This document shows, in pieces, positions 1 through 64,000 of a DNA stretch of 64,000 bases (its first letter is position 1; each line of letters opens with the position of its first letter). Location: the NCBI GenBank assembly GCA_050298595.1, contig JBNKUM010000008.1, positions 32,001 to 96,000 of the forward strand, given 5' to 3'. Under the pieces are notes generated by a model. The model did not search any database, was not told the DNA's origin, and was given only the letters and a program-made list of their open reading frames with translations. Source of the stretch: Gammaproteobacteria bacterium. Lineage in GTDB: Bacteria; Pseudomonadota; Gammaproteobacteria; GCA-001735895. The translations under genes were made by a program, and so were the position numbers.

Positions 1-374
1 TACTGGTGAGCCAATGTAGACAAACTTTGTCCTGATGTCAGTTGAACATCGAAGGACTGTTCGGGGAAATAGAGGTTGCCAGGCGTATTGATTTGCCGCA
101 ACAAGTCTTCAGCACTGCTGCTCTGCGGAATGGCTTTCAGATAAGCATGTAATTCAGCCCTGGCTTCGCTGGCTTTACCGGTTGCCAGAAATTGTAATGC
201 TTTGGCAAAGCGCTGGCGCGGGGTTAAACCGGGCTGTACCTGGTATTGACTGGCCGCAGCGTTGGATTTGTCGACGGTGGTGGAGGGCTTGGGCGTCATT
301 TTACAGCCCAAAAGCAAACTAATCATTATGGCTGGCAACACAAGCCTGATAATGCTATCCCTGATGTTGTTCAT
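1..374 (-). CDS. Lipoprotein, N-terminal part (runs off window start); possible TPR-like helices and start of a LysM-like segment
   Basis: Manual translation from ATG at 374: MNNIRDSIIRLVLPAIMISLLLGCKMTPKP...RFAKALQFLATGKASEARAEL...VQLTSGQSLSTLAHQ; lipobox LLGC; open to position 1. Confidence 0.7.
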   Translation of the reverse strand, partial: MNNIRDSIIRLVLPAIMISLLLGCKMTPKPSTTVDKSNAAASQYQVQPGLTPRQRFAKALQFLATGKASEARAELHAYLKAIPQSSSAEDLLRQINTPGNLYFPEQSFDVQLTSGQSLSTLAHQ

Positions 375-1236
375 ATTCCGCCTCTACCCTTGTAGTCTTA
401 CAGAGTGTCTGTGGTTTACATCGTTATTATTGTCATGACGTTGCCATTGGTACAGGACAATCGATTATCGTAGCATAACCTGTTCAAAATAGTGGCACAA
501 TGGACAACATGTTGAATGAATTAATGTAATATCTGTCTTTCAGCACAGTATTGCACCAGGCCATATTGAGCGCTGATAAGTAGATTGACCATCACGCTGC
601 AAGTCCTGGTGGCTATCATTGACCACCCGGTTTATGGCATCATGCCAGCACCTGTTGAATGTTTGTCTGCAGTTTTACTATCACTGTTGAGTTTAGGAAT
701 CAGTATCCCCCATGGCCAGCAAAAAATCCCGAGGTAAACGTCCCTCCGTCGCTAAAAAAGTATAGTAAGAATAAACGCGACATCCTATTTATGATGCTTG
801 CGCTTGTTGAAAGGCAAGCAGTAAACCTAAGCTCATGAAAACTGAAGATACAACTGCTAAGAAACTCATATTAAACCCAAAACTAAAAAGTTGATTCATA
901 TCGAAACATTATGCGTAGCAAGAATGCAAGTATGCGGGCAATATTGGAGATATATTTTTTATTAGTTTTACACTAACTTATTTTTCATTAAGTATAATAT
1001 TTCCTGTAGGAAAATATCAAGTTCAGTAAAATTAACTGTACGAGAAAATCTTGCTAATTTCCACATAGCGGACATTAGTGATTCTGGCTGGTTTGGCTGC
1101 TATTAACCCTGAGTTGACATTTAGGATTAACAAAAAGAAGGTGGATACCTTGGGAAAAACTGTCTCAAAATCAGTTTGACACTTTTTACCTTCCGATGTT
1201 CGTAAGTTGAGAAGAGTTCTCATGTACCTCCGCCCC

Positions 1237-1272
1237 CTTTAACTTCCGCTTTAACTTCCGCTTTATCTTCCA
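1237..1272. repeat. 12-bp tandem repeat, three units
   Basis: CTTTAACTTCCG CTTTAACTTCCG CTTTATCTTCCA. Confidence 0.85.
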
Positions 1273-1273
1273 T

Positions 1274-1846
1274 TTAACTGTCCGAGTTGACGCGATTGTT
1301 ATAAAACACATCCTTTATATTTCTCTCAATTGAAACTAAATAACCACCCAAACCTACGAGCAAAACCAACCAGACTGCATACATTCCCCATTCAGCTGGA
1401 TTAGCAGTACTATTGTATAAATGATTGGCTATCGGAATAGCCGATGCTAAGAATATAAAATTTGTAACCCATAACCTGTTTAAATTCATAAACTCTTTAG
1501 GGCATGTTGATAGGTATCTGTCCCATACTTTTTCACCATCTTCCGTAGTATCTTGTTCATTCAGGAACATCCTAATTCTCTTGACGGCAAATTCTCCGCC
1601 AAGAATATAAAAGTCAAATAATACAGCGACCAAAGGCGCTATGTACAAAAGACCGAAGATAAAGAAAATACCATCATCTGATTCTAAGTTTAAAAGTGTT
1701 GCTGCCACACTAAACAAGCCAATGACAAATGTGAATTTTAGCCTAACATAGGATGCTCGGCGATCCTGTTGCTTTAGCTTCTCTTCGCGCAAGTGAGCTA
1801 TAAACTCAGAGCAAGCCCTTTTTTCTTCTTTTTCTTCGGTATCCAT
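1274..1846 (-). CDS. Uncharacterised membrane protein, about 4 TM segments
   Basis: 190-aa ORF with four hydrophobic stretches; its ATG directly follows the TGA of the U32 gene (TGAATG). Confidence 0.8.
   Translation of the reverse strand: MDTEEKEEKRACSEFIAHLREEKLKQQDRRASYVRLKFTFVIGLFSVAATLLNLESDDGIFFIFGLLYIAPLVAVLFDFYILGGEFAVKRIRMFLNEQDTTEDGEKVWDRYLSTCPKEFMNLNRLWVTNFIFLASAIPIANHLYNSTANPAEWGMYAVWLVLLVGLGGYLVSIERNIKDVFYNNRVNSDS
1278..1309 (-). other. attC-like inverse core (left arm only)
   Basis: Minus strand GTGTTTTATAACAATCGCGTCAACTCGGAC: a TAAC inverse core followed by an attC-type CAACTCGGAC box, overlapping the 3' end of the membrane-protein gene. Confidence 0.55.
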
Positions 1847-2815
1847 TCAAGTCACCTCATTACTTAATAGAAAACTTGTTTTAGAATCATATCTATCAGG
1901 CACAACCGATTTAGAGTGTTTGAAATTTTCGACAATACATCTCATGTCTCCATTATATTGAGAAGAAAGATATGACTGGACACTTTGGAATATTAGCTCC
2001 GTTTCAAATGATCGACCAACTATTTTAAAAATCGGATCGAATTGGAGGTATTTCTCAATATTTCGTGGGCTTATATAATTTGTTTTTCCTATCCCTCTGT
2101 TATTCATGTGTGACCGACATGGTTGACCTAGATACCTATCCTTCTCCGAGTCAGTAATAAAATCCCGAATAGCGGACTCGATGCTATAGTTTTGAGCGTC
2201 TAGTTGATCATTCCTTCTATGGGGGCAATATTTTATACAGCCTTCATTGATCATTATTTTTAATTTAACTGACTTATACTTATCTATTAATTTGTTAATA
2301 CTGATAATTTTTGGAACATCATGATTTAAATCCGGCGGCAAAAGGAATATCGTCACCCCCATATCCACCAGTTCTTCTACATCAACTAACGAATCGATAT
2401 CTATGTATACTGAGTTTTGAATGTCAACTTCAACTGGCCAAAGCGTTTTAGCCTGCCTAAGAAGCTCTTTACTTCCTACCGTTACTGAGTTTATGCCATG
2501 CCTCAGTAAACCAGAGACATAATCAACCATAGTATCTGTTGCTAACCCATGAAAATTCATCAATAAATTGGTTTTAATACCTAAATTTCTAGCATCACTA
2601 ATCAGATTTATAATTTCTTGATCATATCTGACATGATCAAAAACGTAATCATCTCCATTTTTCACTATATAATCTTTTATCTTTGGTCTCCGCCCTGAAC
2701 CCATAACGTGGGGGTTCCCGGCGAAATATATTTCCTCAACATGTTCACTTAAGCCAGATAAAACTAGCTTACTGATGAAGTTCTTGTCTCCATTGTATGG
2801 AATAGAAAATTTCAT
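1847..2815 (-). CDS. Peptidase U32-family protein (putative Fe-S, TIM-barrel hydroxylase-like)
   Basis: Motifs IYFAG...GSGR, QNSV, PDLNHD, NEGCIKYCPHR, QPC, YISP, FKIVGR are typical of the U32 superfamily. Confidence 0.75.
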   Translation of the reverse strand: MKFSIPYNGDKNFISKLVLSGLSEHVEEIYFAGNPHVMGSGRRPKIKDYIVKNGDDYVFDHVRYDQEIINLISDARNLGIKTNLLMNFHGLATDTMVDYVSGLLRHGINSVTVGSKELLRQAKTLWPVEVDIQNSVYIDIDSLVDVEELVDMGVTIFLLPPDLNHDVPKIISINKLIDKYKSVKLKIMINEGCIKYCPHRRNDQLDAQNYSIESAIRDFITDSEKDRYLGQPCRSHMNNRGIGKTNYISPRNIEKYLQFDPIFKIVGRSFETELIFQSVQSYLSSQYNGDMRCIVENFKHSKSVVPDRYDSKTSFLLSNEVT

Positions 2816-2816
2816 A

Positions 2817-2845
2817 GTGTTTTATAACAGCTTGATTATGTTACA
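2817..2845 (-). other. Cassette core site (GTTATAA) with remnant right arm of the preceding attC-like site
   Basis: Minus strand ...CATAATCAAGCTGTTATAAAACACTATG: GTT core 13 nt before the U32 ATG; 12-bp perfect inverted match to 1298-1309. Confidence 0.55.
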
Positions 2846-2916
2846 CGCACGAATATTGTGATATGCCGAATTATGTTCTCATTCATAGATAAAATAAACA
2901 ATGACCGCTCATGGCA

Positions 2917-3086
2917 CAGGCTGTGTGAAAACTCGCTTCAATTTGATGACACCAAAAACATTTCCCACTACGGGGTAATTTTTCAGGATTATTTAGAACT
3001 CAATTACCACAAATCACAAAAAATTAATCCTATATAAGCCCGCATATTCCACTTGAAAAATTGGAAAATAGTTTTCACACAGCCTG
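2917..3086. mobile_element. MITE, 170 bp, 17-bp perfect terminal inverted repeats (IS1182-like ends)
   Basis: CAGGCTGTGTGAAAACT at 2917-2933 and AGTTTTCACACAGCCTG at 3070-3086; non-coding AT-rich interior. Confidence 0.75.
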
Positions 3087-3146
3087 GGTACCAACTTGCC
3101 TATTGCGCCGCACAATGCAATGACAGCTTTACCAACCCAGTTTTTT

Positions 3147-3210
3147 AAAAAGCTGAGCGACGATAGGAGCGGAGCTTTTTCGGTCAACTGGATGCTACTT
3201 TTAAAAAGGT
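3147..3210 (-). other. Degenerate, truncated attC-like site
   Basis: Minus strand just after the stop at 3212: GCATCCAGTTGACCGAAAAAGCTCCGCTCCTATCGTCGCTCAGCTTTTT, imperfect hairpin; core boxes eroded. Confidence 0.45.
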
Positions 3211-3211
3211 C

Positions 3212-3415
3212 CTATCTTTTGATCACAAAAGGTAGGGCGATAAAAACACCCCCTATAATGACAAGGATGAACTCATTTGAGATGAAATAAGGAAATAGCA
3301 TTAAGTCTATTCCGCTTAATAAAGGAATGATGGCCTTTTGCTTTTTCCCATAAATAAAGTACCCAAGTCCTATTGATCCAAATAATACTGCCCACATTAA
3401 TGTTGACGTATTCAT
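3212..3415 (-). CDS. Small membrane protein (67 aa), cassette-like
   Basis: MNTSTLMWAVLFGSIGLGYFIYGKKQK...LFPYFIS...; ATG at 3415 lies just after the GTTATGT core site. Confidence 0.75.
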   Translation of the reverse strand: MNTSTLMWAVLFGSIGLGYFIYGKKQKAIIPLLSGIDLMLFPYFISNEFILVIIGGVFIALPFVIKR

Positions 3416-3430
3416 TAATAATTTTTCTTC

Positions 3431-3539
3431 ACATAACGCAGCAAGCAACTGAGGGGGGGGGGTAATTGGTTGCTTTTTTGCGTCTTTTTACAAAAAATAA
3501 GACAGTTTACGGAGGTTAGATTAACTGGCTTTATTAGAA
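3431..3539 (-). other. attC-like recombination site (degenerate, about 109 bp)
   Basis: Minus strand TTCTAATAAAGCCAG...CTCCGTAAACTGTC...TTTTTTGTAAAAAGACGCAAAAAAGC...TTGCTTGCTGCGTTATGT; imperfect palindrome ending in a GTT core; TAAC box reads TAAT. Confidence 0.6.
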
Positions 3540-3739
3540 CACTTTTTCAGACGATACTATACCGCCAGGCATAGCTTTCCTCCATTTTTTAACTTTTGAC
3601 TTTGTAAAGCATACATACTGCCCTTTGATTGTAAGTTAATGTGTTAGAACATGAGCAATTCCTATCGTATTTTTCACAGGATTTTCACAAGCCCCGTTCA
3701 GACTTTTGGTAAGAGTTAAATTCAGACGGGAGAAGTTGT

Positions 3740-4081
3740 ATGAAGAGGATCATGCTAATTTTAGTAATCATGCTATTGACTTCAACTAGTGTTGCTGCAG
3801 AAGCGGGGGATATGTACGCTGAAGCCGACCGGGAAATGATTGAACTGCTGGCATTGAACCACGACCAGGCGTTAGCTTATTTAGCGATAATTGAAAAGCA
3901 ACGGGAGTTGTTTCTAGCACTTAAAGCGAGAGAGTGGCAACAGGAACTTGCGTTTTATCAGCAAACATTCGCACTGTTAAAGCCGGTATTGACCCGAAAG
4001 CAGTATGTTCAATTTGTTGGAATTATTAATAGTGTTATCGAGGATACCAACGATAACGAATTATTGGTTATGGGGGATTAA
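3740..4081 (+). CDS. Small secreted helical hypothetical protein
   Basis: Signal peptide MKRIMLILVIMLLTSTSVAA; GGGAG ribosome-binding site upstream. Confidence 0.75.
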   Translation: MKRIMLILVIMLLTSTSVAAEAGDMYAEADREMIELLALNHDQALAYLAIIEKQRELFLALKAREWQQELAFYQQTFALLKPVLTRKQYVQFVGIINSVIEDTNDNELLVMGD

Positions 4082-4495
4082 CATAATTAACTGGGGGCAA
4101 TCCTTAGCCGGTTCCGGTTAATTACAAATTAAATACAATAACCCACCAATTGATCGTAAGAGCGTTTCCAGAACAACAATGGCCCGAGTCACCCAGGTAT
4201 CAGAAGCAAGGGACTTAGGGGTCAGTTCTCGCATTGAAACAATCTTTAAAAGGGACTGAGATACATAAGAACTCCTCTCAACTTAAGGATATCGCCTATA
4301 CAAAGCTATGTCCGCTTTATTAAAACCATCACTTGTAGGAAATGAATCAACTTTGTATTGCCATAGCCGCAAATGGTACACCTGAAACCTTCACTCATTA
4401 ACCCGGAACGACCGCCTCCAGGAAGGAGCCTGCTACATTCTGACCTTCAATGAGTACTATCGACCCGAATTAGCATCCAGGAAAACGGTCATTTT

Positions 4496-5125
4496 TCAGG
4501 CGTCGTTGAAAGCTTCCACAGTGTACTTCCTGTAAAGCTCAATGACCTTATGTACATAGATCTCAGTTTCGTCAAAAGGCGGGATCTTGTTTCCGTATTT
4601 TAGTACTGCTTTTTCACCCGCATTGTAACTGGCGAGGGCCAGTTGCAGGTCGTTATCAAAACGCACTAGCAAATCCTTAAGATACCGGGTACCACCGGAA
4701 AGATTATCAACTGGGTCATACCGATTCGCGACACCGTAGCGCCTGGCCGTATCTGGCATCAACTGCATCAATCCGACTGCGCCTGAGCTCGACACAGCGG
4801 TCGGATCATAGGCTGATTCAGTGGAGATGACCGCATGAACCAGGCTTTCGGGTAAACCCTGGCTGCGTGCAGCCTCCGCGATCATTAAGGCGAATCGCTG
4901 GCGGTTTTTTTTCATATTTTGATAATCGACTTTCGGCTCACGCCACCCCTTGCGTGATGGTAAAAACAACCGGTAGCCAGAGTGTGGAGGTTTATTAGTC
5001 AGATGAACAAGGCCTTTGTTGTCGACAAACTTATAAATATCGGCATAGGTAGCAGGTGAAGCGGCAGCTGTGCATAAAATCAGAAAAACAACAGCGGGCA
5101 GGACAGATAAACGAGAAGTGCACAT
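4496..5125 (-). CDS. Lytic transglycosylase (SLT domain) with DUF4124-like N-terminus
   Basis: AVISTES, AVSSSGAVGLMQLMP, ALASYNAGE, ETEIYV; N-terminal ADIYKFVDNKG; start probably MCTSR at 5125. Confidence 0.9.
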   Translation of the reverse strand: MCTSRLSVLPAVVFLILCTAAASPATYADIYKFVDNKGLVHLTNKPPHSGYRLFLPSRKGWREPKVDYQNMKKNRQRFALMIAEAARSQGLPESLVHAVISTESAYDPTAVSSSGAVGLMQLMPDTARRYGVANRYDPVDNLSGGTRYLKDLLVRFDNDLQLALASYNAGEKAVLKYGNKIPPFDETEIYVHKVIELYRKYTVEAFNDA

Positions 5126-5223
5126 GCTGGGATTATAATTAAAAATGGCTCTGTAGCAAAACCAAGAGCAAGAGTTAATATTGACACCCATACATATTCC
5201 AGCATCAACCAGGCGATATATTT

Positions 5224-5579
5224 TTCAACCTAGAATTCGCAGTTAGACGAGTTGTAGTGAGTTTGAGGTGGTGTAGATCAAGGAGTTACAGGGCTTCCGC
5301 GTCCTGCTCTCGCCCCTTACCTATATCCCTATAGGCAACGCAGAGATACGTCGCCGCAAACGTGCAATTCAGCTCATAGCGGGATTCACCTGTTGGGTTT
5401 TCAGCATGGATGCCGTTATTACGCGAATGCATGGACGCCTACATGGACGTAGGTGGTAGGGCGAAGCAGGAAGCCAGAGCCGATGCATAGGAGCGTGAAA
5501 ATACAAACTGACTAAGATCGTTAACGAAACTGAAGGTTACCCACTAATACGAGCGGTCAACTGCGGAATCCAGGTTCAA
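5224..5579. mobile_element. MITE-like modular repeat, copy 1 (IS1380-like ends)
   Basis: Ends CCTAGAATTCGCAG / CTGCGGAATCCAGG, flanked on both sides by TTCAA; long homology to 42319-42664. Confidence 0.8.
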
Positions 5580-5668
5580 TAGCACCCAGAATGATTATCT
5601 CACCGCTATTCCTGGCGAAGTGTAAGTAGCAACTGCCCGGGGCGCCCCCCTTGTCTTTACTACAATGG

Positions 5669-7852
5669 CTACTCACCCTCGTAACTGAATATTAGGGCAG
5701 CCAACGGCGGCAAGGTCAGATTCAGGGAGTATGGATGCTCCATCCAGGGTATGGCCTCGGTCTCAAGCAGGGTGGCTCCGTTGCCCAGACTACTGCCTCC
5801 GTAACATTCTGAGTCGGAATTCATGATTTCCCGATAGCGTCCCACGAGCGGAACACCGATACGGTAGTTTTCACGCGGTACCGGCGTCAGGTTACATACC
5901 ACCACTACAATCTCTTCGCCATCACCCTTACGCAGAAAACTCAGGATGGATTGCTGGGCATCGTTGCAGTCTATCCATTCGAAGCCCTGCCAATTGAACT
6001 CGTAGCGGAACAGGGCTGGAGTTTTGCGGTAAAGGTGGCAGAGATCCCGAGTCAACCGTTGTATGCCCTGGTGCAAAGGGTACTCCAGCACATACCAGTC
6101 AAGTTCCCCGGCACTGTTCCACTCGGTACCCTGGCCAAACTCCGTGCCCATGAAGAGCAGCTTCTTGCCAGGATGGGTAAACTGGTAGGTGTAGAGGGTG
6201 CGCAGATTGGCATGCTGCTGCCATTCATCTCCCGGCATTTTATTTAGCATCGACTGTTTGCCATGGACAACTTCATCGTGTGAGAAGGGTAACAGAAAGT
6301 TTTCCGTGAAAGCGTAGAGCATGCTGAATGTGAGCATATTGTGGTGGTACTGACGATGGATAGGTTCGCGGCTCATGAATTGCAGCGTGTCATTCATCCA
6401 GCCCATGTTCCACTTCAGGTCGAAGCCCAGGCCGCCGAGATAGGTTGGTCGGCTGACCTGCGGAAAGGAGGTGGATTCCTCCGCGATCATCAGGGTTCCG
6501 GGACAGTGTTCGTGTACCGCGACATTGAGCTCGCGCAGAAAGTCGATGGCCTCAATGTTTTCCCTGCCGCCATACTGGTTCGGGATCCACTCTCCCTCTT
6601 TGCGTGAGTAGTCGAGGTAGAGCATGGAGGCGACCGCATCCACCCGCAGGCCATCGACGTGCATATCATTCAACCAGAAGAGCGCACTCGAAATGAGGAA
6701 GGCTTTTACTTCATTGCGGCCGAAATTGTAGATCAGTGTCGACCAGTCCAGATGTTCACCCAGGCGAGGGTCTTCGTGCTCATAGAGAGGTGTGCCATCG
6801 AACCAGGCCAGGCCATGGGCGTCCTTGGGAAAATGCGCCGGCACCCAGTCGAGCAAAACGCCGATATTGTTTTGATGGCAGTGGTCGATAAAGTAGCGAA
6901 AATCGTCCGGGCTGCCGAAGCGGCTTGTGGGTGCGAAGTAACCGGTAGTCTGGTAGCCCCAGGAGAGGTCGAATGGGTGCTCGGTGATTGGCAGCAGTTC
7001 AATATGAGTAAATCCCATTTCCTTGACATAATCGACCATTTGTCGGGCGAGTTCGCGGTAGTTCAGGAACTCCCCTTCCATGTCACGCCGCCAGGAGCTG
7101 AAGTGAACCTCGTAGATCGACATGGGGCTGTGTTGCCAGTCCGCGCGGACTCGCGATGCCATCCAGTCGCTATCTCCCCATTGGTAGGTGCTATGTGCAG
7201 TAATGATCGAGGCCGTGTCTGGACGCAATTCAAATTGACGGCCGTAAGGATCGGCCTTGAGGAAAATCTCGCCGCTGTGACGATTGCGGATTTCGAATTT
7301 ATAGAGCCAGCCCGGCTCGAGATCCGGAATGAACAGTTCCCAGACGCCACCACCGGAGTGCACCCTCATGGGATGGCGGCGACCGTCCCATGAATTAAAG
7401 TTACCGACTACGCTGACCCGCTCCGCGTTGGGCGCCCATAGTGCAAAGAGGATACCGGCCACACCATCCACCTCATGCTCGTGGGCTCCGAGGAAACGAT
7501 AGGCATGGCGATGACGCCCCTCGTTGAAGAGGTGCAAATCAAAATCGGAGATCTGCATCTCATAGCTATAGGGGTCGTGATTAATGTGCTCTCGGTGCTC
7601 CTTATCCCGCCATATCAGCCGGTAATGAGGCGGCAGCATCTCGTTGTCGCCCTGCCACAGAAAAAAATCGCTGCCGGTCAGACGTTCTAGCTGGATATCG
7701 CCTTCGGCGATACTGACCTCCAGCGCCTGGGGATTAAAAACACGTATCAGGGTCTGTCCATCATTGGTATGAGGTCCAAGCACAGCGAATGGATCGTGAT
7801 GGCAGGCATCTCGGATCCGTAGCAATTCATTGTCGAGTATCAAGCTGTCCAT
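5669..7852 (-). CDS. glgB: 1,4-alpha-glucan branching enzyme
   Basis: [43 protein letters not shown]; 727 aa. Confidence 0.97.
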
Positions 7853-8211
7853 GATGCATTCTCCAGATTGCTATTCACTAAATATGTATGTTTTCAGACG
7901 AAAACATAGAAAGAATCGGGTAGTTTACTTGCAAATTACAGGTAATAGGGAAAAATTTTCATGATTACGCATAGACTGCATCCCCATTCATACAATAGTA
8001 GGAGCTTTTCCTTGAGAGCAGCTTTCTTTGAGGATTTCGATATTTTTGTAATGTTCTCTATTTCAAACGGTATTGATAAAGTTGAGATAAGCATAGTAAT
8101 GGAGCCACCATTTCGGTCCCAACACCAGAACTACCCCTCGAGTCAAACCAGAATGTTTGTGGATTCCAGTCTTTCACCTATACACCTTCTACCAGGGTGT
8201 AACAGGAAGTT

Positions 8212-8757
8212 CTACCAGATCAGATCATCAGGTACCTGATAATCCGCATAGGGATCATTTTCATCAATGGTTTTTTCTTCCGGCTGCAGAATAACAACGC
8301 GCTTTTCATTGCGTTGTTGAATTTTTTGCGCAACAGCCAGGGGTACTAGTTCATAGCGCCCTTCAATGCGCGCGATACCCAGACGCCCAGCGACTATCTG
8401 CTGTTTCAAGTCAACATTCACATACAGCTTGTTTACCTTGTTGCGATGCTCGAAGTTGTAAGGCAACTCACATTCCTTATCACGCTTAATCGCATTGCTT
8501 CGGATCAGTTGGTCAATCTCTATTGAAATAGCCTTTTTCTTCTCCTGTTCAATTTTCCTGCGATTCAATTCACGATCACGCTCGGCTTTTTCCTGTGCGG
8601 CTGCACGTGCCTTTATGGTCGCTTCATCCAGTACAGGGGGCGCTTTCTTCTTGCGCTGAGGCTGCTGCTTATTCTTTTTCTTCTGATTAGCCTGTTTGAC
8701 CTGCTTTTCTGTTACCAGACCAGCTTTTAGGAATTGTTCCTGAAATGGGTTACTCAT
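8212..8757 (-). CDS. DUF2058 (YaiL-like) family protein
   Basis: MSNPFQEQFLKAGLV N-terminus and DPYADYQVPDDLIW C-terminus. Confidence 0.85.
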   Translation of the reverse strand: MSNPFQEQFLKAGLVTEKQVKQANQKKKNKQQPQRKKKAPPVLDEATIKARAAAQEKAERDRELNRRKIEQEKKKAISIEIDQLIRSNAIKRDKECELPYNFEHRNKVNKLYVNVDLKQQIVAGRLGIARIEGRYELVPLAVAQKIQQRNEKRVVILQPEEKTIDENDPYADYQVPDDLIW

Positions 8758-8797
8758 ATTTTTTCGTTTAGGTTTAAATAGATAGTAAGCGCCCAGA

Positions 8798-9136
8798 TTA
8801 TCCCAGCTTTGCGCCATTGTGAACAGGCTGATCGGGCACTGCGAGAACTACTGCACCATCTTCACGATAAAAACCCGTAACCAGACACTGGGATTTGACT
8901 GGACCAATTTGTTTGGATGGAAAATTAACCACAGCAACCACCTGTTTTCCCGGCAGTTCTTGCATACCATAAATATCGGTAATTTGAGCGCTGGATTTTC
9001 GAATACCAATATCCTTGCCAAAATCTATCTGCAAAATATACGCCGGTTTTCTAGCTTCAGGAAAGGGTTGTACATCGATAATAGTGCCAACTCGCAGCTC
9101 AACTTTTTCAAAATCATTCCAGGTTATTGTTTGCAT
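8798..9136 (-). CDS. csaA: CsaA export chaperone / tRNA-binding protein
   Basis: DFEKVELRVG, FPEARKPAY, KSSAQIT, VNFPSKQIG. Confidence 0.92.
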   Translation of the reverse strand: MQTITWNDFEKVELRVGTIIDVQPFPEARKPAYILQIDFGKDIGIRKSSAQITDIYGMQELPGKQVVAVVNFPSKQIGPVKSQCLVTGFYREDGAVVLAVPDQPVHNGAKLG

Positions 9137-9144
9137 AGTGAGAT

Positions 9145-10179
9145 TTATAAACGGGATAGCTTATGCATATTGATTAACAGGGCTGTAAATATTAATAAAG
9201 CACCCGCCTGATGGCTAGCAGCCAGCCATACGGGTACATGTAACAACAGGGTACTGATGCCAAGCGTTACCTGAACCAGCACCATCAAACCAACCAGATT
9301 AAAGCTACCTGTGGTTGCGCGATCAAATCGAAAGCGCTTCGAATTTAGCCAGTAAATCAGGCAAAGTGTAGCGGTGGTTAACGCCAGTAGGCGATGATCA
9401 AACTGTACTGTCACCATGTTCTCAAAAAAATTGAGGTACACCGGGCTAAGTACGAGTAAGCCATCAGGAATCCATGAGTCTCCCATTTTAGGAAAGGTAT
9501 TGAAAATCAAACCTGCTTTAAGACCAGCGACAAAGCCACCTGAAACAATGGTCGTCACCAGTAGTAGCATCAGGTAATGCACTGCCTTGCGAAATCCCGG
9601 ATATAGCGAATGCCCCTGCGGAACCCTGAGGTTGGTATTCTTTAAACCTAATGCCGTCCATACGATAAAGCCATAAATCAAAATCGCAGAGATCAGATGA
9701 GCGGTCAGCCGATATTGACTTACATGTGGATTATCCACCAGGCCGCTTTTCACCATATACCAGCCCAATAGCCCCTGTAATCCACCTAATACGAACATCA
9801 CAAGCAATTTTGGTGTGAGCCCGAGTTTGATACGTTTTGTGAAAAAGAAAAATAAAAATGGCAGCAGGAATACCAGGCCTATGATGCGTCCTAGCATGCG
9901 ATGAGAATATTCAAAATAGAATATCTTTTTAAAACCATCCAGCGTCATACTGCGATTTATTTTCTGAAATTCGGGAGACTGCTGATAGTTGGTAAATTCT
10001 TCCTCCCAGTCCTGCTCATTGAAAGGAGGAACTACCCCATGGACAGGGTGCCAGCTGACCATCGATAAACCGGAACCGGTCAGGCGTGTTACGCCGCCCA
10101 GGATTACCATCACGAAAATCAGGGCCGCACAGAGGATTAGCCAACGGGCAATGGCTCGGTCATTATCTATATCAAACAC
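9145..10179 (-). CDS. ctaA: Heme A synthase, COX15/CtaA family
   Basis: GGVTRLTGSGLSM, EYSHRMLGR, GWYMVKSGL, VSQYRLTAHL, VQFDHR, HQAGA. Confidence 0.93.
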   Translation of the reverse strand: MFDIDNDRAIARWLILCAALIFVMVILGGVTRLTGSGLSMVSWHPVHGVVPPFNEQDWEEEFTNYQQSPEFQKINRSMTLDGFKKIFYFEYSHRMLGRIIGLVFLLPFLFFFFTKRIKLGLTPKLLVMFVLGGLQGLLGWYMVKSGLVDNPHVSQYRLTAHLISAILIYGFIVWTALGLKNTNLRVPQGHSLYPGFRKAVHYLMLLLVTTIVSGGFVAGLKAGLIFNTFPKMGDSWIPDGLLVLSPVYLNFFENMVTVQFDHRLLALTTATLCLIYWLNSKRFRFDRATTGSFNLVGLMVLVQVTLGISTLLLHVPVWLAASHQAGALLIFTALLINMHKLSRL

Positions 10180-10218
10180 AACCTGCTACAACTCAAAAAA
10201 GAAAAAGTAGATAAAAAA

Positions 10219-10232
10219 GCGACATTTGCCGC
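10219..10232 (-). promoter_or_regulatory. RegA/PrrA/RoxR-like box upstream of ctaA
   Basis: Minus strand GCGGC-AAAT-GTCGC, 40 nt upstream of the ctaA start. Confidence 0.45.
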
Positions 10233-10400
10233 CTAAAGGTCGCACTATACAGATTAACAGGCAAATGTAATCAGTTGATTAATAAAAAACGAAAGGCCAG
10301 GATGAAATTCATCTTGTGACGAGTACGCCCGTATCCCATCGATGCCCCGATGCAGCATCCCGACCTTTCGCTATTGGTGAATCTTTAGTAAATTAAATTA

Positions 10401-11144
10401 TTAGCCAGACAGCCGCATTAAACGCGCACTAGAGGCATCATTTTCATTAGCTACATTCATTAGCTTAACCTGAGTTTCATAAAAACGTGCCTGTTCCATC
10501 ATGTTGACCATGGCATCTACGGTATTCACATTACTGGCTTCCAGTGCGCCACTGGTGAGCGAGACGTTAGCATCTGCTGCGGCATCCACACCATCTTTAG
10601 TTCTGAATAAGCCATCCTCACCTCGTTCGATATTCTGCTTCGATGGATTCACCAGCATCAGGCGATCAACTGCCACCAGGGTATTAGCAGCCTGACCTGC
10701 GGCACGAATACTGATGGTGCCATCGCGCCCTATCACCAGAGTTTCAAAATCGGGCAATGTCACCGGACCTCCCTCACCCATCATGATTTGATTAGCACCA
10801 TTCAATACCAGGCCAGAGGAATCAATATGTAGATCACCACGACGTGAATAGGCGGTAGAACCATCTGGGGCCTGGACCGCAAAATAGCCGTCACTATTAA
10901 TCATCACATCCAGATCACGCCCGGTTGTCATCACCGCGCCCTGTTTATAATCAACCCCCGACCTTTCATCACTGGCATAGGCACGGCTAGCATAACCAGG
11001 ACCATACACCGGCTGGGAGTTAAAATGATCCATCTCAGCTTTGAACCCCACCGTATTGACGTTAGCCAGATTATTGGCATTAGTCTGCTGAGCGTGTAAC
11101 GCATTAGATGCGCCATTCATTGCGATGTAGAGTAAATGGTCCAT
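10401..11144 (-). CDS. flgF: Flagellar basal-body rod protein FlgF
   Basis: MDHLLYIAMNGA, ANNLANVNTVGF, TGRDLDV, LEASNVN. Confidence 0.95.
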   Translation of the reverse strand: MDHLLYIAMNGASNALHAQQTNANNLANVNTVGFKAEMDHFNSQPVYGPGYASRAYASDERSGVDYKQGAVMTTGRDLDVMINSDGYFAVQAPDGSTAYSRRGDLHIDSSGLVLNGANQIMMGEGGPVTLPDFETLVIGRDGTISIRAAGQAANTLVAVDRLMLVNPSKQNIERGEDGLFRTKDGVDAAADANVSLTSGALEASNVNTVDAMVNMMEQARFYETQVKLMNVANENDASSARLMRLSG

Positions 11145-11170
11145 AGTGCTTGGCCTGCCTTAATCAATAC

Positions 11171-12493
11171 TTAGCGAATCTGGATAATGGTTTGAGTCAG
11201 TGTATTAGCCGTCTCAATCGAACGCGCATTGGCCTGAAAGTTTCTCTGTGCAGTAATCAGGTTGACCAGTTGCTGTGTGAGATCAACGTTTGATGCCTCC
11301 AGCGCACCCGACTGAATTAAACCAAAACGTCCAGTACCCGCTTCGCCGGCAATTACGGCTCCTGAATTGGATGTTTCATCCCAGGAAGTTCCACCTACAT
11401 TAACCAGCCCTTGACTATTAGGAAAGTCAGCCAACGCAATCTTACCAATTGGTGTTGAGATGCCATTGGTATAAGTCGCACGAACAAGGCCTTCATCAGA
11501 AATATCCAGACCCGAGATTCTGCCGGTAGAGAAACCATTAGGATTCAGCGTGTTCACCGAAAAATTTGACGCATACTGGGTGGTGGAGTTATTGGCAAAA
11601 TCATGTGTTATGGTCAATGGACTCGCTCCATTGGAAAGTGCCACCGCCGTATTAGTTATAGTCGCTGGGGTTGAAGAAGCCAATGTACCATCGGGATTAA
11701 AATTGAACTGGATTGCATTTTGAGCGATGGTAGTTGCCGGTAAAACTGCTGAAGGATCTGGATGAGTTATTGCCGTTCCTCCAGTCACATCGGTAGGAGC
11801 CCCATCCAGGTAGGTAAAAGCCTGCCATTGATTGGTCGCAGCGTTATCATTAACAAAATAATAGGTCAACACATGTGACTCACCCAGAGAATCAAACACT
11901 GTAGTGGATGTAGAATTGGTATAGGTATTACTCGCAGAGGGATCAAACAGCGCAGGATCCAGAGCAGTAGCACCAGCATCCAGATTCAACCCTATCTCAA
12001 CCTCGTTAGTCGCCTCAGGGGCTCCGGTTGAAGGTGGTAAGATCAATGCGGCAGTGGTATTCAAACTGGTCGAAGTTACATTCCCGGTTGCAGTATCTAC
12101 TGGAAATGCCTGTAGGTAACGCCCGTCATTATTGACAATATAGCCATCGGCATTAACCCTGAATTCACCCGCCCTGGAATAAGATCTATCAGTACCCGCC
12201 TGATTTTGACTGACGACAAAAAATCCCTGCCCGCTAATCGCCAGATCTAAACTGGAATCGGTAAACTCAAAGTTACCCTGAGTAAACTGCTGGCTGACAT
12301 TATCGATTTGTACACCATTACCCACTGAGGTGGGAGAGTTTCCAAATGGGGATATTGCATAGATATCACCAAACTCAGTTCGAGAAAATTTAAACCCGGT
12401 AGTAGCAACATTGGCAATGTTGTTACTGGTTACGTTTAAATCAATAGCGGCGGCCTGCAGGCCACTTAACGCTGTATTGGATGAAAATGACAT
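11171..12493 (-). CDS. flgE: Flagellar hook protein FlgE
   Basis: LSGL, SNNIANVATTGFK, LDLAISGQGFF, LEASNVDL, QRNFQANA. Confidence 0.96.
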   Translation of the reverse strand: MSFSSNTALSGLQAAAIDLNVTSNNIANVATTGFKFSRTEFGDIYAISPFGNSPTSVGNGVQIDNVSQQFTQGNFEFTDSSLDLAISGQGFFVVSQNQAGTDRSYSRAGEFRVNADGYIVNNDGRYLQAFPVDTATGNVTSTSLNTTAALILPPSTGAPEATNEVEIGLNLDAGATALDPALFDPSASNTYTNSTSTTVFDSLGESHVLTYYFVNDNAATNQWQAFTYLDGAPTDVTGGTAITHPDPSAVLPATTIAQNAIQFNFNPDGTLASSTPATITNTAVALSNGASPLTITHDFANNSTTQYASNFSVNTLNPNGFSTGRISGLDISDEGLVRATYTNGISTPIGKIALADFPNSQGLVNVGGTSWDETSNSGAVIAGEAGTGRFGLIQSGALEASNVDLTQQLVNLITAQRNFQANARSIETANTLTQTIIQIR

Positions 12494-12514
12494 ATCAATT
12501 CCCCTGCGTAGTAA

Positions 12515-13192
12515 TTACATAATTTTGCGGATCTGGCTCATACTGATATCACCGAGACCTGAAACCGTTAAAGTTAAATCTGAGCCAGATTGCCCCAGTG
12601 TGACACTTTCGACCTGAACCGAGGTCAACACCTCTCCAGCTGAAACCTGATCGCCCTGCCTTAGTTCAGCTGATAGCTTATAGGTACCGGGACGGAGTCG
12701 ATCACCATCGGCATTTAAGCCATCCCAGTGAAACTCAAGAAGACCGGACTGCTGCTGCCCAAGATCAATACGATGTACCAGCTGTCCCTGGCTATCAGTC
12801 ACATAAACAATTGCCTTGCTGACTGGTTGATCTAGTTGAACAGCTGCATGTACGTCGCCTTCAGCAGCTATCTGCACCTTATCGCCAGGTACCAGCACAT
12901 TGCGTCCAACCATAGTTGATGCCTGTAAAGCCTGATTGCCCTGAAAAGCAGCACTCATACTGCTAAAAGCCGAGTTCAGATCATTGATACCACTGACGGT
13001 ACCAAATTGGGCCATCTGGGCCAGGAAGTCGCCATTTTCCATGGGGGATAAGGGGTCCTGGAAGCGCAGCTGGGCTGTCATTAGCTCAAGAAACTCCGTT
13101 TGGCCTAAATCAGTATTCGACTTGGTTTCGGTAGTCTCAGGTTTATTAATACCGAGCTGGGTATAAATATTATTGGAATCGACAGTTGACAT
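12515..13192 (-). CDS. flgD: Flagellar hook assembly protein FlgD
   Basis: FLELMTAQLRFQDPLSPM, QMAQFGTV, FHWDG. Confidence 0.95.
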   Translation of the reverse strand: MSTVDSNNIYTQLGINKPETTETKSNTDLGQTEFLELMTAQLRFQDPLSPMENGDFLAQMAQFGTVSGINDLNSAFSSMSAAFQGNQALQASTMVGRNVLVPGDKVQIAAEGDVHAAVQLDQPVSKAIVYVTDSQGQLVHRIDLGQQQSGLLEFHWDGLNADGDRLRPGTYKLSAELRQGDQVSAGEVLTSVQVESVTLGQSGSDLTLTVSGLGDISMSQIRKIM

Positions 13193-13206
13193 AATCTATG
13201 GCCTCG

Positions 13207-13617
13207 TTAATTACCCAATGACAGGGTCCTTATCATCAGTTCCTTTGAAGTATTCAACACTTCAACGTTATTTTGATATGACCTGGAGGAGGATAGCATA
13301 TTGACCATCTCTTCTACCGTATCAACGTTGCTGGTGAATACATAACCCTGTTCATTAGCCAGTGGGTTAGCTGGATCATATTTGTTTCTAACTGGAGCAT
13401 TACTTTCTACGATACCCAGCATTTTTACACCGGCTTCGCCAGGACGAGATTTATCGTATAGATAACTCTGAAAAACAGTTTCACGTGCGCGATAAGCTTC
13501 TTCGGCCGATCCGGCAACAGTTTCCGCATTCGCCATATTACTGGCCGTAGTATTCAAACGAATGGATTGTGCGCTAATGGCGCTACCGGAAATCTGAAAA
13601 TTTGCTAATAATCCCAT
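13207..13617 (-). CDS. flgC: Flagellar basal-body rod protein FlgC
   Basis: RLNTTASNMANA, YDPANPLANEQGYV, RSYQNNVEV. Confidence 0.96.
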   Translation of the reverse strand: MGLLANFQISGSAISAQSIRLNTTASNMANAETVAGSAEEAYRARETVFQSYLYDKSRPGEAGVKMLGIVESNAPVRNKYDPANPLANEQGYVFTSNVDTVEEMVNMLSSSRSYQNNVEVLNTSKELMIRTLSLGN

Positions 13618-13619
13618 GA

Positions 13620-14015
13620 CTATTGACCTCGAATTGCCAGTTGTAGACCACGGATCTTACTATTTAGCATAGTAAGACTAGCCTGATATTGCAGGGCATT
13701 CTGTGAAAAGCGGGCCTGCTCAGCATGCATATCTACGGTATTGCCATCCAGCGATGGATTCAATGGATTACGGTATTTAATATAAGCCTGTCGATCAGAT
13801 GACTGTAAAGACATATGACGTGAATCGGTGGTTTGTAACTGCATGGAGCTATCTGGGTTTTCTAACTGCTGCATCATCTGCTGAAAATCCATATCACGAG
13901 CTTTATAGTTGGGTGTATCTGCATTCGCGATATTCGCGGCCAGAATACTGGAGCGCTGTGAGCGCATCATCATTGCGTCATCGTGAATGGAGAAAGCTCT
14001 TTCTATTAGTGACAT
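13620..14015 (-). CDS. flgB: Flagellar basal-body rod protein FlgB
   Basis: ANIANADTPNYKARD, DGNTVD; ATG at 14015 preferred over upstream GTG. Confidence 0.95.
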   Translation of the reverse strand: MSLIERAFSIHDDAMMMRSQRSSILAANIANADTPNYKARDMDFQQMMQQLENPDSSMQLQTTDSRHMSLQSSDRQAYIKYRNPLNPSLDGNTVDMHAEQARFSQNALQYQASLTMLNSKIRGLQLAIRGQ

Positions 14016-14047
14016 GGTCTTCACCCGGTTTTAGTTACAGATGAACA

Positions 14048-14063
14048 TGCAGGGAAACTGCCA
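14048..14063 (-). promoter_or_regulatory. Sigma54 promoter of the flgB operon
   Basis: Minus strand TGGCAGTTTCCCTGCA (GG-N10-GC). Confidence 0.7.
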
Positions 14064-14128
14064 ATCAAATATTTAATTTAAAATTCAATAACTTATGAAA
14101 CAAGAGGATAAAGGGAAAGTGCCTTTTG

Positions 14129-14168
14129 CGGCAAGGCGGCAATGTAGAAAGGAGTGACATTGCCGCCA
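14129..14168. promoter_or_regulatory. CGGCAA motif cluster / hairpin (FlrC/FleR-like enhancer or cheV terminator)
   Basis: CGGCAA at 14129 and 14137, inverted TTGCCG at 14160; GGCGGCAATGT...ACATTGCCGCC stem. Confidence 0.45.
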
Positions 14169-14173
14169 TAGTG

Positions 14174-15112
14174 CTATTTAGAATTGATCACATCCAGTGC
14201 TTCAATTATTGCTCCGGCCAATAGATCAGGTTCAAATTTTGCGATAAATTTATTGGCGCCGACTCTATCAACCATGCTCTGGTTGAATACCCCACTCATT
14301 GATGTGTGCAGAATAATATAAAGATGCTTCAGTCGTGGATCAGAACGTACCTCAGTGGTAAAGGTATAGCCATCCATTTCCGGCATTTCTATATCCGATA
14401 CCACTACCGCCAACCGCTTAAGCTGGGGATCATCATTATCTGCCCATGACTTTAGTAGCTCCAGAGCCTGCTTGCCATCCTTGGTAGTTACGGTTTTCAT
14501 CTTGATATCGTCTTCTACGGTTTTACACACCTGTTTGCGTGCGACCAATGAATCATCTGAGACCAGTATCAAATCACGCTCCATTTCCTGTTCGGTATCA
14601 AATCCATCCAGATATCCTTCGGTAACATGCTCTTTCGCACCTATAACCTCGGACAGAACTCTTTCTACATCAATGATTTCAACCATTTTTTCATTGACAT
14701 AAGTAACCGCTGTCAAATAACTGTCACCTGCAGTTCCAGAGGGTGGCGGCAACATGTCTTTCCAGTTCAGGTTGATTATTCGATCCACTTCGCGCACCAG
14801 AAACCCCTGCACACTTCGGTTATATTCGGAGATGATGACAAATGCATTCTCGATATCCGTGAGAGGTGGCCCGCCAATAGCAAGGCTGAGATCCATAATA
14901 CAGATCGTTTGACCACGGATGTTAGAAATCCCACGAATAACTGGATGAGACTGGGGTACGATAGATAACTTAGGGCATTGCAGTACCTCTCGCACCTTGA
15001 AAACATTAATGCCATATAACTGCTGCCCGTGAAGACGGAACATCAGTAATTCCAGTCGATTTCGACCTGCCAGCTGTGTACGCTGATCAACACTTGCCAT
15101 TACACCGGACAT
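14174..15112 (-). CDS. cheV: Chemotaxis protein CheV
   Basis: CheW domain (YGINVFKVREV) plus receiver domain (SDIEMPEMDGY, LHTSMSG, AKF). Confidence 0.96.
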   Translation of the reverse strand: MSGVMASVDQRTQLAGRNRLELLMFRLHGQQLYGINVFKVREVLQCPKLSIVPQSHPVIRGISNIRGQTICIMDLSLAIGGPPLTDIENAFVIISEYNRSVQGFLVREVDRIINLNWKDMLPPPSGTAGDSYLTAVTYVNEKMVEIIDVERVLSEVIGAKEHVTEGYLDGFDTEQEMERDLILVSDDSLVARKQVCKTVEDDIKMKTVTTKDGKQALELLKSWADNDDPQLKRLAVVVSDIEMPEMDGYTFTTEVRSDPRLKHLYIILHTSMSGVFNQSMVDRVGANKFIAKFEPDLLAGAIIEALDVINSK

Positions 15113-15147
15113 TTAATTACCTCTTATAGTTATACATGCCAATTGTT

Positions 15148-15174
15148 TTGTCGACTCACGATAGAAAAACTTTA
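15148..15174 (-). promoter_or_regulatory. Sigma28 promoter of cheV
   Basis: Minus strand TAAA-N15-GTCGACAA. Confidence 0.6.
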
Positions 15175-15194
15175 AAAGCCATAATCAAATAAAG

Positions 15195-15210
15195 CGGCAT
15201 TAAACTTGCT
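15195..15210 (+). promoter_or_regulatory. Sigma54 promoter of flgA
   Basis: CGGCATTAAACTTGCT (GG-N10-GC). Confidence 0.65.
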
Positions 15211-15288
15211 TCGTTTAAATACACATTAGAAATATCGGTAAATAAAGCATGTTTAATACAGCATTTAACGATTTTCATATTCATTTGA

Positions 15289-15302
15289 GTCAGAATTATG
15301 AC
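15289..15302. promoter_or_regulatory. FleQ/FlrA-like box in the flgA leader
   Basis: GTCA-GAATTA-TGAC, 14-bp inverted motif. Confidence 0.45.
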
Positions 15303-15363
15303 ACTTTGACCGTAATTGGCCACTTACCGAGTCATAAGAACCAGATAAATCTAGTATAGTTGA

Positions 15364-16071
15364 ATGAAAAGAAATAACTTAATCGGGATTTTAGTTTCAG
15401 TGCTTTTTTTAAGCCTTGCATGGCAAAGTGCCGCTGCAGAGCGGCAAAGCCTGACCTCGATTCAATTACAGGCCGAATCATTCCTGATGAATTACCCTTA
15501 CCAAACTCCTTATCCTATACAGGTTAAATTATCCAACCTGGACCCAAGGCTTAATCTGAAAGCTTGTGCAACCAAATTGCGCATCGACTTTACTCGACAG
15601 GATAAAATAAGTGGGAACACTTCTCTGGATATTCGTTGTTCTCAGCCCACCAGCTGGAATATCCATCTCCCTGTCAGGGTTGATGTGTATGACGATGTAC
15701 TAGTTAGCCGAATTCCGCTAGTCAGAGGACAATCATTAAGTGCAACTGATGTAAAGTTTAGAAAAACCAATATCAGCACTCTGAATCGTGGATACTTTCG
15801 CCAGATAGAAGACCTGAAAAACTTGCAGGCGAAAAATAATCTGTCTGCAAACATAGTTTTAAATCCATCGAATCTGGCTCCCAGAAAGCTGATAAAATCA
15901 GGTCAGAAAGTGACTATTGTGTTGAATTTTAAAGGACTAGAGGTGAAATCAAGCGGTGAAGCCTTGAGCGCTGCCAGCGAGGGGCAGTTGATCAAAGTGA
16001 GAAACACAGGCTCTAACAAGATTATTCAAGGTGTTGTATCAGCGAATGGTCAGGTAAAAGTTAGCTTATGA
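15364..16071 (+). CDS. flgA: Flagellar P-ring formation chaperone FlgA
   Basis: Signal peptide, LDPRLNLKAC, SAF domain, GQLIKVRNTGSNKII; synteny. Confidence 0.92.
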   Translation: MKRNNLIGILVSVLFLSLAWQSAAAERQSLTSIQLQAESFLMNYPYQTPYPIQVKLSNLDPRLNLKACATKLRIDFTRQDKISGNTSLDIRCSQPTSWNIHLPVRVDVYDDVLVSRIPLVRGQSLSATDVKFRKTNISTLNRGYFRQIEDLKNLQAKNNLSANIVLNPSNLAPRKLIKSGQKVTIVLNFKGLEVKSSGEALSAASEGQLIKVRNTGSNKIIQGVVSANGQVKVSL

Positions 16072-16099
16072 GCATAATGAATAAACTTTAAAAAAACAT

Positions 16100-16126
16100 T
16101 AAACTTTATTGAAACCTTGCCGATAT
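16100..16126 (+). promoter_or_regulatory. Sigma28 promoter of flgMN
   Basis: TAAA-N15-GCCGATAT, near consensus. Confidence 0.8.
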
Positions 16127-16158
16127 AACGTTCGGGAAGAAATAAATTGGAGACTCCA

Positions 16159-16446
16159 ATGACTGATGCAATTAACACCAATAACCGACTTAAGATTTCA
16201 AACCAGCCGCTTGAGAACAAAGCCAAAAGCCCTGCTGCGGGTAGCGCTAAGAGTGCTGCAAATACATCGGCATCGGCTGTTGTCGAACTATCCTCAAACC
16301 AGGTTTTAAAACAAATGCAAAACCTTCCTGATGTAGATAGTAATAGAATTGAGTCTATTAAATCAGCAATCGCAAACGGTGAATACAAGCCAGATGCTGA
16401 AATGATTGCTAAAAAATTCTCTGAAATTGAACAGCTACTACCCTGA
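16159..16446 (+). CDS. flgM: Anti-sigma28 factor FlgM
   Basis: PDVDSNRIESIKSAIANGEYKPDAEMIA; GGAG before ATG at 16159. Confidence 0.93.
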   Translation: MTDAINTNNRLKISNQPLENKAKSPAAGSAKSAANTSASAVVELSSNQVLKQMQNLPDVDSNRIESIKSAIANGEYKPDAEMIAKKFSEIEQLLP

Positions 16447-16455
16447 GCCTGAATT

Positions 16456-16953
16456 ATGCAACCGCATCAGTCTACCCAATGCGCTCGTTTACTTCTCCCC
16501 TTGCTGCAAAAGCAGCTTGAACAGGTAAAAGATTTCACGGCTTATCTGGAAGAAATCAAGCAGGCAATTACCCATAACGATAAGGACACACTTAACCAGT
16601 TATTAAGCGGAAATGGGCTGGATGTTAACAGCATCGAACTATTACAGCTGAGACAGCAGGAAATTGTCGTTGAATATGGTTTTACACCTTCAACTGAAGG
16701 CCTTGATGAGTGTATCAATGAGTGCCAGCAAGCACAACTGAGCAAGCTTCACAGCGAACTGAAACAGCAACTGCAAAACTTGCAAAATTCTCTATTGATC
16801 AATGATTTACTGGTTAAAAAGAATCAGCAACGCGTGCGTCAGTCGATACGACTGTTATCAGGTCACCAGCAAGATAGCAGCTCAATGACTTATTCAAGTA
16901 ACGGTAATACCAGCGAAGATAACCCATCTAGCCATTCTCTGGCCCGAGCCTAG
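16456..16953 (+). CDS. flgN: Flagellar export chaperone FlgN
   Basis: Helical protein after flgM ending ...TYSSNG; synteny. Confidence 0.8.
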   Translation: MQPHQSTQCARLLLPLLQKQLEQVKDFTAYLEEIKQAITHNDKDTLNQLLSGNGLDVNSIELLQLRQQEIVVEYGFTPSTEGLDECINECQQAQLSKLHSELKQQLQNLQNSLLINDLLVKKNQQRVRQSIRLLSGHQQDSSSMTYSSNGNTSEDNPSSHSLARA

Positions 16954-16969
16954 TATTATAGATCTCCCT

Positions 16970-19492
16970 TTATTTGGTAAATAACTGTTCCCCACCTCGG
17001 GGTAAGGGGCGAGGACGGGCAATACCATAACCCTGGGCAAAATCCACACCGACCTGTTTCAGCGCTTGAATAATCTCATCATTTTCCACAAATTCAGCAA
17101 TTGTTTTCAGCTTTAAAACACTGCCAATATTATGAATTGACTCAACCATCGCTCTATCAATTGGATCCTCTGCCATATCTTTCACAAAAGCACCGTCAAT
17201 TTTTAGATAATCCACATCAAGCGATTTCAGATAGGCGAAAGAGCTCAAGCCACTACCAAAATCATCCAGTGCAAACAGACAACCTAGCTGCTTCAGTTCA
17301 TCCATAAAAACCTGAGCCTTGGAAAGATTGCTAATGGCGGATGTTTCAGTGATTTCAAAACAGATTCTGCCAGGAGGTACGGCGTATTCACTAAAAAGCT
17401 TCTTGATTCGATATAACAGATTTTCATCGACTAAGGACTGCCCCGAGAGATTGATAGCGAAGATATCATTTGAATTGTAATCCCAGTAATTATCCATCCA
17501 GTTGAATAGATTTTGGATAACCCAACGATCAATACGTGCCATTAACTGATAACGTTCTGCAGATGGAATAAAGGCTCCTGGTGGTATTAATTCGCCATTA
17601 TCCCCTATCATTCGCAGCAAAATTTCATAACGAATGTGCTCGCCCCCATCCTTCAAGGGAATTATGGGTTGGTAATTAAGTTCAAAGCTGTCATTTTCGA
17701 GCGCACTCTGGATACGAATCATCCACTGTGCTTCACCGCGTCGCTGAGATATTCCCTTATCGTCCTGGCTATACAGATGCACTCGGTTGCGCCCGGCTTC
17801 TTTGGCTGCATAACAGGCTGAATCAGCTTCTTTAAAAACTTCCTCTGCATCTGGGCTATTTTTATCTATCACCACCAGTCCGATACTGACCCCTACCTGA
17901 AACGATTGCCCACCCCAGCCGAAACGAAAGTCTTCCACAGCAGTACGAATTTCTTCAGCAATATTGACGGCGGGGCCAACTTTGCATTTTTTTAGTACTA
18001 CTGCAAATTCATCGCCCCCCAGCCGAGCAAGCATGTCATCATCGCGCATACAGGACTTAAAGATTTCAGCTAACTGGCGTAATAGTTCGTCCCCTGCAAC
18101 ATGCCCACAGGTATCATTCACCACCTTGAATTTATCCAGATCCATAAAGCAGAAACAGTGCTCTGTAGCATCCTGCCTGGACGAATTTATGGTTGCTTCC
18201 AGTTGACGCTCAAACTCCCGACGATTGATGAGTTGGGTGAGCTCATCATGACTAGCCTGCCAGGAAAGTTGACTGGCAAGGCGATGTGATTTACTCACAT
18301 CACGAAAGATCATGACTGCGCCAATGATATCACCAACCTGATTATGAATGGGTGTAGCCACCTGATGGATGACGAGCTGATCACCATTCCTGGCTATGAG
18401 GATATCTCCTGAGACCGAATCCACCTGCATTCCACTATTGATACACTCGTAAACCGGTAGTTGAGAACGCTCTGATTGAATCGTAATCACTCTGTCCAGG
18501 CGTCGATTGATCAGCTCTTCATACTTATAGCCAATGAGTTTCAAGGCTGCTGGATTGAGAAAGTTGATCTGCCCGATGATGTCTGTGGTGATTACACCAT
18601 CTGCGATACTACTTAAGGTAACCTGCGCCTGCTCTTTCTCACGGTATAGCGCTTCCTGAGCCAGTTGTCGCTCGGTAATATCCTTGATGGTGACAATAAA
18701 TTGCATATCCTCACCTTCAAAAATGGTATTTATTGCGACTTCTGAATGAAAAATTTCTCCGCTAGATCTCAATGATTTAACCTGTTCCAGAAAATTCAGT
18801 GTTTTCCCCGGATTAACACCATCCATGATCACATTGAAACGGCGGTTATAGGGTGAGGGGAATAATACCGATAGCGGTTTTCCTAAGAGTTCGTACTCGG
18901 AATAGCCGAACATGGTTTGAGCCGATTTATAGAACCCGCTAATCCGCCCCAGACGATTCAGGATAATAATCGCATCCAGTGTGTTATTCAGTATTGTCTG
19001 TAATTGCGACTCCTGTTCACGCGCTCGACTAGCCAGGGTTTCCAGCTCAAGCGTAGTCTGTTTTAACGATAGCTCATGCATATTGCCACGCGACAAATCC
19101 CTGATCTGAATCAGACAACATGTCCCATGCTGGCTAGAGACTGGCTTAACAGTAATTGATTGGTGGATACGACTATTTCGCTCCCGGTTTTGACGGTTGT
19201 GATAAAGCGGTAATGTAGCGTGATGAAACCTTGCAGAAATCAAAGAACTAAGGCCAAGCTTTAATGCATCTTCGATAGACTGGTTCAAGCGCTCATTGAT
19301 GACAGGAAAAACCTCATCAAAGGTTTGTCCCAACACCTCATCTCTAGTGCGAAAACTAAAGTGAGTTAACCACTGATTCCAGACAATAATTTCACGCTTA
19401 TGATTAAGCACCATAAATCCATAATTGATCGAGTCATAGATACTAAGATCAAATTGATGTGCTTCAACAAAAGTCTGGGTATTATTCGTCAT
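16970..19492 (-). CDS. Cytoplasmic multi-PAS GGDEF-EAL diguanylate cyclase/phosphodiesterase
   Basis: Three PAS-like segments, HDELTQLINR, ARLGGDEF, YEILLRM, LDDFGSGLSS. Confidence 0.93.
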   Translation of the reverse strand: MTNNTQTFVEAHQFDLSIYDSINYGFMVLNHKREIIVWNQWLTHFSFRTRDEVLGQTFDEVFPVINERLNQSIEDALKLGLSSLISARFHHATLPLYHNRQNRERNSRIHQSITVKPVSSQHGTCCLIQIRDLSRGNMHELSLKQTTLELETLASRAREQESQLQTILNNTLDAIIILNRLGRISGFYKSAQTMFGYSEYELLGKPLSVLFPSPYNRRFNVIMDGVNPGKTLNFLEQVKSLRSSGEIFHSEVAINTIFEGEDMQFIVTIKDITERQLAQEALYREKEQAQVTLSSIADGVITTDIIGQINFLNPAALKLIGYKYEELINRRLDRVITIQSERSQLPVYECINSGMQVDSVSGDILIARNGDQLVIHQVATPIHNQVGDIIGAVMIFRDVSKSHRLASQLSWQASHDELTQLINRREFERQLEATINSSRQDATEHCFCFMDLDKFKVVNDTCGHVAGDELLRQLAEIFKSCMRDDDMLARLGGDEFAVVLKKCKVGPAVNIAEEIRTAVEDFRFGWGGQSFQVGVSIGLVVIDKNSPDAEEVFKEADSACYAAKEAGRNRVHLYSQDDKGISQRRGEAQWMIRIQSALENDSFELNYQPIIPLKDGGEHIRYEILLRMIGDNGELIPPGAFIPSAERYQLMARIDRWVIQNLFNWMDNYWDYNSNDIFAINLSGQSLVDENLLYRIKKLFSEYAVPPGRICFEITETSAISNLSKAQVFMDELKQLGCLFALDDFGSGLSSFAYLKSLDVDYLKIDGAFVKDMAEDPIDRAMVESIHNIGSVLKLKTIAEFVENDEIIQALKQVGVDFAQGYGIARPRPLPRGGEQLFTK

Positions 19493-19549
19493 TGCCCTAC
19501 TTCGTTTAATCCAGGTTTAAACAACTGATAACAAAATAACGCATCCATA

Positions 19550-20107
19550 CTAGCGTTTACGAGTCCATAGCAGGCAAGCAATAAAGCTTTTATCTTTTAA
19601 ACTTATCTGTATTTGGGTATAGAACAGCTCATCATCAAAAATATCAGATCTATATTCATTCATGATTTGCGTATAGTGATCTCGATCAAGTCTGGGTAAA
19701 TGGCTGATGAGTTGGCCCTGATTAAGCCTCAGGTAGCTGCTGAGACAACTATTAATGATGATATTACCAAACTCCAGCAACGCCTCTTCTTCCAGTTCGG
19801 TAAGTTCACGCAGTCGCGCGTTTTCTTTTAATAGTCCGCGCATCAACTGCATACCAGCATCATGGTTTAACAAAAATAACACATGTCCCTGTATTACTCC
19901 CTGTAAGCTCTGACTTATCGCAATAACTTCAGGTTCCTGTTGATCAAACAACTTATGTAAATTATCAAGCCCAATCATGCCATGCGAAGAAATCTTGAGC
20001 TCGATATTGATATGACTTATCGATGATACTACAGACTCTGCCACAGCAAGACCCTGGGCAGTCATCTGTAGCATAGATAAATGAGGCTTTTCTTCGATAT
20101 TAATCAT
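19550..20107 (-). CDS. CheC-like phosphatase family protein
   Basis: EEEALLEFGNIIINSCLS (E-x2-N motif) in the second repeat. Confidence 0.75.
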   Translation of the reverse strand: MINIEEKPHLSMLQMTAQGLAVAESVVSSISHINIELKISSHGMIGLDNLHKLFDQQEPEVIAISQSLQGVIQGHVLFLLNHDAGMQLMRGLLKENARLRELTELEEEALLEFGNIIINSCLSSYLRLNQGQLISHLPRLDRDHYTQIMNEYRSDIFDDELFYTQIQISLKDKSFIACLLWTRKR

Positions 20108-20330
20108 CTATTTCAAATTGTCTAATAAAATCCCGTCTTGTTATTGTTATGGAAAATATGCAGTTGATTGTAGCCCGGATACACAATAGAACAAACCCGA
20201 TGCACTTATGGACACATTAAATAACATATAAACTGTCTTTTTTTGAGGTTTCTTAAGGCTCATAAAGCAAACATTGTGTAATACACTAGCTGTATACAGC
20301 TTTTACTTATCTAGCTGAACCAGCACCCAC

Positions 20331-20356
20331 AAAAAAACCCCAAGTAAAATGGGGTT
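20331..20356 (-). terminator. Rho-independent terminator downstream of the SoxW-like gene
   Basis: Minus strand AACCCCA-TTTTACT-TGGGGTT running into a T tract. Confidence 0.65.
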
Positions 20357-20427
20357 AAAACACACATTAATAACAGGAGGTAATATTGAGTATAGAAACC
20401 CTCAGTTGGCTTTATGAGACCCGAGTC

Positions 20428-21495
20428 TCATTCTGAAATTTCAATACCGACAGGGTGCATCGAGTGATAGCCCCAAATATCAACATCGAACCCCTGCTTA
20501 CGAATTTTCTCAGCACGTTCTGAAATGTAGCGCTGAAAACTTGGCTGCCTGTTGTAGCCACTATCCAAAACATAGGCAAGCGATGACTGAACATGGAAGG
20601 TTTTAAAAAAACCTTCCATTCGGTGCACCTCAACTCCTTGATCATCGAGTAATACTATCGACGGGGTGTAGTTAATCTTTAATTTTTCTGCAAATTTCCT
20701 GTGTGACATTTTCTGGCCATCTGGAGTAATAATCTGAGCTTCAGAATTTACATTCAGCAAAACATTATCCATTTCCTTAACCAGAGCCCGGGTTGGTTTA
20801 TCACTTAGCACCTTTTCGTGCAGGGTTTTACAATCCTCACAACCCGCAGACTCAAAATAGAGCGCGAGAGGTTTGTTAGAACGCTTAATGATTGCCTGTA
20901 AATCCGCTTCTTCCAGGAAAAAATCATCCTTAATCAGTGGCTGATCACTATTAGCCGTTCCTTTAAGCATATACTGGGTAAAGCCCTGCTGATTTTCCTG
21001 TTTCTGTGCGACATAGCTGAGGGCTTTCCTGAATTTCTCAGGTGATTGATAGCCATTTAAGCGCAGGATCACCTTACCCTGCTCGTTAAGAAATAATAAT
21101 GTCGGTGTAAATTGAACCTTAAGAGCGGCTGACAGCGTTTTTTCAGTAAACGATTTTCCTCCGACTGACACGACTTCACGATCACCCCACATATTCAAAC
21201 TGATACCGTCGAAATACTGTTGGATATAAGACTTTATTTCTGGATCGGTAAAGTTTTCTTCCACCAGACGCGCGCAATAGGGGCAGCCATCCTGATGGAA
21301 AAACAGCATTACTCGCTTACCCTGCTCTTTAGCCTCGGCGACATCTTCTTCAAACTCGAGAAAGCTTTCCTTGAACCAGGAAGGTTTATCAGATGTTTTA
21401 GCGCCTAGAAAGGCACCAGAGCGCTGTTCAGTAGCTGAAACCACCAACATAAAACTGCATAGCCACAATATGCTCAGAAATTTTATCATTTTCAT
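20428..21495 (-). CDS. Periplasmic double thioredoxin-fold protein, SoxW-like
   Basis: Signal peptide; PSWFKESFLEFEEDV, GCPYC and GCEDC motifs, QFTPT and NYTPS cis-Pro loops. Confidence 0.85.
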   Translation of the reverse strand: MKMIKFLSILWLCSFMLVVSATEQRSGAFLGAKTSDKPSWFKESFLEFEEDVAEAKEQGKRVMLFFHQDGCPYCARLVEENFTDPEIKSYIQQYFDGISLNMWGDREVVSVGGKSFTEKTLSAALKVQFTPTLLFLNEQGKVILRLNGYQSPEKFRKALSYVAQKQENQQGFTQYMLKGTANSDQPLIKDDFFLEEADLQAIIKRSNKPLALYFESAGCEDCKTLHEKVLSDKPTRALVKEMDNVLLNVNSEAQIITPDGQKMSHRKFAEKLKINYTPSIVLLDDQGVEVHRMEGFFKTFHVQSSLAYVLDSGYNRQPSFQRYISERAEKIRKQGFDVDIWGYHSMHPVGIEISE

Positions 21496-21570
21496 AGCTT
21501 AAACCTATTTAGGTTCATAGTTAAATAAAGACGCAACTTCGGCAGGATTTATTCGAAATAATGTCCAGAT

Positions 21571-21737
21571 TTAAGGAACCTCTGATTAATTCTGGGTCGA
21601 GGGTGTAGTGAGATGAAATACTTCGGATCAAGGCGAAAAGTGCACGTAATAGCAAGCTATTGCGAAACTTTTCAACGCTGAGCCGGATTATTTCAGCCAC
21701 CACACACCGATCCACGAATTGATCAGAGGTTCCTTAA
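21571..21737. mobile_element. MITE with IS5-group-like ends and TTAA flanks
   Basis: TTAA-GGAACCTCTGATTAATTC ... GAATTGATCAGAGGTTCC-TTAA; one mismatch in 22 bp; palindromic interior. Confidence 0.85.
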
Positions 21738-21745
21738 GTAGATTG

Positions 21746-23398
21746 CTATCCGGCAGTTTTAAATTCAATGACTTCATCCATTAAGTCGAGACCGGTTTTA
21801 GTATGGGTAATAAGCAGAAAAGATTTGTCTTTTAGTTGTTCAATCAGTCCTGAGATAAGTGCAGCTTCAGTTTTACTATCCAGTCCTTCGCCAGGTTCAT
21901 CAAGAATCAGGCACTCAAAATCTCTAAGCAGAGCACGCGCAATTGCGATGCGTCTGGCCTGCCCCCCTGAAACCTTGATGCCCGTTTCCCCTACCCAGGT
22001 ATCCAGCCCATCAGGTTGATGCTGAATAAAATCATCAAGCTGGGCCAAGCTACAAACCCGGTTTAATTCATCCTCGGTCGTATCGGGTTTAGCAAGCAAA
22101 AGGTTATTTCGAATTGTGGTATTGAATAGATGTACCTGCTGAGGCACCACGGCAATCCAGTTATGCAATTGCTCACTACGGTAATCAGTTATTGACCTTC
22201 CGCCAAAAGATATCTCACCTGACTGAGGTCCACGATAACGCAGTAACAGTTGAATCAAGCTGCTTTTTCCTGATCCCGTGGGTCCGACAATGGCCAATTT
22301 TTTTCCAGATAACAGCAGAAGATTAACATCCGATAAAACCTGCGTAGCATTTTCATGATATCGAAAAAACACATGATTAAACTGGATATCAAAGTGATCA
22401 GGAGTTTGTGCGTCGCAAGCTGGCTCTAACACGGGAGATACCCGATCAATCACGGAGAATAAGCGATTAGCTGCAGTCTGAATTTGGCCCATTAGACGGA
22501 ATGCCTCAGGTAACGGCATGACTGATTCAAAAGCAGCAAGGGTAAATAACACCAGCATCGCGAGTTCAGCACCGCTTATCTCAGCATTAAGCGTTGATGG
22601 AATCGCGAGCAGCAGCACTAACCATTGCGCCAGGTTCATCATCAACAATAAACCGGACTGGGCCAACCCTGATACATAACCCATTTTTTTCTGTGCATCG
22701 ATACTGCGTTGACTGGTTTCAGTTACCTGAGCATAGCTTTGTTCAAGCGCACCATACACAGTCAATTCAGCCATACCCTGTACTGCATCGACTATCTGGG
22801 TATTTAATAAGGCGGTTTGTTCGACTATAGATTGTCCCGATTTTTTTCCTAATTTGGCGATCATAAAAGGTAATAGCAAACCAGAGATTATTAACAGTAA
22901 AAGTAGTAGCAGGCCCAGCGTGAGATTATATCGGCTCATCACCCAACTGGTGACTAGAACACCAATTATTGCAACCGATACCGGGACTATAACCCTTATA
23001 TACAGATTACTCAGGGTATCGATATCTGATCTGATCGTGCTTAGCAGGTCTCCGCTGCGAACATCCTCTAACGCAGAAGGAACTAATGGTTCTAAATGAG
23101 TGTAAAACCAGACTCGCAGGCCCGATAAAAACCTGAAGGTCGCCTCATGAGTGACCAGCCTTTCAGCATAGCGCCCAGCTGTACGAAAAATCGCTGCACC
23201 CCGAATGATTGCCGCTGGACTGTAATAGTTCATAGAAACGCCAGCCACACCCGCAATTGCCATGGAGGCTATAAACCAGCCCGAAACGGCCATCAGTGAT
23301 ATATTGGCTAACAGCGTTATAGTGGACAGGAAAATCCCCAATAAGACCCAGGCAATATAGGGCTTATATAATTTTATTAAACGCCACATAATTCTCAT
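21746..23398 (-). CDS. cydC: ABC exporter subunit CydC
   Basis: RTAGRYAERLVTHEATFR, RSGDLL, GPTGSGKS, VSGGQARR. Confidence 0.95.
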   Translation of the reverse strand: MRIMWRLIKLYKPYIAWVLLGIFLSTITLLANISLMAVSGWFIASMAIAGVAGVSMNYYSPAAIIRGAAIFRTAGRYAERLVTHEATFRFLSGLRVWFYTHLEPLVPSALEDVRSGDLLSTIRSDIDTLSNLYIRVIVPVSVAIIGVLVTSWVMSRYNLTLGLLLLLLLIISGLLLPFMIAKLGKKSGQSIVEQTALLNTQIVDAVQGMAELTVYGALEQSYAQVTETSQRSIDAQKKMGYVSGLAQSGLLLMMNLAQWLVLLLAIPSTLNAEISGAELAMLVLFTLAAFESVMPLPEAFRLMGQIQTAANRLFSVIDRVSPVLEPACDAQTPDHFDIQFNHVFFRYHENATQVLSDVNLLLLSGKKLAIVGPTGSGKSSLIQLLLRYRGPQSGEISFGGRSITDYRSEQLHNWIAVVPQQVHLFNTTIRNNLLLAKPDTTEDELNRVCSLAQLDDFIQHQPDGLDTWVGETGIKVSGGQARRIAIARALLRDFECLILDEPGEGLDSKTEAALISGLIEQLKDKSFLLITHTKTGLDLMDEVIEFKTAG

Positions 23399-25128
23399 TA
23401 CAGAACACCGTAGGCTGTTACCAGTTGCTGATACAGGCCAGCCTGTGAATTTAATTGTGTATGCGTCCCCTGCTGAATAACCTGGCCCTGGTCTAATACA
23501 ATAATTCGATCAGCTTGTTGGATGGTATTCAAGCGATGTGCAATAGAAAGTACTGTGCGACCTTTTGTAAAACGCTGCAATGCCTGTTGTATAATAAACT
23601 CGCTATCCTTATCCAGATGCGCCGTAGGTTCGTCAAGTATCAGCAATCTAGGTTGGCGCAAAAATGCTCTGGAAAGTGCCAGCCGTTGTAGCTGCCCTCC
23701 AGATAAACCTTGCCCGCCATCACCAATGAGGGTGTCTAATCCAGCGGGTAGCTTTTCTACAAATTCGCGCGCACAGGATTGATCAAGGGCATCTAGTACA
23801 GCTGACTCATCGACATCATTCATGCCGAGAGTCATATTATCCAGCACTGATCCGTAAAACATGCGCGGGCGTTGTGGTATCCAGGCAATGTTTTGGCGCC
23901 AGGACTCAAGTTTAATCTGATCCAGATTCTGCTGATTGACCAGAATCTGCCCCTGCTCTAGCTGTAAAAAGCCAAGTAGCAGATTGACTAAGGTAGATTT
24001 ACCACTGCCTGATGGCCCTACCAGAGCCACATGCTCTCCAGCAGGTATATCAAAACTAATGCCTTTAAGTGCAGGTCTTTCAGCGTAATTAAAACTAACA
24101 TCACGAAAACTGATAGCGATCGATTTTTCGCTCAGCTCAATGGTTCTCTTAGCAGAATCTACTACCGAGGTTTGCAGAATTTGTATAATCCGCTCACTAC
24201 TCGCAATAGCCTCCATGCGACCATGATAATGAGTGCCGAGGGAACGCAACGGTAGATAAAATTCTGGTGCCAATAGCAAAATAAAGAAACCGGATTCAAA
24301 GCCCATTTCACCGAATAACAAACGAAAACCAATCAACACAGCTACAATGGCTATAGAAACCGTGGCAAAAAATTCTAATGCTAAAGAAGATAGAAATGCC
24401 ACCCGTAATACTTTCATGGTCGCTTCCCGATAGTCTTCGGAAATACGCTCAACTACCTGAGCTTCACGTTTACTGGCATTAAATAGTTTCAAGGTCGTCA
24501 AACCCTGGATAGTATCCAGAAAGTGACCACCAAGGCGAGCTAGTTGCTTCCATTGTTGCTGATTTAACTTCTCAGCCCCCTTTCCAATCAGTATCATAAA
24601 AAAGGGTATTAAAGGTGCTGTCAGAAACATAACAAGCCCAGACTTCCAGTCTATCGGGAAAACAAAAACAAGAATTGATAGAGGTATCCACAGTGCCAGC
24701 GACATAGCTGGCAGGTAACGTGCGTAATAATTTTCCAGTGCTTCCACCCCTTCGGTTAAGGTAGTACTGATTTCCCCGCTACGTTCTCCGGATAAATATG
24801 AGGGGCCAAGCTGCTGAATTTTTTTAAGTAACCGCTCACGAATATTTTGTTTGATAGCTGCGCTAGCAAGAAATGCAACTCGTTCAGTAAAATAACTCAC
24901 TATCACTCTGGCAAGAATGATAGCGAGTATACCGGTAAGCCATATTTGAACATCATCCAGTGATTGCTGGTCAAACACTACAGCATTGACGATATGCGCC
25001 AGACACCAGGCCTGGGCGATAATAAGTAAACCGCCCAGGCTGCCTAAGGCAATAGCGTAGCGAAGTAAGCCACCTTGATGTTTTATTTTAGCTTTTAAAA
25101 ACTCAACAGATTGCAGAGGCTGACTCAC
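23398..25128 (-). CDS. cydD: ABC exporter subunit CydD
   Basis: YYARYLP, TMKVLRVAFLSS, LAPEFYLPLR, GPSGSGKS, LSGGQ; stop overlaps the cydC ATG. Confidence 0.95.
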   Translation of the reverse strand: MSQPLQSVEFLKAKIKHQGGLLRYAIALGSLGGLLIIAQAWCLAHIVNAVVFDQQSLDDVQIWLTGILAIILARVIVSYFTERVAFLASAAIKQNIRERLLKKIQQLGPSYLSGERSGEISTTLTEGVEALENYYARYLPAMSLALWIPLSILVFVFPIDWKSGLVMFLTAPLIPFFMILIGKGAEKLNQQQWKQLARLGGHFLDTIQGLTTLKLFNASKREAQVVERISEDYREATMKVLRVAFLSSLALEFFATVSIAIVAVLIGFRLLFGEMGFESGFFILLLAPEFYLPLRSLGTHYHGRMEAIASSERIIQILQTSVVDSAKRTIELSEKSIAISFRDVSFNYAERPALKGISFDIPAGEHVALVGPSGSGKSTLVNLLLGFLQLEQGQILVNQQNLDQIKLESWRQNIAWIPQRPRMFYGSVLDNMTLGMNDVDESAVLDALDQSCAREFVEKLPAGLDTLIGDGGQGLSGGQLQRLALSRAFLRQPRLLILDEPTAHLDKDSEFIIQQALQRFTKGRTVLSIAHRLNTIQQADRIIVLDQGQVIQQGTHTQLNSQAGLYQQLVTAYGVL

Positions 25129-25146
25129 AAAACTACAATAAATGAA

Positions 25147-25797
25147 TTATTGAATATGACCTGGCTCATCTTGTTTAAGATAAGCTACTTCTTCAGGACT
25201 TAAATCAACATCATCAAAACCACTGATCATCGGCATAATGTGCTCTTTAACAGAATGGCCTAAGGTCAACATATAAATATGCACCAAGACGAAAAGCACA
25301 ATTGCAAAAGCAGCGGCTGTATGAATTATTGCAACGATCGATAATGAGAGGCCTGAAAAAAGGGGAGCCCAGTACCCGTACAACAGGTAAACAATTCCCG
25401 AAATCCAGATTGCTGGGAAAATCAAAATTTTCAGGACTAAATAAGCCAGAGCCTGCAATGGATTATGTTTTCGAAGATATAGCTTTCGATAAGGATGACG
25501 TTCCCCTTTAAAAACACCAAAACTATAAAACCTGATAACACTCCAAAGCCCATCTTTGGTAGGCAAATAATGCCTCCAGGCTCCCGTGGTAAACAGCCAG
25601 AATATGGCAAATGCCCATAACACTAAAAGTGCTAGCGCACTATAGGTATGCCAATTAACTTCAGAATAAAAACTCATCAAGTCATGAAACCCATGAATAC
25701 CAAATCCAGTGAATAACAAAGTCATAATTAATGCCATTTGACACCAATGCCAAAACCGTTCGAAGCGAGTAAATATAAGTACTTTATGCTTAGCCAT
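25147..25797 (-). CDS. Membrane cytochrome b subunit (PhsC / Ni-hydrogenase cytochrome b-like), probable partner of the octaheme cytochrome
   Basis: ERFWHW, KHNPLQALAY, IHTAAAF...VHIYM; four TM segments with His ligands. Confidence 0.85.
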   Translation of the reverse strand: MAKHKVLIFTRFERFWHWCQMALIMTLLFTGFGIHGFHDLMSFYSEVNWHTYSALALLVLWAFAIFWLFTTGAWRHYLPTKDGLWSVIRFYSFGVFKGERHPYRKLYLRKHNPLQALAYLVLKILIFPAIWISGIVYLLYGYWAPLFSGLSLSIVAIIHTAAAFAIVLFVLVHIYMLTLGHSVKEHIMPMISGFDDVDLSPEEVAYLKQDEPGHIQ

Positions 25798-25799
25798 TA

Positions 25800-27446
25800 T
25801 TATTTCCCCTTATTAATTAATTTACGTGTTAAAGCATGCCCAACAATAGCGATAATGCTAAGCAAAATGGCAATTACACCAATAGTATCCAGTATTGGGT
25901 TACTATCTCTTGCGGGTAAATAAACGCCTTTTATATCTTTTAAACGACTATCCTTGGAATGACAGCTACCACATCTAACTACATCTTCTTTTGGTGCAAC
26001 CATATGAGTAATAGGCCAGAAAGATTGAGTTTGTATAAACCCGTATTCACCACTATAAGGCCGACCATTCTTTTCCATTCCTTTTTCTATGGCTTTTGAG
26101 AAATCAAAATTACCCCAGAAGGAAGTATCATCATTACCCCATAAATGCATATACACCAGAGTGTTATTACCTTTATCGTAAGGCTGGTTAGTTCTCATAA
26201 CCTTGAATGGCCAGATTCGTGAATTTTTATCGCCCTCACTACCACCTATATGGTTAATATCTATAGGAGCAGTGGCTGGATCAAATTTTGTATCAGCCAA
26301 CGTGTAGGTCATTTCTCCATTAAACCAGTAGAACTCTGGTACATAATTTTCACCATACACAAAATCTCCTTTAATCGACTTATAGGTATGTCGGTGCTCA
26401 CCATTACCCTGAATATAGTTTTCTTCATTGTAGCCCAAACCATCTTTTAACTTACCTGCCGTACTCCAGTCCCAGTCAGTTTTAGTTGCTACACCACCAC
26501 GCGCTATGGTGGGAATGTGACAGGTTTGGCAGGCGATTTTCTGTACATGATGATTCAGCTTAATGCCTGTCAGTTCACTTTTGTCATGTGGTTCATCACT
26601 ATGGCAGGATTCACAGGTAGCCACATCGCGTCTCTCACCTGGCTTGCCGGTACCTTCTATATCTTTAGCAATCACATCATAACGACTGCCAGCCCAGATA
26701 TGTTTTTTGGTGATATGGCATTGAGTACAGGCAAAATTCAATCCATTTTCATCCATATGAACATCCAGAGCTTTATCCGGATGAATTAAAGATGAATCCA
26801 GGTCACCATGTTTGACGCCATCACCACCGCCCCCGTAAAAATGGCAGCTACCACAGTTTTCTCTGTTAGGTAGTCCAACACTTTGAGCAACCTTACTCCA
26901 CTTAATCTCTTCTAACCCTTCAAACATGATAGAACAGGCTGCATTACCCGTAGTTGTGGGCGTTTTGTAATAGCTACCGGTCTGGTCATGACAGACCACG
27001 CAATCTATATTTTCCTGTTTTGTAAAATCGAAGCTTTCATCTTTCCATCCGTACCCTGCGTGACACTGGGCACACATCCCTTCGTTACCACGTGCATTGG
27101 TACAGAAGTTATTAATTACATTTTTTTTACCCAGTTTCTGTCCAGTTCTGGGGTTGATGTATTCCCAGGTCTAGTGAACATTTTGCATAAACTGATGCCC
27201 AGCCTCGGTATGACACTCGAGGCAGGCTTGTGTAACTGCAGGCCCACTTTCGAATGGCCCTTTTAGCTCCTTGAATTTACTGTGATCGGCTGTTGAATTC
27301 GATTCATGCTGTGGCGGGGGCTTAGTCACTGCTCCAGCCTGATGATCATTATCATTTGTATTATCTGTCGTTATCGAAGCCTGAATCGAGCCATAAAAGA
27401 AAAGGCCAAAAAAAACAATACAGATATTCCTCTTAGTTAATTTCAT
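25800..27446 (-). pseudogene. Octaheme c-type cytochrome of the tetrathionate reductase (OTR) family, interrupted by one in-frame TAG at 27171-27173
   Basis: ORFs 27171-27446 and 25800-27077 share a frame: CLECH...NVH*TWEYINPRTGQKLGKKNVINNFC...CAQCH; eight CxxCH motifs in total; signal peptide and C-terminal TM anchor. Confidence 0.88.
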
Positions 27447-27993
27447 TGTTATTCCTATTTTTTTTGCGGCTAAGTTAAACCCTGTATACAGCTGGTTTTA
27501 ACTGTGCCTTTATTATTATCCAGGCAAGGCACTAATATTGATAAGTGCTTATGTACACCCAGACTCCAAAATTACCTACAACTATTAGCCCTGATATTTA
27601 TTGAGCAGCAATGTAGAGCAGTGCTCAATTGTAAATTTCAGTACATCCAGCGAAGTAACTTTCGATAGCCTGACAGTTGGCGGTTATGAAAAATCATATA
27701 GCGAAGCTTTATCGACTCTCATTGAAGGAAATTGAGAAAGCAACTGAAACCACATGTGCCAGGGACGCCATCAAAAAACTGATCTGGCCAACCGCGAATT
27801 TTATAAGGAGATACCACTTAGCATTGTTTATATACATTAATAAAACCCTGCTTTTTTACATGGTTAATCAATCTTTAGTGCATAAATACCTTAACTTTTA
27901 ATAAAACCCGTTAAATGTTACCGAGTTTTATAAACCTGAGCACCTCTAACGTGTATATTATTTCTCTGCGTATAAGAGGTGTCCCTGGTTGAA

Positions 27994-28104
27994 TTAATCA
28001 GATTCTTCTTTATCCATGCAATGCTCTGATTCATACCACATTACATTGATGATTCCAAAAGATAGCGCCAGCATAACGCCCAGTATCCAGGTGAAATACC
28101 ACAT
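27994..28104 (-). CDS. cydX: Cytochrome bd oxidase small subunit CydX (absent from the ORF track)
   Basis: MWYFTWILGVMLALSFGIINVMWYESEHCMDKEESD; AAGGAG upstream; follows cydB. Confidence 0.92.
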   Translation of the reverse strand: MWYFTWILGVMLALSFGIINVMWYESEHCMDKEESD

Positions 28105-28156
28105 ATGAAAAACTCCTTAAATGGGGAGAAGCTGTATCCAGCTTCTCCGGATTAAA

Positions 28157-29296
28157 TTAATAGGCTGAGAAACGGTCATTCATTTCATCTACAGATAAAC
28201 GTCCCCACATCTTGTAATAATTCCACACTGTATAACTCAAAACGATAGGCAGAAAGATTACCGTGGCCCAGAACATCACGGACAATGTCAAATGGCTAGA
28301 ACTGGCATCCCAGATGGTGAAACTATGATCAGGATGAGTACTGGAAGGCATCACGAAGGGAAATAGAGAGACCCCTGCTGTCATGATGACACCGGTAATA
28401 CCCAGTGAACTGCTAAAAAAACCTGCCCCAGGTCGATCAGCACGCGACATGAGAATCGTACCCAGCATGCCAAGAAAACCTAAGGCCGGAAAAGCCATAG
28501 TCACTGGGTATGTTTTATAGTTGTTCAACCAGGCTCCACTGCTAATTTCAACGGTTTTCGCCAGAGGATTAGGTAAGGCATCTAACGCAGGTTGCGAAAT
28601 GATCTTATAACCATCTATCCCCATCACCAACCAAACGCCAGCTGCAGCAAAAGCAAGTATGGCTACTATTCCGGTATAAGTAATCCACGTTTTTATACGC
28701 TCGGAGATCTCACCACTGGTACGCATCTGAATCCACATGCCACCATGCATGGTAAGTAAAGAAAAACTCAACACCCCTGCAACCAGAGCAAATGGATTTA
28801 ACAAGGCCCAAAAGGAACCCGTATAGAAGGGGCGGAGCAATTCATCCAGATAAAATGGAACACCCAGAATCAGGTTGCCAAATGCAACACCAAAAACTAA
28901 GGAAGGAACCGCACCACCCGCAAACAGCCCCCAGTCCCAGGCTTTACGCCAGCGTTCATCACCGAGCTTACTACGATAATCAAATCCTACCGGGCGAAAG
29001 AACAACGCGAATAACACCAATAACATGGCGAAGTAAAAGCCTGAGAACGCCGCGGCATAAACCGCAGGCCATGCCGCAAAGATAGCGCCACCAGCGGTAA
29101 TTAACCAAACCTGATTACCATCCCAATGAGGGCCAACGGTATTGATCATAACACGACGTTCATCATCGGTTTTACCTACAAAAGGCAGCAGATTACCTAC
29201 TCCCATATCCATACCGTCGGTAATTGCAAAGCCTATCAACAACACGCCAACAAATAACCACCAGATCATTTTTAATATTTCGTAATCAAAAATCAT
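28157..29296 (-). CDS. cydB: Cytochrome bd ubiquinol oxidase subunit II
   Basis: DGMDMGVG, GPHWDGNQVWL, RPVGFDYRSK, FPFVMPSS. Confidence 0.97.
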   Translation of the reverse strand: MIFDYEILKMIWWLFVGVLLIGFAITDGMDMGVGNLLPFVGKTDDERRVMINTVGPHWDGNQVWLITAGGAIFAAWPAVYAAAFSGFYFAMLLVLFALFFRPVGFDYRSKLGDERWRKAWDWGLFAGGAVPSLVFGVAFGNLILGVPFYLDELLRPFYTGSFWALLNPFALVAGVLSFSLLTMHGGMWIQMRTSGEISERIKTWITYTGIVAILAFAAAGVWLVMGIDGYKIISQPALDALPNPLAKTVEISSGAWLNNYKTYPVTMAFPALGFLGMLGTILMSRADRPGAGFFSSSLGITGVIMTAGVSLFPFVMPSSTHPDHSFTIWDASSSHLTLSVMFWATVIFLPIVLSYTVWNYYKMWGRLSVDEMNDRFSAY

Positions 29297-29308
29297 GACA
29301 TTATCTCC

Positions 29309-30889
29309 TTAGGCGTGAGCTGGTTGATCTGCTTTGACAGATGCTTGTTCAAGACAGTAGCGTCCAGTCCCCAAAGAACTCGGTCCCTTTCTCGCAAAGT
29401 GGAACATTAGCCACATCTCTATTACTAACAGGAAGGTGTAAAAGGTAACAAAGCCAGCAATGCTGATCATCAAATCAGTAGCGGTCAGGCTAGAAGTGGC
29501 AAGAAAAGTTGGCAGTACCTCACCAATTGCCCAGGGTTGTCTACCTGATTCAGCGATGAACCAACCCGTTTCTATAGCAATCCATGGCAATGGAATACTG
29601 TACAGGGCTATTCTTAACAACCAACGTTTTTGCTCAATAACGCGCCTGGCGTTGTAATAAAAGGCGAGCACAAAGATAAGTAGCATGGCAAACCCTGCGG
29701 CCACCATGATACGGAAGGTCCAGAACAATGGTGCAACCTGGGGTATACTGGCTTTAGCCGCCAGCTTGATCTGTTCTTCAGTCGCATCAACCACATCTGG
29801 CGTATAAGCCTTAAGCAACAAACCGTATCCAAGGTCGCCCTTATACTTCTCAAAGTTTCTTATATTTTCCTCAGTTTCATTACCATTACGCAATTTAACC
29901 AGATATTCATAGGCGACTTTACCTCGACGAACTCTCTCTTCATTCATCTTGACAATATCTTTCAAACCGGTAACTTCTTCATCAACGGAACGTGTTGCAA
30001 TCAAACCCATGACCCAGGGAATTTTGACTGCAGCGTCTGTTTTCTGAGATGCCTGGTCTGGTAAACCAAATAGTGTAAAACCAGCAGGCGCTTCGTGTGT
30101 TTCCCACTCTGATTCAATCGCTGCCAGTTTTACTCTTTGCACATCACCCAGTTCATAACCAGATTCATCACCCAACACTATAACCGAGCAGATCGAAGCC
30201 AGGCCAAATCCCGCAGCGATTGCAAAGGATCTTTTCGCAAAAGCGATATCACGCCCTTTCAACAGATAGTATGAAGAAATACCCAATACAAACATGGCCC
30301 CTGCAACGTAACCGGCACTTGCAGTATGAATAAATTTAACCTGTGCGACTGGATTGAATAAAACATCCGCAAAACTCGTCATTTCCATACGCATGGTTTG
30401 ATAATTGAATTCTGAGCCCACTGGATTTTGCATCCAGCCATTCGCAACCAATATCCATAAAGCTGATAAATTAGTACCGAGAGCTGTCAAAAAGGTTACT
30501 AGCAGATGCTGACGTTTTGATAAGCGTTCCCAGCCTAGAAAAAACATTCCTATAAAGGTCGATTCGAGGAAAAAAGCCATCAACCCTTCGATAGCAAGTG
30601 GCGCACCAAACACGTCACCGACATAGTGCGAGTAATAAGCCCAGTTGGTACCGAACTCAAACTCCATGGTTAATCCGGTAGTAACACCAAGGGCAAAGTT
30701 GATACCAAACAACTTACCCCAAAATTTGGTCATGTCGCGGTATATTTCTTTCCCGGTCATTACATATACCGACTCCATAATAACCAGTATCCAGGTCATA
30801 CCCAGAGTCAACGGAACAAACAAAAAATGATACAACGCGGTAACTGCAAACTGCCATCGCGACAGTTCAATCATGGCTGGATCTAACAT
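29309..30889 (-). CDS. cydA: Cytochrome bd ubiquinol oxidase subunit I (long Q-loop type)
   Basis: [37 protein letters not shown]; 526 aa. Confidence 0.97.
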
Positions 30890-30989
30890 TTTAACAAACT
30901 CCCAAATTAAAAAAAATCTTTACACCCTTAGCCTAACTCTATTTCTACTTTCTATTTTTAGATTGATAGATATAGACCTAATTATCAAT

Positions 30990-31004
30990 GCGACAAAATG
31001 CCGC
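30990..31004 (-). promoter_or_regulatory. RegA/RegR/RoxR-like box upstream of cydA
   Basis: Minus strand GCGGC-ATTTT-GTCGC (GCGGC-N5-GTCGC), about 100 nt upstream of the cydA ATG. Confidence 0.6.
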
Positions 31005-31021
31005 TCCTGATAATTAGAAGT

Positions 31022-31372
31022 TTAAACAGGTAGATGGACATGCGGTTGAGCCTGTGCTAATGGAAGGCCTTCGATGATTCGTTTTACTGCATACGAAGGG
31101 TCTGTCTCTGAGGTCGCTATTACCTTAACACCACGAGAATTCAACTTTCTAATAAAGCCTTCTCCACAGCTACCAGTTATTAGCACATCCAGATCATCTA
31201 ACGGGTGAGGACCACCGGAGAATTCATGCATAGATTGATCTTTTGGCAAATCGATACGTTGACTTTCATACCACTCACCTTGAGGTGATTCCGAAAAAAC
31301 CAGAAAGCGCCTGCTCTTACCAGCATGCCCAGTTATAGTCTTAAAATTTTGACTTGTGACACCAATTTTCAT
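31022..31372 (-). CDS. NifB/NifX (FeMo-cofactor-binding) fold protein
   Basis: MKIGVTSQNFKTITGHAGKSRRFLVF, DVLITGSCGEGF, RGVKV. Confidence 0.8.
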   Translation of the reverse strand: MKIGVTSQNFKTITGHAGKSRRFLVFSESPQGEWYESQRIDLPKDQSMHEFSGGPHPLDDLDVLITGSCGEGFIRKLNSRGVKVIATSETDPSYAVKRIIEGLPLAQAQPHVHLPV

Positions 31373-31403
31373 ACTTAGACCCCTTTAATTATTAATCACT
31401 CAA

Positions 31404-31808
31404 TTAAGCAGCAATTTCTTTTTTTACTAAACTTTTTACCCACAATCCCATCGTATCGTTTGCTAGTGCCATAGGTGCTTCCATAAATGTAACAATTAGT
31501 TTATCCACGGTTTCAGCTATACCTATAGAGCGCGGTCTGACCGCAAGCATTTCAGATTTTGGCAATTGTGTGCCAAAGCAAAATACAATATTTCTGGCAT
31601 CAATTATTTCTTCATTAACATACCCATCAGGTAAGCCTTTTGTGTGACTAAAATGATCAAATTCAGCTATAAATCTCGTCACTTTATGATCATCAATCAA
31701 TTTCTTAAAATAATTAATTACTTCCTGCGCAGATTTATATTCGGTTTCAGATTTATCGACTTCTAGCTTAAATATTGGAAATTTTTCCTGTAATAAGATT
31801 TGTTTCAT
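31404..31808 (-). CDS. Conserved hypothetical protein (DUF6858-like)
   Basis: QEKFP, FDHFSHT, NIVFCFG, LAVRPRSIG, FMEAP; family recalled from memory. Confidence 0.65.
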   Translation of the reverse strand: MKQILLQEKFPIFKLEVDKSETEYKSAQEVINYFKKLIDDHKVTRFIAEFDHFSHTKGLPDGYVNEEIIDARNIVFCFGTQLPKSEMLAVRPRSIGIAETVDKLIVTFMEAPMALANDTMGLWVKSLVKKEIAA

Positions 31809-31835
31809 TTTTACTCTCGGGTGATAAATAAATAT

Positions 31836-32801
31836 TTAATCGTCTTGCTTACAAATATTGCCAAGTTTCGCAGCTTTTACAGTTTTGACTAATAACACAC
31901 AAACCAGAACTGATAGAAATATCAGCAGACTGAGTCCTAGATACCCGTAAAATATCTGACCTGTAATATGAGACATAACCATACTGGAAATACTTATTGC
32001 CGCTAAGGGGAAGGAATAAGCCCACCATGACATGAAAAATGGCAACCCGATAAAGCGCGGCCATTGACTAAACAAAAGCAGTGTCAGGAATAATGCAAAG
32101 TTGTATAACAGCAATGCAAAAGCATCCAGGGTACCTGTTAATTTAATATATGACAGGAACCCAACTGCTGGCGGCGCAATTAAGATAAATAAAGTAGGTA
32201 TCAGTTTTTGTGGCATTGGTTGATGGAATATCACCCGATTAAAAACAATCACCAGTAGAATAATCCAGAAAAAGAATCCTACACTGAAGAAAAACCAGGA
32301 AATATCTGCATAGCCCAAAGGGACACCAGCTAATGGAATCACAACATTTCCTACTGCAGGTATAAACCAGGCTGGATTCATATGATGAATTTCATATCTC
32401 TCATGATGTAACCAACTATTTACAACGTGGAGAGTGATAATCAAATGCAAACATGTTCCGATGGTCCAGAACACCAGACTGACCTGATGCGCTATTTGTA
32501 AAAACGCAATTGCAAACAGCAAAAGACTTATAGAAATTGTGGGTATGAAATTAATTTTTACAGGGTTAGACCACTCTTTAATCAGCGACTGTTTAAAGTA
32601 AATAGCCTTAAATGTATACATACCACTCAGCACCATAAAAATTATGAGCGTAAGCAACAATAAAATGTTATATATAACATTGCTAAACTGAAAAACTTCG
32701 CAAGCCTTTTCCCAGCCAATACTCAGGCCGGCCATTCCCATCACCATAGCAAAGAAAGAAATAGGCATGTGTTGCAAACGGTTTTCAGTTTTCATATTCA
32801 C
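31836..32801 (-). CDS. SLAC1/TehA-family anion channel
   Basis: PISFFAMVMG, NPAWFIPAVGN, PTLFILIAPP, SWWAYSFP; about ten TM segments. Confidence 0.92.
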   Translation of the reverse strand: MNMKTENRLQHMPISFFAMVMGMAGLSIGWEKACEVFQFSNVIYNILLLLTLIIFMVLSGMYTFKAIYFKQSLIKEWSNPVKINFIPTISISLLLFAIAFLQIAHQVSLVFWTIGTCLHLIITLHVVNSWLHHERYEIHHMNPAWFIPAVGNVVIPLAGVPLGYADISWFFFSVGFFFWIILLVIVFNRVIFHQPMPQKLIPTLFILIAPPAVGFLSYIKLTGTLDAFALLLYNFALFLTLLLFSQWPRFIGLPFFMSWWAYSFPLAAISISSMVMSHITGQIFYGYLGLSLLIFLSVLVCVLLVKTVKAAKLGNICKQDD

Positions 32802-32850
32802 ATCAATCTGGAAGATAAATCCATACTAGGTAGTTCCAACATTGTGAGCA

Positions 32851-32864
32851 TTGAAATTTTTCAA
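32851..32864. promoter_or_regulatory. Fnr-like palindrome in the divergent promoter
   Basis: TTGAA-ATTT-TTCAA (compare FNR TTGAT-N4-ATCAA). Confidence 0.45.
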
Positions 32865-32908
32865 TAGGGTTGAAATAAGATGTTTTTTTTAATCGAGAGT
32901 TTTTAAAA

Positions 32909-33610
32909 TTGAAGACTACACATATAGAAAATGCATGGCGTGGTGCTGAACGTTGCAAACATTGCGCAATCCGACACCTGGTATTGTTCGCCGACCTTCA
33001 ACAAGAGGATTTCGATCGAATTCATCACCCGATAGATGATTTTGAATACCCTCCAGGAACACAAATCTATCGGCAGGGTGAAGAAAACTCCTTCGTCTAT
33101 ACCATTAGATCTGGTCTGGTAAAACTGGTACAACATCTTCCGGATGGAAACCGAAGAATCGTCAGAATACTCAGTCAGGGTGACCTTGCAGGTCTGGAAA
33201 GTCTGAGCGGCCAGCCTTCAGACCATGAGGCAGTAACTATGGATCATGCCAGCGTCTGCCGTATCCCGCGCTCAATTATTGAATCATTACGCCGAGACAC
33301 ACCAAGATTACACAACACTCTATTGCTGCGCTGGCAACAGGCTTTAAGCGGGGCAAATAACTGGATAACTCGTTTATCTACCGGCAATGCAACCACACGA
33401 GTGGCTCGCCTGTTATTATTGCTGGATGAAAAATCAAACGATGAAAGTTTTTTTCTCCCCACTCGTGAAGATATGGGGGCGATGCTGGGTATTACCACGG
33501 AAAGCGCCAGTAAGGTGACTGCAGATTTCAAGCGCAAAGGCTGGTTAAAACCCCTGCAACAAAACCGCGCCTGGGTGGATACCGAAGCTTTGCAAGAAGA
33601 ATTTGAATAG
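32909..33610 (+). CDS. Crp/Fnr-family transcriptional regulator
   Basis: N-terminal CKHC, cNMP-like barrel (IRSGLVKL, GDLAGLE), HTH TREDMGAMLGITTESASK. Confidence 0.92.
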   Translation: MKTTHIENAWRGAERCKHCAIRHLVLFADLQQEDFDRIHHPIDDFEYPPGTQIYRQGEENSFVYTIRSGLVKLVQHLPDGNRRIVRILSQGDLAGLESLSGQPSDHEAVTMDHASVCRIPRSIIESLRRDTPRLHNTLLLRWQQALSGANNWITRLSTGNATTRVARLLLLLDEKSNDESFFLPTREDMGAMLGITTESASKVTADFKRKGWLKPLQQNRAWVDTEALQEEFE

Positions 33611-33624
33611 AAATATAAAACTTT

Positions 33625-33792
33625 TTATTTCGTTTTTTTGACTTCCTGACTGAGTTCTTTATGAGCCTTATCAGCATTGGCTCTTTGCTCATCTGCCCGA
33701 TTATCCTGAACAGTTGGGGCACTAGAACAGCCCATCAAAAGCATGATCACTATGCTGCTGCTTAATATTTTTCCTGCTAACCTTCGCTGCAT
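33625..33792 (-). CDS. Small lipoprotein (55 aa, absent from the ORF track)
   Basis: MQRRLAGKILSSSIVIMLLMGCSSAPTVQDNRADEQRANADKAHKELSQEVKKTK; lipobox LMGC; GGAG upstream. Confidence 0.75.
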   Translation of the reverse strand: MQRRLAGKILSSSIVIMLLMGCSSAPTVQDNRADEQRANADKAHKELSQEVKKTK

Positions 33793-34119
33793 AACATTCT
33801 CCAGAAATATTTATTCTTGCTGATACCTACCATCACCACTGACAAGTATAACTGTATTTTATGATCAGAGTTTTAAGCTGGGATATGTGTCCTGTGATTG
33901 CTGCAGACCCACTACAGGCTATCACCCTGCAGGGTGTGATTTTCCAACGCCAGACTTTGTTTGCTTTGATCCTGGTAGATTTTTTACCGATTTCGGTATC
34001 GATTGTTTTACATTAAAATCAGCCAGTCGGAAATCTGCGCGGGCATATTCCGGCAAGTTCTCTGATCCGACCCGGCTATGGCGATAGTACTCGGCCTGGT
34101 CCTGCTGATACATTGGAAA

Positions 34120-35355
34120 TTAGGCGAAATAGTCGATTCTTCCATTCGCTAAGACAATACTTGCCTGTTGCATAGCAGCCATACTGGCATTTGACGAGTC
34201 TTGTGCAATGGATTGCTCACTATTAGCTCCACTCTGGCTATCACCTGAAGCATTCTGGTTGGATGATGAATCACGGTGTGAAACATTCACATCAACATTA
34301 CTATAACCCGCGTCCTGCAATATTTCACGTAACCTTAAACTCGAACTTTCTACCAGATCTCGGGTTTGTGCATGCTGGGTATGAATGACTACGTGAGCAG
34401 AATCATCTTTAATATGAATTTGAATATCCAGCTTACCTAAATGAGGCGGATCAATGCGAATTTCAGCATTGTTCAGCTTTTGATTAATCAGGAAAGAAAC
34501 CCGCTCACCTAATGCGTCACCCCATTGCTGACTATTTGCTGAAGCCGAAATGGAGTGTAAATGCGCTGGCATTACCTGTGATGCGGAGTTTGGAGTTTGA
34601 GAAATTTGCGTAGCTACGCTAGCCTGTATGGGATTAGCGCCATTCTCCACCGTTTTAATAGTCACAGTATCTGTAGCAGTCAGCTGTTGCCTGATATTAA
34701 CAACCTCAGCCGAATTTTTAGCGTTTTCTCGGTTTATCAACGATTTGGAGTCGATATCAGATTCATCAGGCCCAATATCTGATAAAGAATCTGATTCTGC
34801 AGCTGTTTGCCCGGCGTTTATTTGAGCCACTGCAGAGATTTGCGGCGTCAGGGTGGATAACGATTGCCGCCCAGGAGGCAAAGCATCTCCTTTAGGATTA
34901 GTTACTGGAATCAGCATAGCTGGTGCAAGCGGATTTATACCGGCAGAATCTACACTGACATTCTCTATCAATGAGATAACATCTTCTTCATCCTGATCTG
35001 TATCCTTAACCATCAATTTAACTGGCGAGCCAGTCTCTGTCTGTTCGCTGAAATGAGACTTTAAAAACTGCATCCACTGTGCCGACAGGCTATCGTCCAG
35101 CACTGTTTCCATATCATCATCAAACTCACCTATCATAGTCATAAGCTCTTTATTATCAATAACCTGGCCATCTTCATCTGAAACAAGCTGGATCAGATTC
35201 TGGCTCAACATGCTAAAGAAATCCTTTTCTGACAGGCTGATCTGTTCACCATCAGCGGTGGAAACCTGAATATTCATTTGACCACCCAACGATGCATTTG
35301 CTGGCATATCGCTAATTAACAATGCGGATTGCATAGAAGTATTTGATATAGTCAT
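34120..35355 (-). CDS. fliK: Flagellar hook-length control protein FliK
   Basis: WGDALGERV, AEIRIDPPHLGKLDI, RLREIL, C-terminal IDYFA. Confidence 0.92.
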   Translation of the reverse strand: MTISNTSMQSALLISDMPANASLGGQMNIQVSTADGEQISLSEKDFFSMLSQNLIQLVSDEDGQVIDNKELMTMIGEFDDDMETVLDDSLSAQWMQFLKSHFSEQTETGSPVKLMVKDTDQDEEDVISLIENVSVDSAGINPLAPAMLIPVTNPKGDALPPGRQSLSTLTPQISAVAQINAGQTAAESDSLSDIGPDESDIDSKSLINRENAKNSAEVVNIRQQLTATDTVTIKTVENGANPIQASVATQISQTPNSASQVMPAHLHSISASANSQQWGDALGERVSFLINQKLNNAEIRIDPPHLGKLDIQIHIKDDSAHVVIHTQHAQTRDLVESSSLRLREILQDAGYSNVDVNVSHRDSSSNQNASGDSQSGANSEQSIAQDSSNASMAAMQQASIVLANGRIDYFA

Positions 35356-35415
35356 CGTTTAAACCCTTCTGTTCTATGTTTATGCGGACTGATGAGCCTG
35401 CCTATGACTGTTATA

Positions 35416-35431
35416 TGCAGATTGCATGCCA
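35416..35431 (-). promoter_or_regulatory. Sigma54 promoter of fliK
   Basis: Minus strand TGGCATGCAATCTGCA (GG-N10-GC). Confidence 0.7.
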
Positions 35432-35638
35432 GACGTTATGGTTTTGGAAAAAATTTGACATCGGCGCACAAAATCCATTCCTTAAGTTATTTTCAATAGA
35501 AAGTTGCAAAAATTATGCTAAAAACAAAATGTTAAATTGGTAGTCGCAAAACCGGCAACCAGATAATATTAAATGGCGAAGATACGATGCCCGGGCTGAT
35601 CAGATGAACAACCCGCAACTATAGGGAGATGACAAGGT

Positions 35639-36322
35639 TTGGCTACACAGCAGGATTTAATGATAACCTCTAATCAAAACAGGTTTACTGATCTTTGGTC
35701 GCGGAATCTTATTCAAGGTGCGCCCAACAAGGGTCCACAAATTTATCAAATGTTAATTGATGCTTATAACGAAAAGCAACGCGTTTATCATACCCAGCAA
35801 CATATCGAAGATTGCCTGACGCTTTTCGACGAAATAAAAAGCTATCTGCAAAATGCCGACTCAGTCGAACTTGCTATCTGGTTCCATGACGTCATCTACC
35901 AGATCAATTCCAGGGATAACGAGGAACTAAGCGCCGATTTATTCATGAATATTAGTGAAGGTGCTTTACAGGCTGCAACGCGCCATCAGGTTTACCAGCA
36001 TATCATTGCCACCCTGCACAATGGATCCGAAATGCTTGAGCACGATACACGCTACATGGTAGATATAGATTTATCCAGCTTTGGATTGCCCTGGGATAGA
36101 TTCATCCAGAATAGTCGCGAGGTACGCCAGGAAATGAGTCATATCCCGGACGAAGAATTTTATCCCAGACAGTGCGCCTTCCAGCAATCACTGCTAAAAC
36201 ATGGTCGCTTTTATCAAACTGATTATTTTTTTAAGAACTACGAGCAAAGCGCACTCAATAATATTGCCGATTACTTTGTTCATCTGAGGAAAAAAACGGG
36301 TATTATTTGCGATATTGAATAG
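35639..36322 (+). CDS. HD-superfamily metal-dependent hydrolase
   Basis: RVYHTQQHI, AIWFHDVIY, DNEELSA, DIDLSSFG; start uncertain. Confidence 0.88.
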   Translation: MATQQDLMITSNQNRFTDLWSRNLIQGAPNKGPQIYQMLIDAYNEKQRVYHTQQHIEDCLTLFDEIKSYLQNADSVELAIWFHDVIYQINSRDNEELSADLFMNISEGALQAATRHQVYQHIIATLHNGSEMLEHDTRYMVDIDLSSFGLPWDRFIQNSREVRQEMSHIPDEEFYPRQCAFQQSLLKHGRFYQTDYFFKNYEQSALNNIADYFVHLRKKTGIICDIE

Positions 36323-36325
36323 TGC

Positions 36326-36766
36326 TTAGGATTTTCTCAACGCATTGCGCAGTGAGATTTCATCCATAAATCGCTGTTCCTTCTTTTGTTCCTGCTTTTC
36401 TTCATCTATCTGTAAACGATCCACCATTTTATGGATTGCATCTGAACGAGAATGTGTCAGCTTCCATTTCTGACGTTTGATTTCAACCTCTCGTTCGGCC
36501 ATAGCAACAACATGCTGTTGCTGTTTTATGGTTTCATCCAGTTGATGTAAAAATCGGTTAAATTCCTGCAACTGGACCGCTGAATAACAGGTAGCGACTC
36601 CCTGATTATGACGTTCGGCATACTCCTTCTGATAATCAAAAAGTTGATTCAAACGATTAATCTGTTGCTGTAGCTGTTGTTGACTAAAGGCAACCGACTG
36701 CAAGGCCATTTGCTCATTTTTTTCAACATGATCGACTACTGGAGCAAGTTTTTTAGTTCGTGTCAT
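36326..36766 (-). CDS. fliJ: Flagellar export protein FliJ
   Basis: Coiled coil, FLHQLDETI, EQRFMDE; directly after fliI. Confidence 0.9.
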   Translation of the reverse strand: MTRTKKLAPVVDHVEKNEQMALQSVAFSQQQLQQQINRLNQLFDYQKEYAERHNQGVATCYSAVQLQEFNRFLHQLDETIKQQQHVVAMAEREVEIKRQKWKLTHSRSDAIHKMVDRLQIDEEKQEQKKEQRFMDEISLRNALRKS

Positions 36767-36793
36767 TCAACTACCTTATACATTACCTGCCAT

Positions 36794-38174
<1,381 letters not shown>

Positions 38175-38197
<23 letters not shown>

Positions 38198-38861
38198 CTT
38201 TATCCTCCTGCCGTTCACCACCCAGTACCGAAGCCGCCAACGATTGCAGACGATTCTCCAGTGTGGCATTGATCACCGATTTATCTGCTGTGATTTCACA
38301 GCCTCCTCGGCTGATCATACGATTTTCCAGTATTTTCCAGCTTTGCTCTTCTTCATTCTCATCCAGCTGTAAGATTTTACGTACCAGAGCGGCATCTTCA
38401 GGGTGTAGAGAGATTTTTATCTTACGGGAGCTGGCAGGCAGCAACTGGATAGATTCGCGGATGACACCGATGATTTCGCCCGGCTCAGCTCGAATTTCTC
38501 GTTTTACCAGCTGTTGCGCCAAAGTCACAGCTAATATCGATAGTTGCTGTTCAACTTCTTCATTCAGTGATTGCAATGGGGATTCAAAAAAATTAATCAG
38601 ACTCAGTAAGCGTTGTTGGAGTTGAGTATTTTCCTGCTCGGCTTTTTTCAGTCCTGCCTGATAGCCTTCTTCCTCAGCCTGTTGATGCCAGCGCTCGATT
38701 TCTTCGGCGGTTGGGATATTAGTATCTTCTGAATCTGGATCAGGCTGGGGTTTGTTTTCGTCACGAAAAACCTGAGAAGATTCTGAATCGACCGATGGTA
38801 AATGCCACTTTTCTACCGGCATTTCTGAAATATTGCGAAATTTGCCGTTATTGGTAGACAT
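38175..38861 (-). CDS. fliH: Flagellar assembly protein FliH
   Basis: [18 protein letters not shown]; between fliG and fliI. Confidence 0.93.
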
Positions 38862-38893
38862 ACGAATCGCCTGAAATTAGATCGACATTAAGG

Positions 38894-39904
38894 TTAAACC
38901 ATTTCTTCACCAGCACCACCCAGATTCAGCTCTCCTGATTCTTCCAGACCACGAGCAATAGTAAGAATTTCTTTCTGGGCCGCTTCCACTTCACTCAGTC
39001 TAACAGGTCCTTTAGCTTCCATATCTTCAATCAGCATTTCAGCCGCACGTGAGGACATATTTTTGAGGAATTTCTGCTGGAATTCTTCATCCACGCCTTT
39101 CAATGCCAGAGTCAGTAGATCGGTAGAGACCTCGCGCAGCAGGGTTTGAATACCCCTGTCATCAACATCACGCAGATTATCGAATACAAACATCAGATCC
39201 TGTATGCGAGTGGCAAGATCTTCATTTTCTACACGGACCTGATCCATCATTACGCCCTCAATTGATGAGTCGATAAAATTCAGGATATCAGCCGCCGTTT
39301 TTTCACCACCAACCATGGATGACTTAACGTTATCATTGTCAGTGAAATATTTTTCCATAATCGAATCCAGTTCCTTAACCGCCGCAGGCTGAACCCCCTC
39401 CAGGGTTGCAATACGCATCAGGATCCCAGCACGGGTATTTTCTGGCAGATTGCTTAATACCGATGCAGCGCTATCCGGCTCAAGATAAGATAATACGATA
39501 GCGATAATCTGTGGGTGTTCAAGACGAATGATTTCAGCAATCGATTTAGGATCCATCCACTTCAGTGCTTCCAGGCCATTACTACCGCTCCCCATCAGGA
39601 TACGGTCAATCACATTGCCCGCTTTATCACCCAAAGCCTTTTCCAGCATGCCACGGATGTAGGTATCGTTACCTATGCCTAGAGCGGTCTGAGTTTCCAG
39701 TTGTTCCAGGAAATCGTCAATAACGTACTCAACCATTGGTCGGGATATATTCTGAACTCCCGACATAGCAGCACCAACCACCTGAACCTGTTTGGGATTC
39801 ATGTGTTGCAGGATTTGCGCTGCAACATCTTCACCCAACGTCAACAATAGTAAGGCAGCCTTATCCAGCCCTGACATTTTGGGTATTGTAACTTCAGTTG
39901 CCAT
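38894..39904 (-). CDS. fliG: Flagellar motor switch protein FliG
   Basis: KAALLLLTLG, EHPQIIA, MFVFDNL, NMSSRAA, GPVRLSEVE. Confidence 0.97.
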   Translation of the reverse strand: MATEVTIPKMSGLDKAALLLLTLGEDVAAQILQHMNPKQVQVVGAAMSGVQNISRPMVEYVIDDFLEQLETQTALGIGNDTYIRGMLEKALGDKAGNVIDRILMGSGSNGLEALKWMDPKSIAEIIRLEHPQIIAIVLSYLEPDSAASVLSNLPENTRAGILMRIATLEGVQPAAVKELDSIMEKYFTDNDNVKSSMVGGEKTAADILNFIDSSIEGVMMDQVRVENEDLATRIQDLMFVFDNLRDVDDRGIQTLLREVSTDLLTLALKGVDEEFQQKFLKNMSSRAAEMLIEDMEAKGPVRLSEVEAAQKEILTIARGLEESGELNLGGAGEEMV

Positions 39905-39915
39905 GATTCATTCTA

Positions 39916-41652
39916 TTATTCATTAGAAATCCAGTTATTCACCACATTAGCCACCCTGGCCGGGTCATCCATCACCAAAGTTTTTGCCATACTGACCTTT
40001 TGTTCATGTGTTGCATCGCTACGACGTATCATCGCAGCGGTATTCTCGGACTCATTACCCAATTGCATTCCAGATCCCGATATAGATCTGGGGCCAGCTA
40101 ATTCACCACCATAGTCAGCACCACCCCGACCAGATGATCTATCTGAACCACCTTCTTCATTATCGCCACCCTGTTCAGCCTCGACGCGACCCAGGCTCAG
40201 CGATCTGAGAAATGGCCGACCAAATACCAGATAAACAATCAGCAATCCTATAGCTCCTAAAATCTGTTTAGCAAGCGTGACAATCCAGCTTTCATTGAGC
40301 AGGCTTCTCCACGCTGGAACCTCTTCTAGTTTGACCTCGATAGGTACAAAAGGTTGATTAATGACACTAACGGTGTCTCCACGATTCTGATTGAAACCGA
40401 TGGTTTCTTTCACCAGACTTTCAAACCTGGCTATGTCTTCATCGGTGTAAGCTGTTTTTTCAGTGGTACCGTCATCTTTCAAGGTGGTTTTCGAGTCAAT
40501 CAATACCGCTACCGACAGGCGTTGAATACTGCCCGAAGGATTACGTGTATGACTGATCATTCGATCAACCTCAAAATTACGTGTAGCACTTCGATTCTGC
40601 GTAGCGGGCAATTGGCTGCTGGTATCTGCAGCTTGCGTAGCATTCGGATCGAGGGTTCCTAAGCCAGGAGGCTGATTACTGAGAGCCCCCGGAATCCCCT
40701 GCGCTGCGGCCAGATCGCGCATTTCCTGTTCATTGACTTGTTCGCTACGAATCACACTACGCTCGGGATCATAGGCTTCACGGGTAGATTCAATCTGAGA
40801 GAAATCCAGCGAGGCTGATACCTGAGCATTCACCTTACCGTCACCAATAATGGGTTGCAACAACTGTATGATGCGCTCGGCATAGCTATCTTCCAGTTTT
40901 CGGGTGTATTCGAATTGCTTACTGGTTTGCGCCATATCACTGTTTTCATCGGCGGTTAGTAAGCGACCGAACTGATCTACCACAGTGACCTGGGCTATAT
41001 CCATCATGGGGATACTGGCCGCCACCATATGCACGATGGCATCCACCTGCCCCTGATTCAGGCGTCGACCTGAATAAAGTTTGGTGACTACTGAGGCACT
41101 GGGTTTAGTGCGATTGCGGATAAATATGGATTGTTTGGGTAAAGCCAGATGAACTCTGGCCTGCTCAACACTACGAATAGATTCAATGGAACGTGCAAGC
41201 TCGGTTTCCAAAGCATGATTGTAGCGCGCAGACTCGATGAATTGACTGGTACCAAGTCCCTGATCCTGCTGTAGCATTTCCAGACCTTTGGTGGTTCCCT
41301 GAGGCAAGCCAACAGCAGCCAATTTCAAACGCGCTTCGGCGAGCTTACTTTGAGGCACTATGATACTGCCGCCATTTTCAATCTTATACTCAATCTGATT
41401 GGCAGTGAGCACATTGGCAATCTCAGATGCATCCTGGCCGGATACATTACTATATAAAGGCGCATAATTAGGTTCGAAAGACCATAACACCACCACGGTA
41501 CCAATCGCCACGGCCATGGCTAGACCAATCAGCCGTCCAAAATGACGAACCACATGGGACTGCATGAAGTTATCGATCGGATTATTGCCAGATCTTCCCA
41601 TTGTAGTACCAGATTGCGCTAGCATCTGCTTGTCTGTAGTTGCATCAGCCAT
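39916..41652 (-). CDS. fliF: Flagellar M-ring protein FliF
   Basis: ALETELARSI, ARVHLALP, GIPGALSNQPP, TRNFEVDR, RLSVAV. Confidence 0.96.
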   Translation of the reverse strand: MADATTDKQMLAQSGTTMGRSGNNPIDNFMQSHVVRHFGRLIGLAMAVAIGTVVVLWSFEPNYAPLYSNVSGQDASEIANVLTANQIEYKIENGGSIIVPQSKLAEARLKLAAVGLPQGTTKGLEMLQQDQGLGTSQFIESARYNHALETELARSIESIRSVEQARVHLALPKQSIFIRNRTKPSASVVTKLYSGRRLNQGQVDAIVHMVAASIPMMDIAQVTVVDQFGRLLTADENSDMAQTSKQFEYTRKLEDSYAERIIQLLQPIIGDGKVNAQVSASLDFSQIESTREAYDPERSVIRSEQVNEQEMRDLAAAQGIPGALSNQPPGLGTLDPNATQAADTSSQLPATQNRSATRNFEVDRMISHTRNPSGSIQRLSVAVLIDSKTTLKDDGTTEKTAYTDEDIARFESLVKETIGFNQNRGDTVSVINQPFVPIEVKLEEVPAWRSLLNESWIVTLAKQILGAIGLLIVYLVFGRPFLRSLSLGRVEAEQGGDNEEGGSDRSSGRGGADYGGELAGPRSISGSGMQLGNESENTAAMIRRSDATHEQKVSMAKTLVMDDPARVANVVNNWISNE

Positions 41653-41672
41653 TGTTCATTACACCTTTCATC

Positions 41673-41996
41673 TTACACTGGCATATTCATAACGTCTTGA
41701 TAAGCAGTCAGTAACTTATTCCGAACCTCGGTCAAAGCCTGAAACGAGACACTGGATTTTTGCATTGCTATCATGACTTCAGCCAGATCCACATTGGGAT
41801 CGCCACGCTCCAGTGCTCTGCTCAGCTCTGCAGCTTTCATCTGCCCTTCATTAACCTGATCTATCGCTTTTTGCATCATGTCAGCGAAACTGCCCGTACC
41901 ATCGGTAACGGGAGTCGCTTCCTGCATTGGTTTGTTGCTAGCCAATGCCTCGATGGATCGCATTTGGTTCAATACCATATTAATATTGTTATTCAT
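41673..41996 (-). CDS. fliE: Flagellar hook-basal body protein FliE
   Basis: VMIAMQKSS, VRNKLLTAYQDVMNMPV. Confidence 0.96.
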   Translation of the reverse strand: MNNNINMVLNQMRSIEALASNKPMQEATPVTDGTGSFADMMQKAIDQVNEGQMKAAELSRALERGDPNVDLAEVMIAMQKSSVSFQALTEVRNKLLTAYQDVMNMPV

Positions 41997-42010
41997 GGTG
42001 TCTATCCATT

Positions 42011-42024
42011 GTCAACTTCTTGAC
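42011..42024. promoter_or_regulatory. FleQ/FlrA-like box in the fliE leader
   Basis: GTCAA-CTTC-TTGAC palindrome between the sigma54 promoter and the fliE ATG. Confidence 0.55.
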
Positions 42025-42133
42025 GCAATTTTCAAAGTTACTCATTCACAACAGCGCCTGACCAGGCCCTTTCATCTGTTTTTTGACTCTTTTCAGTAAA
42101 AGCTGCTGTTGACTGGCTCATGTATTCTGACTT

Positions 42134-42149
42134 TGCAACTATCAGGCCA
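42134..42149 (-). promoter_or_regulatory. Sigma54 promoter of the fliE operon
   Basis: Minus strand TGGCCTGATAGTTGCA (GG-N10-GC). Confidence 0.7.
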
Positions 42150-42318
42150 AACAGCCAGGATATTGATAAACGAAGGAGGGGCTGCGACTATAAAGCTTAA
42201 TTTAGTCTTGAAGTATATGAGTTGGAGAATGTAACCGGATTACGCCTTTCAGGCGTGGCACATGAGTTGAAATCTAGTGCCAGACAATATTGGTAAGGCG
42301 GAATAGCGGGCTATTCCA

Positions 42319-42664
42319 GGGAGTTACAAAGCTTCCGCGTCCTGCTCACGCCCCTTACCTATGTCCCTATAGGCAAGGCTTCCGCGTCCTGCTCACGCCC
42401 CTTACCTATGTCCCTATAGGCAACACAGAGATACACCACTGCAAACGTGCAATTCAGCTCGTAGCGGCATTCACCTGTTGGATTTTCAGCATGGATGCTG
42501 TTATTTCGCGAATGTATGGACGCCTACATGGACGTAGGTGGTAGAGCGAAGCAGGAAGCCAGAGCCGATGCATAGGAGCGTGAAAAGACAAATAAATGGT
42601 AATGGTTTACGAAACAGTGGGTTACCCTCTAACGTGAGCGGTCAACTGCGGAATCCAGGTTCAA
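42319..42664. mobile_element. MITE-like modular repeat, copy 2 (left end replaced, internal 47-bp tandem duplication)
   Basis: Colinear with 5281-5579; identical right end GAGCGGTCAACTGCGGAATCCAGGTTCAA; 42331-42376 repeated exactly at 42378-42423. Confidence 0.85.
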
Positions 42665-42687
42665 AACCCTGCACTGGAAGAAAATAC

Positions 42688-43083
42688 TCAGCGTTCCTGA
42701 ACCTCAACCGCGTTGCCGTCAGGGTCGCGGAAAAATATGGCTCTACGACCCGATTTACTATGCGTGTAATCAATGTAATATTTTTCCAGACGTTCGATGA
42801 GAGCATTCATATCGCTGGTAATCAAACACACATGTCGGTCTCGACCACCGTGTTCAGGGCGATCTTCTACCGGGTCGGGGTTGCTGAGTTTAAGACAATG
42901 TATCGCCTGCTGCCCCACCTTAAACCAGAGCCCTTCAAAAACCATTTCAGGTCGTGAGGTGTCTTCTTCCAGCCCCAGGACCTTGTTATAAAAGTGACGA
43001 CTTTTCTCAAGGTCAGAAATAATCACACTGTGGTGATCAATGCCGGAAAAATGCCCGCAAAAAGGTAATTCTGATGTCGCCAT
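42688..43083 (-). CDS. VOC / glyoxalase family protein
   Basis: IDHHSVII, FYNKVLGL, GRDRHVC, FFRDPDGNAVE. Confidence 0.9.
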   Translation of the reverse strand: MATSELPFCGHFSGIDHHSVIISDLEKSRHFYNKVLGLEEDTSRPEMVFEGLWFKVGQQAIHCLKLSNPDPVEDRPEHGGRDRHVCLITSDMNALIERLEKYYIDYTHSKSGRRAIFFRDPDGNAVEVQER

Positions 43084-43148
43084 ATGTCCTCTGTGATCAT
43101 GCTGCGCTTATCGCTATAATACCCGCCTCTATACATCATGCCCAGACT

Positions 43149-44348
43149 ATGAATCCAGATTTATTGAAGTTAAACCCCTATCCATTTGAAAAACTTGCGC
43201 AACTTAAGGGCCAGGTTATGCCTCCCGAGCATCTGGATCATATCTCCCTTTCCATCGGCGAACCCAAACATGCGGCACCTCATATCGCGGTAGAGCAACT
43301 GATCACTCACACTCACCTGTTATCCAATTACCCGACCACTCGTGGTAGTGATGCGCTGCGTGAAGCTATAGCTGGATGGTTAAATCGTCGATATCAATTG
43401 AAAACCTATATTGATAGTGCAACCCAGGTAATTCCTGTTAACGGCACACGCGAAGCCCTGTTTGCATTCGCCCAGTGCGTAGTAGACCGCTCACAACACA
43501 ACGCGCTGGTGATGATGCCTAACCCGTTTTACCAGATATACGAAGGTGCTGCACTACTGGCCGGGGCTACTCCGGTATTTATGAATTGCACCGAAGAAAA
43601 TAACTTTCTGCCTGATCTGGATGCCATTAGCGACCAGCAGTGGCAAGATTGCCAGCTAATCTATATCTGTAACCCTGGTAACCCGACTGGAGCCGTGATG
43701 CCAGTTGAGTACCTGCAGAAACTCATCAAACTGGCACATCAACATGATTTCATCATTGCCAGCGATGAATGCTATTCAGAGATCTATTTTGACGAAAATA
43801 TGGCTCCTCCAGGCCTGCTGGCAGCCGCTGCTGCCATGGGGATAGATGATTACCAGCACTGCGTGGTTTTCCATAGCCTCTCCAAACGGTCTAACCTGCC
43901 CGGTATGCGTTCAGGTTTTGTGGCTGGTGATACCAGCATTCTCAAACAGTTTTTACTCTATCGAACCTATCATGGTTGCGCGATGCCACCTATGACGCAA
44001 TCTGCCAGTATCAGTGCATGGAATGATGAACTGCATGTAATTGAAAACCGTAATCTGTATCGATTAAAATTTGACGCCGTCATCGAGTTACTTTCTGGTA
44101 AAATGCCGCTGCTTCGTCCAGATGCAGGGTTTTATCTTTGGGCCAAAACCCCTATCCCAGATACAGATTTTGCTCAACAGCTGTATGCTCAGCAAAATAT
44201 CACAGTATTACCGGGACAATACCTGTCACGCACTGTAGATGGGTTTAACCCTGGAAGCAACTATGTGCGCATGGCCCTAGTTGCCCCGCTTGACGAATGC
44301 CGCGATGCTGCAATAAGAATTGGGGAATTTTATTCAACACTCGAATAA
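43149..44348 (+). CDS. dapC: Succinyldiaminopimelate transaminase
   Basis: MNPDLLKLNPYPFEKL, PNPFYQIYEGA, SDECYSE, SLSKRSNLPGMRSG; upstream of dapD. Confidence 0.93.
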   Translation: MNPDLLKLNPYPFEKLAQLKGQVMPPEHLDHISLSIGEPKHAAPHIAVEQLITHTHLLSNYPTTRGSDALREAIAGWLNRRYQLKTYIDSATQVIPVNGTREALFAFAQCVVDRSQHNALVMMPNPFYQIYEGAALLAGATPVFMNCTEENNFLPDLDAISDQQWQDCQLIYICNPGNPTGAVMPVEYLQKLIKLAHQHDFIIASDECYSEIYFDENMAPPGLLAAAAAMGIDDYQHCVVFHSLSKRSNLPGMRSGFVAGDTSILKQFLLYRTYHGCAMPPMTQSASISAWNDELHVIENRNLYRLKFDAVIELLSGKMPLLRPDAGFYLWAKTPIPDTDFAQQLYAQQNITVLPGQYLSRTVDGFNPGSNYVRMALVAPLDECRDAAIRIGEFYSTLE

Positions 44349-44461
44349 AAACCGCAGCGTACAAACTAATTGAAAGACAATGTAGATCTGGCGCTAAGCA
44401 TTAGCACCACTCACATTATTAACGTATAAATATTCGAACAACATAAACTTAGGAGACATCA

Positions 44462-45286
44462 ATGTCCGACATTCAGGCCATTATTGAACAAGCTTTTGAT
44501 CGCCGTGCTGACATAACACCACATAACGTAGAACCCCTGGTAAAAGATGCCGTCTACAAAGCCATCGATTTACTTGATACTGGCAAAGCGCGTGTAGCTG
44601 AGCCAGTTGAAGGTGGCTGGCAGGTGAATGAATGGCTGAAAAAAGCGGTATTGCTGTCATTCCGCATTGAAGATAACCAGGTTATGAAGGGTGGCTTTAA
44701 CAATTATTACGACAAGGTACAGTCCAAATTCAGCGATATGAATTCAACTGATTTCCGCGAAAGTGGTGTTCGTGTAGTGCCACCTGCAACCGCTCGTAAG
44801 GGTGCTTTTATAGCTCCTGGTGTTGTGCTAATGCCTTCCTACGTCAATATTGGGGCCTATGTGGATAGTGGTACCATGGTCGATACCTGGGCCACCGTTG
44901 GCTCCTGTGCTCAGATTGGTAAGAATGTCCATCTATCCGGTGGTGTTGGCATTGGTGGTGTGCTGGAGCCATTACAGGCATCACCTACCATCATCGAAGA
45001 TAACTGCTTCATCGGTGCTCGTTCTGAAGTAGTAGAAGGTGTTATTGTGGAGAAAAACTCTGTCATCTCCATGGGTGTATATATTGGCCAGAGCACCAAG
45101 ATCTATAATCGTGAGACTGATGAAGTCACCTATGGTCGTATTCCTGCTGGTTCGGTTGTGGTTTCAGGCAACCTGCCTTCGGACAATAGGAAGTACAGCC
45201 TTTACTGTGCAGTCATCGTGAAACAGGTTGATGAAAAGACCCGTTCTAAAGTGGGCATCAACGAACTGCTTCGAGACATCAAATAA
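44462..45286 (+). CDS. dapD: Tetrahydrodipicolinate N-succinyltransferase
   Basis: [34 protein letters not shown]. Confidence 0.97.
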
Positions 45287-45648
45287 TGTCGCAAAAGATG
45301 CCCATAATGTATGGCATCGCCAACTGTGACACGATCAAGAAAGCCCGTCATTGGATGTCTCAAAACGAAATTGATTACCAGTTTCACGACTATAAAAAGC
45401 TGGGTACCGATGAGGATCAGCTCAAAAGCTGGATCGCTGAATTCGGCTGGGAAAAGATAATCAATAAGCGCGGCACCAGTTGGCGCAAACTGGATGAGTC
45501 TATGCGTAACAGCATGGACGATTCCAGTGCTTTGGCCGTGATGCAGGAAAACCCATCGATCATCAAACGGCCTTTACTTGAAACAGGCCAGTGTCGCATT
45601 CTGGGTTTTAACGAAGCTGAATATGCAAAGGTTTTACTCTCATCATGA
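45286..45648 (+). CDS. ArsC/Spx-family protein (YffB-like)
   Basis: [27 protein letters not shown]; usual position before dapE. Confidence 0.9.
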
Positions 45649-46775
45649 CCTCTAATACTGTTGAGCTAGCGATACAGCTACTGTCGATTGATTCGGTAAC
45701 CCCTGACGATAAAGGCTGCCAGCAGATACTCAGTGATCGACTGGAAAAAATTGGTTTTAACTGTGAAATCATGCAGTTTGGTGAAGTAACTAACCTTTGG
45801 GCTCGCCGTGGTCAAAAGGGGCCCGTTCTGGCCTTTGCAGGACATACCGATGTAGTGCCGACCGGCCCTCTTGATAAATGGCATAGTGACCCGTTTAACC
45901 CTGAAATCAGGGATGGTTATTTATATGCTCGGGGTGCAGCTGATATGAAATCGAGTATCGCCTGTATGATTACCGCCTGTGAACGATTTATTGCGGAACA
46001 CCCTGAGCATGATGGCTCCATCGCTTTTTTGATCACCAGTGATGAAGAAGGCCCCGCTATCGATGGTACGGTTAAGGTAATTCAAACCCTGGAAGATAGA
46101 AATGAAAAAATCGACTGGGCATTGGTGGGAGAGCCATCAAGCCTTGAGCACGTGGGGGATGTAGTCAAAAATGGACGTCGCGGCTCTCTGGGGGCCCAGT
46201 TAATCGTTAAGGGTATACAGGGGCATGTGGCTTACCCTCATCTGGCAAAAAACCCTATTCACCTGGTCAGCCCAGCACTGGCCGAACTGACATCGATTGA
46301 ATGGGACCAGGGTAATGAATTCTTCCCCGCCACCAGCTTACAGATATCTAATATTCACTCTGGCACGGGAGCGACCAATGTTATTCCTGGTGAAGTGGTG
46401 ATAGACTTCAATCTTCGTTTTTCAACCTGCCTGACTCCAGAACAAATCCAGCATCAGGTCATTACCATACTTGATCGCCACCAGCTTGATTATCAAATCG
46501 AATGGAATCTTTCAGGCCTGCCATTTTTGACCGCAGAGGGTGCACTGGTCGAAGCCGCAAAGAAAGCCATTTTAGAATCTACCGGTCTGAATACAGAACT
46601 ATCCACCGCTGGCGGGACTTCAGATGGCCGTTTCATTGCACCAACAGGCGCTCAGGTACTGGAACTGGGGCCGGTGAATGAAAGTATTCACAAGATAAAT
46701 GAAAACGTTAAGGTAGATGACATAAACACGCTCAGTGAGATATATCAGAAAATGCTAGAGAATTTATTACAATAA
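45645..46775 (+). CDS. dapE: Succinyl-diaminopimelate desuccinylase
   Basis: [42 protein letters not shown]. Confidence 0.97.
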
Positions 46776-46824
46776 ATTGGATGGTAACAAAACCGTAAAT
46801 CGAATATAGGTTGAGATCCCGTAA

Positions 46825-49341
46825 ATGAGACTATTGAAATATCTACCTGGACTCGACTCCTATCGCGGAAGATATCTCTACCTAAGTGCTCTGGCGTTTA
46901 TTATTTTCTGTTCATTTTCTGTGATCAACTGGAATTATATTAATCAATCCAGCCAGCTCACTCGACAGAACATCATAAAACGCAATATAAACACCCAAGC
47001 CCTGAATGAAATCACCAATCAATATCAGCTGATCAGAATTCAGATTTATCAATTCAGTTTAAACCCTGAACAGCTTAATCCAGTAACCATAAATGAGTCG
47101 ACCTCCCGATTAATTGAACTAACCTCGAATATCGATATCATGCTTTATGATGATATTGACGCTGAAGTTTTGAATGATTTCATTTTCCAGATTCCAGCTG
47201 ATTTACATACTTCAGTGCTGAATTTTTTGAAAATGAGAACTAATCCTGCTTTATGGATACCCGCAATACGAGTGATGACTGAGGAGTTATTGCCCGTCAA
47301 TACAAACATCATGCTCTTATTAGACGAGATGATTGAAAATTCAACAATAGATGATGAAAAATCACAGATACTAAAAATAAAATTACTTGAATTAAGGAAC
47401 AGTTGGCTGTCTAGCGTATCTGAATTTCGACTTCTTGCCGCTAATCGCATGGGCATCTATGATACCAGTCAAAACGGTATAAGTAGCAGAGTCACCAACA
47501 TCGATTTATATCTAAGCATTTCCACGAAAAAGCTCACAGAAATAGATCAACTATTGCTTAGACAAGATTCTAACTTTTTCAGAACAGGTTCATTTGATGA
47601 ATTAAAACAGAATATTCACAAGTGGATCGATATTCACGAAAAGGCTAAAAGTCTTTTGCTAGATAAAAACTGGCGTAGCGATATTCCAGTCCTGAAAAAA
47701 ATCGATTCACTACTAGATCAATTTCACGAAACTCTGGTCGCTCTGGGTATTGAACAACAAAAGAGGGCATCTCTAGACATTCAAAGTCTCAACGAAAACA
47801 ATCGGGCTTATTCACTTTTTTTTCTGATATTAGGCATCATGCTATTTATTGTTTTAATCATCATTTATTTTTATATGGATCGTAATGTATTAAAACCAAT
47901 TTCCCAGACTACAAGAGCTTTATTACACCAGGCCAAAGGCCTTTCACAGGAACTGCAATTAAAATTCCACACTTCTGAAACTCATGATTTGGTAGATGCC
48001 TTTAACCTGATGAGAGAACAAATTAATCAGCGTGAAAACCGTCTTGATTTTATAGCTCATCACGACAACCTGACCCACCTGCCCAACCGATTGATGTTTA
48101 ACGAGAGACTTGAACATGCCATAAAGCTCACGCAACGCGGTGAAAAACAGCTAGCTTTAATGTTACTCGATCTGGATCGATTTAAACTGGTGAATGATAC
48201 ACTGGGACATTTATTCGGCGATAAACTACTTCAGCAAACTGCACAACGACTACAGGAATGCATACGCTCTGAAGACACTATCGCGCGCCTGGGAGGAGAT
48301 GAATTTGCCATCATTCTGGAAAACGTTAATTCACAGGATGAGATCGACGCCTTTGCCAGAAAGATCATCAAACTATTTGAAGCACCTTTCTACATTGATG
48401 GACAGGAACTTCATATCTCAACCTCGATTGGCATTGCTTTATCTCCATTAAATAGCAGCGATATGAACACACTAACTCGATTCTCTGATATCGCCATGTA
48501 CGAATCCAAAACCAGAGGTCGAAATCAATACACTTATTTCAGCGATGACCTGGAAGACTCCGATGAATCGATAATAAATTTTGAAAACATGCTGCGTGAC
48601 GCCTTTAAGCAAGACCAGTTCGAACTATACTACCAATCGATTATTGATATCACAAATGAGAAACAGTTAATCTGTGAAGCCTTACTACGCTGGAATCACC
48701 CTGCTCGCGGTCTACTGATGCCAATTGATTTCATACCTGTACTAGATAATTCAGAACTCTTGTTTGAACTCACCTGTTATGTGATTAATCATGCTCAGAA
48801 CTTTCAGTCAAAAGTAATGGAGGAATTGGGTTTAGTACCTAATATTTCAATCAATTTATCCGCCAGCATTTTTCAACTGAAATATTACCGCAATAAACTC
48901 GAACAGATTTTTCTGAATAAAGTAAAGCGCCCTGAAAATTTTATATTAGAAGTAACAGAAAGCACTCTGATAACGGATATGGTTCATAGTGCACAGGTAT
49001 TGAAAAATCTGCATAACAAAGGATTCCGAATCGCCCTGGATGATTTTTGTAGCGGTCAATCGTCTTTGTCACTACTACGAGCATTTCCTATTGATACTAT
49101 CAAGATTGATCGTGAATTTATTCGTGATGTGATACGTGATCATGACGATGCGAACCTGGTCAGTGCTATTATTAGCCTTAGTCATAATATGGACATCTCT
49201 GTAATTGCCGAAGGCGTAGAAAACCAGCAGCAGTTTGACTTTTTAAGCGACAAAGGTTGCCATCTGTTTCAGGGGTACTATTTCTCAAGGCCTATAAGTG
49301 CAGATGAATATCTAAAAGTGCTGAAAAACCTTCCCGTTTAA
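46825..49341 (+). CDS. Membrane-anchored GGDEF-EAL protein with large periplasmic sensor domain
   Basis: Two TM segments, HAMP-like linker, HDNLTHLPNR, ARLGGDEF, CEALLRW, LDDFCSG. Confidence 0.92.
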   Translation: MRLLKYLPGLDSYRGRYLYLSALAFIIFCSFSVINWNYINQSSQLTRQNIIKRNINTQALNEITNQYQLIRIQIYQFSLNPEQLNPVTINESTSRLIELTSNIDIMLYDDIDAEVLNDFIFQIPADLHTSVLNFLKMRTNPALWIPAIRVMTEELLPVNTNIMLLLDEMIENSTIDDEKSQILKIKLLELRNSWLSSVSEFRLLAANRMGIYDTSQNGISSRVTNIDLYLSISTKKLTEIDQLLLRQDSNFFRTGSFDELKQNIHKWIDIHEKAKSLLLDKNWRSDIPVLKKIDSLLDQFHETLVALGIEQQKRASLDIQSLNENNRAYSLFFLILGIMLFIVLIIIYFYMDRNVLKPISQTTRALLHQAKGLSQELQLKFHTSETHDLVDAFNLMREQINQRENRLDFIAHHDNLTHLPNRLMFNERLEHAIKLTQRGEKQLALMLLDLDRFKLVNDTLGHLFGDKLLQQTAQRLQECIRSEDTIARLGGDEFAIILENVNSQDEIDAFARKIIKLFEAPFYIDGQELHISTSIGIALSPLNSSDMNTLTRFSDIAMYESKTRGRNQYTYFSDDLEDSDESIINFENMLRDAFKQDQFELYYQSIIDITNEKQLICEALLRWNHPARGLLMPIDFIPVLDNSELLFELTCYVINHAQNFQSKVMEELGLVPNISINLSASIFQLKYYRNKLEQIFLNKVKRPENFILEVTESTLITDMVHSAQVLKNLHNKGFRIALDDFCSGQSSLSLLRAFPIDTIKIDREFIRDVIRDHDDANLVSAIISLSHNMDISVIAEGVENQQQFDFLSDKGCHLFQGYYFSRPISADEYLKVLKNLPV

Positions 49342-49358
49342 GTCTGATATTTTACACA

Positions 49359-50255
49359 ATGATTATTGGTAGATTTGCTCCCACTCCATCTGGTCCACTG
49401 CATCAGGGCTCATTGGTAACAGCAGTGGCAAGTTATTGCGCAGCAAAATCTCAACAGGGTAAATGGCTAGTTCGCGTGGAAGATCTGGATACGCCACGTG
49501 TGATTAAGGGATCTGCAGATAACATACTTTTTACTCTGGAAGCATTTGGTTTTGAATGGGATGGTGAGGTTTTATATCAAAGTCAGCGCTTTCCGGTATA
49601 TCAGGAAATAGTACAGCAATGGACTGATGACAAACTCATTTACGCCTGTAGCTGCAGCCGTAAATCCCTGATGAATGAGAATTTGCGCTATGGCCCTTCA
49701 GGCATAATTTATCCTGGCCGCTGTCGAGATAAAAAACTGGATATCAACAAAAACCTTAGCCTGCGACTGAATTTACAACAGGCTGGAGAGCTATACTTTA
49801 ACGACAACCACTACGGTACTTTTAAACTTAACCTCAGCGAACAGATGGGTGATATCGTGATTAAACGCGCTGATGGGATTTATGCTTATCACCTTGCTGT
49901 GGTAGTAGATGATGCTTTTCAGCGGGTCAACCAGATTGTACGTGGCGCAGATCTGCTGGAAGTGACAACATTGCACCTGCACCTGAATCGGTTACTTAAC
50001 TATCGCAATGCAAGTTATCTACACCTGCCACTTATAAAAACTGTCCATGGAAAAAAATTAAGCAAACAAACTGGTGCCAGGGGTATAGATCCTGCAAAGG
50101 CCGGCGATCATTTAATTGCTGCACTGAGGTTTCTGGGTCAGCCTGTACCGGATGATATAATTAATGAAAGCCCAGAAAATATTCTGGGCTATGCTGTTGA
50201 GGTATGGGATGCATCACTGATCCCACACGATAAAGTAACTACTTTATCTTATTGA
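49359..50255 (+). CDS. gluQ: Glutamyl-Q tRNA(Asp) synthetase
   Basis: GRFAPTPSGPLHQGS, RVEDLD, CSCSR, YHLAVVVDD, KLSKQ; no anticodon-binding domain. Confidence 0.93.
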   Translation: MIIGRFAPTPSGPLHQGSLVTAVASYCAAKSQQGKWLVRVEDLDTPRVIKGSADNILFTLEAFGFEWDGEVLYQSQRFPVYQEIVQQWTDDKLIYACSCSRKSLMNENLRYGPSGIIYPGRCRDKKLDINKNLSLRLNLQQAGELYFNDNHYGTFKLNLSEQMGDIVIKRADGIYAYHLAVVVDDAFQRVNQIVRGADLLEVTTLHLHLNRLLNYRNASYLHLPLIKTVHGKKLSKQTGARGIDPAKAGDHLIAALRFLGQPVPDDIINESPENILGYAVEVWDASLIPHDKVTTLSY

Positions 50256-51531
50256 TATTCAACTCGAGCACACCATTGAATCCCTTGTGTTTCATGGCAG
50301 TGGTTTCGAAATACAAATCTCCAGCCTGTGCAACAGGATTCCCGGAACGCGAGATACGCGCACCAATTACGACATCATCAAAGCTTGATAGCTTCATCTG
50401 AGGCATCATGGCATCCGCATCGCTCAAAGTCAGTTTTACCGGCAAATCGGAAACCTTTAAACGTTTTGCCGCCAATGGCATTGGTGGCCCGGAAGCTGCC
50501 TTTGCATAAATAAAGAGCAGGTCATTTGCCGATACTTTACTGGAAAATTGCGGGTCAAGAGTCACACTGACGGATACCCCCTTACCAGCAACTGCAGCTG
50601 AGTTAACAGGCGCAGTCATTGGTGGTGCAGCAGCCTGAGCAGGAAAATCAAGCTCAGGTAGTTCAGGATGTTTCTGTTTCAGCTCAGTCAACAACGTTTT
50701 CACTTCTGATTTAGATTGTGGATCTCCATCCAGTAATGGCAATAAACTCATCCAGTAATCAAAAGCCTCCCGGTTACGACCACCCTGCTCTGCTGCTAAT
50801 CCAGCCAGCCACAATGCAGTAGGATTCTCTGGCACCAGTTTTAAAGCCAGTTTAACCAGATGTTCAGCTTCACCGGCCATACTGCCATTTTGCGTCATTG
50901 CCAGTCCATCAGCTAATGCCAGCAACACGGCAGGTTCCTCTGGACTCAAGTCGTAACTACGTTGTAGCGCTGCAACTGCTTCGGGATACTGTTGCAGAGA
51001 AAGGTAGGTGCGTCCCAACATAAACCAGCCGCGAGCGTCATCTGGGTTTTCGCGCAAGTGATCTTTAACCTTTTGCACCAGTTCAGCCATGGAAGGAGCT
51101 TTTTTACCACTCTGACCATGTGCTGCGGTCTGAGCATCTGTTTTAGTTCTAGCTTGAGCTAACGAAGGATTCTCTATAACCCTGTATTCACCAAGTTGCC
51201 AATACATATAAACACTTAAAACAGGAATAAGAGCCGCAAAAAACCATATTGCCCATTTACCCGCATTCTGGTTGCTCTGCAATGATTGCTGACGCTCTAA
51301 ATCTATAGCTAAAGAGACTTCAAGATCAGTCATAGCCGCATCAAATTCCTGCTGAGACATTTGATCATTGGCCAGTTGCTGCTGCAGGATTGCTTTTTTA
51401 TCACGCGCAATGACAATGTTTTGCTCATCGCGCCCAAGTGAATCCTGAGTAGAAGGCTGACGCAACACGGGTATGATGACAAATACCAGTGAAACGAGTA
51501 TCAGGATGACGATTAAAGCACCAAAAATCAT
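50239..51531 (-). CDS. ccmI: Cytochrome c biogenesis protein CcmI
   Basis: Two TM segments, TPR region (PDDARGWFMLGR), C-terminal GPPMPLA and LSDADAMMP. Confidence 0.92.
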   Translation of the reverse strand: MIFGALIVILILVSLVFVIIPVLRQPSTQDSLGRDEQNIVIARDKKAILQQQLANDQMSQQEFDAAMTDLEVSLAIDLERQQSLQSNQNAGKWAIWFFAALIPVLSVYMYWQLGEYRVIENPSLAQARTKTDAQTAAHGQSGKKAPSMAELVQKVKDHLRENPDDARGWFMLGRTYLSLQQYPEAVAALQRSYDLSPEEPAVLLALADGLAMTQNGSMAGEAEHLVKLALKLVPENPTALWLAGLAAEQGGRNREAFDYWMSLLPLLDGDPQSKSEVKTLLTELKQKHPELPELDFPAQAAAPPMTAPVNSAAVAGKGVSVSVTLDPQFSSKVSANDLLFIYAKAASGPPMPLAAKRLKVSDLPVKLTLSDADAMMPQMKLSSFDDVVIGARISRSGNPVAQAGDLYFETTAMKHKGFNGVLELNINKIK

Positions 51532-52001
51532 TTGCTTTCCTCTTTGTGATTATCAGTTTTTTCGGAAAGAAGGTTCCTGGCCTGATCTATTGCATCTGCT
51601 TCCGGAGCCTCAATAGGCTCCCTCCTGCTGATACGAAAAATTACAATAATTAATACCAGTAATAGCAATAGGAACGGTCCGCCCCACAGTAGCAACGTAT
51701 TTGATTTTAACGGAGGGTTATACAGTACAAAATCGCCATAACGGTTCACCATATATTCAATAATCTGTTCCTTGGTCTTACCCTGCAACAACATTTCATA
51801 GGTTTGCTTACGCAGGTCCTTAGCCAGATCAGCATCTGAAGCCGCCAGATTCTGATTCTGGCAAACCAGACAACGTAATTCCTCGATCAGGTTTTTGTAG
51901 GTCGCTTCGGTAGCCTGATCTTTGAAGTCTATGGCTTCAATTGCAGCGTGCGCAGGAGACAGGAATAACCACAGAGTGGATAAAACAATTAGTATTTTCA
52001 T
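51528..52001 (-). CDS. ccmH: Cytochrome c biogenesis protein CcmH
   Basis: ELRCLVCQNQ, RYGDFVLYNPP. Confidence 0.95.
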   Translation of the reverse strand: MKILIVLSTLWLFLSPAHAAIEAIDFKDQATEATYKNLIEELRCLVCQNQNLAASDADLAKDLRKQTYEMLLQGKTKEQIIEYMVNRYGDFVLYNPPLKSNTLLLWGGPFLLLLLVLIIVIFRISRREPIEAPEADAIDQARNLLSEKTDNHKEESK

Positions 52002-52003
52002 AA

Positions 52004-52522
52004 TTATAACAGGGCTTTGAGGCGCGGAATAATTTCATCCTGCAGTGATTGAGCGGTAACAGGGCCTATATGTTTATACTTGATCAACCCATCTTTACCG
52101 ATAATGAAGGTTTCTGGTACACCGTACACACCCCAGTCTATGCCTACTCGCCCATCCAGATCGACCACGCTGAAGATATAAGGGTTGCCAAACTGTTGCA
52201 ACCAACGAGTCCCATCGGCAACCTCATCTTTATAATTCAACCCGACTATATCGACCATCTGCATTTTTGCGAGTCTTTTAATAATTTCATGCTCGGCACG
52301 GCAAGAGACACACCAGGATGCCCATACACTCAATACCCATACCTTACCTTCCATATCCTTAGGTGAAAATTTTTCTGCCTGATTCGATAGCTTTGGCAAT
52401 GTGAAGGCAGGAGCTTCCTTATCGATCAATGGTGAAGGGACTCTCTTTGGATCTTGCGTCAGTCCGAACGCTAGCAGAACAACCAGTATTACAAAAATCC
52501 CCAGTGGTAGCAAAAATCGCAT
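52004..52522 (-). CDS. ccmG: Thiol:disulfide interchange protein CcmG/DsbE
   Basis: WASWCVSCRAEH, GVYGVPETF. Confidence 0.95.
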   Translation of the reverse strand: MRFLLPLGIFVILVVLLAFGLTQDPKRVPSPLIDKEAPAFTLPKLSNQAEKFSPKDMEGKVWVLSVWASWCVSCRAEHEIIKRLAKMQMVDIVGLNYKDEVADGTRWLQQFGNPYIFSVVDLDGRVGIDWGVYGVPETFIIGKDGLIKYKHIGPVTAQSLQDEIIPRLKALL

Positions 52523-54492
52523 CAGGCCACACTCCCCATCGCTTTCACTGAAGCTTCTGACTCACGTCTTACCATCATTCTGTAGCGTTTATCTGTTCCA
52601 GCCAGTAACCCACCAAAGGCCATAATTAACCCACCCAGCCAAATCCAGCGAATAAATGGCTTGAAGTAAATCCTGATCGCCCAGCTGCCATCATTGCCCA
52701 CTTCCTCACCCAATGCGACAAACAGATCGCGGGTAAAGCCAGCATCAATGGCTGCTTCAGTCATCGGCATCTGTCTTACCATGTAAATACGTTTCTCAGG
52801 CGTAAGCTGGGCTGAAAACCCGGAACTATCAGTTACGCTAAAATCACCGCGTGCAGCACGATAGTTATCCACATTAACCATCTTCACGCCATTAAACACA
52901 AAGGTATATCCCGCCATTTCGAAACTGTCACCGGGACTCATGCGCAAATCCTTTTCAATTTCATACAGACTGACCAGAGTAATTCCAACGATAAAAACAG
53001 CAATACCAATGTGGCCTAATATCATGCCGTAAAATCCCCGGGGTGTAGAACGTAAACCGGATGCTAATGAGCGCCCCTTAAAACGCTCAGACAGGGCCAG
53101 AACAACGGTTGAAGCAACCCACAGCGCCATCATCAGTCCTGCTAATGCCTGCCATTTCCAGACTGGCAAAAATAAACTCAGGATCATAGCGGCTACTACA
53201 GAAATCAATAGTGGGAGTTTTAGTATGTTCCACAAGCGAGGTAATTCATCGTACTTCCAACGGATAAACATACCAATACCAATCAACACCCCAATGGGAG
53301 CCGTCAGCATCAGGAACACCAGATTAAAGTAAGGAGGACCTACCGAAATCTTGCCACCCATAGCATCAACAAATATGGGATAAACCGTACCCAGCAGAAT
53401 TGCTGCTGCCGCAACACTGAGAAAAATATTGTTCAGTAGCAACACCATATCGCGTGATTGCAGATTGGTGACCGCAGCACTCTTAAGAGTGGGAGCGCGC
53501 CAGGCGTAGAGCGCCAGTGAGGTACCGACAATCACGCCCAGAAATAAAAGTATAAAAATACCCCGCTCAGGATCGCTGGCAAACGCATGTACCGAGGTTA
53601 ATACACCGGAACGAACAAGAAAGGTGCCTAGCAAACTCAATGAAAAAGCAAAAATAGCCAGCAACGCTGTCCAGGCCTTAAAGGTGCCTCGTTTCTCGGT
53701 AATTGCCAGTGAATGCATTAAGGCCGTCCCTACCAACCAGGGCATGAATGAAGCGTTTTCAACTGGATCCCAGAACCACCAGCCGCCCCAGCCCAGTTCA
53801 TAATAGGCCCACCAGCTACCCAGTGCGATACCCAGTGTCAGGAACAGCCAGGCAAAATTTGTCCAGGGACGTGACCAACGCGCCCAGGCGGAATCCACCT
53901 GACCTGAAAGTAAAGCTGCTATCGCAAATGCAAATGCTACTGAAAAGCCGACATACCCCAGATAAAGCATAGGAGGGTGTATCGCCAGACCAGGATCCTG
54001 TAGCAATGGGTTTAAGTCTCGACCCTCCACAGCTGCGGGTAATAAGCGCTCGAACGGATTAGAAGTGATCAGAATAAATAGCGTAAATCCCACACTGACA
54101 ACCCCCATCACACCAATAACACGAGCCAGCATGACCTTGGGAACACTACGGCTAAACGTTGCTACCGCAACCGTCCATACAGAAAGAATTAGAGCCCACA
54201 GCAATAAGGAACCTTCATGCGCTCCCCAGACACCGGAGATTAAATACAAAAAAGGTAGATGGGAGTTAGAGTTAGCAGCTGCATAAAGTACTGAATAATC
54301 ATGGTTGATAAAAACCATGGTAAGACAAATGTAGGAAATCAGCACCAGCAAAAACTGGCCATAAGCAGCAGGTTTTGCAATGGCTATCCAGCGCGAATAA
54401 CCTAATTGAGCACCTGCGATGGGGAACACTGCCTGGATGATAGCAATACAAAGGGCAAGAATCAGTGCAAAATGACCTATCTCTGGAATCAT
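52522..54492 (-). CDS. ccmF: Heme lyase CcmF
   Basis: HEGSLLLW, HPPMLY, WGGWWFWDPVENAS, SVHAFA. Confidence 0.97.
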   Translation of the reverse strand: MIPEIGHFALILALCIAIIQAVFPIAGAQLGYSRWIAIAKPAAYGQFLLVLISYICLTMVFINHDYSVLYAAANSNSHLPFLYLISGVWGAHEGSLLLWALILSVWTVAVATFSRSVPKVMLARVIGVMGVVSVGFTLFILITSNPFERLLPAAVEGRDLNPLLQDPGLAIHPPMLYLGYVGFSVAFAFAIAALLSGQVDSAWARWSRPWTNFAWLFLTLGIALGSWWAYYELGWGGWWFWDPVENASFMPWLVGTALMHSLAITEKRGTFKAWTALLAIFAFSLSLLGTFLVRSGVLTSVHAFASDPERGIFILLFLGVIVGTSLALYAWRAPTLKSAAVTNLQSRDMVLLLNNIFLSVAAAAILLGTVYPIFVDAMGGKISVGPPYFNLVFLMLTAPIGVLIGIGMFIRWKYDELPRLWNILKLPLLISVVAAMILSLFLPVWKWQALAGLMMALWVASTVVLALSERFKGRSLASGLRSTPRGFYGMILGHIGIAVFIVGITLVSLYEIEKDLRMSPGDSFEMAGYTFVFNGVKMVNVDNYRAARGDFSVTDSSGFSAQLTPEKRIYMVRQMPMTEAAIDAGFTRDLFVALGEEVGNDGSWAIRIYFKPFIRWIWLGGLIMAFGGLLAGTDKRYRMMVRRESEASVKAMGSVA

Positions 54493-54516
54493 AGTGATCT
54501 CTCTCGGGGTAAAGGT

Positions 54517-54975
54517 TTAGATGCCTTGTTTTTTCATACCGGGCATGACCTGCCCAGATTTTTTCATTGCTTCCATGACTTCTGGAGGCATATAGTTTTC
54601 ATCGTGTTTTGCAAGCACTTCTGATGCAATAAACTCACCACTATCGTTTAAACGACCATTTGCGATTATGCCCTGACCTTCACGGAACAGGTCTGGCAGG
54701 ATACCGGTGTATTTAACCTTTACTACAGAGTTATTATCTGTGAGATCAAATTCTACGGTTAAGCCTTCACCGGGCCGGGCTACACTGCCATCAACCACCA
54801 ATCCACCAACACGAAAATCTTTGTTAACGGGCGCTTTACCGGCCAGGATATCGGCAGGAGAAAAGAAGAACATAATATTTTCATTCAATGACTTAAGTGC
54901 AAAGCTCACACCAACCGCCACACCGACGATCATCAGTACAATCAGAGTGAGTCTTTTTTTACGAGCTGGGGTCAT
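54517..54975 (-). CDS. ccmE: Heme chaperone CcmE
   Basis: PDLFREGQG, LAKHDENYMP. Confidence 0.97.
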   Translation of the reverse strand: MTPARKKRLTLIVLMIVGVAVGVSFALKSLNENIMFFFSPADILAGKAPVNKDFRVGGLVVDGSVARPGEGLTVEFDLTDNNSVVKVKYTGILPDLFREGQGIIANGRLNDSGEFIASEVLAKHDENYMPPEVMEAMKKSGQVMPGMKKQGI

Positions 54976-55153
54976 GAGTTTTATTTTCCTGTGTTTTATT
55001 TGAACGATACTGACGTTTAAGTTTCTTCAAATTTTGTTTATGTTGCTGACGTGGCAACCACCAGTTAACAACCAGCACCACCAATGTCAACGCATACGAC
55101 GACCATACGAAAGTCGCATAACCCCCCATTCTAAAGAATTCAGACAACATCAT
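54959..55153 (-). CDS. ccmD: Heme exporter protein CcmD
   Basis: FFRMGGYATFVWSSY, one TM segment and a basic tail; between ccmC and ccmE. Confidence 0.9.
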   Translation of the reverse strand: MMLSEFFRMGGYATFVWSSYALTLVVLVVNWWLPRQQHKQNLKKLKRQYRSNKTQENKTHDPSS

Positions 55154-55895
55154 TTTGCACCAGTTCCTCAACCCATCGACTATTTCGCTCACGATGTAGC
55201 AATTCAGCGCGAACCCTCTGAAACAGGGATAGAATAAAATACACTTTGAATGCCAACGCCATGACCAATAAGGGCCATAACATACTCAAGGGCATGGACG
55301 GTTTTTCGAATTTGGTTATGGTTGCTCCCTGATGCAGGCTATTCCACCACTCAACCGAGTAATGAATAATCGGGATATTGACTACACCGACAATAGCCAG
55401 GATAGCAACAGCCCTGCCTGCCACGCGTTTATCATCAATAGCACCGTATAAACCTATCACGCCGAGATACAGGAATAACAGGATCAATTCTGAGGTTAAT
55501 CGTGCATCCCACACCCAGTAAGTGCCCCACATGGGTTTACCCCACAAAGAACCGGTAACCAGTGCCAGGAAGGTAAAGCTAGCCCCTATCGGAGCCGCAC
55601 TCATTAACACCACTTCAGCCAGCTTCATACGCCATACCAGCACCACAATACCGCAGAAAGCCATTACCATATAAATAAACAGTGACATCCATGATGCGGG
55701 CACATGAACAAAGATAATTCTATAGCTTTCACCCTGCTGATAATCTGTCGGAGCGACAACCAGTCCTCCGTACAGGCCTGCTATAACCAGTATTGCAAAT
55801 ATGCCCGTCAACCATGGCATCCACAGCCCGGCAATTCGATAAAAGTGCGGAGGCGACCCGAATAGATGAAACCATTTTACAAACCATTTAAACAT
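55140..55895 (-). CDS. ccmC: Heme exporter protein CcmC
   Basis: IFVHVP, WGKPMWGTYWVWDARLT, WWNSLHQ. Confidence 0.97.
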   Translation of the reverse strand: MFKWFVKWFHLFGSPPHFYRIAGLWMPWLTGIFAILVIAGLYGGLVVAPTDYQQGESYRIIFVHVPASWMSLFIYMVMAFCGIVVLVWRMKLAEVVLMSAAPIGASFTFLALVTGSLWGKPMWGTYWVWDARLTSELILLFLYLGVIGLYGAIDDKRVAGRAVAILAIVGVVNIPIIHYSVEWWNSLHQGATITKFEKPSMPLSMLWPLLVMALAFKVYFILSLFQRVRAELLHRERNSRWVEELVQNDVV

Positions 55896-55910
55896 CAGAC
55901 TTTCTCACTT

Positions 55911-56594
55911 TTAACTCATACTCATTTTTAGCGCTGCTGCGGTCGCAATGGGTGATAGCGAAAGAGACAGAAACAGAAACGCCAGTAACATGGATATCTG
56001 TGCGTTGGCTGACAGACCGCTGGAAGCAACGTCGATCGCACTGGATGCAAAGATTAAAACCGGCACATACAACGGTAAAACCAGTAACGAGAGAATTATA
56101 CCACCCTTACGCAGACCGATGGTAAGCGCAACACCTATCGATCCTATCAAGCTAAGCACAGGTGTACCTATCAAAATAGTTAACATAAGTATACCATAAG
56201 CTGATTCATCTAGTCCGAGCATCATTGCCAGCAGCGGTGCCACCATCAATAACGGCAAGCCTGTCACCAGCCAGTGGGCAGTAACCTTTGCCAATACCAG
56301 AATCGGCACAGGATGAGCACTCAATAGCATTTGCTCCAGTGTGCCATCCTCAAAATCAGATCGGAATATATGATCTAGCGACAGCATAGACGCCAGTAAT
56401 GCGGCCACCCAGATAATGCCTGGAGCAATGCGCGCCAGAAGGTTGGGCTCGGCACCTACCGCTAGAGGAAATAGAGTGATCACCAGTACAAAAAATAACA
56501 AGGGGTTAGCCAGTTCTGATCGGTTGCGAAACGCCAGTAAAAGATCTCTACGTAGCAGATACCAGAAAGCCTGTGACAGGGATAAACGTTTCAT
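55911..56594 (-). CDS. ccmB: Heme exporter permease CcmB
   Basis: DFEDGTLEQ, AHWL, LPLYVPVLIF. Confidence 0.96.
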   Translation of the reverse strand: MKRLSLSQAFWYLLRRDLLLAFRNRSELANPLLFFVLVITLFPLAVGAEPNLLARIAPGIIWVAALLASMLSLDHIFRSDFEDGTLEQMLLSAHPVPILVLAKVTAHWLVTGLPLLMVAPLLAMMLGLDESAYGILMLTILIGTPVLSLIGSIGVALTIGLRKGGIILSLLVLPLYVPVLIFASSAIDVASSGLSANAQISMLLAFLFLSLSLSPIATAAALKMSMS

Positions 56595-57211
56595 AACGAT
56601 AGATTCAGCCTCACCACATCAGAATCTGGCATCTCAATATCATGGTGAGAGGTCATTACAATGGCTCCGCCTTGATCCAGATGTTGTTCAAACATACGCT
56701 GAAATAGCGCCATACTCGCCTTATCCAGTGAGGTAAAAGGCTCGTCCATAATCCACAACAATGCCTCGGTAACAATCAGGCGTGCCATAGCCAGCCGTCG
56801 TTTCTGCCCTGCAGATAAGGTTGCCACATAGTTTTCACCATATCGGTACAGGTTCACCTGCTCCAGAGCGTCATCTAGCTGAATATTACTCGGCTTGCCC
56901 ATCGCCTGAATCAGACGCAGATTCTCCAGACAGGTAAGATCACGTTTAATTCCATCGTGATGCCCAACATAGTTCACCTGCTCATAATACTCTGGTCCAA
57001 TCTCCCGGATGGGATTACCCTGCCATAGCACTTCACCTGATTCAGGTAAACTCAGTCCGGTTAAAATGCGCAACAGACTGGTTTTTCCACTACCATTCTT
57101 ACCTTCGACCAGCAATATCTGGCCAGCATCAAGAGATATATTCAAACCCTCAAACAGGCTACGATCATCTTTTACGCAGCTTAATTCCTGAGTTTGTAAT
57201 AGGATTGACAT
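56591..57211 (-). CDS. ccmA: Heme export ATP-binding protein CcmA
   Basis: GKNGSGKT, LSAGQKRR, WIMDEPF, TSH. Confidence 0.95.
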   Translation of the reverse strand: MSILLQTQELSCVKDDRSLFEGLNISLDAGQILLVEGKNGSGKTSLLRILTGLSLPESGEVLWQGNPIREIGPEYYEQVNYVGHHDGIKRDLTCLENLRLIQAMGKPSNIQLDDALEQVNLYRYGENYVATLSAGQKRRLAMARLIVTEALLWIMDEPFTSLDKASMALFQRMFEQHLDQGGAIVMTSHHDIEMPDSDVVRLNLSL

Positions 57212-57314
57212 GTTTTTTATAATTCTATCTCTTCAAAAAGACTGTGAAGGCTAGCTAAAAATGACCGAATGTGCAATCTGACTTGCAAAAACGATAACAA
57301 ATTATGACCTTAGC

Positions 57315-58283
57315 ATGGATATCAAAAACCCAATGATCGCATCAGGCAATTTTAAGCCCGCATGGTATCTGCGTAACCCACATTTACAAACCATCCTGGC
57401 CAATATCAACAAACCCCCAATCCCCACAGTGAGTTACGAAACCGTACAACTGGATGATGGTGATAGTTTACAGTTAGCTCGCGGTACAGCTAATGGTCCC
57501 AACACCGTTTTGATACTACACGGTTTAGAAGGCTCACTGAATTCAGCTTATGCGCGGCGTTTAGTAGACTATTTAAATAAACGAAACATTCCTGTTGTAT
57601 TTATGTTTTTTCGTAGCTGTAACGGAAAACCTAATCTGAAAACTCGAAGTTATCATTCGGGTGAAACTGGAGACCTGCGCAGTGTTATATCATATTTAAA
57701 GCGACAGGGAAGCAAACGTATTTCGCTTATAGGCTATTCACTGGGCGGGAACGTAACCCTTAAATATATGGGCGAAGGTCAGGTTGATGACAGTATTAGC
57801 TGTGCCACTGGTGTCTCAGTACCTATGCTACTAGATGTATGCGCACGCCGTATGGATCAGGGGTTTTCTAGACTTTATCAGCATACATTACTCAAACGCC
57901 TGTTAAATAAGGTCGAGCAGAAACGTCATCTATTTCAGGATGAAGGTTACAACCTAAGCCGAAAACCAAACAATTTTGTTGAATTTGATGACACCTTTAC
58001 CGCACCACTTCATGGCTTTGACAGTGCACAGGATTACTACCAGAAAAGCAGCTCACGCCAGTTTTTAGGCTCCATAAAAAAGCCTACGCTCATTCTGCAT
58101 GCGCAGGATGACCCTTTCATGACAGCAGAGGTTATTCCCAAATCCAGTGAACTCTCTGAGCATGTCAGGCTGGAAATCTCCCCTCATGGTGGGCATGTCG
58201 GCTTTGTTACCAGGGGTTTACTAAAACCGGAAAACTGGCTGGAACCACGAATCTATGAATGGCTGGAACAACACTTCCTGTAG
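57315..58283 (+). CDS. Alpha/beta-fold hydrolase, YheT family
   Basis: NPHLQT, HGLEGS, YHSGET, GYSLGG, DDPF, GGHVGF. Confidence 0.92.
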   Translation: MDIKNPMIASGNFKPAWYLRNPHLQTILANINKPPIPTVSYETVQLDDGDSLQLARGTANGPNTVLILHGLEGSLNSAYARRLVDYLNKRNIPVVFMFFRSCNGKPNLKTRSYHSGETGDLRSVISYLKRQGSKRISLIGYSLGGNVTLKYMGEGQVDDSISCATGVSVPMLLDVCARRMDQGFSRLYQHTLLKRLLNKVEQKRHLFQDEGYNLSRKPNNFVEFDDTFTAPLHGFDSAQDYYQKSSSRQFLGSIKKPTLILHAQDDPFMTAEVIPKSSELSEHVRLEISPHGGHVGFVTRGLLKPENWLEPRIYEWLEQHFL

Positions 58284-58285
58284 AT

Positions 58286-58315
58286 TAAAAAGCCGGTTAT
58301 ATAAATAACCGGCTT
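58286..58315 (-). terminator. Hairpin terminator between convergent genes
   Basis: AAGCCGGTTAT-ATAA-ATAACCGGCTT with an A run on the left (U tract on the minus strand). Confidence 0.75.
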
Positions 58316-58349
58316 AACTTCGGGAGTTACCCCGTATGCAACTACTGGC

Positions 58350-59291
58350 TTACTGAGAAAGTTTAACCAGATCGTTTTGCTTGAACTTACTACCAGAGAT
58401 GATTGAGGCAACCGAACCATCTTTACCGAAAAATGCAGTAATCTTGAGTTGACCACGAGTCTGCCCTGGTGCACGACCTAATGAAACACCTGTTTGCGGG
58501 TCGATAATTTCTTCACCTAACTCCTGTACCACCAGAATATCACCTATATTCAGCCCTGTACGTTGCCCCGCATTGATATAAACATTTGAGCCCTTGATAG
58601 AAGCGATTCTTCCCGTCCAGCGATCACTAGTCAACTGTTGGGTAATCTTATTCATCGCCTTACCCAGCGCATCACGTAGTGCACCATCCTTAAGTGAGGT
58701 ATCACGTGAACTTTTGGAACCAAAGCCAAGGATTCCACCGCTTTCTTTACGGAATTCACCATTGCCATGCGATGCGAACAACTGCTGTCCTGTCGAAGTA
58801 TCTACGATCCGATAATCCACTCCCACCTTGGCCACCTGCGTTTTGGATTGCGTCAGGAAGGTATTCGAGCCCTCAACCAGTTCGGCATAACTGGTGATCG
58901 AGCCAGTTAGTATTGCATTCAGACCAAGAATCTTACCCATCTGTGCAGCTGTATTGGCACTCACCGCACCAGAAGCACCAAACTTTTGCTGATCTAGAAT
59001 GGCTTTCATATCCTGCTGTGGAATCACAATAAAGCTGCCTGTTTCCTGCAACATAGTGGTCAGAATATTGGTAGCTGCTTTTTCAATATCACGCACTTTA
59101 CGAGGAGTATCATTTTGGAAATTCACTACGCCAACACGTAGCTTTGGCCCTTTGTGCTCCATCCTGGAGGTTTCAACCAGGTTCACTGGCACATTATCAT
59201 CTCTGTGCACGCTTTTGGTTTGCGGGGTACATCCAGCCATAAATACCGCTGCAGCTAGCGTGGGTATCGTTAGAATTTTCGCATATCTCAT
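58350..59291 (-). CDS. CsgG/HfaB-family lipoprotein with FlgT-C-like beta domain
   Basis: Lipobox MAGC; VGVVNF, ILDQQKFGASG, GKILG, ILTGSIT, RIVDTSTG; C-terminal VYINAG...G...GD...IIDPQTG. Confidence 0.8.
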   Translation of the reverse strand: MRYAKILTIPTLAAAVFMAGCTPQTKSVHRDDNVPVNLVETSRMEHKGPKLRVGVVNFQNDTPRKVRDIEKAATNILTTMLQETGSFIVIPQQDMKAILDQQKFGASGAVSANTAAQMGKILGLNAILTGSITSYAELVEGSNTFLTQSKTQVAKVGVDYRIVDTSTGQQLFASHGNGEFRKESGGILGFGSKSSRDTSLKDGALRDALGKAMNKITQQLTSDRWTGRIASIKGSNVYINAGQRTGLNIGDILVVQELGEEIIDPQTGVSLGRAPGQTRGQLKITAFFGKDGSVASIISGSKFKQNDLVKLSQ

Positions 59292-59308
59292 AGTTTAAGC
59301 TCCTGTTT

Positions 59309-60019
59309 TTAGATTCCGGGTCCATTACGAAGGGAAGCAACGGAACGGTTTATCATAGCAAGTGTTTCAGTGTTTAATTCAACGCCAAATGCATTACCCA
59401 CAGCCTTCCGAACCAGTCCGCCTACCAAGCCGTCTAACAGAGTACCTTTTTTCTGTTCAGATTGAACTGTGATCCATTGAATTTGTTCATCGCCACTATC
59501 GGCGATTGCATGGCCTAAGGACATCAGACTACCCAGTTCTCCAGTTGAGAATTCACTCTTGGCACCGAAGTGTGTATACCATAATTCAGTTTGTGTCCCC
59601 ACCTGTATCATACGTAGTTTAGCACTAACCCGATTGGTATTGAGAACACCGGAGATGGTGGTATCAAAGTGTGTAATATCGCCAAACACAAAAGCATCTG
59701 CCTTTATCTGAGCAGCGATGTCCTTGAAATCAACATCCTGTAACTGTTCGCCTAAAGTAATACCTAATCCATCCTCTAACGCCTGATCAACTTCCTGGAG
59801 TGGAATTACCCTGTAAAATTTTGCGGTTAAACGCTGCTCCAGTACTTCACGTACCTTAGCAGGTGCATCCACATTATTGCTCATATTGGTAAAAGGTAAT
59901 ATCGCCACCGTTCGTACCGGATTCGATAAATCGGGTTGTGGAGCGGGTATACACCCGGCCAGTAAACCCATGAGCATTAAAAAGAGTGTGATATTTCCAG
60001 AGATTTTTCTAGTTTCCAT
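59309..60019 (-). CDS. GNA1162/DUF799-like lipoprotein
   Basis: Lipobox LAGC; TVAILPFTNMS, YRVIPLQEVD, ADAFVFGDI. Confidence 0.72.
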   Translation of the reverse strand: METRKISGNITLFLMLMGLLAGCIPAPQPDLSNPVRTVAILPFTNMSNNVDAPAKVREVLEQRLTAKFYRVIPLQEVDQALEDGLGITLGEQLQDVDFKDIAAQIKADAFVFGDITHFDTTISGVLNTNRVSAKLRMIQVGTQTELWYTHFGAKSEFSTGELGSLMSLGHAIADSGDEQIQWITVQSEQKKGTLLDGLVGGLVRKAVGNAFGVELNTETLAMINRSVASLRNGPGI

Positions 60020-60123
60020 ATATGTTAATACCTGTTTATTTATAAAATTAGCGCTACAACTTTCACTCAGATTAGTCTGGTATGAAGAATCAGAATTAAA
60101 CTGATTTATTGCGTTCTATTGTG

Positions 60124-61497
60124 TTAATTTCTGCCCAAATTTGCTTCCAGCGTATCCAGTAACTCGTCTTCAACACTGCTAGCAAACAGATGAGCAGATT
60201 TTTCTGAAGCCATTGCTTCGCTTAGGCCACCCGCTTTAGTGGCTTCTTTTTCAATCTTAAGCGTTTTTAACACTCTGTTACTTTTTCCACTGATAATATT
60301 AATAACCCCATCAATACGGGTAAAATACAGTCCATTAATACCAGGAGACGGCACAACATTAGCTTTAACCTGAAGTATATAATCGACCTGAGTAGCACTG
60401 TTATTCCCACCTGTAATCACATTATAATTCTGCTCGCTTAATATATTCGCTAATCCGTTATCTACAATATCTCCAATTTGACCATAACCCCCATCTATAG
60501 AGGTTGATAGCTGGATAGTGACATTTGATTTTTGTGTTTGTATTACGATTAAATCCGTAGATGGCGATCGTCCTGCGAAAAGGTCTTCATACAAATCCAA
60601 CTGGACTTTTATTCTATTAAACTCTCGGCCCGAATAAGGAAATGACCTGACCTTAACATTAAGTCCACCCTCCTTATCTGTAGTATCACCTGCTTCGATA
60701 CTAAAGCCTTCTGCATCAGGAATAATCTGTACAGGTACCTGCTTTAAAGGTTTCCCCTGGTAGCTGAATGCAAGTTGATAGGGCTCTTCAACACCCAGCT
60801 CAGGTGATCCGGATTTCTCCGCATTAAACGCAAGTACCTGAACCCTACCGAGAATGGTCTTAAGTGAATAATCTATCTCCTTGACCAAATCTAATACATT
60901 CGATCTGGATAGAGAAGCCGTACTGGGATCAGCAAAAAGCTTATGCAATTCAAGGTCAGCCGTAACCTTCTCAAATAGATGAGTAAGCTGAGTTAGATGT
61001 TTTATCCCTTCTGACACCTGGCCTTTATTAACCAAATCCAGAGCTTCTTTATGTTGCGCACGTATCTGAGCCAAATCTTCTTCGATACCAAATAGAAGAT
61101 TGGTAGCTGTTTTAAGTTTGTTTAAAACGGCAAAGGCATAATGTGTATTGCTCGCAGACTGAAAATACTGATCAACAATTTTCACCCCTTTTATATCCTC
61201 AAGATTTACTGAAGTAGATATACGAATATTTACATTTTCCTGCTGACTACTGCTTTCCTGAGTAGAACGATATTCCTTAAAGATATCGCTCTCACTGGAT
61301 ATATTGACCTTAATCTGTTCTGCCAGTCTTGCATAGGCACTTTTCCTGGCATCCTCTAATGATTCACCATCACCTAGTGCAGTTAAATACTTGCTGTTAC
61401 GGTATTCATCGATAACACCTGTTGAAATCCAGGCAGGGTCAGCAGCCTGTATAACGCAGGGTAATAACCACAGTAAGCATACGAAAAGTTTATTCAT
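60124..61497 (-). CDS. Secreted LPP20-like domain protein with Ig-like and alpha/beta C-terminal domains
   Basis: Signal peptide; PAWI, YLTALG, ARKSAYARLAEQIKVNI, HYAFAVL. Confidence 0.65.
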   Translation of the reverse strand: MNKLFVCLLWLLPCVIQAADPAWISTGVIDEYRNSKYLTALGDGESLEDARKSAYARLAEQIKVNISSESDIFKEYRSTQESSSQQENVNIRISTSVNLEDIKGVKIVDQYFQSASNTHYAFAVLNKLKTATNLLFGIEEDLAQIRAQHKEALDLVNKGQVSEGIKHLTQLTHLFEKVTADLELHKLFADPSTASLSRSNVLDLVKEIDYSLKTILGRVQVLAFNAEKSGSPELGVEEPYQLAFSYQGKPLKQVPVQIIPDAEGFSIEAGDTTDKEGGLNVKVRSFPYSGREFNRIKVQLDLYEDLFAGRSPSTDLIVIQTQKSNVTIQLSTSIDGGYGQIGDIVDNGLANILSEQNYNVITGGNNSATQVDYILQVKANVVPSPGINGLYFTRIDGVINIISGKSNRVLKTLKIEKEATKAGGLSEAMASEKSAHLFASSVEDELLDTLEANLGRN

Positions 61498-61507
61498 CGC
61501 TACTTCA

Positions 61508-62236
61508 TCACTCTAAAGTATTCTGGTTTAAAAATGCTTCAAATTCTTCAAATTGCTTGTTTGAATTTTTATCAAAAGGAAGTTTGACTACTTTCTTTCC
61601 ATCGAATTTAAGCGTAAATCCCTTATCAAGCTGTATCGATTTTTTATACTCCACGAATTCTTCTTCAAGCTCAGCTTTATAAGCATCATATTCAGATTGC
61701 ATCTGGCGTTTAAACTGTTCAAACTCATCCAACTCTCGAAGCTGGTACAACTTAAAATATTCGTCATCGTTGGATTCAAAAATTAATGCGCCCTCCTGTA
61801 GTGATACAGTATCCTGCTTCTGTTCATCGCCTGCAGAATCAACCACAAAAGTTGTCCCTCTTATACCAATAGTTGCAGTAGAGGTCTGCACACGAACTCG
61901 TTCTACGCGAGAGCGTTCACTAATAAAATAATAAATTTTTCCTAACAGTTGCTGAAAAAACCCGGGCTTAACCAGCTTTATAGAAGAATTCTGATCAGCA
62001 ACCAGAACATCACCCTGGCTAGTTTTAATTGCTATTTTCTGATTTTCACCCGTTCGAATTTCACTATTTTCAGTGATCTCAAAACCACCAGGAAAATCAG
62101 GCATATTCTGAGAACGGACTACAACTCCCAATGTTTCGGCATTTGGTTGTACAAAAGGTATTGATGCCAGAACACCCACTATAACCACTCGCAAGAGTAA
62201 GTAGGAAAAATCAATTTTAAGAGAATTTATATTCAT
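61508..62236 (-). CDS. FecR-like beta-domain protein
   Basis: IRTG, NSSIKL, GKIYY, VQTSTATIGIRGTTFVV, VSLQEG. Confidence 0.8.
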   Translation of the reverse strand: MNINSLKIDFSYLLLRVVIVGVLASIPFVQPNAETLGVVVRSQNMPDFPGGFEITENSEIRTGENQKIAIKTSQGDVLVADQNSSIKLVKPGFFQQLLGKIYYFISERSRVERVRVQTSTATIGIRGTTFVVDSAGDEQKQDTVSLQEGALIFESNDDEYFKLYQLRELDEFEQFKRQMQSEYDAYKAELEEEFVEYKKSIQLDKGFTLKFDGKKVVKLPFDKNSNKQFEEFEAFLNQNTLE

Positions 62237-62237
62237 A

Positions 62238-63734
62238 TTATTGAATTATTACCTTCGGCTGTGTATTTCTATATTGAGGCATTTTCATACCAGCACTCGC
62301 ATTGATATAGGTAGGGTCGGCAACGGTAAATTTTTGATTCTTATAATTCACCACATCGCCTAGTGGCTGTTTCAAATTAACTGCGGCTGCTACATGTCCC
62401 GGAAATTCCAGGCCGATGACTTCCAGACCCAAGAGATGACGAACTAACCAGGAGAAGATGATCGCTCGGTCTTCACAGTCTGAAGAAGGATAATAAAGCG
62501 TCTCTTCTATAAACATATAATTCTCTTCACCAAACTGCTGATTATCTGTTTGATATCGAAACGCATGTTGTACAAAAGCTAGCAAAAAATTCACCGCATC
62601 TATTTCTGTCATGCCATCTACTGCAGGTGTTAACTGAGTCAACAAGGCATTAGCAGTCTGATCATCAAGCTGCGTTTGAAAGTATTCTCCTAAATCCATC
62701 TGCGGATAGGATGCAAAAAAATTAATGGTGTTTTTGTTCACCGGAATACTGAACTGATATTTCCTGCCCTGAAAGGTAAAAGATAATTTCCTGTTCTGAG
62801 CATCATTTTTTGATTTTAGACTTTTAGGGATGGAAAAGTCGGGATTAGACAACGCTTTGGGATATTTGCCATTATAAGAAAATAATTCTGCAGGTAGCTT
62901 TTTGGTTTGAGGAATGCTATAAAACTTTTCACCATCGAATTTAAAATAGGCAATATCGTATAGATTCTGACGAGCAGCCACTAGCAGGTAAATATTTTTT
63001 GAATCGTAAGCAAGCCTGGCTTTTAAACCGGATTTTAATAACAGGAACCAGCTTACTAATCTCTGATTATTGCGATTTATCGAAAGTTTTTCAGTGAACT
63101 TGAGTACCAATTGCAGATAGGCCCAGTCATTCATATCCAGCTGACGCTTATAGCTAAGCAAATTGTCAAGCGTCTTCAGATACTCCGATTTAGCCAGTTC
63201 AGAAAAATTGTGCTGAATCGAGTTTTGAGAAACACGATTATCAAAAGCTGTATAGGTTTCGTATAGTCCATCAACTATAGAAAGTTGATGCCCCAGATAA
63301 TCGACTTTAACGATGCGTTCATCAAAATCAACTGGCGGAGGAGTGGGTATAAATACAGGCTGAGGCTTGATAATAATAACTGGAGGTACTTTTATGACGG
63401 GCTTTGATGGAGCTTCATCAGGTTGTACTACAGGTCGGGTTACAGGCTTAACCTTTGCAACAGGAATCTTGCCTGGTTTAGGTGCCACATCCCTTACGAT
63501 ACCTTCCTCTGTATCAAACGGTTCCCATTTTTGATTAAGAAACTCGGAAAATTCTCGGTCGATTTGATCCTTATAATCCTTGAATTCGCCCATGTACTGT
63601 TTTTTCCACTGTTCAAACTCTTCAAGCTCCGCTTGAGACTGAGCAAGTATTGTGAGCGGAAACAATATAGCAAGTACAGCAATTAGCCCCAGGCTAACAT
63701 TGACTGTAACTACTGAAAGTTGAATTTTTCTCAT
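62238..63734 (-). CDS. Secreted protein with C-terminal transglutaminase-like (Cys-His-Asp) domain
   Basis: Signal peptide, helical repeat, Pro-rich linker, LAFVQ, SDCEDRA, PGHVAAAV, ADPTY. Confidence 0.72.
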   Translation of the reverse strand: MRKIQLSVVTVNVSLGLIAVLAILFPLTILAQSQAELEEFEQWKKQYMGEFKDYKDQIDREFSEFLNQKWEPFDTEEGIVRDVAPKPGKIPVAKVKPVTRPVVQPDEAPSKPVIKVPPVIIIKPQPVFIPTPPPVDFDERIVKVDYLGHQLSIVDGLYETYTAFDNRVSQNSIQHNFSELAKSEYLKTLDNLLSYKRQLDMNDWAYLQLVLKFTEKLSINRNNQRLVSWFLLLKSGLKARLAYDSKNIYLLVAARQNLYDIAYFKFDGEKFYSIPQTKKLPAELFSYNGKYPKALSNPDFSIPKSLKSKNDAQNRKLSFTFQGRKYQFSIPVNKNTINFFASYPQMDLGEYFQTQLDDQTANALLTQLTPAVDGMTEIDAVNFLLAFVQHAFRYQTDNQQFGEENYMFIEETLYYPSSDCEDRAIIFSWLVRHLLGLEVIGLEFPGHVAAAVNLKQPLGDVVNYKNQKFTVADPTYINASAGMKMPQYRNTQPKVIIQ

Positions 63735-64000
63735 GATATTGAGGGAAAACTTTTACTACCTGTTCCCTGTAGACCTATTACCCTAAATAATTATAATTTT
63801 AAAATTGTGACACAGAATGTCTAACAGGGTGATGAAAAGCAATGCGAAATTCATCTTGAGTTAAAGATTATTCCATCAATCTGCTGGATAATAGATTGTA
63901 TTTGTCTGTACTTTTTGTCAATATCAGTTAAATTTTTTTTATTGATCTACAGCACAAATATGGAAATAAATGCATTCTAATATGGAGTAATTATTTATTT

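Follow-up and report, generated by a model that had tools for sequence, protein, structure and literature searches.

A divergent enzyme of a U32 branch and a small membrane protein are encoded side by side in the 64,000-nucleotide stretch of gammaproteobacterial DNA analysed here (the window). The best explanation for the whole, to which we assign a probability of roughly 0.6, is that the two proteins form a cassette-borne system in which the enzyme would carry out an Fe-S-dependent modification at the membrane. The unit is a self-contained two-gene operon, and its two genes move together as one integron gene cassette.

Both genes are located on the minus strand. Gene 1 (1847..2815) is an open reading frame of 322 aa and encodes the U32-like enzyme, and gene 2 (1274..1846) is an open reading frame of 190 aa encoding the membrane protein. 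The basic sequence features reported in a first-pass annotation of this DNA were all recovered: the two genes abut as TGAATG (minus strand, across 1849..1844), 17 G+C were counted in the 60 nt from 2281, and there is a perfect 12-bp inverted pair (1298-1309 / 2817-2828), which can be extended to 13 perfect bp (1297-1309 / 2817-2829). Owing to the orientation of the genes, the ORF of the membrane protein has the left arm of this pair in its 3' end, and the right arm occupies the nucleotides 2-14 upstream of the enzyme ATG. The G+C content is 34-43% at about 600-4400 versus about 45-57% beside it (genome 45%). An independent assembly contig covers 1081-2928 with 0 differences, and scans for promoters and terminators remained at chance level.

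The enzyme is a cytoplasmic TIM-barrel protein on a very distant branch of the U32 ("peptidase U32") Fe-S superfamily, of which it is a far outlier. Unlike U32 proteins, it gives no score with PF01136 or any named equivalog: no Pfam family was found at E<=1, PF01136 included, NCBIfam gave no match, and the UbiU, UbiV and TrhP equivalog models were not reached at E<=1. Similarly, the best PHROGs match was non-significant (E 0.058), and a sequence search of the PDB returned nothing significant for either the enzyme or the membrane-protein family. The AF2 model of the enzyme (pLDDT 92.3, pTM 0.91) has the TIM-barrel fold of the U32 Fe-S proteins (UbiU/UbiV, TrhP, RlhA; PF01136; 5d88, Mk0906). Here, we found that the solved U32 protein 5d88 ranks first both in Foldseek (E 2.7e-7, TM 0.66 on the target) and in VIA-align (Z 16.7, rmsd 3.3, 217 residues aligned), where the runners-up are generic barrels (Z 13.0).

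Profile comparison points in the same direction as the fold. When the enzyme-family alignment (A4) was compared by hhalign with the TrhP of the same genome, which was identified by NF011996 (762 bits, cut-off 534), a probability of 94.8% and an E-value of 4.9e-8 were obtained over 125 columns; this homology covers strands 3-7 and stops just before NEGC. A search with the enzyme-family profile recovered 1269 representatives at E<=1e-3, and among 28 outer relatives hand-picked from the 150 matches listed, 20 scored above the PF01136 cut-off, four below it and four had no match. In the nearest Atlas cluster, 37% of the members carry PF01136. The earlier assignment to U32 is thus upheld by three lines of evidence, namely the fold, comparison between profiles, and transitive homology, even though the PF01136 model gives no score.

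As far as the cysteines are concerned, the pattern NEGCxxxCP...C read from the sequence by the first annotator is present (N190 E191 G192 C193 ... C197 P198 ... C233), and in the alignment (NEGC-x3-C ... PCR) C193, C197 and C233 are the only invariant cysteines of the family, spaced C-x3-C-x35-C. On our reading, a cysteine follows the seventh strand, which is where the canonical U32 motif begins. Published U32 proteins carry the four-cysteine motif CX6CX15CX3/4C or its UbiU/UbiV variants, which bind a 4Fe-4S cluster (10.1101/587956). Unlike these, our enzyme family lacks a four-cysteine motif of the published kind; the C-terminal four-cysteine motif of the wider clade is missing, and so is the C-terminal U32 extension. 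Since the three invariant cysteines have a spacing unlike that of the published motif, cluster binding by the enzyme is assumed.

The distribution of the unit is sporadic. The membrane gene occurs in only one of 401 genomes of the class, which is the host genome, and no DNA match to the two-gene module was detected in 30 relatives. The family was found in Thiotrichales, Thermodesulfobacteriota, Cloacimonadota and Thermodesulfovibrio, and like that of U32 proteins in general its membership is mostly anaerobic. The closest homologues are proteins with 75-81% identity (P0002/P0025 and P0003/P0026), encoded on contigs of 5-27 kb. Homologues of the enzyme were not found in the plasmids or phages searched, and homologues of the membrane protein were not found in the plasmids searched. 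In four related loci (L001, L002, L005, L089) and in the window, the G+C content of the module is below that of its flanks. An empty-site search in relatives showed that the closest genome is collinear with the window only to about 1126, after which its contig ends in repeats.

These data bear on the idea that gene 1 encodes a housekeeping U32 enzyme (an orthologue of UbiU/UbiV, TrhP or RlhA) or a true collagenase-type protease. Two records of relatives are indeed named "Peptidase family U32" and "collagenase-like PrtC family protease". Against such a function stand the unmatched UbiU, UbiV and TrhP equivalog models, the lack of the gene in all 30 relatives and 400 genomes of the class that were searched, and the fact that the genome, in addition to its TrhP, encodes a second U32 protein of 749 aa. 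As for proteolysis, the characterised U32 proteins are hydroxylation factors, as the first-pass annotation had stated and in agreement with the literature (10.1101/587956; PMC10990095). We consider a housekeeping or proteolytic role very improbable. Unlike the core U32 proteins, the enzyme is encoded by a mobile and sporadically distributed gene.

The membrane protein is a new, undescribed family. It had no match in Pfam, NCBIfam, PADLOC or PHROGs, a search of the Atlas yielded unnamed clusters only, and 21 clusters were retrieved from a set of 5.8 billion proteins. Its AF2 model (pLDDT 81.9; helices 13-52, 57-98, 105-114, 118-145 and 150-188) shows an N-terminal amphipathic helix followed by four long helices, which supports the four-helix membrane partner that had been read from the sequence. 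Fold searches in the PDB returned generic helical bundles only; the best match, a designed nanopore (Z 13.3), is within the stated noise for helical bundles. No fused forms were found among the longer proteins searched, which is weak evidence.

The coupling of the two genes, a further element of the early reading, proved to be strict among close relatives. The membrane gene lies directly downstream of the enzyme gene at all 11 close loci (five of five from genomes and six of six from metagenomes), which, two duplicates being included, correspond to nine distinct loci. At 74 loci of the distant clade the membrane gene was never observed; in seven of them the neighbour of the enzyme gene encodes a 4-TM protein, about 190 aa long, that is unrelated. 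Gene order is the sole evidence for a physical link between the two proteins, and prediction of their complex, carried out without controls, gave a score of 0.00 twice. Unlike in systems of the UbiU/UbiV type, an obligate small membrane partner here replaces the second U32 subunit or the lipid-binding UbiT.

Three sites of the membrane protein carry conserved charged motifs, namely the N-terminal helix and the stretches following helix 2 and preceding helix 3 (alignment A3), and we infer that these motifs face the cytoplasm. The mean column identity is 50% for the enzyme family and likewise 50% for the membrane family. With conservation equal to that of the enzyme and charged motifs that probably point to the cytoplasm, the membrane protein fits the role of a docking subunit better than that of a bare pore-forming effector.

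The most direct evidence for mobility comes from two metagenome contigs. In L085, the pair constitutes exactly one cassette between folding attC sites (z -8.35 and -5.60), and in L086 it is again exactly one cassette between attC sites (z -2.14 and -3.50). The mobility proposed for the unit is borne out by these relatives. In L086, the inverse core (R'') is located inside the 3' end of the membrane ORF, at the same place as the left arm in the window, and aligns to this arm across an invariant 11-nt stretch; the core GTTATAA stands ahead of the module in L086 and also in L003. Clear attC flanks were seen in only two of the nine distinct relative loci and were lacking in L002, L004, L005 and L089. 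The scanner used for this purpose was home-made and crude (1017 hits in about 767 loci genome-wide, about 1 per 7 kb). One of its candidates, in L088, was dropped as it did not fold (z -0.06), and another in L003 (146 nt) was judged unconvincing.

The host genome itself carries three integron integrases above the TIGR02249 cut-off, on contigs C89, C75 and C99. One of them belongs to a classical integron, in which the 5' end of each cassette complements its own R''. The same complementarity extends over 10 nt in L085 and 7 nt in L086, and in the window the cassette 5' end is complementary to its own R'' over 12-13 nt. The logic of the first reading, according to which a GTT core at the 5' end complements an inverse core at the 3' end, is thus confirmed, and L085, L086 and other cassettes of the genome follow it as well.

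The window copy differs from these intact examples. Its right arm (2817..2829) presents on the minus strand a core-like GTTATAA, which forms the cassette 5' end and stops 2 nt before the ATG; this junction core deviates from the GTTRRRY consensus at two of seven positions. The left arm (1297..1309) presents the inverse core TTATAAC (R'') on the minus strand, within the last codons of gene 2. The stretch in which the rest of an attC would be expected (1200..1296, minus strand) has neither a hairpin nor a second arm and contains a tandem 12-nt duplication (1238-1261, direct repeat D1). The 3' flank did not fold as an attC (z -0.63 and +0.06), and the best TAAC..GTT candidate gave a z of 0.0. There is no second copy of the inverted-pair arm in the window, no integrase in the window, and none of the three integrases is on its contig. 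Within positions 1-8000 of the window the crude scanner detected no intact attC, a blank that carries little weight. The proposal that the window copy is bracketed by attC sites thus does not hold: a 12-bp pair whose arms are separated by 1.5 kb does not constitute an attC, and folding of the 3' flank gave no such structure.

Chance has to be considered for the inverted pair, since the same 4 kb contain 56 inverted pairs. Perfect pairs of at least 13 nt number three versus 0.23 expected, and one of 300 dinucleotide shuffles reached three. When the 40 nt upstream of the ATG were shuffled against the 141 nt around the operon end, a complement of at least 12 nt arose in three of 5000 shuffles, a result that is indicative only, as both shuffle windows were picked after the pair had been seen. 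With R'' of L086 at the same site and the right arm at the shared GTTA junction, we conclude that the 13-bp pair is what remains of the R'/R'' pairing in the attC that belonged to the cassette, and that the distal half of this attC has been lost. The window copy is a stranded cassette, probably immobile, in which both genes are intact.

Like integron cassettes, including the stranded ones of CALIN and SALIN elements, the unit is compact, with co-oriented genes and a short leader, its 5' GTTA core complements the 3' inverse core, intact attC sites flank it in L085 and L086, and the host has integrases and arrays. Unlike them, the window copy has no complete attC and would fail to qualify even as a SALIN, and its upstream site is a 93-nt genome-wide repeat beside a MITE. 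With its two genes and about 1.6 kb, the unit is also rather large for a cassette. Cassettes outside integrons have been described in a preprint (10.1101/2022.09.11.507474).

The upstream repeat (repeat "b", 2825..2918, minus strand) is about 93 nt long and ends in ...GCTGTTA at the cassette junction. Junction copies of it number 12 in the genome, the window and 11 other sites, and after 10 of these 11 a different gene follows. An ORF of at least 56 aa begins within 51 nt after 11 of the 12 copies, and some of the cassettes behind such junctions carry their own attC. Complementarity of the 5' end to the cassette's own R'' reaches 9 nt or more at six of the 12 junctions, window included (range 9-12 nt). 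An attC arm and an attI were both entertained for the repeat, which does not fold (z +1.17) and has no similarity to the integrase-linked attI regions of the genome.

Two further repeats surround the unit. A MITE-like repeat "a" (2917..3087) is 171 nt long with 28-nt terminal inverted repeats (pair I2), returned 23 BLAST hits genome-wide, itself counted, and has a contig depth about 50 times that of unique flank. Repeat "d" (11 genome hits, this copy and its inverted partner counted) has a left copy of 49 nt at 1194..1242, which is 82% complementary to the right copy at 4246..4294 (pair I1), and the two bracket a 3-kb low-GC stretch. The left copy forms one end of a MITE-like element directly adjoining the truncated attC.

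These repeats allow for a different history, in which the unit in the window is not a cassette but an ordinary horizontally acquired islet carried or rearranged by MITE-like elements, with a 13-bp pair that consists of coding sequence plus chance. In favour of this history, the left arm encodes the conserved residues VFYN of ..FYNNR.., common to the closest homologues, the inverted repeat 1194-1242 / 4246-4294 is longer and brackets 3 kb, repeats a, b, c and d form a mosaic across the region, no attC folds 3' of the operon, and the closest relative genome diverges from about 1126, within repeat sequence. However, only three of the 5000 positional shuffles reached 12 nt, the GTTATAA/TTATAAC pair bounds the intact L086 cassette with its R'' likewise in the ORF end, and the "b" junction precedes cassettes with their own attC. 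We regard an islet of this kind as distinctly unlikely. The islet and cassette readings are not mutually exclusive, as MITEs may have broken up a former array.

Returning to the cassette-borne enzyme and its membrane partner, U32 proteins are known to bind 4Fe-4S clusters and to take part in prephenate-dependent hydroxylation (10.1101/587956; PMC10990095), and most of their twelve subfamilies are uncharacterised (PMC10990095). Distant relatives of the enzyme are fused to or lie beside genes for radical-SAM, B12-rSAM, FMN-binding, flavoprotein and 2Fe-2S proteins, and also beside or fused to DAHP-synthase and dehydroquinate-synthase genes. The mechanism that we prefer, at somewhat less than even odds, is that of a membrane-docked, O2-independent Fe-S modifying enzyme. 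In this mechanism the enzyme would hold an Fe-S cluster ligated by C193, C197 and C233 and would dock on the membrane partner at its conserved cytoplasmic face. Once docked, it would use O2-independent redox chemistry to modify a substrate embedded in or close to the membrane. If it resembles UbiU/V, TrhP and RlhA in this respect, the reaction would be a prephenate-type hydroxylation.

The first-pass annotation had likened the pair to abortive-infection systems, and in an anti-phage pair of this type the U32-like protein would sense or modify and the four-helix protein would disrupt the membrane. According to a preprint, phage protection was conferred by about 18% of the Vibrio cholerae cassettes of unknown function that were tested, among them a system with a membrane protein predicted to form pores (10.1101/2024.07.02.601686). 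Our pair is cassette-borne as well and has a sporadic distribution. In three of the six neighbourhoods with at least 5 kb of context, restriction-modification or SIR2-like genes were found: in L085 the adjacent cassette is a weak match to Aga_SIR2 (E 2e-7), in L003 the adjacent gene encodes a Type IIG restriction-modification enzyme, and L002 has Vsr and restriction-modification fragments 3-5 kb off. In addition, L089 holds a ParE-like toxin, and a TIR protein is encoded by another "b"-junction cassette of the genome. In contrast, no defence genes lie beside the pair in L004, L005, L089 or the window, the relatives of the enzyme occur in redox and metabolic contexts, and no phage or plasmid copy was present in the collections searched. 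The membrane protein also argues against a mere membrane disruptor, being conserved like the enzyme, with many invariant charged residues on its putative cytoplasmic face. A check of the defence proposal with PADLOC (PADLOC-DB 2.0) came out negative, with 0 families at E<=1 for either protein. The pair resembles two-gene membrane-effector systems such as Sucellos (10.1101/2024.07.02.601686) in being cassette-borne and including a membrane protein, but differs from them in that the partner is a redox-superfamily enzyme and no PADLOC model matched. Overall, an abortive-infection or defence function seems unlikely to us.

A full-text search found no paper linking U32 proteins and integrons, and the term "U32" is missing from 10.1101/2024.07.02.601686. 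In its most far-reaching and rather doubtful form, our reading would describe a new two-component system, in which an integron-borne U32-type Fe-S enzyme is active only when docked on a dedicated membrane subunit. Such a system might confer a selectable trait in anoxic habitats, for instance phage defence by lipid or quinone modification or a portable anaerobic modification of an envelope component. If phage defence via lipid or quinone modification were true, this would be the first defence system based on prephenate-type, O2-independent hydroxylation.

For integron biology, the locus is a worked example of a cassette that is stranded outside an array and recognisable only by its R'/R'' remnant, and it brings to light a genome-wide 93-nt junction repeat ahead of many cassettes. 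For U32 biology, the data define a compact and very divergent branch with a different cysteine pattern, which has an obligate membrane partner of a new family and is found as a mobile cassette in four or more phyla. The 1.5-kb unit can be cloned in one piece and offers a convenient handle on U32 chemistry beyond quinone and RNA hydroxylation.

The two open reading frames of the first-pass annotation were confirmed on the minus strand, where the enzyme is encoded at 1847..2815 (322 aa) and the membrane protein at 1274..1846 (190 aa), with a TGAATG junction between them. The inverted pair was also recovered and extends to 13 bp (1297-1309 and 2817-2829), with its right arm stopping 2 nt ahead of the first ATG and its left arm falling within the final codons of the second gene. 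This pair exceeds chance expectation. Perfect inverted pairs of at least 13 nt occurred three times in the 4-kb region vs 0.23 expected, and when the 40 nt preceding the ATG were shuffled, only 3/5000 permutations gave a complement of at least 12 nt near the operon end, in a test for which the windows were picked post hoc. The G+C content is 34-43% across positions ~600 to 4400, compared with ~45-57% alongside and 45% for the genome.

The earlier assignment of the enzyme to the U32 proteins held in substance. It is borne out by the fold and by profile homology to TrhP, but the enzyme was negative in two tests of membership, one by Pfam score and one by the four-cysteine motif. The enzyme gave no significant match in Pfam, NCBIfam, or PADLOC. 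Its family is rare (23 clusters in 5.8 billion proteins, the window's own counted), and two family records carry the names 'Peptidase family U32' and 'PrtC family protease'. From the 23-sequence alignment AlphaFold modeled a TIM barrel (pLDDT 92.3), for which Foldseek returned the solved U32 protein 5d88 as top match (E 2.7e-7). VIA-align, run over 48,161 chains, ranked the same protein first (Z 16.7, rmsd 3.3, 217 residues), the runners-up being generic barrels at Z 13.0. An exhaustive profile search with the enzyme family yielded 1269 representatives at E<=1e-3; only five of them form a tight clade (E<=1e-119), the next match following at 1.9e-73. When 28 outer matches chosen by hand were scanned for PF01136, 20 scored above the cut-off, 4 below it, and 4 had no match; some of these relatives carry fusions to radical-SAM, B12-radical-SAM, TPR, or class-III aminotransferase domains. 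In profile-profile comparison, the enzyme matched the genome's own TrhP (assigned by NF011996, 762 bits) with 94.8% probability over 125 columns, and the alignment ends just short of the NEGC motif. In the wider alignment, N190, C193, C197, and C233 are among the invariant residues, and E191 and G192 are near-invariant. The published U32 motifs hold four cysteines (10.1101/587956), whereas the window enzyme clade has three, and the C-terminal four-cysteine motif seen in more distant relatives is absent from this clade as well. Since the host genome carries two canonical U32 genes elsewhere, the window gene is an extra, aberrant U32 copy rather than a housekeeping one. By our comparison, the enzyme most resembles the U32 Fe-S proteins, and its function would be assigned by analogy to them. 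We class it with the U32 superfamily, as a divergent branch that belongs to no named family.

The 190-aa membrane protein had no match in Pfam, NCBIfam, PADLOC, or PHROGs, and its family comprises 21 clusters in the 5.8-billion-protein set. Its model (pLDDT 81.9) has a long helix at the N-terminus plus four further long helices, and a fold search with this model retrieved generic bundles only. From the positive-inside rule, we infer that three segments are cytoplasmic, namely the N-terminal helix, the C-terminus, and a conserved loop of 40 residues joining helices 2 and 3; the invariant charged residues fall in these same parts. The order of enzyme gene and membrane gene is strictly conserved. 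The latter lies directly 3' of the former in all five close genome loci and in 6/6 metagenome loci, those found with the membrane protein as query. L086 duplicates L001 and L087 duplicates L005, which leaves nine distinct paired loci. Mean column identity is 50% in either family. At all 74 distant-clade loci, the membrane gene was missing. In L005, a Thermodesulfovibrio locus, a 591-aa ORF without family match (L005:1012-2787) overlaps the enzyme start by 4 nt, and because it shares the low G+C, the unit there may have three genes. At seven Dehalococcoidia/Anaerolineae loci (L013, L014, L016, L020, L026, L035, L050), a conserved ~190-aa 4-TM protein without sequence similarity to the window's membrane partner precedes the gene of a distant U32-like relative, and at several of these loci an FMN-binding protein or B12-radical-SAM enzyme is encoded after it. 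They form a second case, independent of the first, in which a small membrane protein is paired with a U32-like enzyme.

In the related locus L085, the two-gene module occupies exactly one interval of an array of repeated sites (~105-115 nt), which run from an inverse core to a GTTAGGC-like core. These sites fold strongly (z -8.35, -5.60, -8.32; 0/200 shuffles matched that folding), and the module's 5' end is complementary over 10 nt to the beginning of its own site. In L086, the upstream site (83 nt, z -2.14) ends in GTTATAA 4 nt ahead of the ATG, and the downstream site (~150 nt, z -3.50) runs from TTATAAC inside the membrane gene's last codons to GTTAGAA. The window's left arm aligns to the L086 inverse core with 11 nucleotides invariant. 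GTTATAA is common to the window's right arm, L086, and L003, where it stands shortly before the ATG, and L002 has GTTAAAA a short way before its ATG. In the host genome, integron integrases score above the TIGR02249 cut-off on three contigs other than the window's, and the best-scoring one adjoins a classical integron, in which the 5' end of every cassette is complementary to that cassette's own inverse core. As L085, L086, and this integron follow the same rule, we read the inverted pair as the pairing of R' with R'' from the cassette's own attC, which was split upon cassette integration. Judged from the sequences of its relatives, the unit is an integron cassette. The first-pass proposal of such a cassette was substantially right, with corrections, but the window copy lacks a complete attC.

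This classical integron is complete and is located outside the window at C89:72502-77298 (integrase 466 bits, attI core GTTATGC); it holds five or more cassettes, whose attC sites measure 55-116 nt and obey the own-R'' rule. Two more integrase genes score above the cut-off, one of them with 2 stops, and many integrase fragments occur elsewhere in the genome. In L085, the product of the cassette adjoining the module (L085:2672-3691) is 339 aa long and matches SIR2 weakly (Aga_SIR2, E 2e-7); this is possibly a streamlined defence cassette.

The window copy lacks the distal portion of attC. No attC fold forms in the 3' flank of the module (z -0.63, +0.06), the best TAAC..GTT candidate there reaches z 0.0, and no second copy of the arm is present in the window. 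Directly after the attC remnant comes a perfect tandem 12-nt duplication (1238-1261; the unit contains GTTAAA on the minus strand) with a partial third copy, followed by the end of a MITE-like repeat (1194-1242), which has its inverted partner at 4246-4294. These two 49-nt inverted repeats (82% complementary), the ends of a ~10-copy short repeat family, bracket the 3-kb low-GC stretch, and through them a former cassette array may have been rearranged.

The window cassette begins at the end of the 93-nt repeat 'b' (2825-2918), itself placed after the 171-nt MITE-like repeat 'a' (2917-3087), which has 28-nt terminal inverted repeats. Repeat 'a' has 23 BLAST matches in the genome and a contig depth ~50x that of unique sequence, and it often adjoins 'b' and 'c' (window 4371-4466). 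At junctions, repeat 'b' occurs 12 times across the genome, window included (others, e.g., on C22, C26, C31, C32, C35, C64, C85, C86, C100, C101), and occurs in same-genus genomes too. All copies end ...GCTGTT(A/G), four of them with the canonical core GTTAGGC, and most contain a -10-like TATAAT. The post-junction sequence is different at every copy, and in 11/12 an ORF of at least 56 aa begins no more than 51 nt past the junction. At six of the 12 junctions, window included, the 9-12 nt after the G complement a site at the ORF end; a TAAC..GTT-closing hairpin then follows in four of the five other cassettes that obey this rule (z -8.1 to ~0). Among eight ORFs scanned, three had a Pfam family (Tae4, flavodoxin-like FMN reductase, TIR) and five had none. 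Repeat 'b' showed no attC fold in the folding test and, in a similarity comparison, was unlike any integrase-linked attI of the host genome; it may act as a recombination site, a promoter module, or the end of an element. The window junctions are not an assembly artefact, since one contig from an independently built assembly of what are probably the source data covers 1081-2928 with 0 differences. A ten-G run (3454-3463) lies intergenically upstream of a small membrane ORF (3212..3448), and because a GTTATGT core-like motif stands ~20 nt ahead of an internal ATG of this ORF, another decayed cassette junction may lie there. A short multi-copy repeat family is found at 5224-5579, at ~42374-42664, and in same-genus genomes.

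Module G+C is below that of the flanks in L001, L002, L005, L089, and the window. The neighbours are unrelated housekeeping genes in L002 (AFG1-like ATPase, EF-G-like gene) and L089 (pgk, tpiA). The membrane gene was detected in 1/401 class genomes, namely the host genome, and module DNA in 0/30 relatives searched; the closest relative genome is collinear with the window only as far as position 1126.

As to function, we tentatively consider the module a membrane-docked Fe-S enzyme (probability about 40%), which would carry out redox or modification chemistry at the membrane. Characterised U32 proteins are described as Fe-S proteins needed to hydroxylate quinones and RNA in reactions that depend on prephenate but not on O2 (10.1101/587956, PMC10990095). 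The module hosts are mostly anaerobes. Scanning the neighbours of distant relatives (39/141) revealed B12-radical-SAM, FMN-binding, flavoprotein, 2Fe-2S, DAHP-synthase, and dehydroquinate-synthase genes, and an unrelated ~190-aa 4-TM protein is encoded directly upstream in 7/74 distant loci. U32 membership, anaerobic hosts, redox neighbours, upstream 4-TM proteins, and the conserved, presumably cytoplasmic face of the partner favour this reading. A role in defence, which the first-pass annotation had put forward, is a less likely alternative. The pair is cassette-borne, cassettes are reported to be rich in defence functions (10.1101/2024.07.02.601686), and restriction-modification or SIR2-like genes lie nearby in 3/6 larger neighbourhoods; however, three of the six have no such genes, PADLOC gave no match, and the membrane protein is highly conserved.

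Full-text searches turned up no paper that connects U32 proteins with integrons, and the cassette lists of two preprints (10.1101/2024.07.02.601686, 10.64898/2026.03.17.712381) may include the family. The module is a previously undescribed enzyme-membrane protein pair of a poorly understood superfamily, clean and clonable, with a putative function predicted from sequence.
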